From NCBI GenBank assembly GCA_038087875.1, contig CM075990.1:15192001-15256000 (forward strand): a stretch of DNA of 64,000 bases, given 5' to 3'. Positions 1-64,000 of this stretch are shown here, one piece after another (positions within the stretch are counted from its first letter, which is position 1; each line of letters opens with the position of its first letter). This DNA is from Malacoraja senta (taxonomy: Eukaryota). The position numbers and the translations under genes were made by a program. The notes below the pieces were generated by a model that made no database searches, was not told where the DNA came from, and saw only the letters and a list, made by a program, of their open reading frames with translations.

Positions 1-572
1 AAGCAGCCGAAGTTAAACGTGATGGGTGATGTGTTCATCCATTTTACATCAACAAACCTATACACAAACCCATGTACTCACGGAAACATCAGGCAGTGAC
101 TAATGTCGCTGAATCCAAGTTGCTCTTGACAAATGTAATGGCCTCAAACCCAAATTCAAGATAATCCCAGCGATGAAACGGATTATTTTGCTGGTTTTGT
201 ATGTCAGGATAACTAATGTTCTCCAATGTTGAAGCTGGTAACGTGAATTAATGTTGCAGAAAACCCATCTGTTTGCTACAATGGCAACAATAATTCGCCT
301 CAAACAAGGCTGCCGTAACAAAGGGAAATTATTCTAGCATCCTTCGGAGGATCATCATCTGTAAATAAGCTAGCAACAAGCTAAAGAAGGCTACATCAGA
401 ATAGTTTGATCATAGAATTAGATTTTGAGGAGGAAGATTAGGAGGGAGCGATACATCAGCCATGATTGAGTGCCGTAGAGTTGATGGGCCGAATGGCCTA
501 ATTGTACTGCTATTCCTTATGGCATGATCTTAAAATAGGAGAGATTAAAGCTCGGACTATGAACATCTATGT

Positions 573-870
573 GGCACAGTGGCACAGCGGTAGAGTTGCT
601 GCCTTACAGCGCCAGAGACCCGGGTTCGATCCTGACCATGGGTGCCGTCTATACAGAGCTTGTTCATTCTCCCTGTGACAACACTGGGTTCTTCTGGGTG
701 CTCCGGTTTCCTCCCACACTCCCAAGACATACAGGTTTGTAGGTTAGTTGGCTTCTGTAAATTGTAAATTGTCCCTGGTGTGTAGTAGGTTAGAGCTAGT
801 GTACGGGATGATCGGAGGTTAGCGCGGACTGAGTGGGCCAATGGGCCTGTTTCCATGCTACATCTCTAAG
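573..870 (+). mobile_element. tRNA-derived V-type SINE (HE1-like), near full length
   Basis: tRNA-like head with A box (TGGCACAGCGG) and B box (GGTTCGATCC), central GGGTGCTCCGGTTTCCTCCCACA block, and CR1-like 3' tail (GGGCCTGTTTCC...TCTCTAA). At least 10 related copies in the window. Confidence 0.85.
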
Positions 871-999
871 GTCTGCAGATCCAATTGTTGCTGGGCCAAT
901 AGCTGAGGTTGGGCTGACTTTGGACTTTGGAGTGGAGGGGTGTAACCTTTCACTTTGTGGATGTCAGTGGAAGGAAGGTTCTCTCATCTGCATCAGTGA

Positions 1000-1858
1000 G
1001 TGAGTCGATGATGACCACCTTCTTAAAAAAAAAAGGATCAAGACAATTGTGGTAACTACAGAGGGGTCTCCCTGCTCGGTGCCATGCAGAAAGTCATCAT
1101 CAAAGTAGTCATCACTCACCTTCTGCCATCGTCTGCAGAGCTCCTTCCAAAATTCCAGCATGGAGTCCATCAATCTCAGGTCACAGTGGGTGTGATCTTC
1201 AGTGTACGATAACTGCATGAGCAGAGCACCATCCTCTGTACGATATCTTCACTGATCTCACAAAAGCCATTATCTTTTGTTAGATTTAGCTCTAAGGCCA
1301 AAGGGAATCAATGGATATGGGGAAAAAGCCAGAATGGGGTACTGATTTTGGATGATCAGCCATGATCATATTGAAAGGCGGTGCTGGCTCGAAGGGCCGA
1401 ATGGCCTACTCCTGCACCTATTTTCTATGTTTCCATAACCTGGCCCTGCTGCACCACACTGCCCTCTGATGACAAAATTCCATGACAGAACGCAGCAAAG
1501 CATTGACCATTTCCCACAAGTTGTCATCCAGCTCTCAACCCAGGTAGATGTCATTGATCAAATTCACAATCACCTTTGTTGGAGTAGTACAGCCTTGAAG
1601 ATCCATGCCTCAAACCGAGTATAAAGATGATGTTCTACAGAGCAAAATGAAGTCTTGTCACATAAACATCTATGGCATGAACCTATGGGAGGGGCTTCAA
1701 AGCACTGGAGATGTACCACCAGCGTCAACCCCACAAAGTCCTTCAAATGCCCAGGCACAAATAGTGCATCAATGTCGATCTTCACACACCAACATCTAAC
1801 CCCAATTACACTCAGCCAGTTCCAGTGGATGGACTCATGTTGCCCACATGTTTGACTC
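1000..1858 (+). mobile_element. Degenerate RTE-clade LINE fragments, split by a CR1 3' end at about 1281-1435
   Basis: Frameshifted translation resembles RTE RT motifs (DNCGNYRGVSLL...ELLPKFQHG...DLTKA) and the downstream KALEMYHQR...QFQW region. Confidence 0.65.
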
Positions 1859-2078
1859 ACATGGAGTATGTGCAAACTCCATACAAACACCTGTAGACAT
1901 GTTCTCGGGATCGAACCCGGGTCTCTGGTGATGTAAGGCAGCAACCCTACCGCCGTGCCACCGTGCAAACTGCGTGTTATGAGAGAAAGTGTCAGAAAAA
2001 ATTTGCGCCTCTCCGGAGTCTTTCATATCTTTTTAAGAACGATGCAAAGAGATTTATAGTCCATTTAGAAAGGTTGTT

Positions 2079-2310
2079 AGACAATAGACAATAGAAAATA
2101 GGTGCAGGAGTAGGCCATTCGGCAACTTCGAGCCAGCACCGCCATTCAATGTGATCATGGCTGATCATCCCCAGTCAGTACCCCGTTCCTGCCTTCTCCC
2201 CATATCCCCAGACTCCACTATTTTTAAGAGCCCTATCTAGCTCTCTCTTGAAAGCATCCAGAGAACCTGCCTCCACCGCCCTATGAGGCAGAGAATTCCA
2301 CAGACTCTCT
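2079..2310 (-). mobile_element. CR1/HER1-type LINE 3' end
   Basis: Encodes LWNSLPHRAVEAGSLDAFKRELDRALKNSGVWGYGEKAGTGY*, followed by the 3' UTR and an (ATTGTCT)n-type tail. Confidence 0.9.
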
Positions 2311-2315
2311 GATGT

Positions 2316-3240
2316 AGGTAGACACAAAATCTGGAGTAACTCAGCGGGACAGGCAACATCTCTGGAGAGAAGGAATGGGTGACGTTTTGGGTCGAGAACC
2401 TTCTTCAGACTAAAGTCAGAAGAAAGGGAAATGAGAGATACAGTAGATAAGTAGAGAGATATAGAACAAATGAATGAGAGATATGCAAAAAAGTAATGAT
2501 GATAAAGGAAACTGGCCATTATTAGCTGCTTGCTAGGTGAGAACAAGCAGCTGGTGTGACTTGGGTGGGGGAGGGATGGAGAGAGAGGGAATGCAGGGGT
2601 TACTTGAAGTTAGAGAAATCAAAAGTTGACTGCTGGGTTGTAAGCTGCCCAAGCGAAATATGAGATGCTGCTTCTCCAATTTGCATTTAGCCTCAAGGTT
2701 CAAAGTTTCAAGGTTTCAAGGTCAGTTTATTGTCACATCTACCAATTAAGGTACAGTGAAATTTGAGTGAAAAGCAACAAGACACACAGCAACATAAAAT
2801 TAAAGTTAACATAAACATCCAACACAGCAGCTCCCCACATTCCTCACTCTGATGGAAGGTAATAAAAGCCAATCTTCTGACAATGGAGGAGGCCTAGGAC
2901 AGAAAGGTCGGTGTGGGAATGGGAGGGGGAAATTAAAGTGTTTAGCAACCGGGAGATTAGGTAGGTCCAGGCGGACTGAACAAAGGAGTTCAGCAAAACA
3001 ATCGCCCAGTCTATCTTTGGTCTCGCCGATGTATAAGAGCCCGCATCTTGAACAACAGATACAGTAGATGAGGTTGGAGGAGTTGCAAGTGAACCTCTGC
3101 CTAACCTGTCCAAGGAATGTCGTGGTTCCTTGACAGAGTTGAAGGTGGAGGTATAGGGGTAGGTGTTGCATCTCCTGCGGTTGATGGGGAAAATGGAGGG
3201 GGTGGTTTGGGTGGGAAGGGACGAGTTAACCAGGGAGATA
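2316..3240 (-). mobile_element. Penelope-like element 3' portion: GIY-YIG endonuclease remnant plus terminal repeat with decayed hammerhead; interrupted by another LINE 3' end at about 2695-2875
   Basis: ORF 2806-3171 contains QVRQRFTCNSSNLIYCICCSRCGLLYIGETKDRLGDCFAE...LPVAKHFN. After a frameshift it continues SPSHSHTDLSVLGLLHCQ. The terminal repeat lies at 2316-2410. Confidence 0.85.
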
Positions 3241-3570
3241 GAACAGTTCCCGATTTATGGAAGGGATGTGTTGGAGCAAGTGAAATATTGTTAATTTGAA
3301 AACCCTGGGCAAATGACATTTTATACGGAACGAAGTATTTTTATGCTCGGAGAATGGTGCACTATTCCATACAGCAAATAGTTGCTTTGCAAATTGATGG
3401 CACAACCTCAAAGAGTTGACATTGTGATGGGGAATTTTCAAATTTGTTGTACTCTATGCAGGTGAATGTGTAGGAAGGAACTGCAGATGCTGGTTTAAAC
3501 CGAAGATAGACACAAAATGCTGGAGTAACTCAGCGGGTCAAACAGCATTCCTTTTCTCCAGAGATGCGGT

Positions 3571-3598
3571 CTGAAGAAGGGTTTCGGCCCGAAACGTT
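3571..3598 (+). ncRNA. Minimal type I hammerhead ribozyme motif (Penelope-associated), intact core
   Basis: CTGAAGA-A-GGGT(TTCG)GCCC-GAAAC-GTT. Loop-less palindromic ACGT stem III; stem I GGT/GCC. Confidence 0.75.
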
Positions 3599-3974
3599 GC
3601 CTATTTCCTTCGCTCCATAGATGCTGCTGCACCTGCTGAGTTTCTCCAGCAATTTTGTGTACCTTCGATTTTCCAGCATCTGCAGTTCCTTCTTTAACAA
3701 CATGCTGTCTGAGCCGCTGAGTTATTCCAGTTGTTGTGTCTATCTCAGGAACCTGAATTTCCTGTCTGAAAAAGGGTCTCGACCAGAAACGTCACCCATT
3801 CCTTCTCTCCAGAGATGCTGCCTGTCCCGCTGAGTTACTGCAGCATTTTGTGTCTAGGTTCACAACCATTCAATCCTGTCTCACACCTCATCTTTTATCT
3901 CTGGTCTTTGCTTCAGCCATCTGCCCATCAAACCCCCTCCTCGCCTTGTATCCACCTATTACCTGCCACACTTT

Positions 3975-4503
3975 ACATAGAAAATAGGTGCAGGAGGAGG
4001 CCATTCGGCCCTTCGAGCCAGCACCGCCCATTCATTGTGATCATGGCTGATTGTCCCCAATCAATAACCCGTGCCTGCCTTCTCCCCATATCCCTTGATT
4101 CCACTAGCCCCTAGAGTTCTATCTAACTCTCTCTTAAATCCATCCAGTGATTTGGCCTCCACTGCCCTCTGTGGCAGGGAATTCCACAAATTCACAACTC
4201 TCTGGGTGAAAACGTTTTTTTGTCACCTCAGTCTTAAATTTATTCTAAGACTGTGGCCCCTGGTTCTGGACTCGCCCAACATTGGGAACATTTTTCCTGC
4301 ATCTAGCTTGTCCAGTCCTTTTTATAAATGTATATGTTTCTATAAGATCCCCCTCATCCTTCTAAACTCCAGTGAATACAAGCCTAGTCTTTTCAATCTT
4401 TCCTCATATGACAGTCCCGCCATCCCAGGGATCAATCTCGTGAACCTACGCTGCACTGCCTCAATCACAAGGATGTCCTTCCTCAAATTAGGAGACCAAA
4501 ACT
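3975..4503 (-). mobile_element. CR1/HER1-type LINE 3' fragment nested in a Penelope-like 3' region (about 3850-4662, +)
   Basis: Reverse strand matches the RT C-terminus and 3' UTR of the copy at 16085-16678. The Penelope-type sequence resumes after 4503. Confidence 0.85.
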
Positions 4504-6128
4504 TTGCCCAGCCTCTCCCCTATTCCAGCTTACCCCCCCCCCCCCAAACCTCCTCCACAATCAGTCTGAAGCCTGAAGATGGGTCCCGACCTGAATTGTC
4601 ACCTATTCATGTTCTCCAGAGATGCTGCTAGACCTGCTGAGTTACTCCAGCACTTTGTGTCCTTAATGTTCTACTGTTTATAAACTCTCTATGATGGGAG
4701 GGAGAATCTGGTGCGTTAAACATTTACTAGCTGTGGGAGGAAGATTTGCATGAAACACTTAATAATCTATTTTCTTTGGTAATATTCAAGTGTCAAGCTT
4801 CCGTTATTGTCAGGAGACTGTAATTATATTAAAAGCATAAATCATTTTCGATGCTTATTGGAAAAAGTGTAATTGCAATGGAGTTTAGTTTTTTAAGTTA
4901 ACTAGCACAGCACATGATGTTTAATTAATCCTGCAATGGCTGTGTCAGATGTACAGGGCATCTGCAGATCAACCATTCCTTTTTTTTAAAGAGAATACAT
5001 TTCTTCCCTTCATTACGGCGAAGGTGAAAATATATGCGTCTTCAGAGAGGTTTGCCTGGGTCTTAAGCCTTTGACATGGACAACATAGATTTGTCTTTCT
5101 TCTCAGGATGACCCATTGATCAGTGAAACCCAGCCAGTTCCTGACACTTGAAAAGCTTAAGTCGACCTGTCAGTTCACACCAGCAATTCCTCTCCGCCCC
5201 TCTCCCAGATACACTGAACAAGCAACAAAGGTAAAGAGACCAGTCTATCAACAATGTCAGAATTGTACTGGGTAAACTAATTTGCTTCAGGTTTGTATTT
5301 GAAAAGCAAAGGAGTACTTCAATGTGTGACACCCTGGCACAAAGCCAGCTGGGCAGGCGGAGAATGATCCACAGTCAGTAACTGCAGCAATTTTATTTAG
5401 TGTGAGCTGACCTCTGCCTAACTTGGCCAAAGACTGTCAAAAGTTGAGGGAATCTGCTGACGTTGAAGACTGTTTGAAGTCGGCTGCAGCAAAAAAAAGA
5501 GCAAGGGTCCCATCAAGCCCTTCTGCACACTGGTCGCTGTGTGGTCTCCGCAATCCGTCTTCTCCCATGCCAGCACTGATTGTTTCCCGTTGAGGGACGA
5601 CGGCATCCAGCATCCAAGTCTGTGAAGACAAGGGTATCTTAAGACAAACAACTCCCAAATTAAAAGAATCTTAAACAAAGCTCAGTTGCCGCATTTGTCC
5701 CGTGGCATTGCTTCTAATTCATGCTTCTCACCTGAATGGAATCAGCCTGCAGGGGTTACATCAGTTACCTGCCGACGCACTGAAAATGATTGATGAGCTG
5801 CCTCGGGCACTGAAGTATTCTTTGTCAACCACTCATAATTTATACATCTTATCTCTGTCAGAACAAAAGGCAGGACGCTACCCATGGAAATGGAGGCTGT
5901 TTGGGTTATTGAGTTCAGAACAAACTGATAATTTTGATATCTGTGTGCTTCCTCATTGTGCCTCGCCAGTTTGTCTGCATTCTCGGGCTGTATAAACTAA
6001 AAAGTTCTGATTAAAACTGCTGGCAGCCGGCTCTGGGAAGTGCAGCTGTGTTGTCGCCACTGCTCCAGTACACGGTGCGAGGCCGTTTTTCTTTCCGGTG
6101 GCAAGTAAATGATTCGGACAAAGCCCAC

Positions 6129-6406
6129 TTTAGTTTAGTCCGGGTCCGCTTCGACCAGTAATCCCCGTGCCTTAACACTACCCCACACACACAAGGGACA
6201 ATTAACACATACACCAAGCCAATTAACCTCCATGTCCGTACGTCTTTCGAGTGTGGGAGGAAACCGAAGATCTCGGAGAAAACCCACGCGGTCACGGGGA
6301 GAAGGTACAAACTCCATACAGGCAGCACTTGTAATCGGGATCAAACCCGGGTCTCCAGTGCTGCAAGCGCTGTAAGGCAACAGCTCTACCTCTGCGCCAC
6401 CGTGCT
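6129..6406 (-). mobile_element. V-type SINE
   Basis: Reverse complement of the 573-870 family with a (CTAAA)n tail. Confidence 0.85.
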
Positions 6407-8289
6407 ACCCACTTGTCAGAATGATACAAGATAATCGTCCATCTGAGCGTTTAAGATGTCATCAATCCTACCATCAGCCCCGGGTTTATCTGCAAAGATT
6501 CACTCAAACATAGCTTGCATTATCAAGTATATCTTTACGTATATTCTTTGTCTTCTGATTTTATTAAGATACTACAATGTGGCTCTGGGAGATGTGTGTT
6601 AAAGGCACCACTGAGTCTGGGATGGAGAAAACATCAGATGGGGATATTTTTCTTGATAACTGCATGATCTGTGCTGTAAAGTTTTGAGTGCAGACATTAT
6701 CCGGGTCATTGTTGCCCTCGAAACCAACTCTTGACCTGAAACGTCGCTTATCCCTTCTCTCCATTGATGCTGCCTCATCCGCTGAGTTCCTCCAGCATTT
6801 TTGTCTCCCTTCGATTTTTTCCAGCATCTGCAGTTCTTTCTTAAACACGGATAGGTGACGTTCAGATCAGGTTCCTTCGCCTAGCCATGTGCTCCTGAGA
6901 TACTGCCTGACCCGCTGAGTTACTCCAGCACTTTTGTAGTCTTGTTGAAGCAGCTTTCAGTCGCTGGACTGTACACGGCATGAAACAGATCCTACAGGAG
7001 AACGTGAAAACGTGTTTGAAAAGTCAAATTGCTGCCTGTGATGTAGAATCCTGGAGATCGCACACATTCTGATCCATGTTTATGCGATTACGTATTGAAT
7101 TCTAAATCTCCATTACTTAACATCACTTTGAAGGGAAATCGCAAAGTAACATTGTGACATCTTCATAATAAAGACCAAGAGTCCTATAAAAGTAGAGAGT
7201 CCACAGGACAAAGAATATCTGTACACATATATCTAACAATGGGAAGTTGTGTTTGAGTAAATCTATTGGGATAAACTTGAATCTTTCCTTCCCTACCTCT
7301 AGATTAGGGTCTCGACCCGAAATGTTACCATTCCTTCTCTCCAGAGATGCTGCCTGTACCACTGAGTTACTCCAGCTTTTTGTATCTATTCTAGATTATA
7401 GACACTTCACTATCCATCCATAATAGATTCCTACCATGGGATTTCAAGTAGTATTCACGTTTCCTTGGAGGTGCACAGTGACATTATTCCTTTACAATTT
7501 GGAGCCTGGACTTTCACTCCACCACTGGAATGCTTATTGATATATATGCACGCTGTTCAAAGCTTTTTAAAATGTCAAGTTTCTGTTCTACTTATGCACA
7601 TCATACTCCTGATGTATTCTTCTTCTTTCATGCCCATTTTCCATGTTTCAAACGTTGACCTCGTTGTCATCGTCCGCCCTGAAAAGGACGCAAGCTTCTG
7701 GCGACAATCAGTGGGAGCCATCACTTGTTGCAATAGATGATGGTGGTGGCAGAATTAGCTCAGGATACTTCCAGTTTCCAGCCTCGCGACGTGGACGCTG
7801 CTGTTCATAAAAATTCAGAGTCGACTCACCAAGGTCTCCAGTATGAAGAAAGATCTCCTCAAAACATCACCTATCCATGTTCTACAATGGTGCTGCCCAC
7901 CTACTGAGTTACTCCAGCAATTTGTGTCCTTTTGTGCATTCACCCGCATCTGCAGTTGCTTACTGTTTCACCAGTGTTACGTGACATCCCAACTTTATAT
8001 TTAAAGCCTATCCAGATCAGATGGAAGGTCAACCACCTGTAATGTTAACAAAAACATTTTCACCCTTCAGTTGCTGCCTGGTCTCCTAGGTATTTCAAGT
8101 ATTCTCTTTTATTTTGGATTTTCAATATCTGCAGCGTTCTGTATTTCACTGTGTCGGCATAGTTTTTTTTCTATCTCTCCCTGTTGCTCTTGTTGATCAT
8201 TAACACTGATACCTCCTTCAAATGCTTCACCTGTGATGAACCAGAATTCCTCATCTTCCCTTAAGATGAGCAAAGAATGGATGAGTATA

Positions 8290-8704
8290 TTCACTGGAAT
8301 TTAGAAGGATGAGAGGATATCTTATAGAAACATATACAATTCTTAAGGGATTGGACAGGCTAGATGCAGGAAAAATATTCCCGATGTTGGGGGAGTCTAG
8401 AACCAGGAGTCACAGTTTAAGAATAAGGGGTGGGCCATTTAGGACTGAGATGAGGAAAAACGTTTTCACCCAGAGAGTTGTGAATCTGGAATTCTCTGCC
8501 ACAGAGGGCAGTGGAGGCCGATTCACTGGACGTATTCAAGAGAGAGCTAGATTTAGCTCTTAGGGCTAACGGAATCAAGGGATATGGGAAGAAAGCAGGA
8601 ACGGGGTACTGATTGTGGATGATCAGCCATGATCACATTGAATGGCGGTACTGGCTCGAAGGGCCGAATGGCCTACTCCTGCACCTATTTTCTATGTTTC
8701 TATG
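8290..8704 (+). mobile_element. CR1/HER1-type LINE 3' end
   Basis: ORF MRGYLIETYTILKGLDRLDAGKIFPMLGESRTRSHSLRIRG..., 3' UTR and (TTTCTATG)n tail. Confidence 0.9.
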
Positions 8705-8945
8705 GCATGCCATGCTCAGTCTTGGTCTCTATCCCCACCACGTTGCAGTTCTAATATCTTGCATGCAGCAACATCACGTACACATAAACTTAAAAAAAAA
8801 CATGCAAAAAAACAATTAGACACAAGTTGCACATAATTGCTCCACATGAAAAATAAAAGATTGAAGACCATGAAGTAACAAATCATCATGCAAACAATAA
8901 TTAGTAGAACAAACCCAGTCCATAGTGGTACAAGAGGTGGCCCAT

Positions 8946-9346
8946 AGTTATAAGTGATACGAGTAGAATTAGGCCATTTGCCCATCAAATCTACTCCACC
9001 ATTCAATCATGGCTGATCTAAGTTCCCTCCTAACCCCTTTCTCCTGCCTTCATAACCTCTGACACCTGTACTAATCAAAAATCTATCTATCTCTGCCTTA
9101 AAAATATACTTGGATCTTACTTGGCGTCTACAGCCTTCTGTGGCAAAGAATTCCACATATTTACCATCCTCTGACTAAAGAAATGTCCCCTCATCTCCTT
9201 CCTAACAGAACCATTTAATTCTGAGGCTATGACCTCTAGTCCTAGACTCTCCCATGAGTGGAAACATCCTCTCTTCATCCACTCTATCCAAGCCTTTCAC
9301 TATTCTGTATGTTTCAATGAGGTCCCCCCTCATTCTTCTAAACTCC
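8946..9346 (-). mobile_element. CR1-type LINE 3' end, second subfamily
   Basis: Same subfamily as 27351-28160, 37463-37680 and 45445-45680 (GATCAGCCATGATTGAATGG...GTAGA.TTGATGGG 3' UTR). Confidence 0.8.
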
Positions 9347-9424
9347 ATAATGTTCCATTGAAGGTCACAGATATTCCCATTGTTCTCTCTACCCCTCTCC
9401 TTCTCTGCAACTTAAGACGCATTT

Positions 9425-9675
9425 AAATAATAATAATAATACATTTTATTTATGGGCACCTATACAAAAGTCTCAAGGACACCTTACAAAATTTAACAAA
9501 GAAACATATAATCAGAGTAAAATAAGTTATAAAGACATCACCAATACACAAATTAAAGACAGAAATTCGATCCAAAAAACAACAACAACAAAATTCAGAA
9601 ACACAATGTGAAGAGAGAGCAGCGGCAGCTAAACCGCGCCAGCGTCCACTCTCCCTTCCGACCGCCATCTTGGAC
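9425..9675 (-). mobile_element. Short non-autonomous retroelement with YY1-motif head and L2-like tail
   Basis: 5' end GTCCAAGATGGCGG. 3' end GTAAGGTGTCCTTGAG...AATAAAATGT(ATT)n. CpG-rich head. Confidence 0.6.
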
Positions 9676-10242
9676 ATTTGTTTTACTGCTTTCCCAGTTG
9701 TGATGAAAAGTTATCAACCGGAAATGCCACCCTTTTTTTTCTGTCCCATTCACACTGAGTATCTCCGGCATGTTCAGCTTTTTATTTCAGATTCCCAAGA
9801 TCTGCAACATTTTGCATTTCTCGATTCTGTGAATGCTTGCTTAGATTCCATTCAGCTGGCTTCCTGTGAAGTATAAAACATTCATTTTGCACACAGTTCA
9901 CTTAATCTCATAAGTATGACAGAAGTTGTGCTTGTTGTGCCTTTCTCAGTATTAACTTGTTTTTCCTTCACGTGCCAAAAACATAATAAGAAGGAGGTGA
10001 TGAGTGGCAAATAGTTTCTTTCAAAGAAACCCAGCAGATTGAAATTTAATTTATTAGTTCTTAAACATCCTCTGGCTAAATAGGCTGAATCATGCAGCTT
10101 GTTTTATCATTAACTTTGAACATTAGTTGTTGCTTTAAGGCTGTCACCACTTTAATGATTGTGTCATGTCTCTGCCACTTTGTCTCTAGTGGTAAATATA
10201 TGGAATGAGTTGCCAGAGAAAGTAAGGAGGCAGAAACAGTAA

Positions 10243-10440
10243 TGGGCCTGTCCCACTTAGGCAAATTTTCAAGCAACTACAGGTGGCTGCCACAAAATTT
10301 TCAACATGTTGAAAAATATTCTGCGACAATATTTGTTGGCGTAGGTGGTGTCGTAGGTTGTCGGCAACTGTCGTAGGTGAATTCCATTAAAACTAGTCCC
10401 TGGCAGTTGCCTAAAGAGTCGCCTTAGTGGGATAGGACCA
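10243..10440. mobile_element. PIF/Harbinger-type MITE
   Basis: Terminal inverted repeats (TIRs) TGGGCCTGTCCCACTTAGGC / GCCTTAGTGGGATAGGACCA. TAA on both sides (10240-10242 and 10441-10443). Confidence 0.8.
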
Positions 10441-11160
10441 TAACGAGGTCTAAATCACATTTGGATAGGTGCATTGATAAGATTGACTCCACACATAGAG
10501 CACCCGAGGTCTTGATTGAATCCAGGTCTCTGGTGCTGTGAGACAGCAGTTCTATCAGCTGTGCCATTGTGCTGCCCATGTGTACTTGATATGAATCTTA
10601 GTCAGTAGAGAGTGGAATGTGTAAGTATGGCAATGTACTTTTTTTGCACAATGGAGCCATGGTAAAAATAGCGAGAGGAACGTTAGTGATGCCTTCTATG
10701 TCCTGACGGAACTCAATGCTGAAAGCACCCAGAACAATTGGATCTGGAATGAAATTCAGTGACGTGATTCATAATGAGATTGTGCTGCACAATGAAATTA
10801 TTAAGAATTTAACACACAATTGAATACAGTGAAACGTACTTTGTGCCAAAAGTACTGCCTTGTTAAGAGGCTTTCTAAGCGAAGCAGCAAATCAAAGGAA
10901 GATGTTTCAGGGGAACGTTTTCCAGCAGTGGAACTGCTATGGCAATTTTTTTCTACGGTTAAAGATGAGGATGAAATAAGTCCACTCCAATTTTGAAAAG
11001 TCCTCTGCAGCATCTAGGACGACATCCCGATGCAAAATGTCACCCGTCCACGTTCTCCAGAGATGCAGTTGAGTTACTTTGCACCCTATGTACAAACCAG
11101 CAACTGCAGTTCCTTGTGTCTACCACATGATAGGCACTTGACACAGCAGGTGATCGGCAG

Positions 11161-11252
11161 GTACACAAAAATGCTGGAGAAACTCAGCGGGTGCAGCAGC
11201 ATCTATGGAGCGAAGGAAATAGGCAACGTTTCGGGCCGAAACCCTTCTTCAG
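11161..11252 (-). mobile_element. About 90-bp Penelope-derived insert with intact minimal hammerhead core (11225-11252)
   Basis: Flanked by the 14-bp direct repeat CAGGTGATCGGCAG (11147-11160 and 11250-11263). The minus strand reads CTGAAGAAGGGTTTCGGCCCGAAACGTT. Confidence 0.8.
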
Positions 11253-13256
11253 GTGATCGGCAGTTTAAGATGTGTGCATTCTACCTTTTGTTTGCCCTCT
11301 ATCCATTCCTGATTAGACTCCAGGACCTCCTGCCTTCATTAACTTTCCTTCCCCAGTAGGCAATGATGGTTCAGAGGTCCCCCATGAACCTGTGAGGATC
11401 TTATTTTTGAGTCTTTGAGATCAACGTATCTCCTGTGTCTTCCAGTCAATCTCTCCCTGTAGTGGAATTCACGCTAGATTAATTCTCAGCAGAAAATTGC
11501 AGGTGCCATAAATCAGAAATAAAAAATGGAAAATGCTGGACACACTCATTAGGTCAGGCAGCATTTGTGGAGAGGGTAGCAGAGTCTGAAGAAGGGTCTC
11601 GACCTAAAACATCATCTATTCCTTTTCTCCAGAGATGCTGTCTGACCCGCTGAGTTACTCCAGCATCTGCAGTTCCTTCCTACACGTAGCAGAGTTAATG
11701 TTTAAGATCAGAGACCCTTTATCAGAAATGGGAGAAAGATGGTTTTAAGTTGCAGAGAAGGTGACGAGAACAATGGATAGGGAAGGGGGAATATCTGTGA
11801 TAGGGTGGGGTCAGGTAAAAAATAAGTTAATGAGAGTAGTTAAGAAATGGCTACACTTTGTCTGTGGTATGTATTGCCAATAGCGGGCCTATGGGGCAAT
11901 ATTAAAGTGCATGTATTAGAAGGGAATGAGTCTTTTGTAAGCATCAGCAGAATATTGACGTTAACTACACTTTCAGATTGTAATATTGTTAATAGCTCAT
12001 TTTTTAAATAATTTGTCTGATTGATGATTTCAGTCTCCTCCTCCTCCTTTGGTGGTTCCTCAGCATTGAGGGTGACCTACTATTTTGGTCCTGAGATGAC
12101 TGATGAGGACAGTGTGGGAACCACAGATCACCCACTGACAGGGCAGGAGGTGACTGATGGAATGGGCAAATGGCCATATACCAACATATGCATGCAAGAA
12201 TGAGATTCAGGAACATGCCTTTTCGCACTCGAAGCCCGTTCTGCTTCTTAATAAGATCGTGGCTTCTCTGATTGTAATCTCTTTTCACATTCCTATCAAC
12301 TCTCCCTTGTTTATCAAGACTCTTTTTCACTGCCTGAAAGAACGCTTCCTTCAACGTATTAAACTTATTTCTGACTCACTCCCAATCCTTCAGAAAGAAA
12401 ATGTTGATACAAGGAACTGCGGATGCTGGTTTATACCAAGGATGGACACAATGTGTTGGAGTAACTCAGCGGGTCAGGCAGCATCTCTGGTAAAAAAGGA
12501 TAGGTGCATTTCAGTGAAGTAGCAACATCACAGGCACATAAACTCAGACAACATACAAAAACATAAATGGCACATATATTCTACAAGGCAATGTAAAGAA
12601 CATAACTGCAAAAAAAAAACATGAGTACACAAATACACAATTCAAACACAATTATTATCAGTCTGTAGAAGTCTTCTGACCTGACATATTGCCTATCCAT
12701 TCCCTCCACAAATGCTGCCTGGCCTGCTCAGTTCCTCCAGAACTTTGTTTTAATCAAGATTGCAGCATCTGCAGTTTGCAGCATCTACAATTAGCATCTC
12801 CCATGCTGGTGCATATAGCCCTCTTTAAAACTGGATGGAACTGTGACTAATGTAGTTCAGGACAATGACACCGGGTCAGACACACAGAGACAAGGTTGGT
12901 CCTGGACAGATTTCCTTTTGCCCAAGAACGTTTTGATACATCTCTGTGATTTTTATTTTGTTTGCTGTTGTTTTATAACTCGTTCATTGCTGCAGTTTTC
13001 CTCTGTTCACACCATCTCCAGTCTCAAGAAGGGTCTCAAACCGAAACGTCACCCATTCCTTCTCTCCAGAGATGCTGGAGTCCTGCTGAGTTACTCCATC
13101 ATTTTGTGTCTATCCTCTGAAAGGGATATCTGCTCAAAGATTTTTCCCAGTTATTAGTGTTTTCTGCCAGGAAGTGAAAAGGCAAAGAAGTGTAATATAT
13201 TAAGATATGTATTATGGTTTATTGCAACATTATAGTCATTATTGAAGATAATATAT

Positions 13257-13750
13257 TTATAATGGCAAAGGTATGCTCATTCAAATTTGTTTGCTTCAGT
13301 GAATTTGTTTTTAATTAAATAATTCTTTTGAAAAAATATTCTTGCAGTCAACTTCAGAGCATGCTATTTAATGTTTAGAGTCCTGCAATTATTAAAGAAA
13401 ATAGTTTTTGCAATTATTCATTTATATTAGCTGCTTTTGACTGATGACGGTAAAATCTTGTGTGGATTTGTTTTGTGAGTTTAAGGCAGTGACGGTCGTC
13501 AAAGGGATAAGTTGTATATTTTCTAGATTTTGGGCTCTGTTTGTGAGAACTTGTGCATCTAAATGACAGCATTATGTTTTCAAGGACATTATTTATTGTG
13601 GGTAATGTGTGGTAGTTTCTAAATGGGACCTGGGTGCAGTAATTTTCCATTCTACGATTAGCTGCGACTGACCCACTACAAAGTCAAAAAAAAGTTACAA
13701 CATGCGATTGCTTAACTATCTGCTAAGTGAGCATACCTTTGCCATTATAA
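13257..13750. repeat. Segment bounded by a perfect 23-bp inverted repeat (unclassified MITE or paired elements)
   Basis: TTATAATGGCAAAGGTATGCTCA at 13257-13279 and its exact reverse complement at 13728-13750. Confidence 0.7.
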
Positions 13751-14899
13751 GTCTTTAGCAAATGTTTCTATCACAATTATCTTAAAATGGATCCACTGGG
13801 TATGCAGATTAGATAGGATATACTTCAGGAATGTCTAAAACTTGAAAACTCACCTTTATAAAATGCTTAACAGTCTCTGGATCTGAAATTCTGTTAGGTG
13901 TATCTTGTTCAGTCCCCTCACGGATTAGCAAAGTGTAGATATCCACATGGAAGAATTTGTTAAATCTATATTCTAAAGTTCAATCATGTGAGGAGGGGAA
14001 GAGATACAATAGACATGTTCTGCAGCATCTATTTGCTATTTATGCCTTTTGAAAAAACACCAAAACGATTGCAGTAAATATGCATATCTTATTTATGTGC
14101 GAATGCTCCACAGTGCATGTGCTGATCTATAATATTTGGGCAAAGAATAACAGAATGAACACTACTGAGTGATGGAGTGCTTATTTTCCTTGAAACAAAT
14201 AAATGTTGCACAGAATCAGTGATGCTGCATTTATCATTGCACTTGAGAGCTTCGCAGCAGGTTCTTAAAACACATAAACTGTTGCAAATGGGGTGCTCTA
14301 TTTTGTTAGGCATTCTTGTGTGCAGGGGAGAAATTATTGTTTTAATCTGAAAAATTTATAACTATAGTTTGTAAGTATGGCTCAGCCCGTAATGTTGCAT
14401 TATGTTAAGTCTACAATTTGAAAATACCGTGTTTATGCAGCTGAACAGAACACTTTTTTCCAACAATGGTAGCAAATCAATAATTGCATCATAGATCAAG
14501 TGCTTTATTCTATTTATTTAATATATACATTTAGCGTAACCAGATTGTAAAGTGTTTAGATACTTTTGTAACACGCTTTATATATTTTTTTTGTGAGATG
14601 TAAACATATCAAGGGAAAATCAATATTCATCTTTTCAACACTTGCACTTCCGTTTAATTGGATCTAAGCATTGCTGCATCATTAGTTTAAATAGTTAGAA
14701 TTATGACTGTAAGAGACTTTAAATGCTATTGAGTTATTTTAAAACCAAAGTTAAACTCCACCAAAAATATCGATAGATAGGGATGTGATTTAAGTGCATA
14801 GGTCTCTGTGCAATTAAATTAAAAAAAATCTTTGAGTAAATCTCAGAACTACTTGAGATTTCCAGAGGAGATTATTAGAAAAATACATTTAAATCAGTC

Positions 14900-15142
14900 T
14901 AAATGTGTAGGAAGGAACTAGATGCTGGTTTAAACCGATGATAGACACAAAATGCTGGAGTAACTCAGTGGGACAGGCAGTATCTATGGAGAGAAGGAAT
15001 GGGTGACATTTTGGGTCGCGACCTTTCTTCGGACTAGTCGGGGGGAAAGGGAAATGAGAGATATACACAGTGACGTAGAGAGGTATAGAATAAATGAATG
15101 AAAGATATGCAAAAAAGTAAGGATGAAAAATGAAACAGGCCA
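14900..15142 (-). mobile_element. Penelope-like terminal repeat / 3' region
   Basis: Same sequence family as 2316-2560, 34752-34985 and 41845-42078; decayed hammerhead core. Confidence 0.8.
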
Positions 15143-16084
15143 AGCCAATGCACATGACTGCATTCATTTCAAGCGGCAATTTAAGATATCTGTGTGAACT
15201 TTAAATTGTGGAGTTACTCAAACTAACTGCTTGTAATTGATCAGTTAGGTTCTGCACATCATAAGCATATTGACTGAATGCTGCCACAACTTGAGATACT
15301 TCTCTTCATCACCAAGATACCTCATGACTTAGACTAGTGCAGAACAGAAGGTGGTTCACTTGACCTGTCATGGTGTTGCCAGCTGTTTGAAGGAGATGTC
15401 CAATTTAGTCCCACGACCAATCTTTTCCCCACAGACCTGCAAATGAACGCCCTTTGAGTGTCAAGTTGCCTTTCAAAAGTTAATGCAGAATCTGACTGAA
15501 CCACACTAACCTTTGAAGTGTCTCGACCCGAAACGTCACCAATTCCTTCGCTCCATAGATGCTGCCTCACCCGCTGAGTTTCTCCAGCATTTTTGTCTAC
15601 CTTTTATTTTGTGCAAATCAGTTGTTGCAAACGTTTGGAGTTTTCAACAATACCCTCTCCCCTTCTGGCAATCTATCAGTTTGGGGGTAAATTTGACTGC
15701 GTTGGTTTAAAGTTATTATCATTCTGTGTGTATAGTAAAAAAAAAGTATGATACAGGGAGCATCTTCCCTATGACTGGATAGACCAGAACTGCGCATGGC
15801 TATCTCAGGGAATGGGAGATGTCGTATAGACCAGAGATGAAGAGAAGTTCCTCGCCCAGAGCACGAGCAGAGACCTCCTTCACTGCTCTCTCCCACACAA
15901 AGCAGTGAAGGAGGTCATTATGTTTGGGAATGAGGTAGATACATTTCTACCTCGGGAAGATAAGGTAGATAAATTCTGAAGAAGGGTCTTGACCCAAAAC
16001 GTCACCCATTCTTTCCCTCCAGAGATGCTGCCTGTCCCGCTGAGTTACTCCAGCATTTTGTGTCCATCTTCGATTTAAACCAGC

Positions 16085-16678
16085 TATAGGAGCAAAGAGG
16101 TCCTTCTGCAGTTGTACAGAGCCCTAGTGAGACCACACCTGGAGTATTGTGTGCAGTTTTGGTTCCCTAATTTGAGGAAGGACATTCTTGCTATTGAGGG
16201 AGTGCAGCGTAGGTTTAAAAGGTGGGACTGTCATATGTTGAGAGAATGGAGCAGCTGGGCTTGTACACTCTGGAGTTTAGGATGAGAGGCGATCTCATTG
16301 AAACATATAAGATTGTTAAGGGCTTGGACACGCTAGAGGCAGGAAACATGTTCCCGATGTTGGGGGAGTCCAGAACCAGGGGCCACAGTTTAAGAATAAG
16401 GAGTAAGCCATTTCGAACGGAGACGAGGAAACACTTTTTCTCACAGAGAGTGGTGTGTCTGTGGAATTCTCTGCCTCAGAGGGCGGTGGAGGCAGGTTCC
16501 CCGGATGCTTTCAAGAGAGAGCTAGATAGGGCTCTTAAAAATAGCGGAGTCAGGGGATATGGGGAGAAGGCAGGAACGGGGTACTGATTGGGGATGATCA
16601 GCCATGATCACATTGAATGGTGGTGCTGGCTCGAAGGACCAAATGGCCTACTCCTGCACCTATTGTCTATTGTCTATT
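16085..16678 (+). mobile_element. CR1/HER1-type LINE 3' end nested in a Penelope terminal repeat (15976-16700)
   Basis: ORF 16222-16587 (...[16 protein letters not shown]...RVVCLWNSLPQRAVEA...GYGEKAGTGY*). The host repeat is split at CCAGC|ATCTGCAG. Confidence 0.92.
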
Positions 16679-17230
16679 ATCTGCAGTTCCTTCCTGGATA
16701 CATTTCTTATTGCTAAAGGCATTAAAGGGTAAGGGTGGAAGGCAGGAAGTGATTACTGGAAGTGAATGTTCTGCCCTGATTGTGTTGAATGTCGGGGCAA
16801 GCATGAAGGGCTCAAATAGCAACACTCTCTTGCTATTTTCCGTATTTCTAAGTATAATGTTAGAGTGTGAAATTTAAATACTGCAGATGTTGCAAATGTG
16901 AGGTAAATACAAAGTGTTGCAAACCCTGCAGGGCAGGCAGCATCTGTGAAAAGAGAAACACCTTTAACATTTCATAATCTGGGCCTTTTATCAGATATTT
17001 TTCAATCTCCATGTTCTCCTGTGCATTTGCAATGATTTCTATTGATAAGATCTTAAGTGTTGTTGTTGTTGCTGATCTCCATTATAGGAAAGCAGAATCC
17101 TATAATCCCTTCCTCCCCACTCTGTCCCCTACTTTTGGACTTCTGAATTTGCATGGGTATCTGCCTCACTTGCTGCAATTAAGTTTTTCATTGTTCCTTT
17201 GTCTGTACACATTAAACAAATAGCTTTTTA

Positions 17231-17543
17231 CTTTTAGCGATACAGCATGGAAATGGGCCCACCAAGTCCACGCAGACCACCTGTCAGCCCTTTCACACCA
17301 ACTCTATGTTCTCCCACTTCTACACCCACTCCCTACATACTAGCGGCAATTTATAGAAGCCAATTAACCTGCAAATCCGCCTAGATTTGGGATGTGGGAG
17401 GTAACCGGAGTACTTGGTGGAAGCCACGCGGTCACAGGGTGAACGTGCAAACTCCACAAATACAGCGCCTGAGTTCAAGGTCGAACTCGGGTCTGTGGCA
17501 CTGAGAGGCATTGGCCCTACCACCTGCACCTTTGTGCTGCCCT
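17231..17543 (-). mobile_element. V-type SINE (older)
   Basis: Diverged reverse-strand copy of the 573-870 family. Confidence 0.75.
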
Positions 17544-20500
17544 TTGAGTCCCAAGAGCGAGTGCAACAGTACGAGAAAAACCAACATTTCCGTGTGGAAG
17601 TGGACTCAACAAAGTTCAAGTCAATGGAAATTACACCAAAACTGGAGATAAGCCACAGAACTTGTGACAGTTTTACCCATATATATTTGCAGGTACAAAC
17701 TGAACAGCTTTCTGCCAAAGGAGCCTATAAATATTTTGTTTGCTGTCACAATAAAATCAATGTGATGCAAGTTTCAACAAACTCCTGCCATCTCCACTTT
17801 GAAGTGATCTGTTAAATTGCGATGAAAGCTAAAACCTGCATAGAAGGTTATAAATTCCTCATTGCAGTAACTGGAATATTTTAGTCATTTGTTCTTCTCA
17901 GACAACTAAGATTGAAGTGGTTCAGTGTTCAGTTTTGTGTTCCATGCAACATTTCCAACTTGTTGTCTCCCTTCTCCATTAATGCAGGATTGTCATTTTA
18001 GCCCTGTAACACAGTTATTACAGTTGTTTTTCTTATTAGGTCATAGAATTTTAAACTGGTATTTCAAACATTATTGTTTCATTAGTTTTAAAGTCATGCT
18101 TCTGAAACTGACAGTGATTTTTATTAGCTGCTGGTTTGCCCACATTCGTGAAACATTGTCTTGCATAAATATACAAAGGCGGCATAAAAATACTCCAAAC
18201 ACTATTTGGATAATATTTTATTCCATAAATGTTCACTGTTATCTTGACACTTAATATTATGACAAATACAGGCATTCTATCACATCCGTCTCAAGCCATC
18301 AATATTTATGGTGTTTTCTCTCTTTTTTTATGAGTTTTATAAACTCCCCAGCTACCACTCCTTGGTTGGGGAATGTAAATGCAGCAGTTGTGACTACAAT
18401 CAAAACATCACTTGAGGAGCAATCATTATTTAGAATGAATTCCCCTCGTATCTATTCTGGAATTAATTGTGTCTTCACAGTCATTTGGGGTTTCTGATTA
18501 GGTTTTGATTTTTTGTTTGACTGACAGAAGCTGTAGTTCCAAAACTGAAATAGAACTCATTTAATTTATTGACGGATAACTTTTGAAGGTTTTATCAGTT
18601 CCTATTCCTGCAATACAACTAGATCCATAGGGCTATTATACCCGTATTAACTGTGGTAGTTGCAACAGTCCTGGACAATGTTCGTAGCACTAATGTTCAA
18701 CGCTACTTGTAATGAGAAAATGTTGAAAGCACTGGGTTTATCTTCCAGCCCTTCTAAATACAGTTCACTTACTTCTTGATGGATTTTTATTCCAAGAATG
18801 TTATTAAGCTTCGATGTGCACTAAATTTGCAATTACTTTTCAGCGCAAAGTGCTGCATATTGTGCCACTTAAGTTTTAGAATTGCGTTCTTTCCATAATG
18901 CTGCAGTTGTGTGGAACTCCATGTGTAGAATTCCCCGCTGAGCTATTTGTGCCTGTTGGCACTCACTCTTTGTTAAGATACAAAATAAGTTCTTTTAGCT
19001 AACTCGGTTTTGGCACCGTTGACATCTGAGCATTGAAAGCTCCCTTTTTGGTCCCCCTTCCCTGCATTCATCTTTTTCCCATACAGTTTCCTGTCCGACT
19101 GTAGTGTATTTTGTTCCCCCCAACAAATGTGTGTTTTCAGACTCTTTGACCTCATCATCTGCAAAGTCAAAGTGTTAATAAAGCTCTGCAGACATCATAA
19201 TGACAGGGTTAAATTAAGTCTTCATGTGCTGTCCATTAAGTGGAATCTCTTGTTTGTCACATTGAGCAGTTATGTGGATGTATCAAGTCTTGTTTGTGGG
19301 CATCTGAGCAGGCACGCTTTGTCTCTGTTCATCATACCGGTTAATTCTTTCCCTCAAGTCATTAATCATCACCTCAACTATTTATACCAATGGCAAGTAT
19401 AGCTAACACTGTTAATGTTCCCTTTTGTCTCCTGTTACTGTCTGCTCTACTGTTGATTACAGATCCCTAAATTCTGTTTGCTCTCAAAAATCAGCAAAAT
19501 AGTGAACGTTGGCCCATTTTCAGAATAGTGTTAAAGTGGTTGAAAGCCCCTGATTTATGCATTCATGATGATACTATTTGCACCTGAATGGCAGGTACAT
19601 CAACATCTCCTTGTTACCGCGGCAAAGAGAGACAGTCGTGTCTTTGTTCTGCACCCAACCCACTTGGGACTTGGCAGATCGTTGATGGATATTATTATTT
19701 CTGATGGCAATAAAAACGTGTGGTGCCAAAGTAGAAAGCTCTCATATTTTTCTTTTCTGAGCGTCGAATCACTTAGTTTAGTTTCGAGATATTTCAGACA
19801 TCTGAGGAGCAGGGTTCTGAAATCCCAGCGTAAACAAGTTTAAAATTAATATCATCATCAGTTGCTGAAATGCAATGAAAACAGTGGCTCGGCCGGTAAT
19901 TGAGAAGCATGTGGCTCTGTTAGCAGGTGATGGGAGACAGACACACCTGACAGACAGTGTGACAGAGAGCAGAGACAGGGCCCCATCCAAGCACTCTCTC
20001 AGCCAGAGTGATGAGCCCTCTGGAACACAAATTGTGAATTATCAGAGGGCGAGATGAGATGAGGTCAGGGAAGGCTGCCAGACAGTGTATAACATGCTAC
20101 ACATTTCTTTCAGCACTTAGTATTCCACCATGCAAAGCCCTCACTATTAAGCACACAGAACAGCTTATATCCTGCAGTGGGATGATAGATATGTCATATC
20201 TCTGAAAAATTGTTTTTCTTCTGCAGGTGTATGGATTTTTTTGTTGTAAAAGGCAGACGGAACATATGACACATTTCAACACCCTTTCCAATCGCGGTTT
20301 GGCGTCCAATCTCCATCAAAGGAGGAATCTTTCACTAGCAATTATAGCACAAAATAAAGGTGATGAAGTGTTGTGTACAAAGAAAGCAGAGATCAAAAGG
20401 CTGCAGTAAAAACTGATTACAATAAAAATAATCCATCCACGACCATGGGAGATCCAAAAGTCCGTAAAATCGTTGCCTTTACAGAGCATTTTCTGTAGCG

Positions 20501-21542
20501 CCTCAATAGTCTTGGAGAGGAATACAATAAATAGGAATTAAAAGAAACGGCAATACTTACTGGAAATTCAAGAAGTTATATTTTCCTCTGGGAATGGTTA
20601 TTTAAATCAAAGGAATAGCGCATAATGAAACTGAAGCCCCAAGATTCCAGCCTTCGAATGACTGTTACGTTTTGTCCATTCACAAACCGTGATACAGAGG
20701 AACAAACTGAGTGTGAACAGATGGATTTCATTCAAAGATGTAGTAAACTCATTGGAAAAATTATTTCCAGAGTAACTTGATGCAAATTATCTGACTTTCG
20801 TCTTCCTTTAACAGCCACGTGACAAAAGCAGAAATTTTAGGAAGGTTCCTGCTAGTTACGTTTTTAATTAATATAGTTGTTCAGTGGAATCATTAATAAC
20901 GAATGCACATTTCAGACAGAATTGATCTTTGCTGCTACTGAAATCAAAAGGTGTGCAACATTATACACTATTGACAGTCGTGGGAATGTGTTAATCACGG
21001 AAGGGTTACATGTTCGCACAGAACACGCAACCCCTTCATTCTGAGGACCAGGATCAAACTCTTGTGATGATTTGATCAAATTATTTACCAATATGCAGCG
21101 TGCCAAATTTCATACTGACTGAACCCCTCCACGTGTTAATGTACTTGGAGGTTAGAATGAAAGTTAAAGCTTGTTGCGTTGCCGCCAAATGATTTATTGC
21201 ACTCGTTTATTAGAGGCAAAAAGTGCAGGTGAACGAGTTTTGTTAGGTTGTGAGTGGTTGAGCCCATTTCCTGAACATGCCACTCTCTGTTCCTGGTTCC
21301 TGTCTGTCTTTAACTGCACTCGGTACTTGCTTTCCCCGGCCTCATCTCTTTCCTTCTTGTCCACCCTCGATTCATCCTTGGTTACCTCCACCATCCTTAT
21401 CTGGGCTGGTGGACCTCTGCATAAGCGAGGTGTCCACACAAGGCATGGCCAGATCTCAATGGTTCCACTGAAGGCTCTTGGACATCCTGCAAACCTTTGA
21501 CAAAAGATAGACCTGCACGTGAAGCTTTTGTCTTCTGCCACA

Positions 21543-21850
21543 GTTTAAGTTTTATTTTAGTTTACAGGTACAGGGTGGAAGCAGGCCCTTCAGCTCACTG
21601 AGTCCGAGCCGACCAGCGATCACCCGTACTCTTGTTCTATCCTGCATACTAGGAACAATTTTTGTAGAAGCTAATTAGCCTACAAACCCACACGTCTTCA
21701 GAATGTGAGAGGAAACCCGAGGACCCAGAGAAAACCCACGCGGTCACAGGGAGAACGTACAAACTCCGTACAGACCGCATCCGCAGTCAGGATCAAACCC
21801 GGGTCTCTGGAGTTGCAAGGCAGCAACTTTACTGCTGTTCATTGTGCCAT
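21543..21850 (-). mobile_element. V-type SINE
   Basis: Reverse-strand copy with a (CTAAA)n-type tail. Confidence 0.85.
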
Positions 21851-22984
21851 CCCAGGGCTGTAGTCTAAAAGATTTTATATTCTTTATGGACTTCAAAATA
21901 TAATATAACTAAAACATATAACACAAAATAACTTAAATATAAGGAGATTAAGCAGTAAAAGATGTACTTTTTTTATGAAACATCCAGATCGGGGATTTTC
22001 TATTACGTTTTGATAGGGTTGGAGAGGCAGGTTCCCAGAACCTCACTAAGACGGGACTCTGCTGTTGGACTTCATATGGAGTCGGAAAGACAGATGCACA
22101 CCACAGCCCAGGGTTGCAGTGGATCTGTGTAAATCCAGGACTTGCACGGGGCCAGCTGACTGCAGACAGTTCCCATTGAACTCACCGACACAGCTTGCAT
22201 AGTTCAGGCCAATACAACCCGGTACTATTTGTACATAACACATATTTTTCTGTTGACACCAAGCTAGCTCGCCAGCTGGTTTTCACAAAGATTTATGATG
22301 GTCAAAGGGATAAGAATCCATGAAGTGCATCACAGATGGATGTTGAGATAGGGAATTAATGGTATAAACATTAAACACAGAACTCACAGAATGAAGAAAT
22401 GGCCTCAGCCATTTGCAAAAAATATCCCTCAAATATATACATTAACATCAAAGTCTGTCGTAGCTGAATGCAATTCAAAGTCATTTAACTAAGTTCAACA
22501 AAGACATCCACAAGTTACAGAAAACATTTGCACTGCTGTAGATGGATTTAGGCACATGAGGAGTAGATATATATGGAATACATCGCAGTCCTTAATGCTG
22601 TGTTAATTTAACACTGTAAACAAAGGTCTGAATGAACTGTAGATTTGATGAAACAGAATTGAAGGTTCGGAGACTAATTATAGGTTGAGCTGAATGATTT
22701 CTGAATGGAAACCCAAAACATCTGGGACTATGGAAATGGGACACCAGGGACAGAAACTCATCTTAGATAATGAAGGACTAAGTACAGTAAGTTTCGATAA
22801 ATGTTGTTGATTGTATTTTGATCTACAATCTGAAAGTGTGGGCAAGGACAATCTTTGCAGAACGTTATATCAAGCGACTATGTGAGGTGAGGGAAAATTA
22901 TATTTAGTGTTGGAGCTTCTGTGAATGATAATGTATAATCATGCAAATGTTATTATAACTAGGAAGTATTTACATATCAACAGT

Positions 22985-23081
22985 AGGTAGACACAAAATG
23001 CTGGAGTAACTCAGCGGGACAGGCCGCATCCATGGAGAGAAGGAATGGGTGACGTTTCGGGTCGAGACACTTCTTCAGACT
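22985..23081 (-). mobile_element. Penelope-derived short repeat with hammerhead core (23051-23078)
   Basis: Minus strand CTGAAGAAGTGTCTCGACCCGAAACGTC: core intact, one stem II mismatch, GUC triplet. Confidence 0.75.
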
Positions 23082-23999
23082 ATGAGGAAAATCAGTTGTT
23101 TCCCGTGCCTGATCCTCGAACTATTGATCATTGCTGGAAAGTGTGAAGAAGTTAAACAGCAACAGTGCCTTTGAATGAGCAATATTCATTTGGACACTTC
23201 ACAGAAAATTCCTCAAACAAAATTCTAACCGAGTCACGAAAGGACATTTTATAAAAGTTAACACGAAATCGTGGAGATGTTGAAAATCTGAAATGTTCAG
23301 GTCAGGCAATGTGTGGCGAGTGATACAGAGCTACTGTTTTGGATGGATGGCCCGAAGCTTGCTCGAAGGGATGGGTGAAAAGAAATGTCTTAAGGAAGTG
23401 TGAGAGAGGGGTGAGAGGTTTAAAAAATGAAGTTCAGGACTTCGGATCTCAGCTATGCAAGGCACAGCATTGATGAAGCAGTTAAAGTTGGGGGTGCACT
23501 GGAGGCCAGAATTGGAGACACTGATGTACCACTTAGGTAAAGAAACAAGTTTGAATAGCCTACTAATTAAGCTGTATAAATAAGGGAGCATTAGCAGAGT
23601 TGGTGTTTTCGGGATGAAAAAATAGGTATTTTGTTTTACCTTTGGCATGTTTCCTTGTTTCTACAAAACACTGCAGAAGCTAGAGTCTAACTCAGGACAC
23701 AAGTTTCCCATTTTGCACTAGAGGGTCAACTACCGCAGAATCTTTAGATGGCCACCCATTACTCCCACTAAGCCACCCCGTTTTCCCCTTTCCCCTATCC
23801 CTTTCCACCTATATCCCTTTCCACCTATATCCCTTTCTCTGACTGCACATTTTACACTACTCATTATCTTTCAACCTTTTTTCCTTCTTTTTATCTCTGT
23901 TCTGTCCACCCTGCTCATCCATATCCACCTAACACGTGCCATGTTTTGCCTGCCCCCACCTCTTTTCCAGCTTTCTTCCCCGCCCCTACCACATTCAGT

Positions 24000-24027
24000 C
24001 TGAAGAAGGTTCCCGACCTGAAACGTT
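24000..24027 (+). ncRNA. Minimal hammerhead motif in an older Penelope-like 3' region (about 23770-24115)
   Basis: CTGAAGA-AGGT(TCCCG)ACCT-GAAAC-GTT. Confidence 0.6.
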
Positions 24028-25261
24028 ATCTATCCATGTCTTCCAGAGATGCTGCCTGAACCACTGTGTCCATCCAGCACTTTGTAAACCTGCATCTACA
24101 GCTTTTTGTGTCTGCCTTCATTCTAAGTTGAGGGGGGTTCCTTTTGTGATTTAGACAAATTAAACTCTCAGGCAACTTGGTTGAAAGGATTAATCATGTC
24201 GCTTATCTCATCATGAACTCCTGCTTTTTGTCAGTTGAATTGACCAACATGCTCTTCCAATCCACATGCTTGGCAAAGAAGTTCCATTGACTACCTGAAG
24301 GACGTGGAAGACATTGTGTAGATGCAGGTTCTTCTGATATATTGACATTAAACTTGGCCAGATTTTTAAATGAAAATGTCACGCACATCATGATTAATTT
24401 ATTAAGGTGCGACATCGATAAAACAAAGGTGACAGATGGGAAGAGCCAGTTAGTCAAACCCTGTCGCCACGCAACACAGAGTTGAGAGCTGGCTCCAAGT
24501 CGAGTGTGCTGCAAAGTGTGTTGTCAGTTTAGTCACTGGAGTTAATCAGCTTTCTGGTGACAGATTGTTCAGCCCAGAAATTGGCAGCTTGGCGCAGGTA
24601 TTTTATACAAAACTCGCATACAAAACTGATTTTCCCTCGTTTGAGAGACACTAACAATTATTTTCAAGTCAATTAACGTCCAGTGGGAAATGTCCTGGGT
24701 ATTTCTCCAGTTTCTCTTAGCTTGGTTTGATCTTTGTTTTGTGACAGTCTAACATATTTCATTTGCGTAGCACAGAAGAAGGCCATTGAGACCGAAGAAT
24801 CTATGCCAGCGCTCAGATCAATCCCAATGGCCCCAATTGTTCCTTGGTAAACTATTTGCTCTCTCTTCGAGAGGCATTGACTCCCTCTCCAATTCCTCGA
24901 GCACCTTCCCACAGTAGAAGCAAATTACAGAGGCCAATTGACCTCCCAACCTGCAAGTCTTTGGGATGTGGGAGGAAAACTGAGCACCCGAGGGAAACCC
25001 ATGCAGTCACAGGGAGAACGTGCAAATGCCACACAGACAGCACCAGAGTTCTGAATCGAACTCAGATCACTGGAGCTGTGAAGCATCAATGCTAACCACG
25101 GTGCCACCAGCAACTATGACATTATTATAGATGCTGTGACCATTTCTGAATACCAAACTGAACTGTTTGGGTTAAGTTTATTATTGTAAGTTTATTATTA
25201 ATGAGGTACAGTGAAAGGCTTTGTTTTGCATGCTATCCAAACAGATCAGATCATATTTGCA

Positions 25262-25642
25262 TAACTCACTGCCCAGTCCATCATCGGCTCTGACCTCCCT
25301 ACCATCGAGGGGATCTACCGCAGCCGCTGCCTCAAAAAGGCTGCCAACATCATCAAGGACCCACACCATCCTGGCCACTCACTCATCTCCCCGCTGCCCT
25401 CAGGTAGAAGGTACAGGAGCCTGAAATCTGTAACATCCAGGTTCAGGAATAGCTGCTTCCCCACAGCCATCAGGCTACTAAACTCAACTCATACAAAACT
25501 CTGAACATTAAAAGCCCATGTGTAGGACACACCGATCTGTATTTATGTCTACTATATTCTGTTGTGCTGAAGCAAAGCAAGAATTTCATTGTCCTATCTG
25601 GGACACATGACAATAAACTCTCTTCAATCTTGAATCTTGAAA
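25262..25642 (+). mobile_element. Rex1/Babar-type LINE 3' end
   Basis: Translates TAQSIIGSDLPTIEGIYRSRCLKKAANIIKDPHHPGHSLISPLPSGRRYRSLKSVTSRFRNSCFPTAIRLLN, then AATAAA and a (CTTGAAT)n tail. Confidence 0.85.
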
Positions 25643-27350
25643 TACAAACCAATAGCATCAATCCATAGACAAAGTCCTTTGTCCGCATTGAATTAGAGGT
25701 GGTTCAGATGATACACTGGCGTATGGGAGGACTGATCAGAATCCTGATAACAGAGGTAGACAAAAGTGCGGGTGCGGCAGCATCTATGGAGCGAAGGAAA
25801 TAGGCAACGTTTCAACGATAACACAGTTCCTGAGGCTGGTGGTGCACCTTTTAAGCATCCTTTTTTTTTAACCGAATGGGAGCAGAGAGAAGGAGGAATG
25901 ATCGCGGTGGGATTGATTATGCTGCCTACTTTTTTGAGTCATTGATTATGCTGCTTACTTTTCCGAGGCAGCATGAAGTGTAGATGGAGTGAATGGTGGG
26001 GAATCTGGTCTGTGTGAAGGACTGGGTTACATCTCTAACTCTCTGCAGGAAACCTGCACCTCTTTGGTATATGGGAGGAAACCAGAGCACCCGTGGGAAT
26101 CCCTGTATGAATCTAATGGGTCTCTTCTGCCCCTTCTCTTCAAATGTGCTCGCAGAAAGTCTACCAGAAGATCCATGTTTCATTTCATTTGAGCAGAAGG
26201 TCTGGTCCTGTTTCCCTCTCCCAGGCCTAAAGGCAGTAAAACTGACTGTAACACCTCATTACTGTGATGGCTGAGACCGTCTAATAGAACAAGGATCAAG
26301 GATTGAAACTGAAAACCTAATCCAAATGCCTCCGCGCCAGATCACAAATTGCACTTGCTCCATTAAAGCATCAGGAGTGCCCCGAGTTGAATCATAAAAT
26401 CAATTAGCATTTTGTTCAAAAACAAAAGCTCCAGCAGTATTATTCAGCAAATGCAGGATTAGGCTTTTTAACATTTAATCATTACATAAGCAATCATAGC
26501 TAACTCTGAATTCTATTTTAATGGAACACTGAGCTGAGGGTATGGGATTTTGCTTACAAATCTCTTTTTGATCTCTTCATAAACATGAAAGGGTTGTGCC
26601 ACACAGGATTATGCTGAGCAATTATATGCTCTGAGAAGTAATAGAATCGGTTTTCAGACAGCTCTAATCGTTTACAATTGACTATATTTTGTGACATCCT
26701 GTAATAACTTCAACAATCCTCCATAAGCATGCAAGGACCACTTCAGGCACCCAGCCTATTTGCAAGGACCTTTACTTTCTAAACGGGCTGTTAATGTTTG
26801 CTGACAAGATTGAATGGGGTCACTTGTCATCATGGTGCAAAATGCCACACTTATTTTGCTTTTATTGCAAGCAAGTAGGGAGGCCATTTATTCAGTATAT
26901 AAAAAACCCCAAATGTACTTTGTATCTCCATCAGCTTTGGAATTTCAGAGTCAAGTCCCCCCCCCAGTGTTGTGTTTTAGCTCCTTTGCCAACCACTTAC
27001 AAAGGATTACCAAGAATAGAAATAAATATCAATTTAAGGACTGATTTCATTCCAGACGGTGTTGAGCTGTTGGTGGTGCTGGATTAGCAGTTTATTATAC
27101 AGTACATACTATTCATTTTATTTTAAAATGTTATCTGAGTAAGAAAGATTTGCATTGAGATAGCATCTTCGTAACATCAAGGTGATCAAAGTACTCTTAT
27201 GGTCCTTGCAGTAGAAAGGGGGATAGATAGAGGGTACACAAAAATGCTGGAGAAACTCAGCGGGTGCAGCAGCATCTATGGAGCGAAGGAAATAGGTAAC
27301 ATTTCGGGCCGAAACCCTTCTAAGATAGAGGTACAGTTTGCTTCCTTTGT

Positions 27351-28160
27351 GGGAAAGCAAACTCAATGCTAGCATTTATTTCAAGAGGGCTTGTACACAA
27401 AAACAGGGACGTAATGTTGAGGCTCTATAAGGCGCTGGTAAGGCCACATTGGGATCAAGAGAAGAGCGTTCACGTCACAGCCCTGTTTCCACCAATCTTT
27501 CCACCACCACGCACAAGAAGCAGAAGAAGCCACAAGACAGACACCAGTGTGCAGATGCCGAGGAGTGCATCTGCACTTCTAATCTTGTGTGTGGACTCGA
27601 TAAGAAGAAGAAGGCCATATTTGAAATATCGTGAGCAATTTTGGGCACCATATCTGAGTAAGGATGTGCCGGCTCTGGAGTGGGCCCAGAGGATGTTTAC
27701 AAGAATGATCCCAGGAGTGAGTAGGTTAACCTATGATGAGCGTTTGTCTGCACTGGGCCTGGAGTTTAGAAGAATGAGAGGGGACCTCATTTAAACGTGC
27801 AGAATAATGAAAGGCTTGGATAGAGTGGATGTGGGGAAGATGTTTCCACTAGTGGGAGAGTCTGGGACTAGAGGTCATAGCCTCAGAATTAAAGGATGTT
27901 CTTTTAGGAAGGAGATGAGGAGAAATTTATTTTGTCAGAGGGTGGAATTCTTTGCCACAGAAGGCTGTAGAGGCCAAGTCAATGGATATCTTTAAGGCAG
28001 AGATAGATAGATTTTTGATTAGTGCAGGTGTCAGAGGTTTAGGGGAGAAGGCAGGAGAATGGGGTTAGGAAGGAGAGATAGATCAGCCATGATGGAATGG
28101 TGGAGTAGACTTGATGGGCCGAATGGCCTAATTCCCCTCCTATCGCATGATCTTATGACC
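27351..28160 (+). mobile_element. CR1-type LINE 3' fragment interrupted by a ribozyme-headed insert
   Basis: MLAFISRGLVHKNRDVMLRLYKALVRPH|LKYREQFWAPYL...MRGDLI. The RT C-terminal motif is split at RPH. Confidence 0.9.
27451..27610 (+). mobile_element. 160-bp non-autonomous retroelement with 5' HDV/CPEB3-like ribozyme fold (27451-27502) and (AAG)n tail
   Basis: TSD AAGGCCAYATT (27440-27450 and 27611-27621). P2 GAGAAGA/TCTTTCC, P3 GCG/CAC around L3 TTCACGT, P1 GGGATC/AGCCCT, J4/2 CCAA. Confidence 0.75.
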
Positions 28161-28794
28161 TAAATTCTATTCATCAATTAAGAAATAATATAAACTTGTT
28201 TTTGCTAAATCCAATAGAATGATGACTGAGAGTATGTTTGATAGAACACTTTGGGTTTTAAACTAAACCATAAGAAATCTCATACACCAAATCTTATTCC
28301 ACTTGAACTGTAAGTAAATGACTTCTATTTTGTTCTCTTCTTTAAGGTATTTAACAAGAAAGCTAATTTCAGATGATTTATTATTGTGTGTTTGCAACAG
28401 TGAATTGGAGGCATTTGAGGAACATTCCTACATTTAATTCTGTTCCCATGAAGTTCAGAGGCAGATGTAGTGGATTATTAGATGGTTTCCTCCTGCATAT
28501 GTCATTATGGACTTTCCAAATTCCGTGTGCAGTTCTGGATCTACAACACAATTTCTTTACAAACCAAGTTACCAAGATTAACCAGTGGAGGGTCAGTGGG
28601 AGGCAGAAATGATTGATGTATTTGGCGTATTATCAACAGCAAGTAGGTCAGTAGCAACGCTGAGTTCAACTGCATGGTTGTCAATTGAGAGAAGAACAGT
28701 ATTGCTTTGTTTAGAAGCTGACATAAATATAGAACATGAGGAAAGATTATTGGGAAGGAGCCCGATTCGAAACAGCTTGTAAAAGGAAAATTAG

Positions 28795-29037
28795 CGTGTA
28801 GGAAGGAACTGCAGATGCTGGTTTACACCAAAGATAGACACAAAGTGCTGGAGTAACTCAATGGGTCAGGCATCATCTCTGGCGAAAAGGAATAGGTGAT
28901 GTTTTGGGTCGAGACCCTTCTTCAGAATGAGAGTCAGGGGAGAGTGTCTGAAGAATGGTCTCAACCCAAAACGCCACCTATTCCTTTGCTCCAGAGATGC
29001 TGCCTGACCCGCTGAGTTACTCCAGCATTTTGTGTCT
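28795..29037. repeat. Inverted pair of Penelope terminal repeats (palindrome)
   Basis: Minus copy about 28795-28925 and plus copy 28948-29037; both hammerhead cores are decayed. Confidence 0.8.
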
Positions 29038-30968
29038 TAAAGGAAAGTTAAGTTTGATTTGAGTATTTAGCAATGTGTTTGCTTATGGTGAAGGTGGAAG
29101 TTCCAACTATTTTGACAAAGTGGTTTTGTACAATAGAACAGCTGTATGCTTGTAAACGTTCAGCAACTGTGTCCTATTGCTTGTGACTGCAAGAGGGACA
29201 GTGATGCCATATGGAAAGAGCAGTGCTTTAAGATCAAGCTTTCATTACAGATACTGCAGTGTTCCCTTAGTCCAGCACCTCCCTATCATTGCGTTCCATT
29301 GCTGTGGCTTTTCCAAGTTGCTTAGATGTCAATAATTAGCTAGATACTCTCTTCACTGATACTACCTATGGAGAAGTGTTAACCTGTTGAACTTCTGCAG
29401 TCTTCAAGGGAATGGACAGAGCCACCTGTAAATTTATCCTATATTTGGATTTTTAGGATCTAAAGGGAAATTCATGGTCCCAAATGTGGTGGTGTAAGGC
29501 TCGAAAACTGTTATTAGTTTATTATTGTTTGCATGCACCCAGTCAAACCGTACATACAATCAAAAAAGGAAATGCAGAATATAGTGATTCAGCTACAGAG
29601 AAAGTGCAGATTATAAAATAAAGTTACAAGGTTCACAGTGAGGTAGGTTGGGAGATCAGGACCACACCCTTTGCTTATGAGAGATCCATTGAGATGTTTG
29701 CTAATAGTGGGGAGGAATTTGGTTCCTGTATCTGGGGCGTGAATGGTCCTTTTTTGGGTTTGGCTGCTTCCCTGAAGCAACTTGATGCGCAGAGTTGAGC
29801 AGCTGATGGGACAAATAGGACTGACTTAAATAGGGTATTTTGGTTGACATGGACGAGTTGGGTCAAAGGGCCAGCTCCAATGCTGCTCAATTGACTCTGT
29901 GACTCCAGGATGAGTTGGTAATGATGACGCTTTACTTCTCCTCTTGGCTCTGCACTCTGACATCTCCCTTGCTTTCCACTGTACGGTTGACCCAAGGTTT
30001 GGTTTTCCTGAAGGAGACCTGAATGAGAGGCATTGGCTGCCTGCGAGGAAACCTTGGATGGAGAGGGGAATACAAGCAAACATTCTGGCCCCTTATTTGC
30101 AAATGTGAAGCACTGATTCTGGTGAGAATACAGGGCATTTCTCATAACTTGCGAATGAGGCAATCACTTGCAATGCAACATGTTGGAGCCTTGAATATCT
30201 TCGAAGTGCTCAAGAGAGTTACCACGGTAAAATTTTTGGACACTGACTCAGGATTGCAATGAAGTGCTGACCTTGGTAATATATGCTGTCATAGGAAATG
30301 GTGTACTTATCAGAATGTTTATTCCTTATCCCGGGCTTGGTCTTTGTTCAATCATCCCTGAATCATTTAGTTCGTTTACAGCCATTCTCTGCAATATTGA
30401 TTGCGGAAGAAAAATGTTCAAACAGTATGACTTGTGCTTCCATGTCCAATTCAAAATGTGGTTAGACAGGATGCAGAGGAGACCTGAATCACAAACTCAC
30501 ACTATCTCACGGCAGTAGTTCTCAATTATCTCTGTATTTTGAATAAGAGTTTTGCCTGTCTATGTGACAAGCTATCATCTAACAGAGGAGCCACTGTATC
30601 CATAACAACGTAAATACTAATTCAGATTAGTAGCATTTGTGATTCTTTGAACCCAAGTCTGCCTGGTGTAGAAAAAGAACAGCAGTCAAACTTAATCTGC
30701 TAATGGACTTTTAATTAATTAACCAGAGATTATAACATCAGTTAATACACAAAGGATATGGAGAACTTCAGGTTCCTGAGATAGACACAACAGCTGGAGT
30801 AACTCAGCGGGTCAGACAGTATCTCTGGAGAAAAGGAATAGGTGACGTTTCTCCAGAGATGCTGTCTGTCCTATTGAGTTACTCCAGCATTTTGTGTCTA
30901 TCTTCGGTTTAAACCAGCATCTGCAGTTCCTTCCTACACATTCAAGTCCCTGAGTGTAAATATCATCA

Positions 30969-31305
30969 TCATCATCATCGGCGGTCACTCGAAACGAGTA
31001 TGACTGTCCTCTCCTCTCCATAGGGTCGTCTACTTGTAGGTCTGCAGATGTCTGTAGAGGCCGATCCGCGATCCACACACCTTGGTGCAACGTGGGCAAT
31101 GGAGACTGACGGTGGTTGGTAGTCGTCGAGCCCCCTTCTCTCTCTCCTTACGGTGCTGTCGCTTTGTCTCTGCGACACGGCGTAGTTCCATTTCGTGACG
31201 TGCAGCTCCTTCCTGCACGGATTTCCTCCAGCAGCGCCTGTCCAATGCAATGTGCTCCCAGTTGCTTGATGTGATGTGGAATTTCTTCAGACCGTTCTTG
31301 ATGTT
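30969..31305 (-). mobile_element. RTE-clade LINE 3' end with 15-bp TSD
   Basis: NIKNGLKKFHITSSNWEHIALDRRCWRKSVQEG...CPRCTKVCGSRIGLYRHLQTYK*, then a (GAT)n tail. TSD GTGTAAATATCATCA at 30954-30968 and 31306-31320. Confidence 0.9.
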
Positions 31306-31641
31306 GTGTAAATATCATCAACCTGCATTTAAAATGCAGTTAAATTCATTTAAAATATCACCCAGCTGCGGTTACACTACTCAACACTGTACCTCGGTGA
31401 CTGCCAATCACACCCCCCCCCCCCCCCGGACACTCCTCCCACCAGGATTTATTAGATTTATTTATTTACTGCTCATATTTATGTCGCTCTTCTAGGGAGA
31501 TGCTAACTGCATTTCGTTGTCTCTGTACTGTACACTGCACAATGACAATAAAGTTGAATCTGAATCTGAATCTGAATCTGAATTTAAAACAGTACTTCAA
31601 ACATTCAATTAAGACAGACAAGAGATCGATTCAATCAAACT

Positions 31642-31695
31642 GGGGTGGGAGATTGCAACCTTCACGTAGACCGCCCTGGTTCGACGAATGCAATC
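31642..31695 (+). ncRNA. Minimal HDV-like (CPEB3-type) ribozyme fold
   Basis: P1 GGGGTGG/CCGCCCT with G1.U wobble, P2 GATTGCA/TGCAATC (perfect 7 bp), L3 TTCACGT, J4/2 CGAA. P3 ACC/AGA is mismatched in this copy. No P4. Confidence 0.75.
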
Positions 31696-31781
31696 AACCC
31701 GGTGTGCACAATCAAATAAGATCAAATAGAACAAGTTGGCCTACAACTTTAGGCTGTGCACGCCATACGCAAGAAGAAGAA
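31642..31781 (+). mobile_element. 140-bp non-autonomous retroelement (Ingi/Vingi- or RTE-like derivative) with ribozyme head and (AAG)n tail
   Basis: TSD GATTCAATYAAACT at 31628-31641 and 31782-31795. The 3' end reads GCCATACGC(AAG)4. Confidence 0.8.
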
Positions 31782-32284
31782 GATTCAATTAAACTTTTTA
31801 AAAAAATTATTATCTACCATACAAGTTGATGGTTTTCCTTACATCGATGATGATCAGTTTTGTTGGTGGTTAGCGTTGTGGTAATGCAATAGGTCCAATT
31901 GTTGAATGTTATGGTGTGTAGTTGACCAAACTGATTTATTTACAAGTCATAAAGGACCTATAAGTAAAGTTACACGAATGTTTGCAGTTTTTGCAACTCA
32001 AGGTCACCAATCAACCATATTGATGCAGCTTAAGAGACACTTTACCATCCCCTCCATAAAAATACAAGCAGTATTGTATTATTGTTTCCTATGACTTCAG
32101 TCATTTACCAGCGTTCCATTTTACCTCTACTTTGAAGAATATTAAATGTCACCCTTGATTTTGTGTTGGAGGGGGCGTCAAACAAATTTAATCTGCATGT
32201 AATCTCTGCTTTTAGATCAATATTAAATCACATTAATAATTGGAGAAAAATGGAGCAGGTTTTGGAGAAATAAAAACAATATTT

Positions 32285-32593
32285 AGAAACATAGAAACAT
32301 AGAAAATAGGTGCAGGAGGAGGCCATTCGTCCCTTCGAGCCAGCACCACCAATCATTGTGATCATGGCTGATTGTCCCCAATCAATAACCCGTGCCTGCC
32401 TTCTCCCCATATCTCTTGATTCCGCTAGCCCCTAGAGCTCTATCTAACTCTCTCTTAAATCCATCCAGTGATTTGGCCTCCACTGCCCTCTGTGGCAGGG
32501 AATTCCACAAATTCACAACTCTCTGGGTGAAAACGTTTTTTTCTCACCTCAGTCCTAAATGGCCTCCCCTTTATTCTAAGACTGTTGCCCCTG
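32285..32593 (-). mobile_element. CR1/HER1-type LINE 3' end
   Basis: Near-identical to 3975-4270 and 47076-47363; (TTTCTATG)n tail. Confidence 0.9.
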
Positions 32594-32724
32594 GTTTAAT
32601 TCATGTTTTCATAGTTTGAGATCTGGCGCACGTAGCATTAGTACCCACATGGTGTTAGAGCAAAGTTTAGTTGCACATGAGAGTATGGGGAGTATCGTAA
32701 GAAGCTGCAAATGCAGCCGTACAG

Positions 32725-32903
32725 GGTACCAGTACTGTGAGTTATTGTGGGGAATGTTTTGTCGTCTACCTTTACTGATTGCATTCTATGGTTCAGGAAT
32801 TGAGGATTCAATTACAGAGGAGGTAATTGAGTCCTTGGTCCAGGAGTTTGCAAATGAATTTGGTTGGAATTTGGGTGATGAAGACGGAGCTAACGACAAA
32901 TGA
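32725..32903 (-). mobile_element. Old Rex1/Babar RT fragment
   Basis: Minus strand resembles the SS.F...IPTK.I.KLLD.GL..SL.NWIL.FL RT segment, with frameshifts. Confidence 0.55.
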
Positions 32904-33321
32904 AATTTTGACAAATATTAAATTAAATATATTAATTTAATAAATTGCAATGGAATTGGTCAGGGTGGTATTTGTATCTGTACATTAGAATAGTTCATTG
33001 CTCCCTGCATTGATGGTATTCCTACCCTCTCCTTCCCTGTTTCCTGGCTCCCTGTCCTCCAAAACATTGTTATTCAGTCAGACCACTGACTGATGGACTT
33101 AAGATATGTCCAGAAAGAAATCGGCTTGGTTGTTCCCAACACACCAATTCCTCCAATATATTTTGGGCTGTCAACTATCCTGTCTTAAAGCCAAATGGAT
33201 GGGTGACATTTTGAAATATGTTGCCCTTGCTGAGAAATAATGAAAATTTTAAGTTCATTTCCCTGCATGTTACTTTTGGTTATTATCAATAATAAATCAA
33301 ATTCTCAACATAGACACAGAA

Positions 33322-34386
33322 ATATAGACATAGATTTCAAACTATATTTTTAGACCCTTTAGAAGAAGCAATGAATATTAAGGCTGATTCACAAAAACTA
33401 ATATCATATTTTTATAATAGTATATTAAATAGAGAATTACCCTCAACAGAGGCACTAAGAGAAGATTGGGAACATGAACTAATGATAAAGATCCCGAAAG
33501 ATAGATGGGAAAAGTATCTGATGAACACACATAATTGTTCCATTAATGCAAGACATAATTTAATTCAATTTAAATTATTACATAGACTATATTATTCAAA
33601 AACGAGGTTGAATAAATTCTACCCAAATGTCTCTCCCAGATGCGATAAATGTTTGTTTCAAAATGCCAATATAACACATTCATTTGTAGGATGTACAAAG
33701 TTGAATAAATTTTGGAGCGATATATTTGATATATTTACAAAGCTCTTCAAGTCAAGAATAGAACCTAATACGGAATGGATTATATTTGGAATAATAGTAG
33801 AAGATATCAATTTAAACAAAGATCAAAAAGTATTCTTTAATTATGGGTTAATAATTGGAAAGAAATTGATACTTAAATTTTGGAAAAATACAGCTATACC
33901 AACTATTAAAATGTGGATTAGGAATATGACGGACATAGCACACCTTGAAGAAATGAGACTCCGCCTAATAGATAAATATGACCAATTCTTAAGGAGTTGG
34001 TCCCCTTTCATCGACTTTTTGGTATCATGTGATGCAGCAGTACAGTAAAGATTACTGATTTCAGGTCAGGTCGTGGATAGATTTACATCTCCGAACAAAA
34101 ATTTGAAAATTTCTTTTTTAAGGGTCTTTTTCTACTATTTCTACTTTCTATTTTTTCTTTTCTCATATACACACTTCACGTTTTTCTATTTTCTACTATC
34201 TATTTTTCCTCTTTTTCTTCTCTCTATTTTTTTTTTATTTTTTACTTCCTTTTCAAAAACATAAAACTAGAGGTTGTACATAGAATGTATTACGTTATGA
34301 CATAGTTGGCACCTAAAATTAGGTACCACTGTATTGTTTTGGATTGTATTAACTTCTAATAAAATAAAAAAATTTAAAAAATAAAA
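33322..34386 (+). mobile_element. 5'-truncated L1-clade LINE with 28-bp TSD
   Basis: Open ORF2 C-terminus, T-rich 3' UTR, AATAAA and A-rich tail. TSD AAATCAAATTCTCAACATAGACACAGAA at 33294-33321 and 34387-34414. Confidence 0.92.
33323..34048 (+). pseudogene. L1 ORF2 C-terminal remnant (zinc-binding region), not a host gene
   Basis: The 225-aa track ORF stays open back to the truncation point. Contains IQFKLLHRLYYSKTRL...CDKC...HSFVGC..L..FW. Confidence 0.88.
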
Positions 34387-34544
34387 AAATCAAATTCTCA
34401 ACATAGACACAGAAGTTGGCACAAATTTTCTAGCATAGATGAACCGTAAGTCATTCCAAAGCTGAAATATGGGTTCTCTACCAACCAGGGCTGTGTGCGT
34501 TAGCAAGGAGTGGCCAGGTGTCTGTCAAAAGCAATCCCATATTA

Positions 34545-35192
34545 CTTCAAGTAACCCTTGCATCCCCTCTATCTCCGTCCCTCCCCCACCCTAGTCATCG
34601 TACTAGTTTTACTGTCTTCCTGCTTAGTTTAACTGCTAGTATCACTCGTTATTACCTTCTCCATAGCCAACAATGGACCATTGTGGGCTCCACCTTTCCT
34701 TGATCATCATTGCTGGCTTTGATTTGTCCTTTTGGATACCTATCATTCATTTAGACGCAAAAAGCTGGAGTAACTCAGCGGGTGAGACAGCATCTCTGGA
34801 GAAAAGGAATAGGTGATGTTTTGGGTCGAGACAATTCTTCAGACTGAGGGCCAGGAGAAAGGGAAATGAGGGATATAGATGGTCATATAGAGAGATATAG
34901 AACAAATGAATGAAAGATATGAAAAAAAGTAACGATGATAAAGGAAACAGGCCATTGTTAACTGTTAGGTGAGAATGACAACGAGACTCAACAAGACGAC
35001 TTTCAACAAGCATCTGCAATTCCTTTCTATACCTTTCATTCATATGTGTTTTGTACCTTTTGATATCTCTCATTTTTCCTTACCCCCGACTCTCAGTCTG
35101 AAGAAGGGACTCAACCCGAAACTTCACCTATTCTTTTTCCCCAGAGATGCTGCCTGTCCCATTGAGTTACTCCAGCTTTTTGTGTCTATCTT
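34545..35192 (+). mobile_element. Penelope-like 3' region with an opposite-strand copy nested inside (34752-34985)
   Basis: The plus copy ends in CTGAAGAAGGGACTCAACCCGAAACTTC...TTTTGTGTCTATC. The internal minus copy is the same family. Confidence 0.8.
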
Positions 35193-38100
35193 TGATACTA
35201 ACAATGATGCATTCAGTCTCTAGTCCACATGGAAAGAAAAGGAACAACAGAGCTTCTCTGTTCGGAATGAGAAAGTTGATGAGAATTTCCACCATGAAGA
35301 TAGCCATTTGGTCTTCTCTACTGAACATATGTGTGCCAGGCAAGTAAGGAACAGGTTTGGATTTTGAGCTATTGGCTCCAAGGGTGAATTAGCCTGCTGA
35401 CATTTTCTGGGGTTCATATATTTTGGGAAGGATAAAGTCTAATTGGCACACTGCTATTCAGTAAAGTAATCAGAAAAACAACAAATGAACAGTGAAGGGA
35501 AAATTAATACCACTTTTTGTCTATTCCGATAATGGGCAGATAATTTTCAGCTCCTTTACCGTAAAAAAAAAGCTGACTCTTCCATTATTGGTAATTCCTC
35601 AAACAAATCATCTTGTCAGTACAAGCAAAATATACCATTTGTTTCTTCAGAGTACAATGTAAACTCACCATGCACCATGTAGGTGAGAACAAGAGGGATT
35701 TAATCTTTAAGTAGAAATAAATAGGTTTGAATTTGCAGAATGACCCTATTTGTTTCATATAAATAGAGATTTTCTTCTTTCAAGAGATATCTGAACTGCA
35801 GCAGATCAACTTTACAAGTCCTTTGGTGGATTTGATGGGTGATTTTATTCCCCGGATTTTATGCCATGAAATCATTTTGGGCTTGTGAGACACTTGGGTT
35901 TCCTTCTGTATCTCATTTTGGCAGTGATTCAGAAATCAAACTGCTGGAGGTACTCGGCAGGTCATGCAGTATCTACAGGGTGCATTGGGTGAGGAATTCT
36001 TCAAGTTTCAGGTTGCACAACCACAGAGCAGTGCTCAACTACTATCTATCTCTTTGGTGACCCTCGGACTATCCTTGATCGGACTTTGCTGGCTTTACCT
36101 TGCACTAAACGTTATTCCCTTACCATGTATCTATACACAGTAAATGGCTCGATGGTAATCCAGTCTTTCTGCTGACTGGATAGCACACAACAAACAGTTT
36201 TCACTGTACCTTGGTACACGTGGCAAGAAACTGAACTGAACTGAGACCCTGCAACAGGATAAATGCTGCTCAACCTTCTGAGTTCCTCCAACTGTTGGTT
36301 TATTGCTCCATATTCCGGCCCCTCCATATACACAAGCCCCTTGTGGCTTCTTAGCACTGGTTCGAGTACACTGATGTCTGTGGAAGGACAGCAACTCAAC
36401 TGCTGCGCTTTCTTGAATGGTCTTGAAGATGATGTTTTAGCTGAGATTAAGGGAGAAATAGGTCACCTTCCATGTCATCATTGCCAAAATTGGAGATTTT
36501 ATGGACATCACATGCAACATTGTTTCCTGAAGCCAAAACTTGCATGATATCTGTTCAGGATGACAATTGTTTTCCATCTAAATATTTCCCAAAGGAACAT
36601 AAGTCATGAAGTGACCTTTCAGATTTCCTGATTTTCTTTACTACTTTCAATAAACTGTTCTGGATTCCAATTCCATTTCAATAGGTTCATTGTGCATCAG
36701 GTATAATTAGACACTCAAAGCCTTAGATTACATATCGGAAACTGGAATTTCCTTTTTCTTCGATGAAATATTTCTAGCCAAATGCCTTGCTTCAGACCAA
36801 TTCTTGTGGCGAGTTGAGTTGATTCTGCAATCATTAGTGAACCGTACAATTGTGGCTTTGAGAATGAAGTTCAAGGGACAATTGCTGATCTTTTCCTTAT
36901 TTGAAAAGATCATTACTGAGAACACAGGTAATGTTGCATCACTATATTTTTCATTCGTATTGTTTGGCATTGGCTTATTACTGTCATGTGTACTGAGGTA
37001 AAGTGAAAATCTTTGTTTGCATGCTGTCCAGTCAAACCATCACTATAATCAACCCATAACAAGTACATTAGGTGATTGAAAGAGTAAAATACCCAAGAGT
37101 GAAGAATATAGTGTTGTAGATACAGAGAATGTGCAGTTAAAATAAAAGTGCAAGGACCACAATGAGGTAGGTTGGAAGATCAGGAATACACCCTTCGCTT
37201 ATGAAAGCCAGTAGTTTAGTAGTCCAGTTCAGTAGTCATATACCAGCATGGGGAAATTGTTTCTGTATCTGGTAGCACATACTTTTTGTATCTTCTGCCT
37301 GACACGAGGAGGAGAAGAGCGAATGACAGGGTGTAAATGGTCCCTGATTATCACCTGTCATTTTGTACGCCCAAGAGGTAATTTAATTTGGGTTCTGCTT
37401 TTAGTCAACCTGGGTTTACGACACTATCGGGGAAGCCTGGAAAATCCCTCCACTGTGCCATTATAAGTTCATAAGTGATAGAAACAGAATTAGGCCATTA
37501 AGTCTACTCCGCCATTCAATCATGGCTGATCTATCTTTCCCTCTCAACCCCATTCTCCTGCCTTCTCCCCATAACCCTTAACACCCACACTAATCAAGAA
37601 TCTATTAATCTCTGCCTTAAAAGTATCCATTGACCTGGCCTCCACAGCCTTCTGTGGCAATCAATTCCACAGATTCACCGCCATGTGCTGGTAAAATACA
37701 TTGCGATGCCAGCCAAAAAGGTTTAAACATTTTCCACATTTTCCAATGATAAACACCTTCCAAAGAACTCTAGCAGCTTTGTCTGGGGCTGTGATGGTTT
37801 ATTTTTGACAGGAGATATATCAGTTATGATTTCAGCCATGCAACCATTTCCTCTTTGCGTGAATTATTATTTTTTTTCAAAGCCCTTTGATGTTATATTT
37901 AGTTAGATGTTGCCCTGATGTCAAACATGTTCTTTCCCGTCTTTTCTGGCTTCACGATGATCACAGAGTGAATGATTTCCCCAGCTATGAGATAAGATAT
38001 TGTGCTGTCCCTGAAACCCTGTCATTTAAGCCGCCGGTTTGATCCTTAATTAATCCGGATCTGACTGTTACAATTCACAATGAAGGATGTCAACACCATA

Positions 38101-38659
38101 GAGGTTTAATAAGTGTTTTTAGTTTGCATTATATTTACTGTTAACATATGTTTGTAAAGGTATACAGTGCAGTGTATTTCTAGTTATAGATGCGATTATG
38201 TTAGGTAACAGTCATAATACAAGATGTGGTATGGGATTGCTGTGGAGTTTATCTGGAGAAATGATTCATTGGAATCACGGATGCTTGGGCTGGATGAGAC
38301 ATTAAACATCTCCCATGATTGAAGAGTTACGTTGTCGAAATACTAAGAGATTAAATAAACGAGTGTTTTGTTAAACTTAGAATTTTATATCTGCTAGTAA
38401 TTAATTATGTAATTTTGTATATCTGAAGACGCACAGCTTTGTAGGTTCATATCCTTTTGTAAATTCTCCCTGGATTGTGGGATAGAACCATTATACAGGT
38501 GATCGTTGGTCGGAATGGACTCGGTGGGCCGAAGGGTTCTGTTCTCATGCTGTATGTCTAAACCTACAGTATTTGTACTGAAGGTAGACACAAAATGCTG
38601 GAGTAACTCAGCGGGACAGGCAGCATCTCTGGAGAGAAGGAATGGGTGACGTTTTGGGT

Positions 38660-38830
38660 CCATATTTGTACTGCTTAGGATCATTTGAATTGAATGCTGC
38701 AGACTTGGACTCCAACTGGGAGTGGACCTCATGGTTCATCCATGGTTTCCAGTTGGGGAATATTCGTCTCATCTTCTTTGGTACACAGTCCTCTGCACAC
38801 TTGCTGATGAAATCTGTGACACCAGTGACA
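38660..38830 (-). mobile_element. Rex1/Babar LINE internal fragment
   Basis: VTDFISKCAEDCVPKKMRRIFPNWKPWMNHEVHSQLESKSAAF, the region between endonuclease and RT. Confidence 0.7.
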
Positions 38831-39003
38831 TACACGATACGATACGATAAAAGTCCATTCATCCCCGGACGGAAATTGGTCTGCCGACATTCACAACACA
38901 CAAGGTGCACAAAAACGTGAAATTAAAAGTGAAAGCTAAAAGAAAAAAACAAACGACTGTTGGCTGGCTGCTGTGTGCACAGCGCCTTCAAGAGGTGAGC
39001 AGC

Positions 39004-39039
39004 TCCTTCGAGCAGGAATTGAACCAGCGACCTAAGGAT
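39004..39039 (-). pseudogene. tRNA-Tyr 3' exon fragment (5' half absent, no CCA)
   Basis: ATCCTTAGGTCGCTGGTTCAATTCCTGCTCGAAGGA matches the vertebrate tRNA-Tyr(GUA) 3' exon as I recall it at about 34 of 36 positions. Confidence 0.8.
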
Positions 39040-39044
39040 ATATT

Positions 39045-39385
39045 CATAGTCATGCAGTGTAGAAACAGGCTCTTCAACCCACTTGCCCATGCCGACCCCC
39101 ATGCCCCATCTACCTTAGTCCCAACGGCCTGCGTTTGGCCCAAATCCCTCTAAACCTTTACACTCCAAATGTTTTTTAAACATTGTAATAATACCTGCCT
39201 CAAATACATCTTTCCACAGCTCATTCCATATACCTTCACCCTTTGTCCAGTAAAGTTGCCCCTCAGGTTCCTATTAAATCTTTCCCCCCTCGCCTTAAAC
39301 CTATGACCTCTGGTTCTTGATTCCCCTGCTCTAGGTAAAGGAGTCCGTGCATTCTCACTATCTATCCCTCTCACGATCTTATACA
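39045..39385 (-). mobile_element. CR1-type LINE 3' end, third subfamily
   Basis: MRGID...PRAGESRTRGHRFKARGERFNRNLRGNF. Confidence 0.8.
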
Positions 39386-39414
39386 GTTATTCATCTTATT
39401 CATCTAGTTTAGAA

Positions 39415-39599
39415 ATTGGACTGATCAGTTGATCTTGCATTAGAACCAGTCATTGGACTGATCCGTTGATCTTGCATTAGAACCAGTCATTGGACTGATC
39501 CGTTGATCTTGCATTAGGACCAGTCATTGGACTGATCCGTTGATCTTGCATTAGGACCAGTCATTGGACTGATCCGTTGATCTTGCATTAGGACCAGTC
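39415..39599. repeat. Minisatellite, 5 x 37 bp
   Basis: Unit ATTGGACTGATCMGTTGATCTTGCATTAGRACCAGTC, head-to-tail with no spacers. Confidence 0.95.
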
Positions 39600-42500
39600 G
39601 TGGTCCTATTTAATAATGGTGTATGTTTGTGGGACTGAATACTCAAGTCCTGCAACTGATTTGTGTGTTCGTTGATGACTCCCTACACTCACTGCGACTG
39701 CTCTATGTCATTGCTACTGCGTAAACTATGATCCGTAGTGACTCCTTATTTCTTTCTTTGTGACTACTGATAGGACTTTGCTAACCTGCATATTCAAGTC
39801 CAGTTCTAACGTGAATTAAATCCGAGGATCTCGGTGTTGGCCCAGGGGGGGGGGGGGGGGATTGTCTTCCACATCTGGATAGAAGAGTGAAGCATAGATC
39901 CAGATAACCAGGTCCACCACATGAGACATGGCTGACAACGTTGAGGATTTTGGGGTTTTGTTTTCAGCAGAGTCGAGCCCCAGTGGGATAAGAGCACCCG
40001 CACATTAAAGAAGCAAAGTTTGGACTGGACTCGGACACATTAGCTTTCTCATCCTTTTGCCAGGAACCTAAAAGCTAAAACATTGAGTCCGTCGCAATGC
40101 ATTTAATCTCAACAGCACATTTGTCCAGCTGTGGAGGGTAGTAAGCTGACTGACTTAATAGAAGATCTCCACCACAATTTAAAAAAATATATATACTTTT
40201 ATCTTCATCCAGGAAAAACATGGCTCGAACTCTGCAGCCTCTGAAAAGAGGAAACACTCATTGCATGACATGTGGGAGAGAAGGCGAAGATGACAACTAA
40301 AGTAGATGTAGATTTCGATTGTACAAAAGTTTGTCGAAATCTATTGATGCACACTTAAAGAAAAAGTTTATGACAATTCATTCTGTGCCTGCACATACAG
40401 ATGGTGTGTTTATACATCCAGACCTCTTCCAGCTTGGCTTGCACTTACTGTTCACGTGGTGCGTCCTGTGAACACTAAATGTAATTTATTACCACTCTGC
40501 ATACCATAATGGAAGCAAGATGAACCTTTAACAATGTGCACATTGTATCATTCTTGCTTCTAGGGGAATAGATTGCAATGTGCTGAGCTTGATGCTGTCA
40601 TGTATTCCAGAGGAAGCCTCTGGCCAAGCTTGGATGGATGCCACCTCGATGTACTGATGCATAACATACTGTAACACATTAGGAACCTCCCTGCCAGCCA
40701 ACTGCAGCCTTGTACACTGACTTGCGGTGAGAACGTATTTTCAGGTGCATGAAGGTCAAATATCTGATGTGTGAGGAAAGATGTCACATTTGTTTAGACA
40801 TAGGAGGCTCTTAGAGACGTAACCTGCATTAAAATCCGCACTTTAGTAAACTTGTGGAAGTAATATAGGGTGGTACGGATTTGCTTTGATTTGATTCATG
40901 ATGAGGACTTGACCACTTCCACGGCTACTGGAATAGGCTGGGCAATGACTGGAGAGAGCTGTCATGGACTCAATGGGCTGAATGGCCTCCTTCAGTGCAG
41001 GATGACTGTGTGATTTAATTACGGAACCTTCATTTCCCCAACATCAACAATTTGAGGCAGATAAGTGTGTGTGTTTATCCCCCCTAAAAATTAGATTAAA
41101 ACTTGGAGGCTATCAACCAATTAATAACATAATTGAGTAAAAGCAGTGATATAAACAGCAAAATGCTGGAAAAACTCAGCATGTCAGGCAGCATCTGTGG
41201 AAAGTGAAACAGTTCCGAGGTTTATTACTTTTGTTAAGTGTAACAGGGCGGAACAGTGGCGCAGCAGTAGAGTTGCTACCTAACAGTGACAGACACCCGG
41301 GTTCGAAAAGCGAAACTGTCAACGTTTCAACTCTGCACCCCTGCACCATAAACCATCTCATTGCAAAAGTTACCTCTTCATTTTTGACATGGACTGGTAT
41401 TCCTAGCTGGAAGTCTTTGCTGACATCATTGGGATTTTACAACAAATAATCCAAAGGCAGCGGCAGGTTGATGATCACCTTCTGTGATTGACACCAGCCG
41501 GAGGTCAGGAAATTGGTGGACCAATGTGAAAAGGACAACTCTACAATATACAAAGTGCCTGAGGAAGTCAGCAGGTCAGGTAGCATATGCGGAGGGAATG
41601 AACAAGCACCGTTTCCAGTTGGGACCCTTCTGACTTCAGTCTGAAGAAGGATCCCATTCCAAAGTGTTGTCTATCAATTCCCTCCACAGATGGTGCCTGA
41701 ACTATTGAGTTCCTCCAGCACTGTGTGATTTGCTCGAGATTCCATCATCCGTGGTTCCGTATGTCTCAACGAGACAATGCCCTGCTTTTAAAGTGGTGGT
41801 CAACCATGTACTGATTCAGTACACTATGTGGGAGAGACATGTTCTCTTATTTTCACCCTACAAACAGCTAACAATGGCCTGTTTCCTTTATCATCGTTAC
41901 TTTTTTGCATATCATTCATTCATGGTTCTTTATCTCTCCACATCTCCGTCTACATCTCCTGTTTCCCTTATCCCTAACCAGTCTCAAGAAGGGTGTCAAC
42001 CCGAAACGTCACCCGTTCCTTCTCTCCAGAGATGCTGCCTGGCCCGCTGAGTTACTCCAGCTTTTTGTGTCTATCTTCTGTTCAAATCCTGAATCTACTT
42101 AGCGCTGATCGTGACTCACCTGTTGGACATTGCTGGCTTTTTCCATTTCTTACCAACTTTAAGTCCATATAAGTGACCAAGCAGGAAACAAATCTTGGAC
42201 AAGAATTTTCCCTCCCATGCTGAAATTGCAGCTTTATTCAGGAACATGCATGCTGGTAAAGAGCTCAACTTATAAAGCCTCAGGCTTCCTCAAAGGTCTT
42301 TGCATCCAATTAGTCATCTATAGGGACACAAGAGAAATTCAGCTGCAAACTCAGTGGGCCAAGCAGCATCTGTGGAGGGAAAAGGATGGTCCACGCTTCA
42401 TGTCAAGAGCCTGCAAGAGTCTGCAAAATAACTGTGAGTAGAATAGAGAGGGGGGTAAGGTAAGAGTTTTTTTAATGTGAGGACTTTGTTGTGGGAACGT

Positions 42501-42629
42501 GATATAATTATCCCTCCTGTGCCATGGCAGTAGTGAGTCGGGGCAAGCTGTGGAACTATCAGAGTGCAGTATTATTGAAACAAGGAACTGCAGATGCTGG
42601 TTTACAAAACAAAGGCACAAAAGACACAG

Positions 42630-42947
42630 GGTGGCATGGTGGCGCAGCGGTAGAGTTGTTGCCTTACAGCACCAGAGACCCAGGTTTGATCCTGACTACG
42701 GGTGCTTGTCTTTACGAAGTTTGTACGTTCTCTGTGTGGGTTTTTCTCCGGGATCTCTGGTTTCCTCCCACATTCCAAAGACGTACAGGTTTGTAGGTTA
42801 ATTGGCTTGGTATAATTGTAAATTTGTCCCTAGTGTGTGTAGGATAGTGTTAATGTCTGGGGATTGCTGGTCGGCGTACACTCGGTGGGGCGATGGGCCT
42901 GTTCCCGCACTGTATCTCTAAACTAAACTAAACTAAACTAAACTAAA
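42630..42947 (+). mobile_element. V-type SINE nested in a Penelope terminal repeat
   Basis: Full head-to-tail copy with a (CTAAA)n tail. The host repeat begins about 42578 and resumes at 42948 into an inverted pair ending about 43110. Confidence 0.88.
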
Positions 42948-43674
42948 GTGCCGGAGTAACTCTGCGGGTCAGGCAGCATACCCGGAGAACATGGCTAGGT
43001 GATGTTTCAGGTTGGAACCCTTCTTCATCAGTCTGATGGAGGCTCCCGACACAAAATGTCACCTATCCATGTTCTCCAGAACTGCTGCCTGACTCACTGA
43101 GTTACTCCAGTCTTTTAAAGAGTGGAGTATCATCCTCATCTGGAATTCACAATGACTTTCTACAGCGAGACGTAACAGACAGGAGTGGGAGTGTTCTGTT
43201 CTCTTTCCAGTGCCTAAACCCAGGGTTGGACCTAATTGTAACTTGAGTTCGGCCAGAACGTTGTTTTTACCACTTTTTGGGGGATGATTTTCAAAGATGA
43301 AAAGTCAGCTCTCTCAATGGACGGTCAACAGTTTTTTTGCAAGGAGCTGAGAAATTGTTCAAATAGGCAACAATGTTCAAAGGAAATAAAAACTTTTTTT
43401 CTTTAATACACTTGTGATTTTCTGCCAGGTTGAGTGTTGCAATTTCTCTGAGATCAATGGAGCAGTTGCTTAACAGTAGTTGATTGGAAGCAAGAGATCA
43501 TAAGGCCAGATCTTCAGACGTGGATTGAACTAGAGTCAGCAATCCTATTTTCGGCTGTAGTTGGGGGAAATGGAGGAAGGTATGGATTCGATGATGCCAG
43601 CCTTTTTGATGGTATGAAATACAACACCCCCCCCCCCCCCATGTTCCAAACTCCCGACTTATGGACACCTCTAT

Positions 43675-44180
43675 GTTTAGTTTAGTTTATTGTCACGTGT
43701 ACAGTGAAAAGCTTTTGTTGCGTGCAAACCAGTCGGCTGAAAGACAATACATGATTACGGTTGGGCCATCCACAGTGTAAAGATACAGGATAAAGGGAAT
43801 AACATTTAATGCAAGATAAAGTCCAGTAAAGTCCAATCAAAGATGGGTCCGAGGGTCTCCAGTGAGATAGATAGTAGTTCAGGACTGCTCTCTAGTTGTG
43901 ATAGGATGGTTCAGTTGCCTGATAACCGCTGGGAAGAAATTGTCCCTAAATCTGGAGGTGTGTGTTTTCACACTTCTGTACCTTTTGCCTAATGGGAGAG
44001 GGGAGAAGAGGGAGTGGCTGGGGCGCGACTTGTTCCTGATTATGCTGGTGGTCTTGCCGAGGCAGCGTGAGCTGTAAATGGAGTCCATGGAAGGGAGGTT
44101 GGTTTGTGTGATGGTCTGGGCTGCGTCCACTTTTCTCTGCAATTTCTTGCGGTCTTGGATGGAGTTGTTCCCAACCTGAA
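43675..44180 (-). mobile_element. Rex1/Babar-type LINE 3' end
   Basis: ORF 43879-44199: QDRKKLQRKVDAAQTITQTNLPSMDSIYSSRCLGK...LPLGKRYRSVKTHTSRFRDNFFPAVIRQLN; (CTAAA)n tail. Related pieces near 36020-36245 (+) and 57908-58172 (-). Confidence 0.88.
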
Positions 44181-44267
44181 CAATGTGAATGAGCCCCAAC
44201 CATCAGGGGTGTGTAGCATGAACAGAGCAGGGAGCACAGAGTTGTTTACTCAGAGTGAGTTAGACCA

Positions 44268-44690
44268 GTGTGTCGGAAGGAACTGCAGATGCTGGTTTAA
44301 ACCGAAGATAGACACAAAATGCTGGAGTAACTCAGCGGGACAGGCAGCATCTCTGGAGAGAAGGAATGGGTGACATTTCGGTTTGAGACCCTTCTTCAGA
44401 CTGAGAGTCGGGGGAAAGGGGAAAAAGAGGTAGATATGGTGTGAGCAGAGGGGGCGCAGTGAGATCTTGGACGATTAAAGAATGGTTTGTGGGGAAGGAG
44501 AGCGGGAGGGTTTTGTAGTTAGCTTAATTTAGAGAAATCAATGTTTCTATCATTGGTTTGTATGCTACCCAAGCAGAATATGAGGTGGTGTTCCTCAAGT
44601 TTGCCTCATTCGGGCAATTGCGGTGGCCCAGGAGAGAAAGGTCACCATGGGAATAGGAAGAGGAGTTAAAATGGTTAGCAACAGCCACAA
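44268..44690 (-). mobile_element. Penelope-like 3' region with GIY-YIG C-terminal remnant
   Basis: VANHFNSSSYSHGDLSLLG... followed by a terminal repeat at 44268-44410. Confidence 0.75.
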
Positions 44691-44775
44691 TTGGCTTAAT
44701 TTCTGATAGTTTGATGACTTTATCCAGTGTAATTATGGGTGGAGATGCCAAGAAAGGACAACTTTTAATTTCCAG

Positions 44776-45195
44776 TTTTAGACTTTAGAGATACAGCATG
44801 GAAACAGCCCCTTCAGCCCACCGAGTCCATGCCAACCAGTGATCACCCCGTACACTAGCACTATTCTATACACTAGGCATGATTTATAATTTACAGAAGC
44901 CAATTAACCTACAAACCTGAGATAGACATAAAATGCTGGAGTAACTCAGCGGGACAGGCAGCATCTCTGGAGAGAAGGAATGGGTGACGTTTCGGGTCAA
45001 GACCCTTCTTCCTTCCTACACAACCCATTCAAACCTGTACGTCATTGGAGTGTGGGAGGAAACCAGGGCACCTGGAGAAAACCCACGTGGTCACAGGGAG
45101 AACGTATAATCTCTGTACAGATAGCACCCGTAGTCAGGATCGAACCCAGGACTCTGGCGCGTAAGGCAGCAACTCTACTGCTATGCAACTGTGCT
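44776..45195 (-). mobile_element. V-type SINE with a Penelope terminal repeat inserted (about 44920-45020)
   Basis: The SINE is split near CAAACCTG, which appears on both sides of the insert. Confidence 0.8.
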
Positions 45196-47075
45196 GCTCT
45201 ACACTGTGCCAAGTTCTTGTACTTGATTAAAGCGCAACTGTTCATATCTTCTAGCACCAGCTGAACAGTCTTTGACCTGTTTAATTCTGTTCATGCTGAT
45301 CGTTTCCCCATGGATGCTGCCCGGATTGCAGAGTATTTTTGCAGAATTTTATTTCAGTCTTGCAGTACTTTCGCTTTCTTGTTAGCTGAATAAGGGCAAT
45401 TTTCAGCATTAAAGGAGATGTATTGTTGACTGTCGGTGATTTCATATGTTCGTAAGTGGCAGGAACAGAATTAGTCCATTTGGCCCATCAAGGCTGCTCC
45501 GCCATTGCTGATCGATCTCTCCCTCCTAACCCCATTCTCCTGCCTTCGCCCCAGAACCCCTGACACCTATACTAATCATGAATCTATCTATCTCTGCCTT
45601 AAAAAATATCCATTGACTGGCCTCCACAGCCTTCTGTGTCAATGAATTCCACAGATTCACCACCCTCGGACTAAAGAACTGACTATTTCCCTTTGATTTG
45701 GCTCTGGTTTACAAACTGGAACGCTCGTATTGCAGTGCAGTTCGCCCAGACTGTCATGGCCCTTTAACTCATTACCCAATGTTGTAAATGAATTGATGCA
45801 TGAAACTGTTTTCACTCAATGTGACATCGACAGATTTCATTTGTACTTACAATGTATGATAAAAAACCCTCCCAAATTCCAAGAAAATGTCAACCAACAG
45901 AATAGACATGTTTCTAAATACATGCAAGGCTGCTACCGCACACAGCTTAGGCACAGCAATCATTAAAAAGGTCATTGTGTTAAGTTTCTGGACAGTTTCA
46001 CATAAGTGAAGAGTAATATCAGGGAGTTGGTGCCTGATAGTCTGTAAACGACAGTGTTTACAAAGAAATAAATAGCAGACTCCAAATGATTGGGAGGGGT
46101 TGCCTGAAGCACATTTTACAGCCCTGTTACTGCTGCTTTACAAGTTTCACAGCTGTTGTTGCCTTTGTGCTGGTGTGTAGGCAAAAAATAAATAAGATGT
46201 TTATTTTGATGGAAGTATATAGAAGTGACCTCAAATGCTGAGTTTAATGTCTTTCTTCTCTAATCTTGAGTTGTGATCTGCCTTTGACATATAACTGAGT
46301 ATTTTTTTGGTTGGTTCTAAAAGAAAGCTGGCTTTAAAACTACTAAGCAGAACCAGTAGCCTCAGTGAGTTTAAAGCTTCTTAATGAAAACAGACGACAT
46401 TGGTGGCAACTTTATTCCGTTTTCTTCATATCCTAATCCAATATTTCCAATTAACGGGCTGTTAATTGTTCTCTTTCACCAACTGATGCAATAAATTCTT
46501 CACTAGATTTCTTTATTCCTGACTCTTATTTCATGTCAAGCCACATAATATTCTGGTGTATTGTATTTATGAGAACTTTTTGTCCTTGACCTATACAACT
46601 AATAGTGACTGAAGAATAACCCACTTGTATCAGCTACAGTCAGAAATACCTGCTTTGATAAATTCTCCTACGCTTGGGTTGTCCAAGAGTAGAAGAACTA
46701 AGTCAAAGCTGCACATTTCTTAGTTGTCCCTCCTTTCTCCATTCCCTCAGTACATTGAGTTCAGTTTTGCTTCATCAGAGATGGAATCAATGCTTAGGCA
46801 CCTCAGCATTAGGTTCTTCTCCGTCTTGGCCCAATCTCAATGCTTGTCCTGTATTTTGGATCTGAAACTCTGACTAATACCATTGAAGAATTTGCGTTAA
46901 ATCAGATCTATTGCCATTCCTATTCCCACTAAACATTCAATACCAGCATACCAACCTTATGCGCATTACTATCTACAACGTGCATTAAAGCTACACACCA
47001 AGGTATAGGAAGGATGGTGACTCAGATCAGAATGAAATTACTCATTATATTATATTAATGATGATTAAAATGTTA

Positions 47076-47363
47076 ACATAGAAACATAGAAACATAGAAA
47101 ATAGGTGCAGGAGGAGGCCATTCGGCGCTTTGAGCCAGCACCACCATTCATTGTGATCATGGCTGATCGTCCCCTATCAATAACCCTTGCCTGCCTTCTC
47201 CCCATATCCCTTGACTCCACTAGCCCCTAGAGCTCTATCTAACTCTCTCTTAAATCCATCCAGTGATTTGGCCTCCACTGCCCTCTGTGGCAGGGAATTC
47301 CATAAATTCACAACTCTCTGGGTGAAAACGTTTTTTTCTCACCTCAGTCTTAAATGACCTCCC
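47076..47363 (-). mobile_element. CR1/HER1-type LINE 3' end
   Basis: Same subfamily as 32285-32593. Confidence 0.9.
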
Positions 47364-48161
47364 CACCATTGTGCCCACCATGAACCTTTCTGATTTTCTG
47401 ATTATTATTACTTCCAAACACCATTCACTCTTCATTGGCTCTGGGGTTCTGGTCTGAAGAAGGGTCCTGACCAGATTGGGCACCTATCCATGTCTGCCAG
47501 AGACGCTGCCCCCAAAACATTATTTCACAAGATTCCAGCATCTGTAGTTCCTTGTGTCTCAGTTTTGGTGCCGGTAATCCCAGTATATAAACACAAGTCT
47601 CTTTCATCTCAGACTTTAGATCGCCATCAGAGATTCTCATGGCTCCAACCTTGATAGTCCTTTGCTTTCATTGACCCATTGTCCTTGCTTTCATTTACTC
47701 ATTGTCTGCAATTATCCAGCCATGTGAGGTTGTTGCTCTGTGTTTTTTTTAAATGCCCTCCTTCATCTCCGACCATGAGTGCAAAAACTTTACTACCTAC
47801 TTTTGTTAACCCCTGGATGTTGTAACCCATTACTAATAACCTTCACTGTCAAGCAATCATTTTGCCTACTTTCACAGTTTTATTCTGACCATATTTTATG
47901 AACTTTTTAAAATGTATTATATTGTTAGAAGAGTACTATGTTTACATATTCTGTTTTGCTGCTGCAAGTAAGAATTTCATTGTTCATTTTGGGTTATGTG
48001 GCAATAAAACACTCTGAAGAAGGGTCTCGACCCAAAATGTCACCTATTCATTTTCTCCAGAGATGCTGTCTGACCCGTTGTGTTACTCCAGCGTTTTGTG
48101 TCTATTTTCGATTTAAACCAGCGTCTGTGGTTCCTTCCTGCACTCATGACTCTAGACAGTA

Positions 48162-48358
48162 AAGAGTTGTCCCACTTGGAACATTTCAAAATCCAGCGGC
48201 GACAAAAAAATGTTGCGACACTTGAGGAAACACCACGCGTCATCACGTCGCGTCACCGCCACAAAACGCTGCATCACGCAGTGATGTTTTCGGTGACCTG
48301 ATACCTCAGTCAATGATGCCGGCAGTCGCCGAAAAAATCGCCAAGTGGGACAGGCCCT
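48162..48358. mobile_element. PIF/Harbinger-type MITE, internally deleted relative of 56426-56893
   Basis: TGTCCCACTTGG...CCAAGTGGGACAGGCCCT termini with TWA flanks; interior shared with the 56426 copy. Confidence 0.75.
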
Positions 48359-49046
48359 TTAGAATAACTGTTAAACATCCAGCTAATCAGAAAGGTTTTG
48401 ATTTAAATTTCAACATTTATAATGCTTCCTAAGCTAATCAATATGTACTGCTTTGTCTCTTAAAACATGAAGTGTATTGGCAAAAGTTATAAACTGCAGA
48501 GCAACCAGAACTGTACACCATACTCCAAATGTGCCACAGCCAACATCTGTACAGCTGTAACATTACGTCCTAACTCCTGGCCTCAGTAACCTGTCTGATT
48601 TAAAACATTTGTGCTAAATGCCTTCTTCGCTATCCTGCCACTTTCACGTAACTATGTACTTGAACAACTTGATCTCTCTGTCCTACAACTTTCACTAGGA
48701 ACCAAATGTTAACTGTGTAATCCTTGCCCTGGTTTGACAATAGACAAAAGTTTGTCCTGGTAAAATGCAACATGTTACATTTATCTGAATTCCATCTGCC
48801 ATTCGAATGAGTGAATGAATGAATTCTTTATTGTCACATATTGACCCAAGGTATGCAAAGAGTTGCCACATAAAGGGCGCCGACAAAGTTACAAAGTATC
48901 CCGCGCCAGGTCCTCCTTTGTTCTTCTCCCCACCCCCTCCGTCCCCCCATGCCGGCTCCTCCTTTGTTCTCTGTCCCCCTCCCTTATGGTGGTTCCTCCA
49001 CGCCGAGTCCTCTTTTGTTCTTCTTTACCCTATTGGCCCCGGTTGA

Positions 49047-49340
49047 TCAAAATCCCATCAGATAGCTCACTTCACTCTGCACTATACCACCAATTTTAAT
49101 GTCATCTGCAAACTTACTAACTGTGTTACCTACATTCACATCCAAGTTGTTAATATAAATAACAGACAATAGTGGATCCAGCACTGATCCTTGCGGCACA
49201 TCACTTGTTCCAGGCATCCAGTCTGAAAAAACACACTCCACCACTAAACTGTCCCCGACCTTCAAGCCAATTTTGTATCCAAATGGTCAGCTTGCCCTGA
49301 ACCCCTTCAGATGTAACCTTCCAAACCAGCCTCCCATGCA
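49047..49340 (-). mobile_element. Old CR1 RT core fragment
   Basis: FSDWMPGTSDVPQGSVLDPLLSVIYINNLD...SKFADDIKIGG (RT motifs B and C). Confidence 0.85.
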
Positions 49341-49359
49341 GTAACATTGCATGACGTAA

Positions 49360-49870
49360 AGGAGCTGTCCCACTGCGGCGACCTAATTGGCAAGTTTAGA
49401 AGAGTTTGCCCTCGACTCATACTCGCAGCATGGTCGACACGAGGTCCTAGGAGGTCTTTGTAACTCTCCTTTATGCTCGAGAGTAGTCCCCGCGTACTCG
49501 AGGCCTCAGCTAGGTCGCGGTGTATTTTTCAACATGCTACAAAATACCCGCGAGTAAAAAATGGTCGGCATGGAAAAAAATCGATATTTGTTTTACTCGT
49601 AGGTTTAGTCGAAGCAGGTCGTAGTAGGTCGGCATGTTAGTCGTAGGTAATCGAGGGTAGTCGAAGGTAGTCGTAGATAGTCTTCAACATAGTCGAAGGG
49701 AGGTCGAAGGAGATCGAAGGAGGTCGTCTTCACTCTCCACTATTCGGTGTCCAATTTTCCCGAAGCTAGTCAAAGCTAGTCTTCTACATAGTCGAAGGAG
49801 GTCTTCAACATGACACTTTTTCAAACTTTCCTTAACTCACCAATTAGGTCGCTGCAGTGGGACAGCCCCA
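49360..49870. mobile_element. PIF/Harbinger-type non-autonomous DNA transposon
   Basis: TIRs of at least 31 bp (AGGAGCTGTCCCACTGCGGCGACCTAATTGG / CCAATTAGGTCGCTGCAGTGGGACAGCCCCA), TAA/TTA flanks, internal (TAGTCGAAGG)-like repeats. Confidence 0.82.
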
Positions 49871-50342
49871 TTATGTTCCTTATTAAATCTGCACAGTTTA
49901 TGAGTCAGTCTTCTGCTTGCATGTGGCAAAACCTGAATAATATTCATGTAGGATCAAGATTCAAGTTCAAGTTAATTGTCACATGTACCAATTAAGGTAC
50001 AGTGAAATTTGAGTTACCATACAGCCATACAAAGTGAGAAAAACAACAATATACAATTCGGCCACATAAAATAAAATGTAACATACACATCCACCACAGC
50101 ACATGTGGCAAGTAATGTTTATGGAACCAACACCAAGCAAGACCATCTTTAACAAGTGAAACCCAAATCACACTCTCTTGACTACCAATGGCATTATCAT
50201 CATGAAAATCCACCACCTTCAGCATTCTTGGCATTACCAGATACTCAAATTAACCAGTTACATAAATATTGTGACAACAGAAATTTAAGCTGAGTATTCC
50301 ATGTAGAATAACTTTCGAGTTGAGATGATTTCTTACTCCTAA

Positions 50343-51011
50343 AGGGCCTGTCCCACTTACGCGACCTTTACAGGCGACTGCTGGCATCCGTGATAGGTCG
50401 CCGAAATTTTCAACATGTTGAAAATTCAGCGGCGACCAGAAAGGCGTTACGACTCTTTGGAGACCTCTCATGACCCTACAGGCGACCCCTGACGACATGT
50501 CCCGGGTGACCTTTCATAGAAACATAGAAAATTGGTGCAGGAGTAGGCCATTCGGCCCTTCAAGCCTGCACCGCCATTCAATATGATCATGGCTGATCAT
50601 CTGACTCAGTATCCTGTACCTGCCTTCTCTCCATACCCCCTGATCCCTTTAGCCACAAGGGCCACATCTAACTCCCACTTAAATATAGCTAATGAACTGG
50701 CCTCAACTACCTTCTGTGGCAGAGAGTTCCAGAGATTCACCACTCTCTGTGTGAAAAATGTTTTCCTCATCTCGGTCCTAAAAGATTTCCCCCTTATCCT
50801 TAAACTGTGACCCCTTGTTCTGGACTTCCCCAACATCGGGAACAATCTTCCTGCCTGTATGGTCGTGAGAGGTCTCCTATGGTCGTGAGAGGTCTCCAAG
50901 GAGTCGTAGCGTCTTTCTGGTCCCGCTGAATTTTCAACATGTTGAAATTTTGGCGACCCATCACGGGTGCCGGCAGTCGCCTGTAAAGGTCGCGTAAGTG
51001 GGACAGGCCCT
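50343..51011. mobile_element. Long-TIR PIF/Harbinger-type MITE with a CR1 3' end (50515-50853, -) in its centre
   Basis: Arms of about 140 bp starting AGGGCCTGTCCCACTTACGCGACCTTTACAGGCGACTG. TAA TSD at 50340-50342 and 51012-51014. Confidence 0.9.
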
Positions 51012-51310
51012 TAAGAGTATTTCCAAGTTCTGCAAGGCACAGTTCAAGAATATGATGTAATATTCTCCACTTACCTGAAAGAGTACAGGTCCAACATTAC
51101 TCAATAGCCTGACAGTTATAGATTGTCAAATCTCCGTTTATTGGCAAACCATTCTCCCCCACTTTGAACGTTTAATATCAGCATAGCAATCTCACTATGT
51201 TTATTATCTACAAGACACATTGCAGCAACTCGCCCATGCTTCTTGGGCCTCAATATCCTTTTATTTCTATCACTTTTTACCTCTACTACCGAGAAGGCCA
51301 ATAAGTATAT

Positions 51311-51512
51311 GCTCACAATTCCATCCTACATAATAGGGACAATTTACAGAAGCCAATTAACCTGTACGTCTTTGGAGTGTGGGAGGAAACCGGAGCGCCG
51401 GAGAAAACCCACGTGGTCACAGAGAACATGCAAACTCTGTACAGAGAGCAGCCAGTCAGGATCGAACCCGGGTCTCTGGCGCTGTGAGGTAGCAACTCTA
51501 CCGCTGTGCCAC
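51311..51512 (-). mobile_element. V-type SINE, 3'-truncated
   Basis: tRNA-like head and central block. Confidence 0.8.
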
Positions 51513-51879
51513 CCCTCATGGTTCATGTTGTGGTTTATTTTCATCTGTGTTATCTTGCTGGGCGAAGCTACTGGCTGGCCTCTGCTGGTTAATGTTGTAA
51601 CATCAAGATGATCAAAATCTGTTCCTGTTGCAGTTTGTTGACTGCTGCTCGCAACACTTTATTATGCAACAGTAAAGCCAAACAATTTTCTGGGTGTAGT
51701 ATTGGAAAGTATGGAAACGTCCTCTTAAATGTGTCATCTGATGTGCACCACACAATACCTTGTGTAACTAAAGGTAGACACAAAATGATGGAGTAACTCA
51801 GCGGGACAGGCAGCATCTCTGGAGAGAAGGAATGGGTGATGTTTCGGGTCGAGACCCTTCTTCAGACCTTGTGTAACTA

Positions 51880-52448
51880 TGCAGGTCAGGCAGTGTCTCT
51901 GGAGAACGTGGGTAGGTGACGTTTCAGGCTAGGACCCTCCGACAGACTGTCTGTGATGGGGGTGGGGAACTGGGAGAGGGGAGGGACAGGACAAAGCCTG
52001 TAAGGTGAGAGATGGATACTGGTGAGGGGGTTTTGATAGACAGATGATTAGACAATGGCCAGAGAGGGAAAGACACCAAATGCGAGACAGAAGTGTTGCA
52101 AACTGTGAAGCTAGAGGAAGGAATGCAGGTGGAAGGGGATAAATAGATGTGTGTCCACGTGGGGAACAGTGGATAGAGGAGGGAAAGAATGGGGGAAGAA
52201 GGTGGGTGGGAAAGTGGTTTATTTTCACCTAGAATTGGAAAACTCAATGTTCACCCCATTGTGTTGTCGGCTCTCTCAATGGAATATGAGGTGTTGTTCC
52301 TTCAGTTTTTATGTGGTCTCACTCTGACAGTGAAGGAGGCCTGGAACAAAAAGATCAGTATGGAAATGGGAAGGGGAGTTAAAATGTTTAGCAACCGAGA
52401 GATGCAAAAGGCCTTTGTGGACCGAGCGCAAGTGTTCGGTGAAACGCC
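51880..52448 (-). mobile_element. Old Penelope-like 3' region with GIY-YIG remnant
   Basis: Minus strand FTEHLRSVHKGLLHLSVAKHFNSPSHFHTDL...LLHCQSE, then 3' UTR and terminal repeat. Confidence 0.75.
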
Positions 52449-53329
52449 AACTTTCTGCTTTGATCTGCTATTCCTGCTGGCTGTTTTAAAAGGAAGAACT
52501 TCAATATTATACGGGTGTAAAAGCAAGACAAAGAATGAATACAGCTAAGATGGACAAAGTGACACTCGTCCACAGATTTCCAGATATCCATGTACCATTG
52601 GCAGGAATGTCTGAATGATACATTTACAACTGGGGAACTGGCTTCTCGTAGACCAAAGATTCGTCACTGATAAATATGCAGGAAATCATTTCTATGTAAA
52701 ACCCGACAGTTAAAATATTCTGTGATTGTTTCCAGGGAACCTGCTTCGGTTTAATGGGGGACACGACCTCTTGTGTGGGTGAACTTTTTAATAAGCAGCT
52801 AACCATTGCACAAAAGATTGAATAATACCCTTGCTAAGTGGATTCGTATTGCACCTGGAGAGACATTATCTTAAGGTTCATTGAAGCTTTTTCTCATGAA
52901 GCTTCAAAGGTGACCTAATAATTGTACACTGGAACAACTTTTGAACTATTTTTTTCATAAAAGAAATCCTGCTGCCTTTGAAGTGAGCTGAGTCATACCC
53001 AGACTGGATTTTGAGACAATCTAGTTCCCCTTTCAATTTCCCCAGCATGTCTTACCAGCTGGAAGGATTACCAAAAGTTTTTTTTTGCTTAAACGTAGAA
53101 ACTTGCCATGTAGCAAAGGGTTAACCCAAGTGGAAACATGATCCGTTATTTCAAGCGATGCAGTTAGAGAGTCATACAATACGGAAACGGGCCCTTCAGC
53201 CCATTGTATCGGAACTGGCCATCAAGCACCCGTTTACTCATTTCCATTAACTCCCCCCAGACTCTTCCCACTCACCTGAACACCTGGGGCAATTGACAGG
53301 GTCTGGTTAAAACCTATGAACGCACACTT

Positions 53330-53620
53330 TTAGTTTAATTTAGAGATACAGCACGGAAACAGACTCTTTGGACCACCGAATCCACGCTGACCAGCGATCC
53401 CCGCACACTAACACCATCCAGCACACACTAGGGCCAATTTACAATTATACCAAGCCAATTAACCTCCAAACCTGCACTTCTTTGGAGTGTGGGAGGAAAC
53501 TGGAGATCCCGGAGAAAACCCACACAGATCACAGGGAGAACGTACAAACTCTGTACAGACAGCACCCGCAGTCAGGATTGAACACAGGTCTCTGTCGCTG
53601 TAAGGCAGCAACTCTACTAC
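53330..53620 (-). mobile_element. V-type SINE nested in an older SINE (about 53168-53760)
   Basis: Younger copy flanked by the two halves of a more diverged copy. Confidence 0.75.
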
Positions 53621-56425
53621 TTGGGAATGTGGGAGGAAACCGTAGCACCCTGAGGTAACCAACAGGGTTGCAAAGTGAATGTGCAAACTCCACATAGATA
53701 GTACCAGAGATCAGGATCGAAACCTGGGGAACTGTTTTTTGCAGCAGCTCCACTCGTTGCAACACTGGTCCGTGAATAAAATGAACAGTTACCAACATAA
53801 ACAAACACTATTTTTTTTCATGGCTGAGATAACCTGTTGATACCAGTAACGCAGACCGGTTTTTGGAATATGACATCCAGAGGCATTGCCACTAGCCATT
53901 TAATTGCTGCCAAAGGCATTTTCATTATGCTTGCTTTCTGCTGTTGCACTTCCTGCTGCATTGACTCTTCAATTTGCCAGTCTATAATTTTCTAAAGCTG
54001 GTGGTAATGAAGCAATAGATAATGAATCTCATTTTTGTTGATATTGAAGGTAGACAAGAGTTCCATTTAGTCTCTTCTGTATTTTTTAACTCTAAGATTT
54101 TTTTGAGAGATTCAACTTTCCTTTGTGTAAATATAAGCTAGCAGAATTAATGACTAACTTTGGTGATGTGATCAAGGTTGTGGATTGATGGATAACATTT
54201 TGTAATAGCCATGTTTCTAACAAGTAAAGCAGTATGTAGAAAAGTCCAGACCTGAAACATCACCGATCCATGTTCTTCAGAGATGCTGCCCAACCTGTTG
54301 ACTTATTCCATCACTTTGTGTCATTTTTTTTGTAAACCAGCATCTGCAGTTCCTTGTTTCTACATGCAAAAAATGTCCTTGTTCTTCAATTAAATGCCTA
54401 ACAAGCTAAGTTGCATATTCAAATTATTTATTTGAATATACAAATTCAAATACTAAACAGAATATATGTTTTAAGACCTATTATCTGGATATGTTTTAAG
54501 ACCTATTATCTGGATAAAGCTTAAATGGTAATGTCTAATCATTGTGGTTAGGTTCATCAGAAATTACAGTATATCATTAGAGATTAATTAATTCCATTTA
54601 AAGTCATCTTTGGCATATCTTTTAAGGTGAGAGGGAGAAAGTTTAAAGGAGATGTGCGCAACAAGATTTTTACAGAGAGGATGGCGGGTGACTGGAACCT
54701 TGCCTGAGTGGTGACAGGATACTGGCATTTAAGAGGTGTTTTAGATAGGCAACTGGAAATGGAGGGATATGGATCATATGTAGGCAGATAAGATCAGTTA
54801 TCTTGGCATCATGTTTGATATGGATATTGTGGGCTGAATGGCCTGTTCTTGTGCTGAATACTGAATGGCCTGTTATTGTTTCATATTAACCTGGGCTGAT
54901 TCATCTTGACATCTATAAAGACATCTTTCATCATCATGTGAAAACCTATCATTGCATTGGTTTCTTCTGCTAATCCTTCAATTTGCATCTTTAATCATTT
55001 AGAATCAGGTATTCTTGGGCAGGTCCTAACCTGCCAATCAGAACTGTGCATTAGTTTCTTTATATAAGCAGCAAGTTTTTAGATGCGATTTTATGATTTT
55101 TGATGTGAGTTTGACCCTGATACTAAAGCAACTAAGATGAGTACAATTATGTCGCTTTTTGTTTTGCATCTGCTTCAATTAATTTGGGAAATATATGGAA
55201 CGATGTGTCTTCGTCTCTGAATCTGGATGTTGTCGTTTCAAAAGTTTTGATCTGGCTTTTATTCCGCACAAGTAATAGAGCAGTCATAACACAATACATG
55301 CACTATATAATTACCTTAAGGCTTGAAGGAATAGTGACGTTCAAGAACTATATAACTTTATCATATTGTAGCAAATTGTGTACTCATCAACATCCTTTTA
55401 TCATGAGTATTTTCAAAATTATGGGTTTGCGTAAGGAACCAGGAAATGTGTGCCATGAGAATTTCTGCTTTCATGGTCGTTTAATAACTTGTTCATGCAC
55501 AAGTGCATCGTAGTCCAACTTTTAGTGTAATGCAATGAAATGGTTCTGTAGCATGGAAACCTCTTCCTTAATTCTGAAATAGAAATATTCATAAGGGAGA
55601 ATGGTTTAATTACACTATAATTTGGTGACTGTTAGCAGGTCAGAACAGCTAAATTAAGTTAAGTGATTTAAAGATTAATTATGAATGAGTGAATTTGTTC
55701 AAAATATATTTTAGAACCCTTTGATAAAACTGAAGCTAGAGGCAACACTGCAATTGACAAAGGGCAAGGACAAAATTATCATAAACTATTAGATTGTTTG
55801 CAAAGGATTTTATGTTAACCTTTTAGTACTAATGTACCCTGCAATTAGCATATCATAGGAGCTGCCTGCAAGCAAAGCCATGCAAATTGAAGTTCTCAGA
55901 TAAGGAGTGTTCACAGAAAAAAATCAAAGAAGGGGTTGGTGTGCTACTCAAAAGCTATCAATCCTCGTGTTTGGGATTAGGAGTTGTAATCATTGTTCCA
56001 TCAGTCTTTGCTTCTAATTAGATCCCTTCCTTCAACCATGACAATGGATGAAGCATTGATTTCTGTGTGTTATTGTGAGAGTCATTTAATTTTAGGGCTG
56101 AGAATATGAATAGGCAAAATAAAAAGGTTGGATGATGGCTTTGTTGATAGCCTTGTTTAACATCTGCTTTGTTGCTTGGTTTGAAAACAAGGAGAGTTGG
56201 GAAGAGATCGTGGGAGATGTGGGAATTGTCAAGCTCCCAGAGTTTTGCACTCTTCTCAAAGTCAAAGAGTTTCTCTAATTTTAAAATCATTGACTTTGTC
56301 TATTGGACTTTGTAAAAATATAATTGAGATATAAATTCTAACATTTGCCAAGTTATAAACATGCATGTGTTCTTGTTGTTTGTACATAAATCTCTGCAAC
56401 TTGGGAACTTTTTTGTGGTGTGTAA

Positions 56426-56893
56426 AGGCCCTGTCCCACCTTGCGATTTCTTCGGCGACTGCTGGTGTCATATCAGTAACACCAAAAGATTTTTGAACAT
56501 TTTAAAATCCAGCGTCTAAGTAGGAACTGCAGATGCTGGAAAATCGAAGGTAGACGAAAATGCTGGAGAAACTCAGCGGGTGAGGCAGCATCTATGGTGC
56601 GAAGGAAATAGGCAACGTTTCGGGTCAAAACCCTTCTTCAGACTAAAGAAGGGTTTCAACCCGAAACGTCGCCTATTTCCTTCACACCATAGATGCTGCC
56701 TCACCCGCTGAGTTTCTCCAGCATTTTTGTCTACCGGCAACAAGAAAATGTTGCGACACTTGAAAAAGCACCGCGCATCATATGTCATCACGCCACGTCA
56801 CGCCGCATCACACTGCAAATTTTTCAGTGACCTGATACGCCAGTCAATGATGCCGGCAGTCGCTGAAAAAAATCGTCAAGTGGGACAGGCCCT
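56426..56893. mobile_element. PIF/Harbinger-type MITE containing an inverted pair of Penelope repeats (56515-56735)
   Basis: TIRs AGGCCCTGTCCCAC / GTGGGACAGGCCCT; TAA TSD at 56423-56425 and 56894-56896. The 48162 copy is contiguous across the insertion point (ATCCAGCGGCGAC). Confidence 0.88.
56614..56641 (-). ncRNA. Minimal hammerhead motif, intact core
   Basis: CTGAAGA-A-GGGT(TTTG)ACCC-GAAAC-GTT. Confidence 0.7.
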
Positions 56894-58403
56894 TAATAGA
56901 CCAACTTCCCTCCGCGGATGAATAACGTTTTATCATATCGTATTGTATCGTATACATAAGACGGCATCAATCAAAAACATCTTGTGCTTTAAACATACAA
57001 ATCAGTAATCCAACTTCTTTGCCTTGTATGAATTAACATCATGCATACTTATGTCAAGAGTGTTTCGTTGTCAAATGTACCGAAAACAGAACAATGATAT
57101 TCTTAAGATAGACACAAATGCTAGAGTGACTCAGCGGGACAGGCAGCATCTCTGGGGAGAAGGAATGGGTGTCGTTTCAGGTCGAGACCCTTCAGACTTT
57201 TGCAGCAGCATAACACAGCACTCCTACATAACAAAATAAATGAAAGAAAGTCGATAAATTGAAAACAAAACACACAATATTAGTGCAAAACAAAAGCTCA
57301 AAGTTCCTAGTGCAGCCCAGAATGGTTCATATTTTGTAGTTTAGTTGGTATTTGTAGTGTTCAGGAGCCTGATGGTTGTTGGGAAGAAACTGTTCCTGAA
57401 CCTGGAGTTCGCAGTTTTCTGACTCCCATACCATCTTTCTGGTTGCAGGAGTGAAATGGGAGCATGCCCAGGGTGATCCTTAACCAACAAAAAGAAATTG
57501 CATGACTACATTTGAATGAAACACAAGATTTATCTTTGGAACACTGCATAAAAAAATGTTATAAGTACAGCATTGTTGTGCTCAGGGAGGAACGTAAGCT
57601 GCCTTCAAATGCGAGTCTGTAACTGTTCCACTTGATAGGTCTTGTACAAAAATTGGTCACACATGTAATCTTAATGGTTGCGAGTAGTTCACTTTGTGAT
57701 GCACAGCTTGGGTACTTGTGCTCTGATTTCTCCAACGAGAAGCAACTAATACTTTGTGTCTGATACATGAGTGGCAAGTGAAAAATCTTTCCATTAGTAT
57801 AAAATCAAACTTTAGTTCCCTTATATTTTTTGGCCGATTAGGTATATCTGCTGAGAGATAAGGACGCAAAGTGTTGGAGTAACTCAGCAGATCAGGTAGC
57901 ATCTCTTTTCAGTTCAGTTTAGTTTATTGTCACGTATACTGAGGTACAGTGAAAATCTTTTGTCGCGTGCCAACCAGTCAGCGGAAAGGCAAAATCATGA
58001 TTACATTCGAGCCATTTCAGTTTTTAGATACATGATAAGGGAATAACATTTAGTGCAAGGTAAAGCCAGCAAAGTCCAAATCAAGGATAGTCCGAGGGTC
58101 ACCAATGAGGTAGGTAGGAGTTCAGCATTGTTCTCTGGTTGTGGTAGGATGGTTCAGTTGCCTGATAACAGCGCTGAGGTATTGCACATGCCTCTGGTAG
58201 CGAGTCAAGGTCAGTACGCGGTTGCAGAGCAGGATACCTGTCGGAATCATAGAGGGGGAGCAGTTGTAGAACTCCCATCTAAGAGAACTCCCATCTAGGA
58301 GAGGAGAACTTCTTCAAAGTAGACATACATTGAGGACATTTTGTAAGGGAGCAGCAAAATGTAGAAACAAGGAACTGCAGATGATGCGGTCTGTAACTGC
58401 GGT

Positions 58404-58431
58404 CTGAAGAAGGGGTTCGGCCCGAAACGTT
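58404..58431 (+). ncRNA. Minimal hammerhead motif, intact core
   Basis: GGT-CTGAAGA-A-GGG(GTTCGG)CCC-GAAAC-GTT-GCC. Confidence 0.65.
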
Positions 58432-59415
58432 GCCTATTTCCTTCGCTCCATAGATGCTGCCGCACCCGCTGAGTTTCTCCAGCAATTTTGTCCAACTGCA
58501 GATGCAGGTTTACAAAAAATGAGACAAACTGCTGAAGAAGGGTCTCAACCCGAAATATCGCCCATTCCTTCTCTCCAGAGATGCTGCCTGAGTTACTCCA
58601 GCATTTTGTGTCTATCTTCGCTGGAATAACTTAGCAGAACAGGCAGCATCTGCTGAGAGACTTTGCTTCTTGCATGTTACTTTTCAACATGTTCTACAAC
58701 TTTCAAAATATAACTTTAGAAACTTTTGCCAACGTTATTTCTTTATTCCCATCCTTCATGTGGATAAAATCAACACAGGTTGTTTTCTCTATTGTTATTT
58801 AAACTGTGTTTATATGTTGAATGATTGGCTTGGCAGAACTTTTAGTTAATATTTATCTTGCTCTTCAAGCATAATTTGGCTTTGAATTTGTCATTTATAA
58901 TCATGTATTTTCAGACTCTCGTCAGCTATTCCATAGAAATTATAAGCACAAAATTTGTCAGGGTACAAATTAAAATGTACCTGTCACTTTTCAAGCATTG
59001 CACTGTAAGGCAGCGATATTTGTTAATAATTACTAGGTAATAACAATTTTTAACTTGCCCTCAACAAGTTTGGTAGTTATTCCAAGATTTATGACACAGG
59101 GCAATGAATACATTAAAATATTGTTTCTGTTCAGAAATTATACTTTCAAAATTAATTTTGCTTAAACTTACTGTGGATATTTTATTACTTGAAAATAACG
59201 GGATGTTGCAAATGTGGCCTTGGCTGGAGAAGTGAACAAAGAAAGGCCTTTGTGATTAGCCATGTGAATCAGATTACATCACCTACTAGTTATGGGAGAG
59301 AGTTCATATAAATATGGTATGGTAAAACCAAATCTGATTAAAATAGCTTGAAGCAAGAATAAGAATACACGAGAAACTGCAGGTGAATCTTGAACAAATC
59401 TTGCAGGTGAATAGA

Positions 59416-59735
59416 AATTCCTCCTCATCCCCGTCCAAAAGGAACATCCTTTAATTCCCTGGCTATGATCTCTAGTCCTAGACTCTCCCACTAGTGGAAA
59501 CATCCTCTCCACATCCACTCTATCCAAGCCCTTCACTATTCGGTACTTTACAATGAGGTCCCCCCTCATTCTTCTAAACTCCAGCGAGTACAGGCCCAGT
59601 GCCGACTAATGCTCATCGTGTGAGGAAACACTCATTCCTGGGAACATTCTTGTAAACCTCCTCTGGACCATCTTCAGGGTCAGCACATCCTTCCTCAGAT
59701 ATGATGCCCAAAAGTGTTCATAATACTCCAAATAC
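59416..59735 (-). mobile_element. CR1-type LINE fragment
   Basis: YLEYYEHFWASYLRKDVL...RRFTRMFPGM and MRGDLIVKYRIVKGLDRVDVERMFPLVGESRTR. Confidence 0.85.
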
Positions 59736-59806
59736 GTCCTTTTACTGAAGAAATGTGGCGTGAGAATTATATTATTACAGAAACCAGTATTCAGATAAAT
59801 AGAAGA

Positions 59807-60184
59807 CACAAAGTGCTGGAGGAACTCAGCGGGTCAGGCAGCATCTGTGGAGAACATGGATAGGTGACGTTTCACAGAGTGCTGGAGGAACTCAGCGGGT
59901 CAGGCAGCATCTTTGGAGAACATGGATAGGTGACGTTTCACAGAGTGCTGGATTAACTCAGCGGGTCAGGCAGCATCTGTGGAGAACATGGATAGGTGAT
60001 GTTTCACAGAGTGCTGGAGTAACTCAGCGGGTCAGGCAGCATCTTTGGAGAACATGGATAGGTGACGTTTCACAGTGTTGGAGTAACTCAGCGGGTCAGG
60101 CAGCATCTTCGGAGAACATGGATAGGTGACGTTTCACAGTGTTGGAATAACTCAGTGGGTCATGCAGCATCTGGGGAGAACATG
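59807..60184. repeat. Tandem array of 64-66 bp units derived from the Penelope terminal repeat (5 full units plus 1 partial)
   Basis: Units start at 59807, 59873, 59939, 60005, 60071 and 60135: CACAGAGTGCTGGAGTAACTCAGCGGGTCAGGCAGCATCTGTGGAGAACATGGATAGGTGACGTTT. Confidence 0.95.
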
Positions 60185-60199
60185 ACACCTCAAAGTGAG

Positions 60200-61095
60200 G
60201 AAATTATTAAAACTCACCCTCATCTTTAGCTCACTGAGGAAAACAGAATTCAAAGTTATAAACCTTAAACATGCTGAAGAGTATAAAGTCTCCCAGTCAC
60301 ATTGTTCTCTAACCTTTGTCAGCTTCGGAGACATTGTCCACTACAGTGGGCACCTCAAAGTGTGGGCGAAGAACCACAAATACAATCTCCACAAAATCCT
60401 CCAAATCCACTGTAATTTTAAATGAACCAACATCAGTGTCCTCTCCTAACATTGAGGCCCCAATTGCACCCAATCAGCTCCAGTGGGAAGGCCACCATGT
60501 TTGCATGCCTGAGCACAAAGGGAACCAGCTGCCAGAGGAGGTAGTTGAGGCAGATACTATCACAGCGTTTAAGAAACATTTAGACAGGTACATGGATAGG
60601 ACAGGTTTAGAGGGATATGGGCCAAATGCGGGCAGGTAGGACTAAGGACCATGTAGATGAGACATGTTGGTCGGTAAGGGCAAATTGGACTGAATAGCCT
60701 GTTTCCACGCTGTGTAACTCTATGAGTCTATGACCAAAGTCCAAATGGAACACAATGCTTGGAGATCGTCAAAGTGAAGGATTATGAAATGGACAGAGGA
60801 AACGATTCGACAATCCCATGTTCACTTCCAAAATGTGTAAAATCTTTGGCCCAAAAGACTGCTGCAAATGGAGGAAGAGGATACAGGATGGCCATGATTA
60901 TTATGTCAGAAGCCGTGGAAGTCCAGCATAAGTGGTGAAAAGAATGCACCACCTCCCAAATTGTTCACTTGTCTGCCCTTCCATCTCCCAACTCCCCCTC
61001 CTGGCACATTCCCACAGCGTTCACATTTACTGCTTCAAACCACAGAACCAGAGTGGAAACAAGTCGACCTTGAGTCCAAGGGACTGACTGAAGTA
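60200..61095 (+). mobile_element. Old RTE-clade LINE 3' portion, interrupted by a CR1 3' end (60520-60734)
   Basis: SETLSTT..HLK...KILQIH...NIEAPIAPNQLQWEGHHVCMP resembles the RTE post-RT region. The insert reads NQLPEEVVEADTITAFKKHLDRYMDRTGLEGYGPNAGR. Confidence 0.65.
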
Positions 61096-62942
61096 AAATA
61101 ACTCAAGTGGAGTAAACACATCTCTAGGTAGTTGCCAACTCTATTTCATCTCCAACATCTGTCAGATGTTGTTACCAACAATGATTTGTTAATTGGATGG
61201 TACTAATTTGTGTTTGTAGGGAAAGAGATTATTAAGCCTCCTAGTGTGATAACAATTGTTTTCATAAATGCTTCCATCCAGCAAGGGAACAAGTAAACAG
61301 AGATAACTCTCAAAAGGTGAATAATTCAGAGCTGTGAAATGCAATTGCAAAGTTACTACATTTAGATCTTTATTTTCTTCCCAGAATGGGAGTAATGTTT
61401 ATTTGTAATAAGAAGGTAATACCCACATGCTCAGTATTCATTCTGCAGCAGATCCTGCTTACATTTAGCGTCATAGAGTGATACAGTGTGGAAACAGGCC
61501 TTTAGGCCCAACTTGCCTACACCGGCCAACATGTCCCATCTACACTACTCATCTCTATCCTGCACTTGCGTGTTTTATCCTGTACAATGTGGTGGTTCTA
61601 TTCTCCCTGTTCCTGTTTTATCTCTTGAAGTCACTAAACTTCCCAAAAAAATCTGAGCTGCACCAAAAATCGGACTTGATTATTCCCAGTTTTAATCACT
61701 CCCCCACTGACACCAAAGATGCTGCCTGCCAAATTCTTGAGCCCTGGAACTCGCTTCCAAAATCTGACTCATATTTCTCTTTTAAAGTCTACTCTGGTTA
61801 ATCTTTTGGCCTTCTTCGCTGACATCTTCTTCTGCGCCAAGGCATCAATTTTAATATTTTGATAAAAGCCCTGTGAAGCATCAGGGGATATTAATTCAAA
61901 GGTGCTGCACAAATAGAAAGCACCAGAGAATATTTAGGGAGGATATTGCAGCGATGAAGCCCTTGTGGAGGAGAAGGAAAGGTGCCGTTGAGACTGGAAA
62001 ACAAGATGTGAAACAAAGATTGCATCGTACAACTGCATTCCAACTGGTGTTGTATCTCAGTTGCATTCCCGTTGATTAGAGTACCTGGCATAACAACCTT
62101 CCTAGCACCACTCAAACATGAGACACCCTTATCAACTCCAAGAAGAACCATTAGTTTCATCTCTGCAATGTCATCCTTAAATATTTCCTGCTGTTTTCCC
62201 AGCTACATGTCAAAGTTGATCTGCTGCCATTTTGCCAGCCGGCCTTCGTCTCGGTCCTCATCTTGACCATTTGAAGACCACATTTCATATTGGATCTGAC
62301 TGGAGAATTAGCCTGGGTCAATAAATCATTCAAAGCACAAAGGGTTAGATGAACTTAAGGGGACAAGCAGCATCTGCGGAATGAAATGGACGGATAACTT
62401 TTCTGGTCGGGAACTTTTATTCAGACTGATGGAGCAGAGAATAGCTGATGGAGGTGAGAGGGTGGGGTGGGGAAAGGGCTTGCAAGTGATAGATGGATTC
62501 TGGAGCTGAGAAGTGGAATGGCAGATGAGTGATGGTGGCAATAGTAACCAAGGCTGGAGGTGATGAGTGGAGGAGACAAAAGGGTACAAATGGTGGAATC
62601 TGATAAAGAAGGAAGAAAGTTCTCGACCAACAACATCGCTTGTGCATTTCCCTCCACAGATGATGCCTGACCCGCTGAGTTCCTCCAGCACTTTGTGTTT
62701 TACTCAGGATTCCAGCATCTGCAGTTTCTTGAGTTGCCAGCAAATCATTCCTGGTTTTACTTCTCTGGGAATGCTAGGACCTAAAGAATGTCCAGTCTGA
62801 CAACCCCCCAGAACAAAGGGGCCTGCAGCAGTATTTAAATGGATACCTACATAGTAACCAATTAATTTAGAATTTATATTAAAATGCAACATTTTTATAT
62901 CTGACAAAATATTATTGATTTCTGCTTTTTATTGATTTTTGG

Positions 62943-63247
62943 GACAGCACGGTGGCGCAGAGGTAGAGTTGCTACCTGACAGTGCCAGAAACCCAGGTTT
63001 AATCCTGACTACGGATGCTATCTGTATGGAGTTTGCATGTCCTCCCTGTGACCGCGTGGGTTTTCTACGGGTGCTCCGGTTTCCTCCCACACTCCAAAGA
63101 GGCACAGATTTGTAGGTTAATTGGTTTCTGTAAATTGTAAAAATTGTCCCTAGTGTGTGTAGGACAGTCAGTGTGTGTGTAAGGGGTGATCGTTGATCAG
63201 GGCAGGCTCGGTGGGCCGAAGGGCCTGTTTCCACACTGTATCTCTGA
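62943..63247 (+). mobile_element. V-type SINE
   Basis: Full copy of the 573-870 family. Confidence 0.88.
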
Positions 63248-63253
63248 AGTAGA

Positions 63254-63600
63254 TACATAGATACATAGAAAATAGGTGCAGGAGTAGGCCATTCGGCCCT
63301 TCGAGCCTGCACCGCCATTCAATATGATCATGGCTGATCATCCAACTCAGTATCCCGTACCTGCCTTCTCTCCATACCCCCTGATCCCTTTAGCCACAAG
63401 GGCCACATCTAACTCCCTCTTAAATATAGCCAATGAACTGGCCTCAACTACCCTCTGTGGCAGAGAGTTCCAGAGATTCACCACTCTCTGTGTGAAAAAG
63501 TTTTTCCTCATCTCGGTCCTAAAGGATTTCCCCCTTATCCTTAAGCTGTGACCCCTTGTCCTGGACTTCCCCAACATCGGGAACAATCTTCCTGCATCTA
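63254..63600 (-). mobile_element. CR1/HER1-type LINE 3' end (young)
   Basis: FPMLGKSRTRGHSLRIRGKSFRTEMRKNFFTQRVVNLWNSLPQRVVEA...GYGEKAGTGY*. Nearly identical to 50515-50853. Confidence 0.92.
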
Positions 63601-63769
63601 AGTGTACTGTAAAGTTGAATCAACCTTTCAACTATATCCTGCAGCTCAGCAGGGTTGATGCCCAAATGAGTTTGATGAAAACTCAAACTAAGCAGCACAT
63701 AACCTGATCCTGTCCAGTAGACAAGAGTGTCTGTTGGCAGATTGTTTAAAAACAAAGAAAATAAATTCA

Positions 63770-63994
63770 AAGGTACACAAAAGTGCTGGAGAAACTCAGC
63801 GGGTGCAGCAGCATCTATGGAACGAAGGAAATAGGCAACGTATCGGGCCGAAAACCCTTCTAAATTCAGGTTTAAGAAGGAACTGCAGATGCTGGAAAAT
63901 CGAAGGTAGACAAAAATGCTGGAGAAACTCAGCGGGTGCAGCAGCATCTATGGAGCGAAGGAAATAGGCAACGTTTCGGCCGAAACCCTTCTTC
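63770..63994 (-). repeat. Tandem pair of Penelope terminal repeats
   Basis: Two same-strand copies (about 63770-63862 and 63870-63994); both hammerhead cores are incomplete. Confidence 0.8.
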
Positions 63995-64000
63995 CTTTTC

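Follow-up and report, generated by a model that had tools for sequence, protein, structure and literature searches.

The closest described relatives of the element presented here are NARTc, RIME and SIDER1-2 of trypanosomatids, derivatives of L1Tc and ingi that are short, have their 5' end in common with an Ingi-group LINE and carry an HDV-like fold at nucleotide 1, with a 3-bp P3, a P1.1 of 1-2 bp and target-site duplications (TSDs) of about 7-11 nt; the fold of L1Tc measures 77 nt with its P4, and the tail is poly(A) (PMC3185411, PMC4035085). The R2 SIDEs of Drosophila are also short and internally deleted, and depend on no more than a 5' HDV-like ribozyme plus a 3' end that the partner protein, of RLE type, binds; they are specific for 28S rDNA and measure about 500 bp (PMC3414825). 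Activity has been shown for the ribozymes of NARTc, the SIDERs and the R2 SIDEs, those of L1Tc/NARTc and of the R2 SIDEs cleaving in vitro (PMC3185411, PMC4035085, PMC3414825). Bipartite elements made of LINE 5' and 3' ends, with no RNA-gene head, are known among RTE derivatives (Bov-A, RTESINE1/2, WALLSI3), and internal deletion has joined Vingi 5' and 3' ends in the non-autonomous Vingi-1_EE derivatives of hedgehog and in the Vingi-2_Acar portions of SINE2-1_Acar; six clades in which 5' ribozymes occur (R1, R2, R4, RTE, Ingi as well as LOA) appear in the same review, whose list does not name Vingi (PMC5786205). HDV-like ribozymes occur in some metazoan LINEs and SINEs (PMC6765202). Vingi elements, with a single ORF of ~993 aa and no RNase H (PMC3708506, PMC13708176), have been reported in hedgehogs and reptiles (PMC5753468), and the part of PMC3747384 that deals with sharks and rays lists only tRNA SINEs.

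The element at 31642-31781 of the stretch analysed here (the window, 64 kb in length, in which it is present once) resembles these systems in its small size, in the 5' end shared with a LINE, in an HDV-like fold that starts at its first base and has a 3-bp P3 and one P1.1 pair, and in its bipartite structure; like the R2 SIDEs, it would need nothing beyond this 5' ribozyme and a 3' end to which the protein of its partner binds. It differs from the trypanosomatid elements in its animal host with a genome of 1.94 Gb, its length of 140 bp, its (AAG)n tail, its partner without RNase H and a fold of 54 nt with no real P4. Unlike the R2 SIDEs it is dispersed, APE-type and about a quarter the size, and unlike the bipartite RTE derivatives it has a partner that, judged by architecture and relatives, is not RTE. 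From the SINE2-1_Acar and Vingi-1_EE set it is distinguished by the absence of a tRNA head and by the fold carried by four Vingi-like families. Ribozyme activity, shown for NARTc, the SIDERs and the R2 SIDEs, is putative here. Kojima et al. 2011 is said to be the source study for the Vingi-1_EE and Vingi-2_Acar/SINE2-1_Acar derivatives. Ribozyme-headed bipartite LINE derivatives are already known, and the 140-bp element is an unusually stripped-down example; our literature search found no paper on this family or on Vingi ribozymes, an earlier description being possible in Repbase or Dfam, which were outside its scope.

Between TSDs read directly from the plus strand, a left one of 14 bp (31628-31641) and a right one with one mismatch (31782-31795), the copy in the window is laid out as the original prediction had described it. 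The segments of the HDV-like fold (54 nt, 31642-31695), every one at the coordinates then given, are P1 (31642-48), a J1/2 of 2 nt (31649-50), P2 (31651-57), the 5' strand of P3 (31658-60), L3 (31661-67), P3' (31668-70), P1' (31671-77), a 7-nt linker (31678-84) that provides the P1.1 G and then a 6-nt remnant in the place of P4, J4/2 with the sequence CGAA (31685-88, putative catalytic C at 31685) and P2' (31689-95). To this we add a U5.G32 wobble in P1 and a single P1.1 pair that the first G of the linker can make with C22. The base G1 (31642) is the predicted cleavage site and, from the TSD ends, the observed 5' end of the family. The segment contributed by the partner LINE's 5' end covers 31642-31722, as indicated by the match of nt 1-78 to LINE copies, and contains the 5' arm of a candidate end-joining helix (31701-31710). 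It is followed by the deletion junction (31723-31735), made of an 8-nt local duplication and 5 nt absent from both LINE ends, and by the LINE 3'-end segment (31736-31781) with the last codons, a stop at 31750-52, a short 3' UTR and the tail. The 3' arm of the helix (31755-31764), assigned like the 5' arm by folding and helix comparison, precedes the terminal motif and (AAG)n tail (31765-31781); direct reading of this end gave GCCATACGC followed by AAG repeats, as claimed, with the final G belonging to the TSD.

The break of P3 in this copy (ACC facing AGA) was likewise borne out, and the copy fails the pairing descriptor for P3 and, with it, the nested double-pseudoknot order of HDV. Since aligned copies of the family overwhelmingly have GGT at P3', the AGA is best read as two substitutions, and the copy in the window is probably inactive as a consequence. 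An Rfam scan of 29000-34500, in which this P3-broken copy was the only one covered, did not back the ribozyme call, giving neither a ribozyme match up to E 10 nor an RNA-gene match. A plain MFE fold of 55 nt was no better than shuffles (z 0.95), which is expected of a pseudoknot and hence uninformative. Other repeats lie close by: a long imperfect inverted repeat at 30779-30903 of the window, with weak matches to miRNA families and ~129 matching places in the fetched loci, and another abundant repeat near 32300-32550.

The element belongs to a large family. A DNA search of its own 1.94-Gb genome returned 1,115 candidates, of which the 40 scored were 96-100% identical, and exact matching found 2,837 places for a 25-mer of the 3' end and 2,570 for a 26-mer of the 5' end with P3 restored (reversed control 0 in both cases). 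From the first 73 Mb of contig 1, where 28 places were common to 100 and 86 listed matches, we roughly estimate a family of ~8,700-9,200 copies, probably an underestimate. Part of the element sequence is also present in sequencing runs from nine organisms. The position of the 5' ends was examined in the first 90 of 100 listed matches to the 3' pattern, a sample that avoids selection for full length and includes five apparent segmental duplicates. As the original prediction had anticipated, 5' ends pile up at G1: 82 of the 90 copies start at position 1-3 (68 at position 1, 11 at 2 and 3 at 3) and one at position 5, while the remaining seven start further in, six being 5'-truncated and one (L249) having its G1 upstream of a deletion inside the element. 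TSDs were callable in 71 copies, and in 63 of these they end within 1 nt of G1 (39 at G1, 20 one base into the element, 4 one base short of it; the other 8 end elsewhere); TSD lengths in the family are 8-17 bp, with a mode of 11-12. The family has thus amplified on its own, its copies bearing a tail and TSDs.

Mean divergence from the majority sequence is 5.4% (range 0.9-13.8%), and in that sequence P3 is restored to ACC/GGT, the bases G, G and T of P3' being found in 72/76, 75/77 and 74/77 aligned copies. The C at the catalytic position of J4/2 (C44) is kept in 78 of 83 aligned copies; J4/2 reads CGAA in most copies; the parent LINE has CTAA there, as do older copies. All core features (P1, P2, P3, L3/P1.1 and the J4/2 C and A) are intact in only 35 of the 83. 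No Pol III A or B box was found on either strand in a search with consensus boxes, in agreement with what had been claimed. Some variation around the main form was also seen. The parent LINE has undergone further, independent internal deletions, with breakpoints elsewhere, at L053/L054, L245 and L203 (about 135, 115 and 400 bp), and the dominant 140-bp form has gained a 6-bp hairpin at nt 92-108 that is missing from the LINE end. One copy (L064, ~750-1500) contains a non-coding insertion of ~750 bp with terminal inverted repeats of ~13 bp and a 2-3-bp duplication, probably a MITE.

A long element sharing both ends, which the original prediction had proposed to search for, was found as a LINE of ~3.1 kb. 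It was reached through an APE N-terminal motif, which occurs at 58 places in several families; 30 were fetched, and three of these have the 5' end of the element upstream of their ORF. Nucleotides 1-78 match L187, L185, L151, L195 and L196 at 83-88%, and for nt 95/100-140 the match to LINE copies is 88-100%, so that both ends are common with one LINE (for example L187, 466-3266) and the middle is deleted. By these alignments the 140-bp element is shown to be an internal-deletion derivative of a ~3.1-kb Vingi-like LINE, of which it keeps the first ~80 and last ~45 nt. A Cys/His-rich stretch precedes the end of the LINE's ORF, which lies nine bases upstream of the terminal motif. Pfam detected APE and RT in its translation and no RNase H in four translated pieces of L185 or two of L187, a Nimb-like control being positive. 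Its relatives are mostly APE+RT proteins of ~1,000 aa on ~3.2-kb contigs, with no RNase H family among the 120 listed, and the closest of them (P0001) is an intact protein of 1,019 aa with 72% identity. Taken from broken copies and P0001, a single ~1,000-aa ORF with APE and RT, without RNase H, in ~3 kb is the architecture of Vingi. We write "Vingi-like" because the assignment of the clade is by architecture and relatives: no sequence named Vingi was among the relatives listed or the PDB sequence matches, and a PDB sequence search returned only L1, R2 and group II intron RTs. The earlier proposal of an Ingi/Vingi- or RTE-type partner is narrowed to a Vingi-like LINE; RTE is disfavoured by architecture and relatives and Ingi by the lack of RNase H. 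Similarly, the description as SINE-sized stands as to the short length without Pol III boxes, and the element is better named an internally deleted LINE derivative than a SINE.

Several other routes to the partner were tried and rejected. Two junction-exclusion patterns gave 9 and 4 matches, only to mutated, truncated or interrupted copies. The top PF14529 matches led to a young Nimb-like family with neither end in common; this two-ORF Nimb/I-group-like LINE (L105-L111, L116) encodes 401 aa and 1,277 aa (APE, RT, RNase H) and has many near-identical, intact-looking copies. A metagenome scan yielded five loci, two being chance matches in a coding-like context and three a repeat with a tRNA-like head (L102-L104, on metagenome contigs) that ends in the same 21-nt tail as the element, which suggests that SINEs are mobilised by related LINEs elsewhere. 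The idea that the 21-codon open frame of older copies is an in-frame fusion of the N- and C-termini was half right: its ATG and last codons are LINE-derived, and its middle is the junction duplication.

Partner LINE copies are 86-97% identical to each other, about as old as the short element, and an intact ORF was not found in any copy examined (in part under a stricter initial screen). Exact matches to the LINE-type 5' continuation number 112, and a second short deletion variant (L053, L245) is among them. In several parent copies an ATG across J4/2 and P2' (window 31688-31690) is in frame with the APE ORF (L187 461-781, L152 4920-5369, L185 570-1463), with a second in-frame ATG ~19 codons later in some, so that translation could start inside the ribozyme. 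Among 19 partner loci mapped, selected for their 5' region, 10 have the 5' piece inverted relative to the downstream piece, as in twin priming (L153, L186, L189, L192, L194, L195, L197, L199, L200, L201). In nine of the ten the inverted piece extends at least as far as position ~11 and is fused by microhomology to other element sequence, with no flank visible. Since the query that recovered these copies started near position 67, their reach to the extreme 5' end points to a template that ended at or near G1; such ends cannot separate cleavage from initiation. Eight of the ten loci have also lost most of the middle (about 2.1-2.7 kb) between the inverted 5' extreme and a short 3' piece, a count for which there is no baseline, and these missing middles may reflect RNA ends that are held close.

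HDV-like ribozymes share a G1.U wobble, a 7-bp P1, a 3-bp P3, an L3 with U20 and G25, and a catalytic C and an A in J4/2. A pairing descriptor was run upstream of the 30 motif loci and relaxed once, its stricter first version having missed families C and D; it matched 10 of the 30, in four Vingi-like families, namely the partner (A) and B, C and D. In a background of 5 Mb generated by a Markov model of the window, the strict HDV descriptor had 0 matches and relaxed versions 6 and 12. The nested double-pseudoknot order is found in the majority sequence and in families A-D, all four of which show a 7-bp P1 opening with G.U, a J1/2 of 2 nt, a 7-bp P2, a 3-bp P3, a 7-nt L3 with the U20 and G25 positions, one P1.1 pair (C-G, or U-A in family C) and a J4/2 that starts with C and keeps the catalytic C and A positions. 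With one copy taken per family, 72 of 72 cells are paired and 13 of 18 pairs are altered on both sides; pairing in families B-D is partly given by construction, as their folds were found with a pairing descriptor, unlike the position of the fold at the first base of each family. The TSD adjoins G1 in full-length copies of families B and C and ends 5 nt before it in the one D copy checked. The P4 region of families B-D measures 25-41 nt and that of family A 6 nt, and the 140-bp element has no P4 helix, only a 6-nt remnant. In minimal HDV-like ribozymes, P4 is dispensable. Read from the sequence, the linker could fold a small UUCG hairpin, tying up G37 and the catalytic C. Altogether, the first 54 nt are predicted to fold as an HDV-like ribozyme, a prediction supported by covariation.

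The genome holds at least five other Vingi-like families: B (L264, L265), C (L269, L270), D (L274, L278), E (L281, L282) and L123. Families B, C and D have the fold at their start and (AAG)n at their end, and the fold was not found in the family E and L123 copies examined. Two loci (C8:934716 and C4:35486717), which position or identity level points to family B, have no stops over ~950-980 aa.

The retained ends of the short element may also be joined by a helix, nt 60-69 pairing with nt 114-123. It has one mismatch in the parent and in older copies (7) and is a perfect 10 bp in the expanded subfamily (38, plus 18 forms with CpG decay). Comparing the 20 nt after P2' with the 25 nt before the tail, wobble pairs allowed, the longest helix is 8, 9, 8 and 9 bp in families A-D (shuffle p 0.015, 0.002, 0.015 and 0.036); non-cognate 5'/3' pairs reach 3-8 bp, and 0, 0, 1 and 0 of 104 body windows reach that length. 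With Watson-Crick pairs only, families C and D are not significant (p 0.09 and 0.08). This longest-helix test was chosen after a weaker test of duplex energy in 30/40-nt windows, which gave p values of 0.01-0.02 with family B and with the short element and of 0.12-0.50 with A, C and D, and in which the 5' segment of family B paired slightly better with the 3' end of family C than with its own. The predicted end-joining helix of 8-10 bp is thus a lead with moderate support, and our literature search found no published account of it.

Expression was followed in one stranded poly(A) run from a related organism, about 6% of which was read (four runs were examined overall); among the indexed runs, no RNA run containing the element was listed. 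On the element lay 821 reads in both orientations, 92% of which continue into unlike sequence, and 296 reads, strands pooled, have loose sequence upstream of G1 (before positions 1500/1501). No pile-up of molecule starts was seen at G1 or elsewhere in this library, whose type is poorly suited to 5'-OH ends. As the reads mostly run through, the RNA of that sample appears to be mostly an uncut passenger in host transcripts. This result lowers the cleavage model and does not refute it, given the unsuitable library and the fact that most copies are mutated.

We propose that the element, having no Pol III boxes, is transcribed inside host transcripts, as seen in the RNA of the related organism, and that this would be its productive route; that an HDV-like ribozyme would then cut just 5' of G1 and give a defined 5' end; that the 8-10-bp helix, whose pairing is seen in four families, may bring the retained 5' and 3' parts together; and that the APE-RT protein of the LINE would bind the 3' end and initiate target-primed reverse transcription at the (AAG)n tail, which would leave TSDs of 8-17 bp. 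We infer this last step from the shared ends, the TSDs and the known mechanism of Ingi/Vingi. With a template so short and a 5' end so sharp, most copies would be full length, and the window copy would have lost its P3 later. From the internal deletion of the LINE to reverse transcription by its protein, we consider this whole account likely. The same origin and partner could be combined with an internal promoter for Pol II that lies within the first ~80 nt, as with Pr77 of L1Tc, and determines the 5' end, the fold then being secondary and serving protection, protein binding or translation initiation. Pr77 is promoter and ribozyme at once (PMC3185411, PMC4035085), and initiation and cleavage are not distinguished by 5' ends piled up at G1; RNA without starts at G1 fits neither the promoter nor the cleavage reading well. 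A promoter would have no need of compensatory pairing, and the catalytic-position C, the G1.U wobble, the L3 G.U positions and the P1.1 pair are kept in four families with otherwise replaced helices, so that we judge it unlikely that a promoter sets the 5' end, the two roles not being exclusive.

It might also be that the ribozyme is active in the parent LINE and slow or dead in the P4-less short version, whose full length would come from the short template and from a stop of the RT at the stable pseudoknot. P4 is down to 6 nt against the 25-41 nt of families B-D, the RNA reads are mostly read-through, and decay of the CpG at the catalytic C, which is skewed in the expected direction (4 TG versus 13 CA, p 0.049), is indistinguishable from that of a neighbouring linker CpG (4 versus 15, p 0.019; 5 sites tested). 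The parent LINE has the same 6-nt linker, however, so that the short element lost nothing relative to it; moreover, an RT would stall on the 3' side of the pseudoknot and not after copying through to G1, and the TSD lies within 1 nt of G1 in 63 of 71 copies. Loss of activity in the short form is for these reasons very unlikely. A classical Pol III SINE, or mobilisation by an RTE-, CR1- or Nimb-type LINE, would fit the SINE-like size and copy number, and the tail shared by the repeat with a tRNA-like head at three metagenome loci; against it, A and B boxes are absent, both ends map to one Vingi-like LINE, which already contradicts it, and the young Nimb-like family shares neither end, leaving it with hardly any probability.

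To conclude, our results would carry the range of short deleted elements processed by ribozymes beyond trypanosomes and the rDNA of flies, to a family with thousands of copies dispersed in a large animal genome, and they place HDV-like folds on Vingi-like LINEs, which are missing from the clade list of the review cited above (PMC5786205). They also provide a natural candidate ribozyme of 54 nt, for which thousands of naturally occurring variants exist. More tentatively, as a possibility somewhat short of probable, Vingi-like RNAs might be closed end to end, the 5' HDV-like ribozyme setting the start and the 8-10-bp helix joining the post-ribozyme to the pre-tail segment, with ribozyme, helix and tail as the whole cis signal. 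If true, this would explain why the clade repeatedly produces bipartite dwarfs, why inverted copies so often include the 5' extreme, and how an RNA of 140 nt, headed by an HDV-like ribozyme that is among the smallest in nature, outnumbers its parent about a hundredfold. Vingi-1 from Anolis is used as an RNA-only gene-insertion platform, with donors that include both Vingi UTRs (PMC13708176); for the question of which cis elements such donors need, a minimal template from nature and a 5'-3' helix would be directly relevant. Finally, host pre-mRNAs could also be cut, by the thousands of core-intact copies located in introns.
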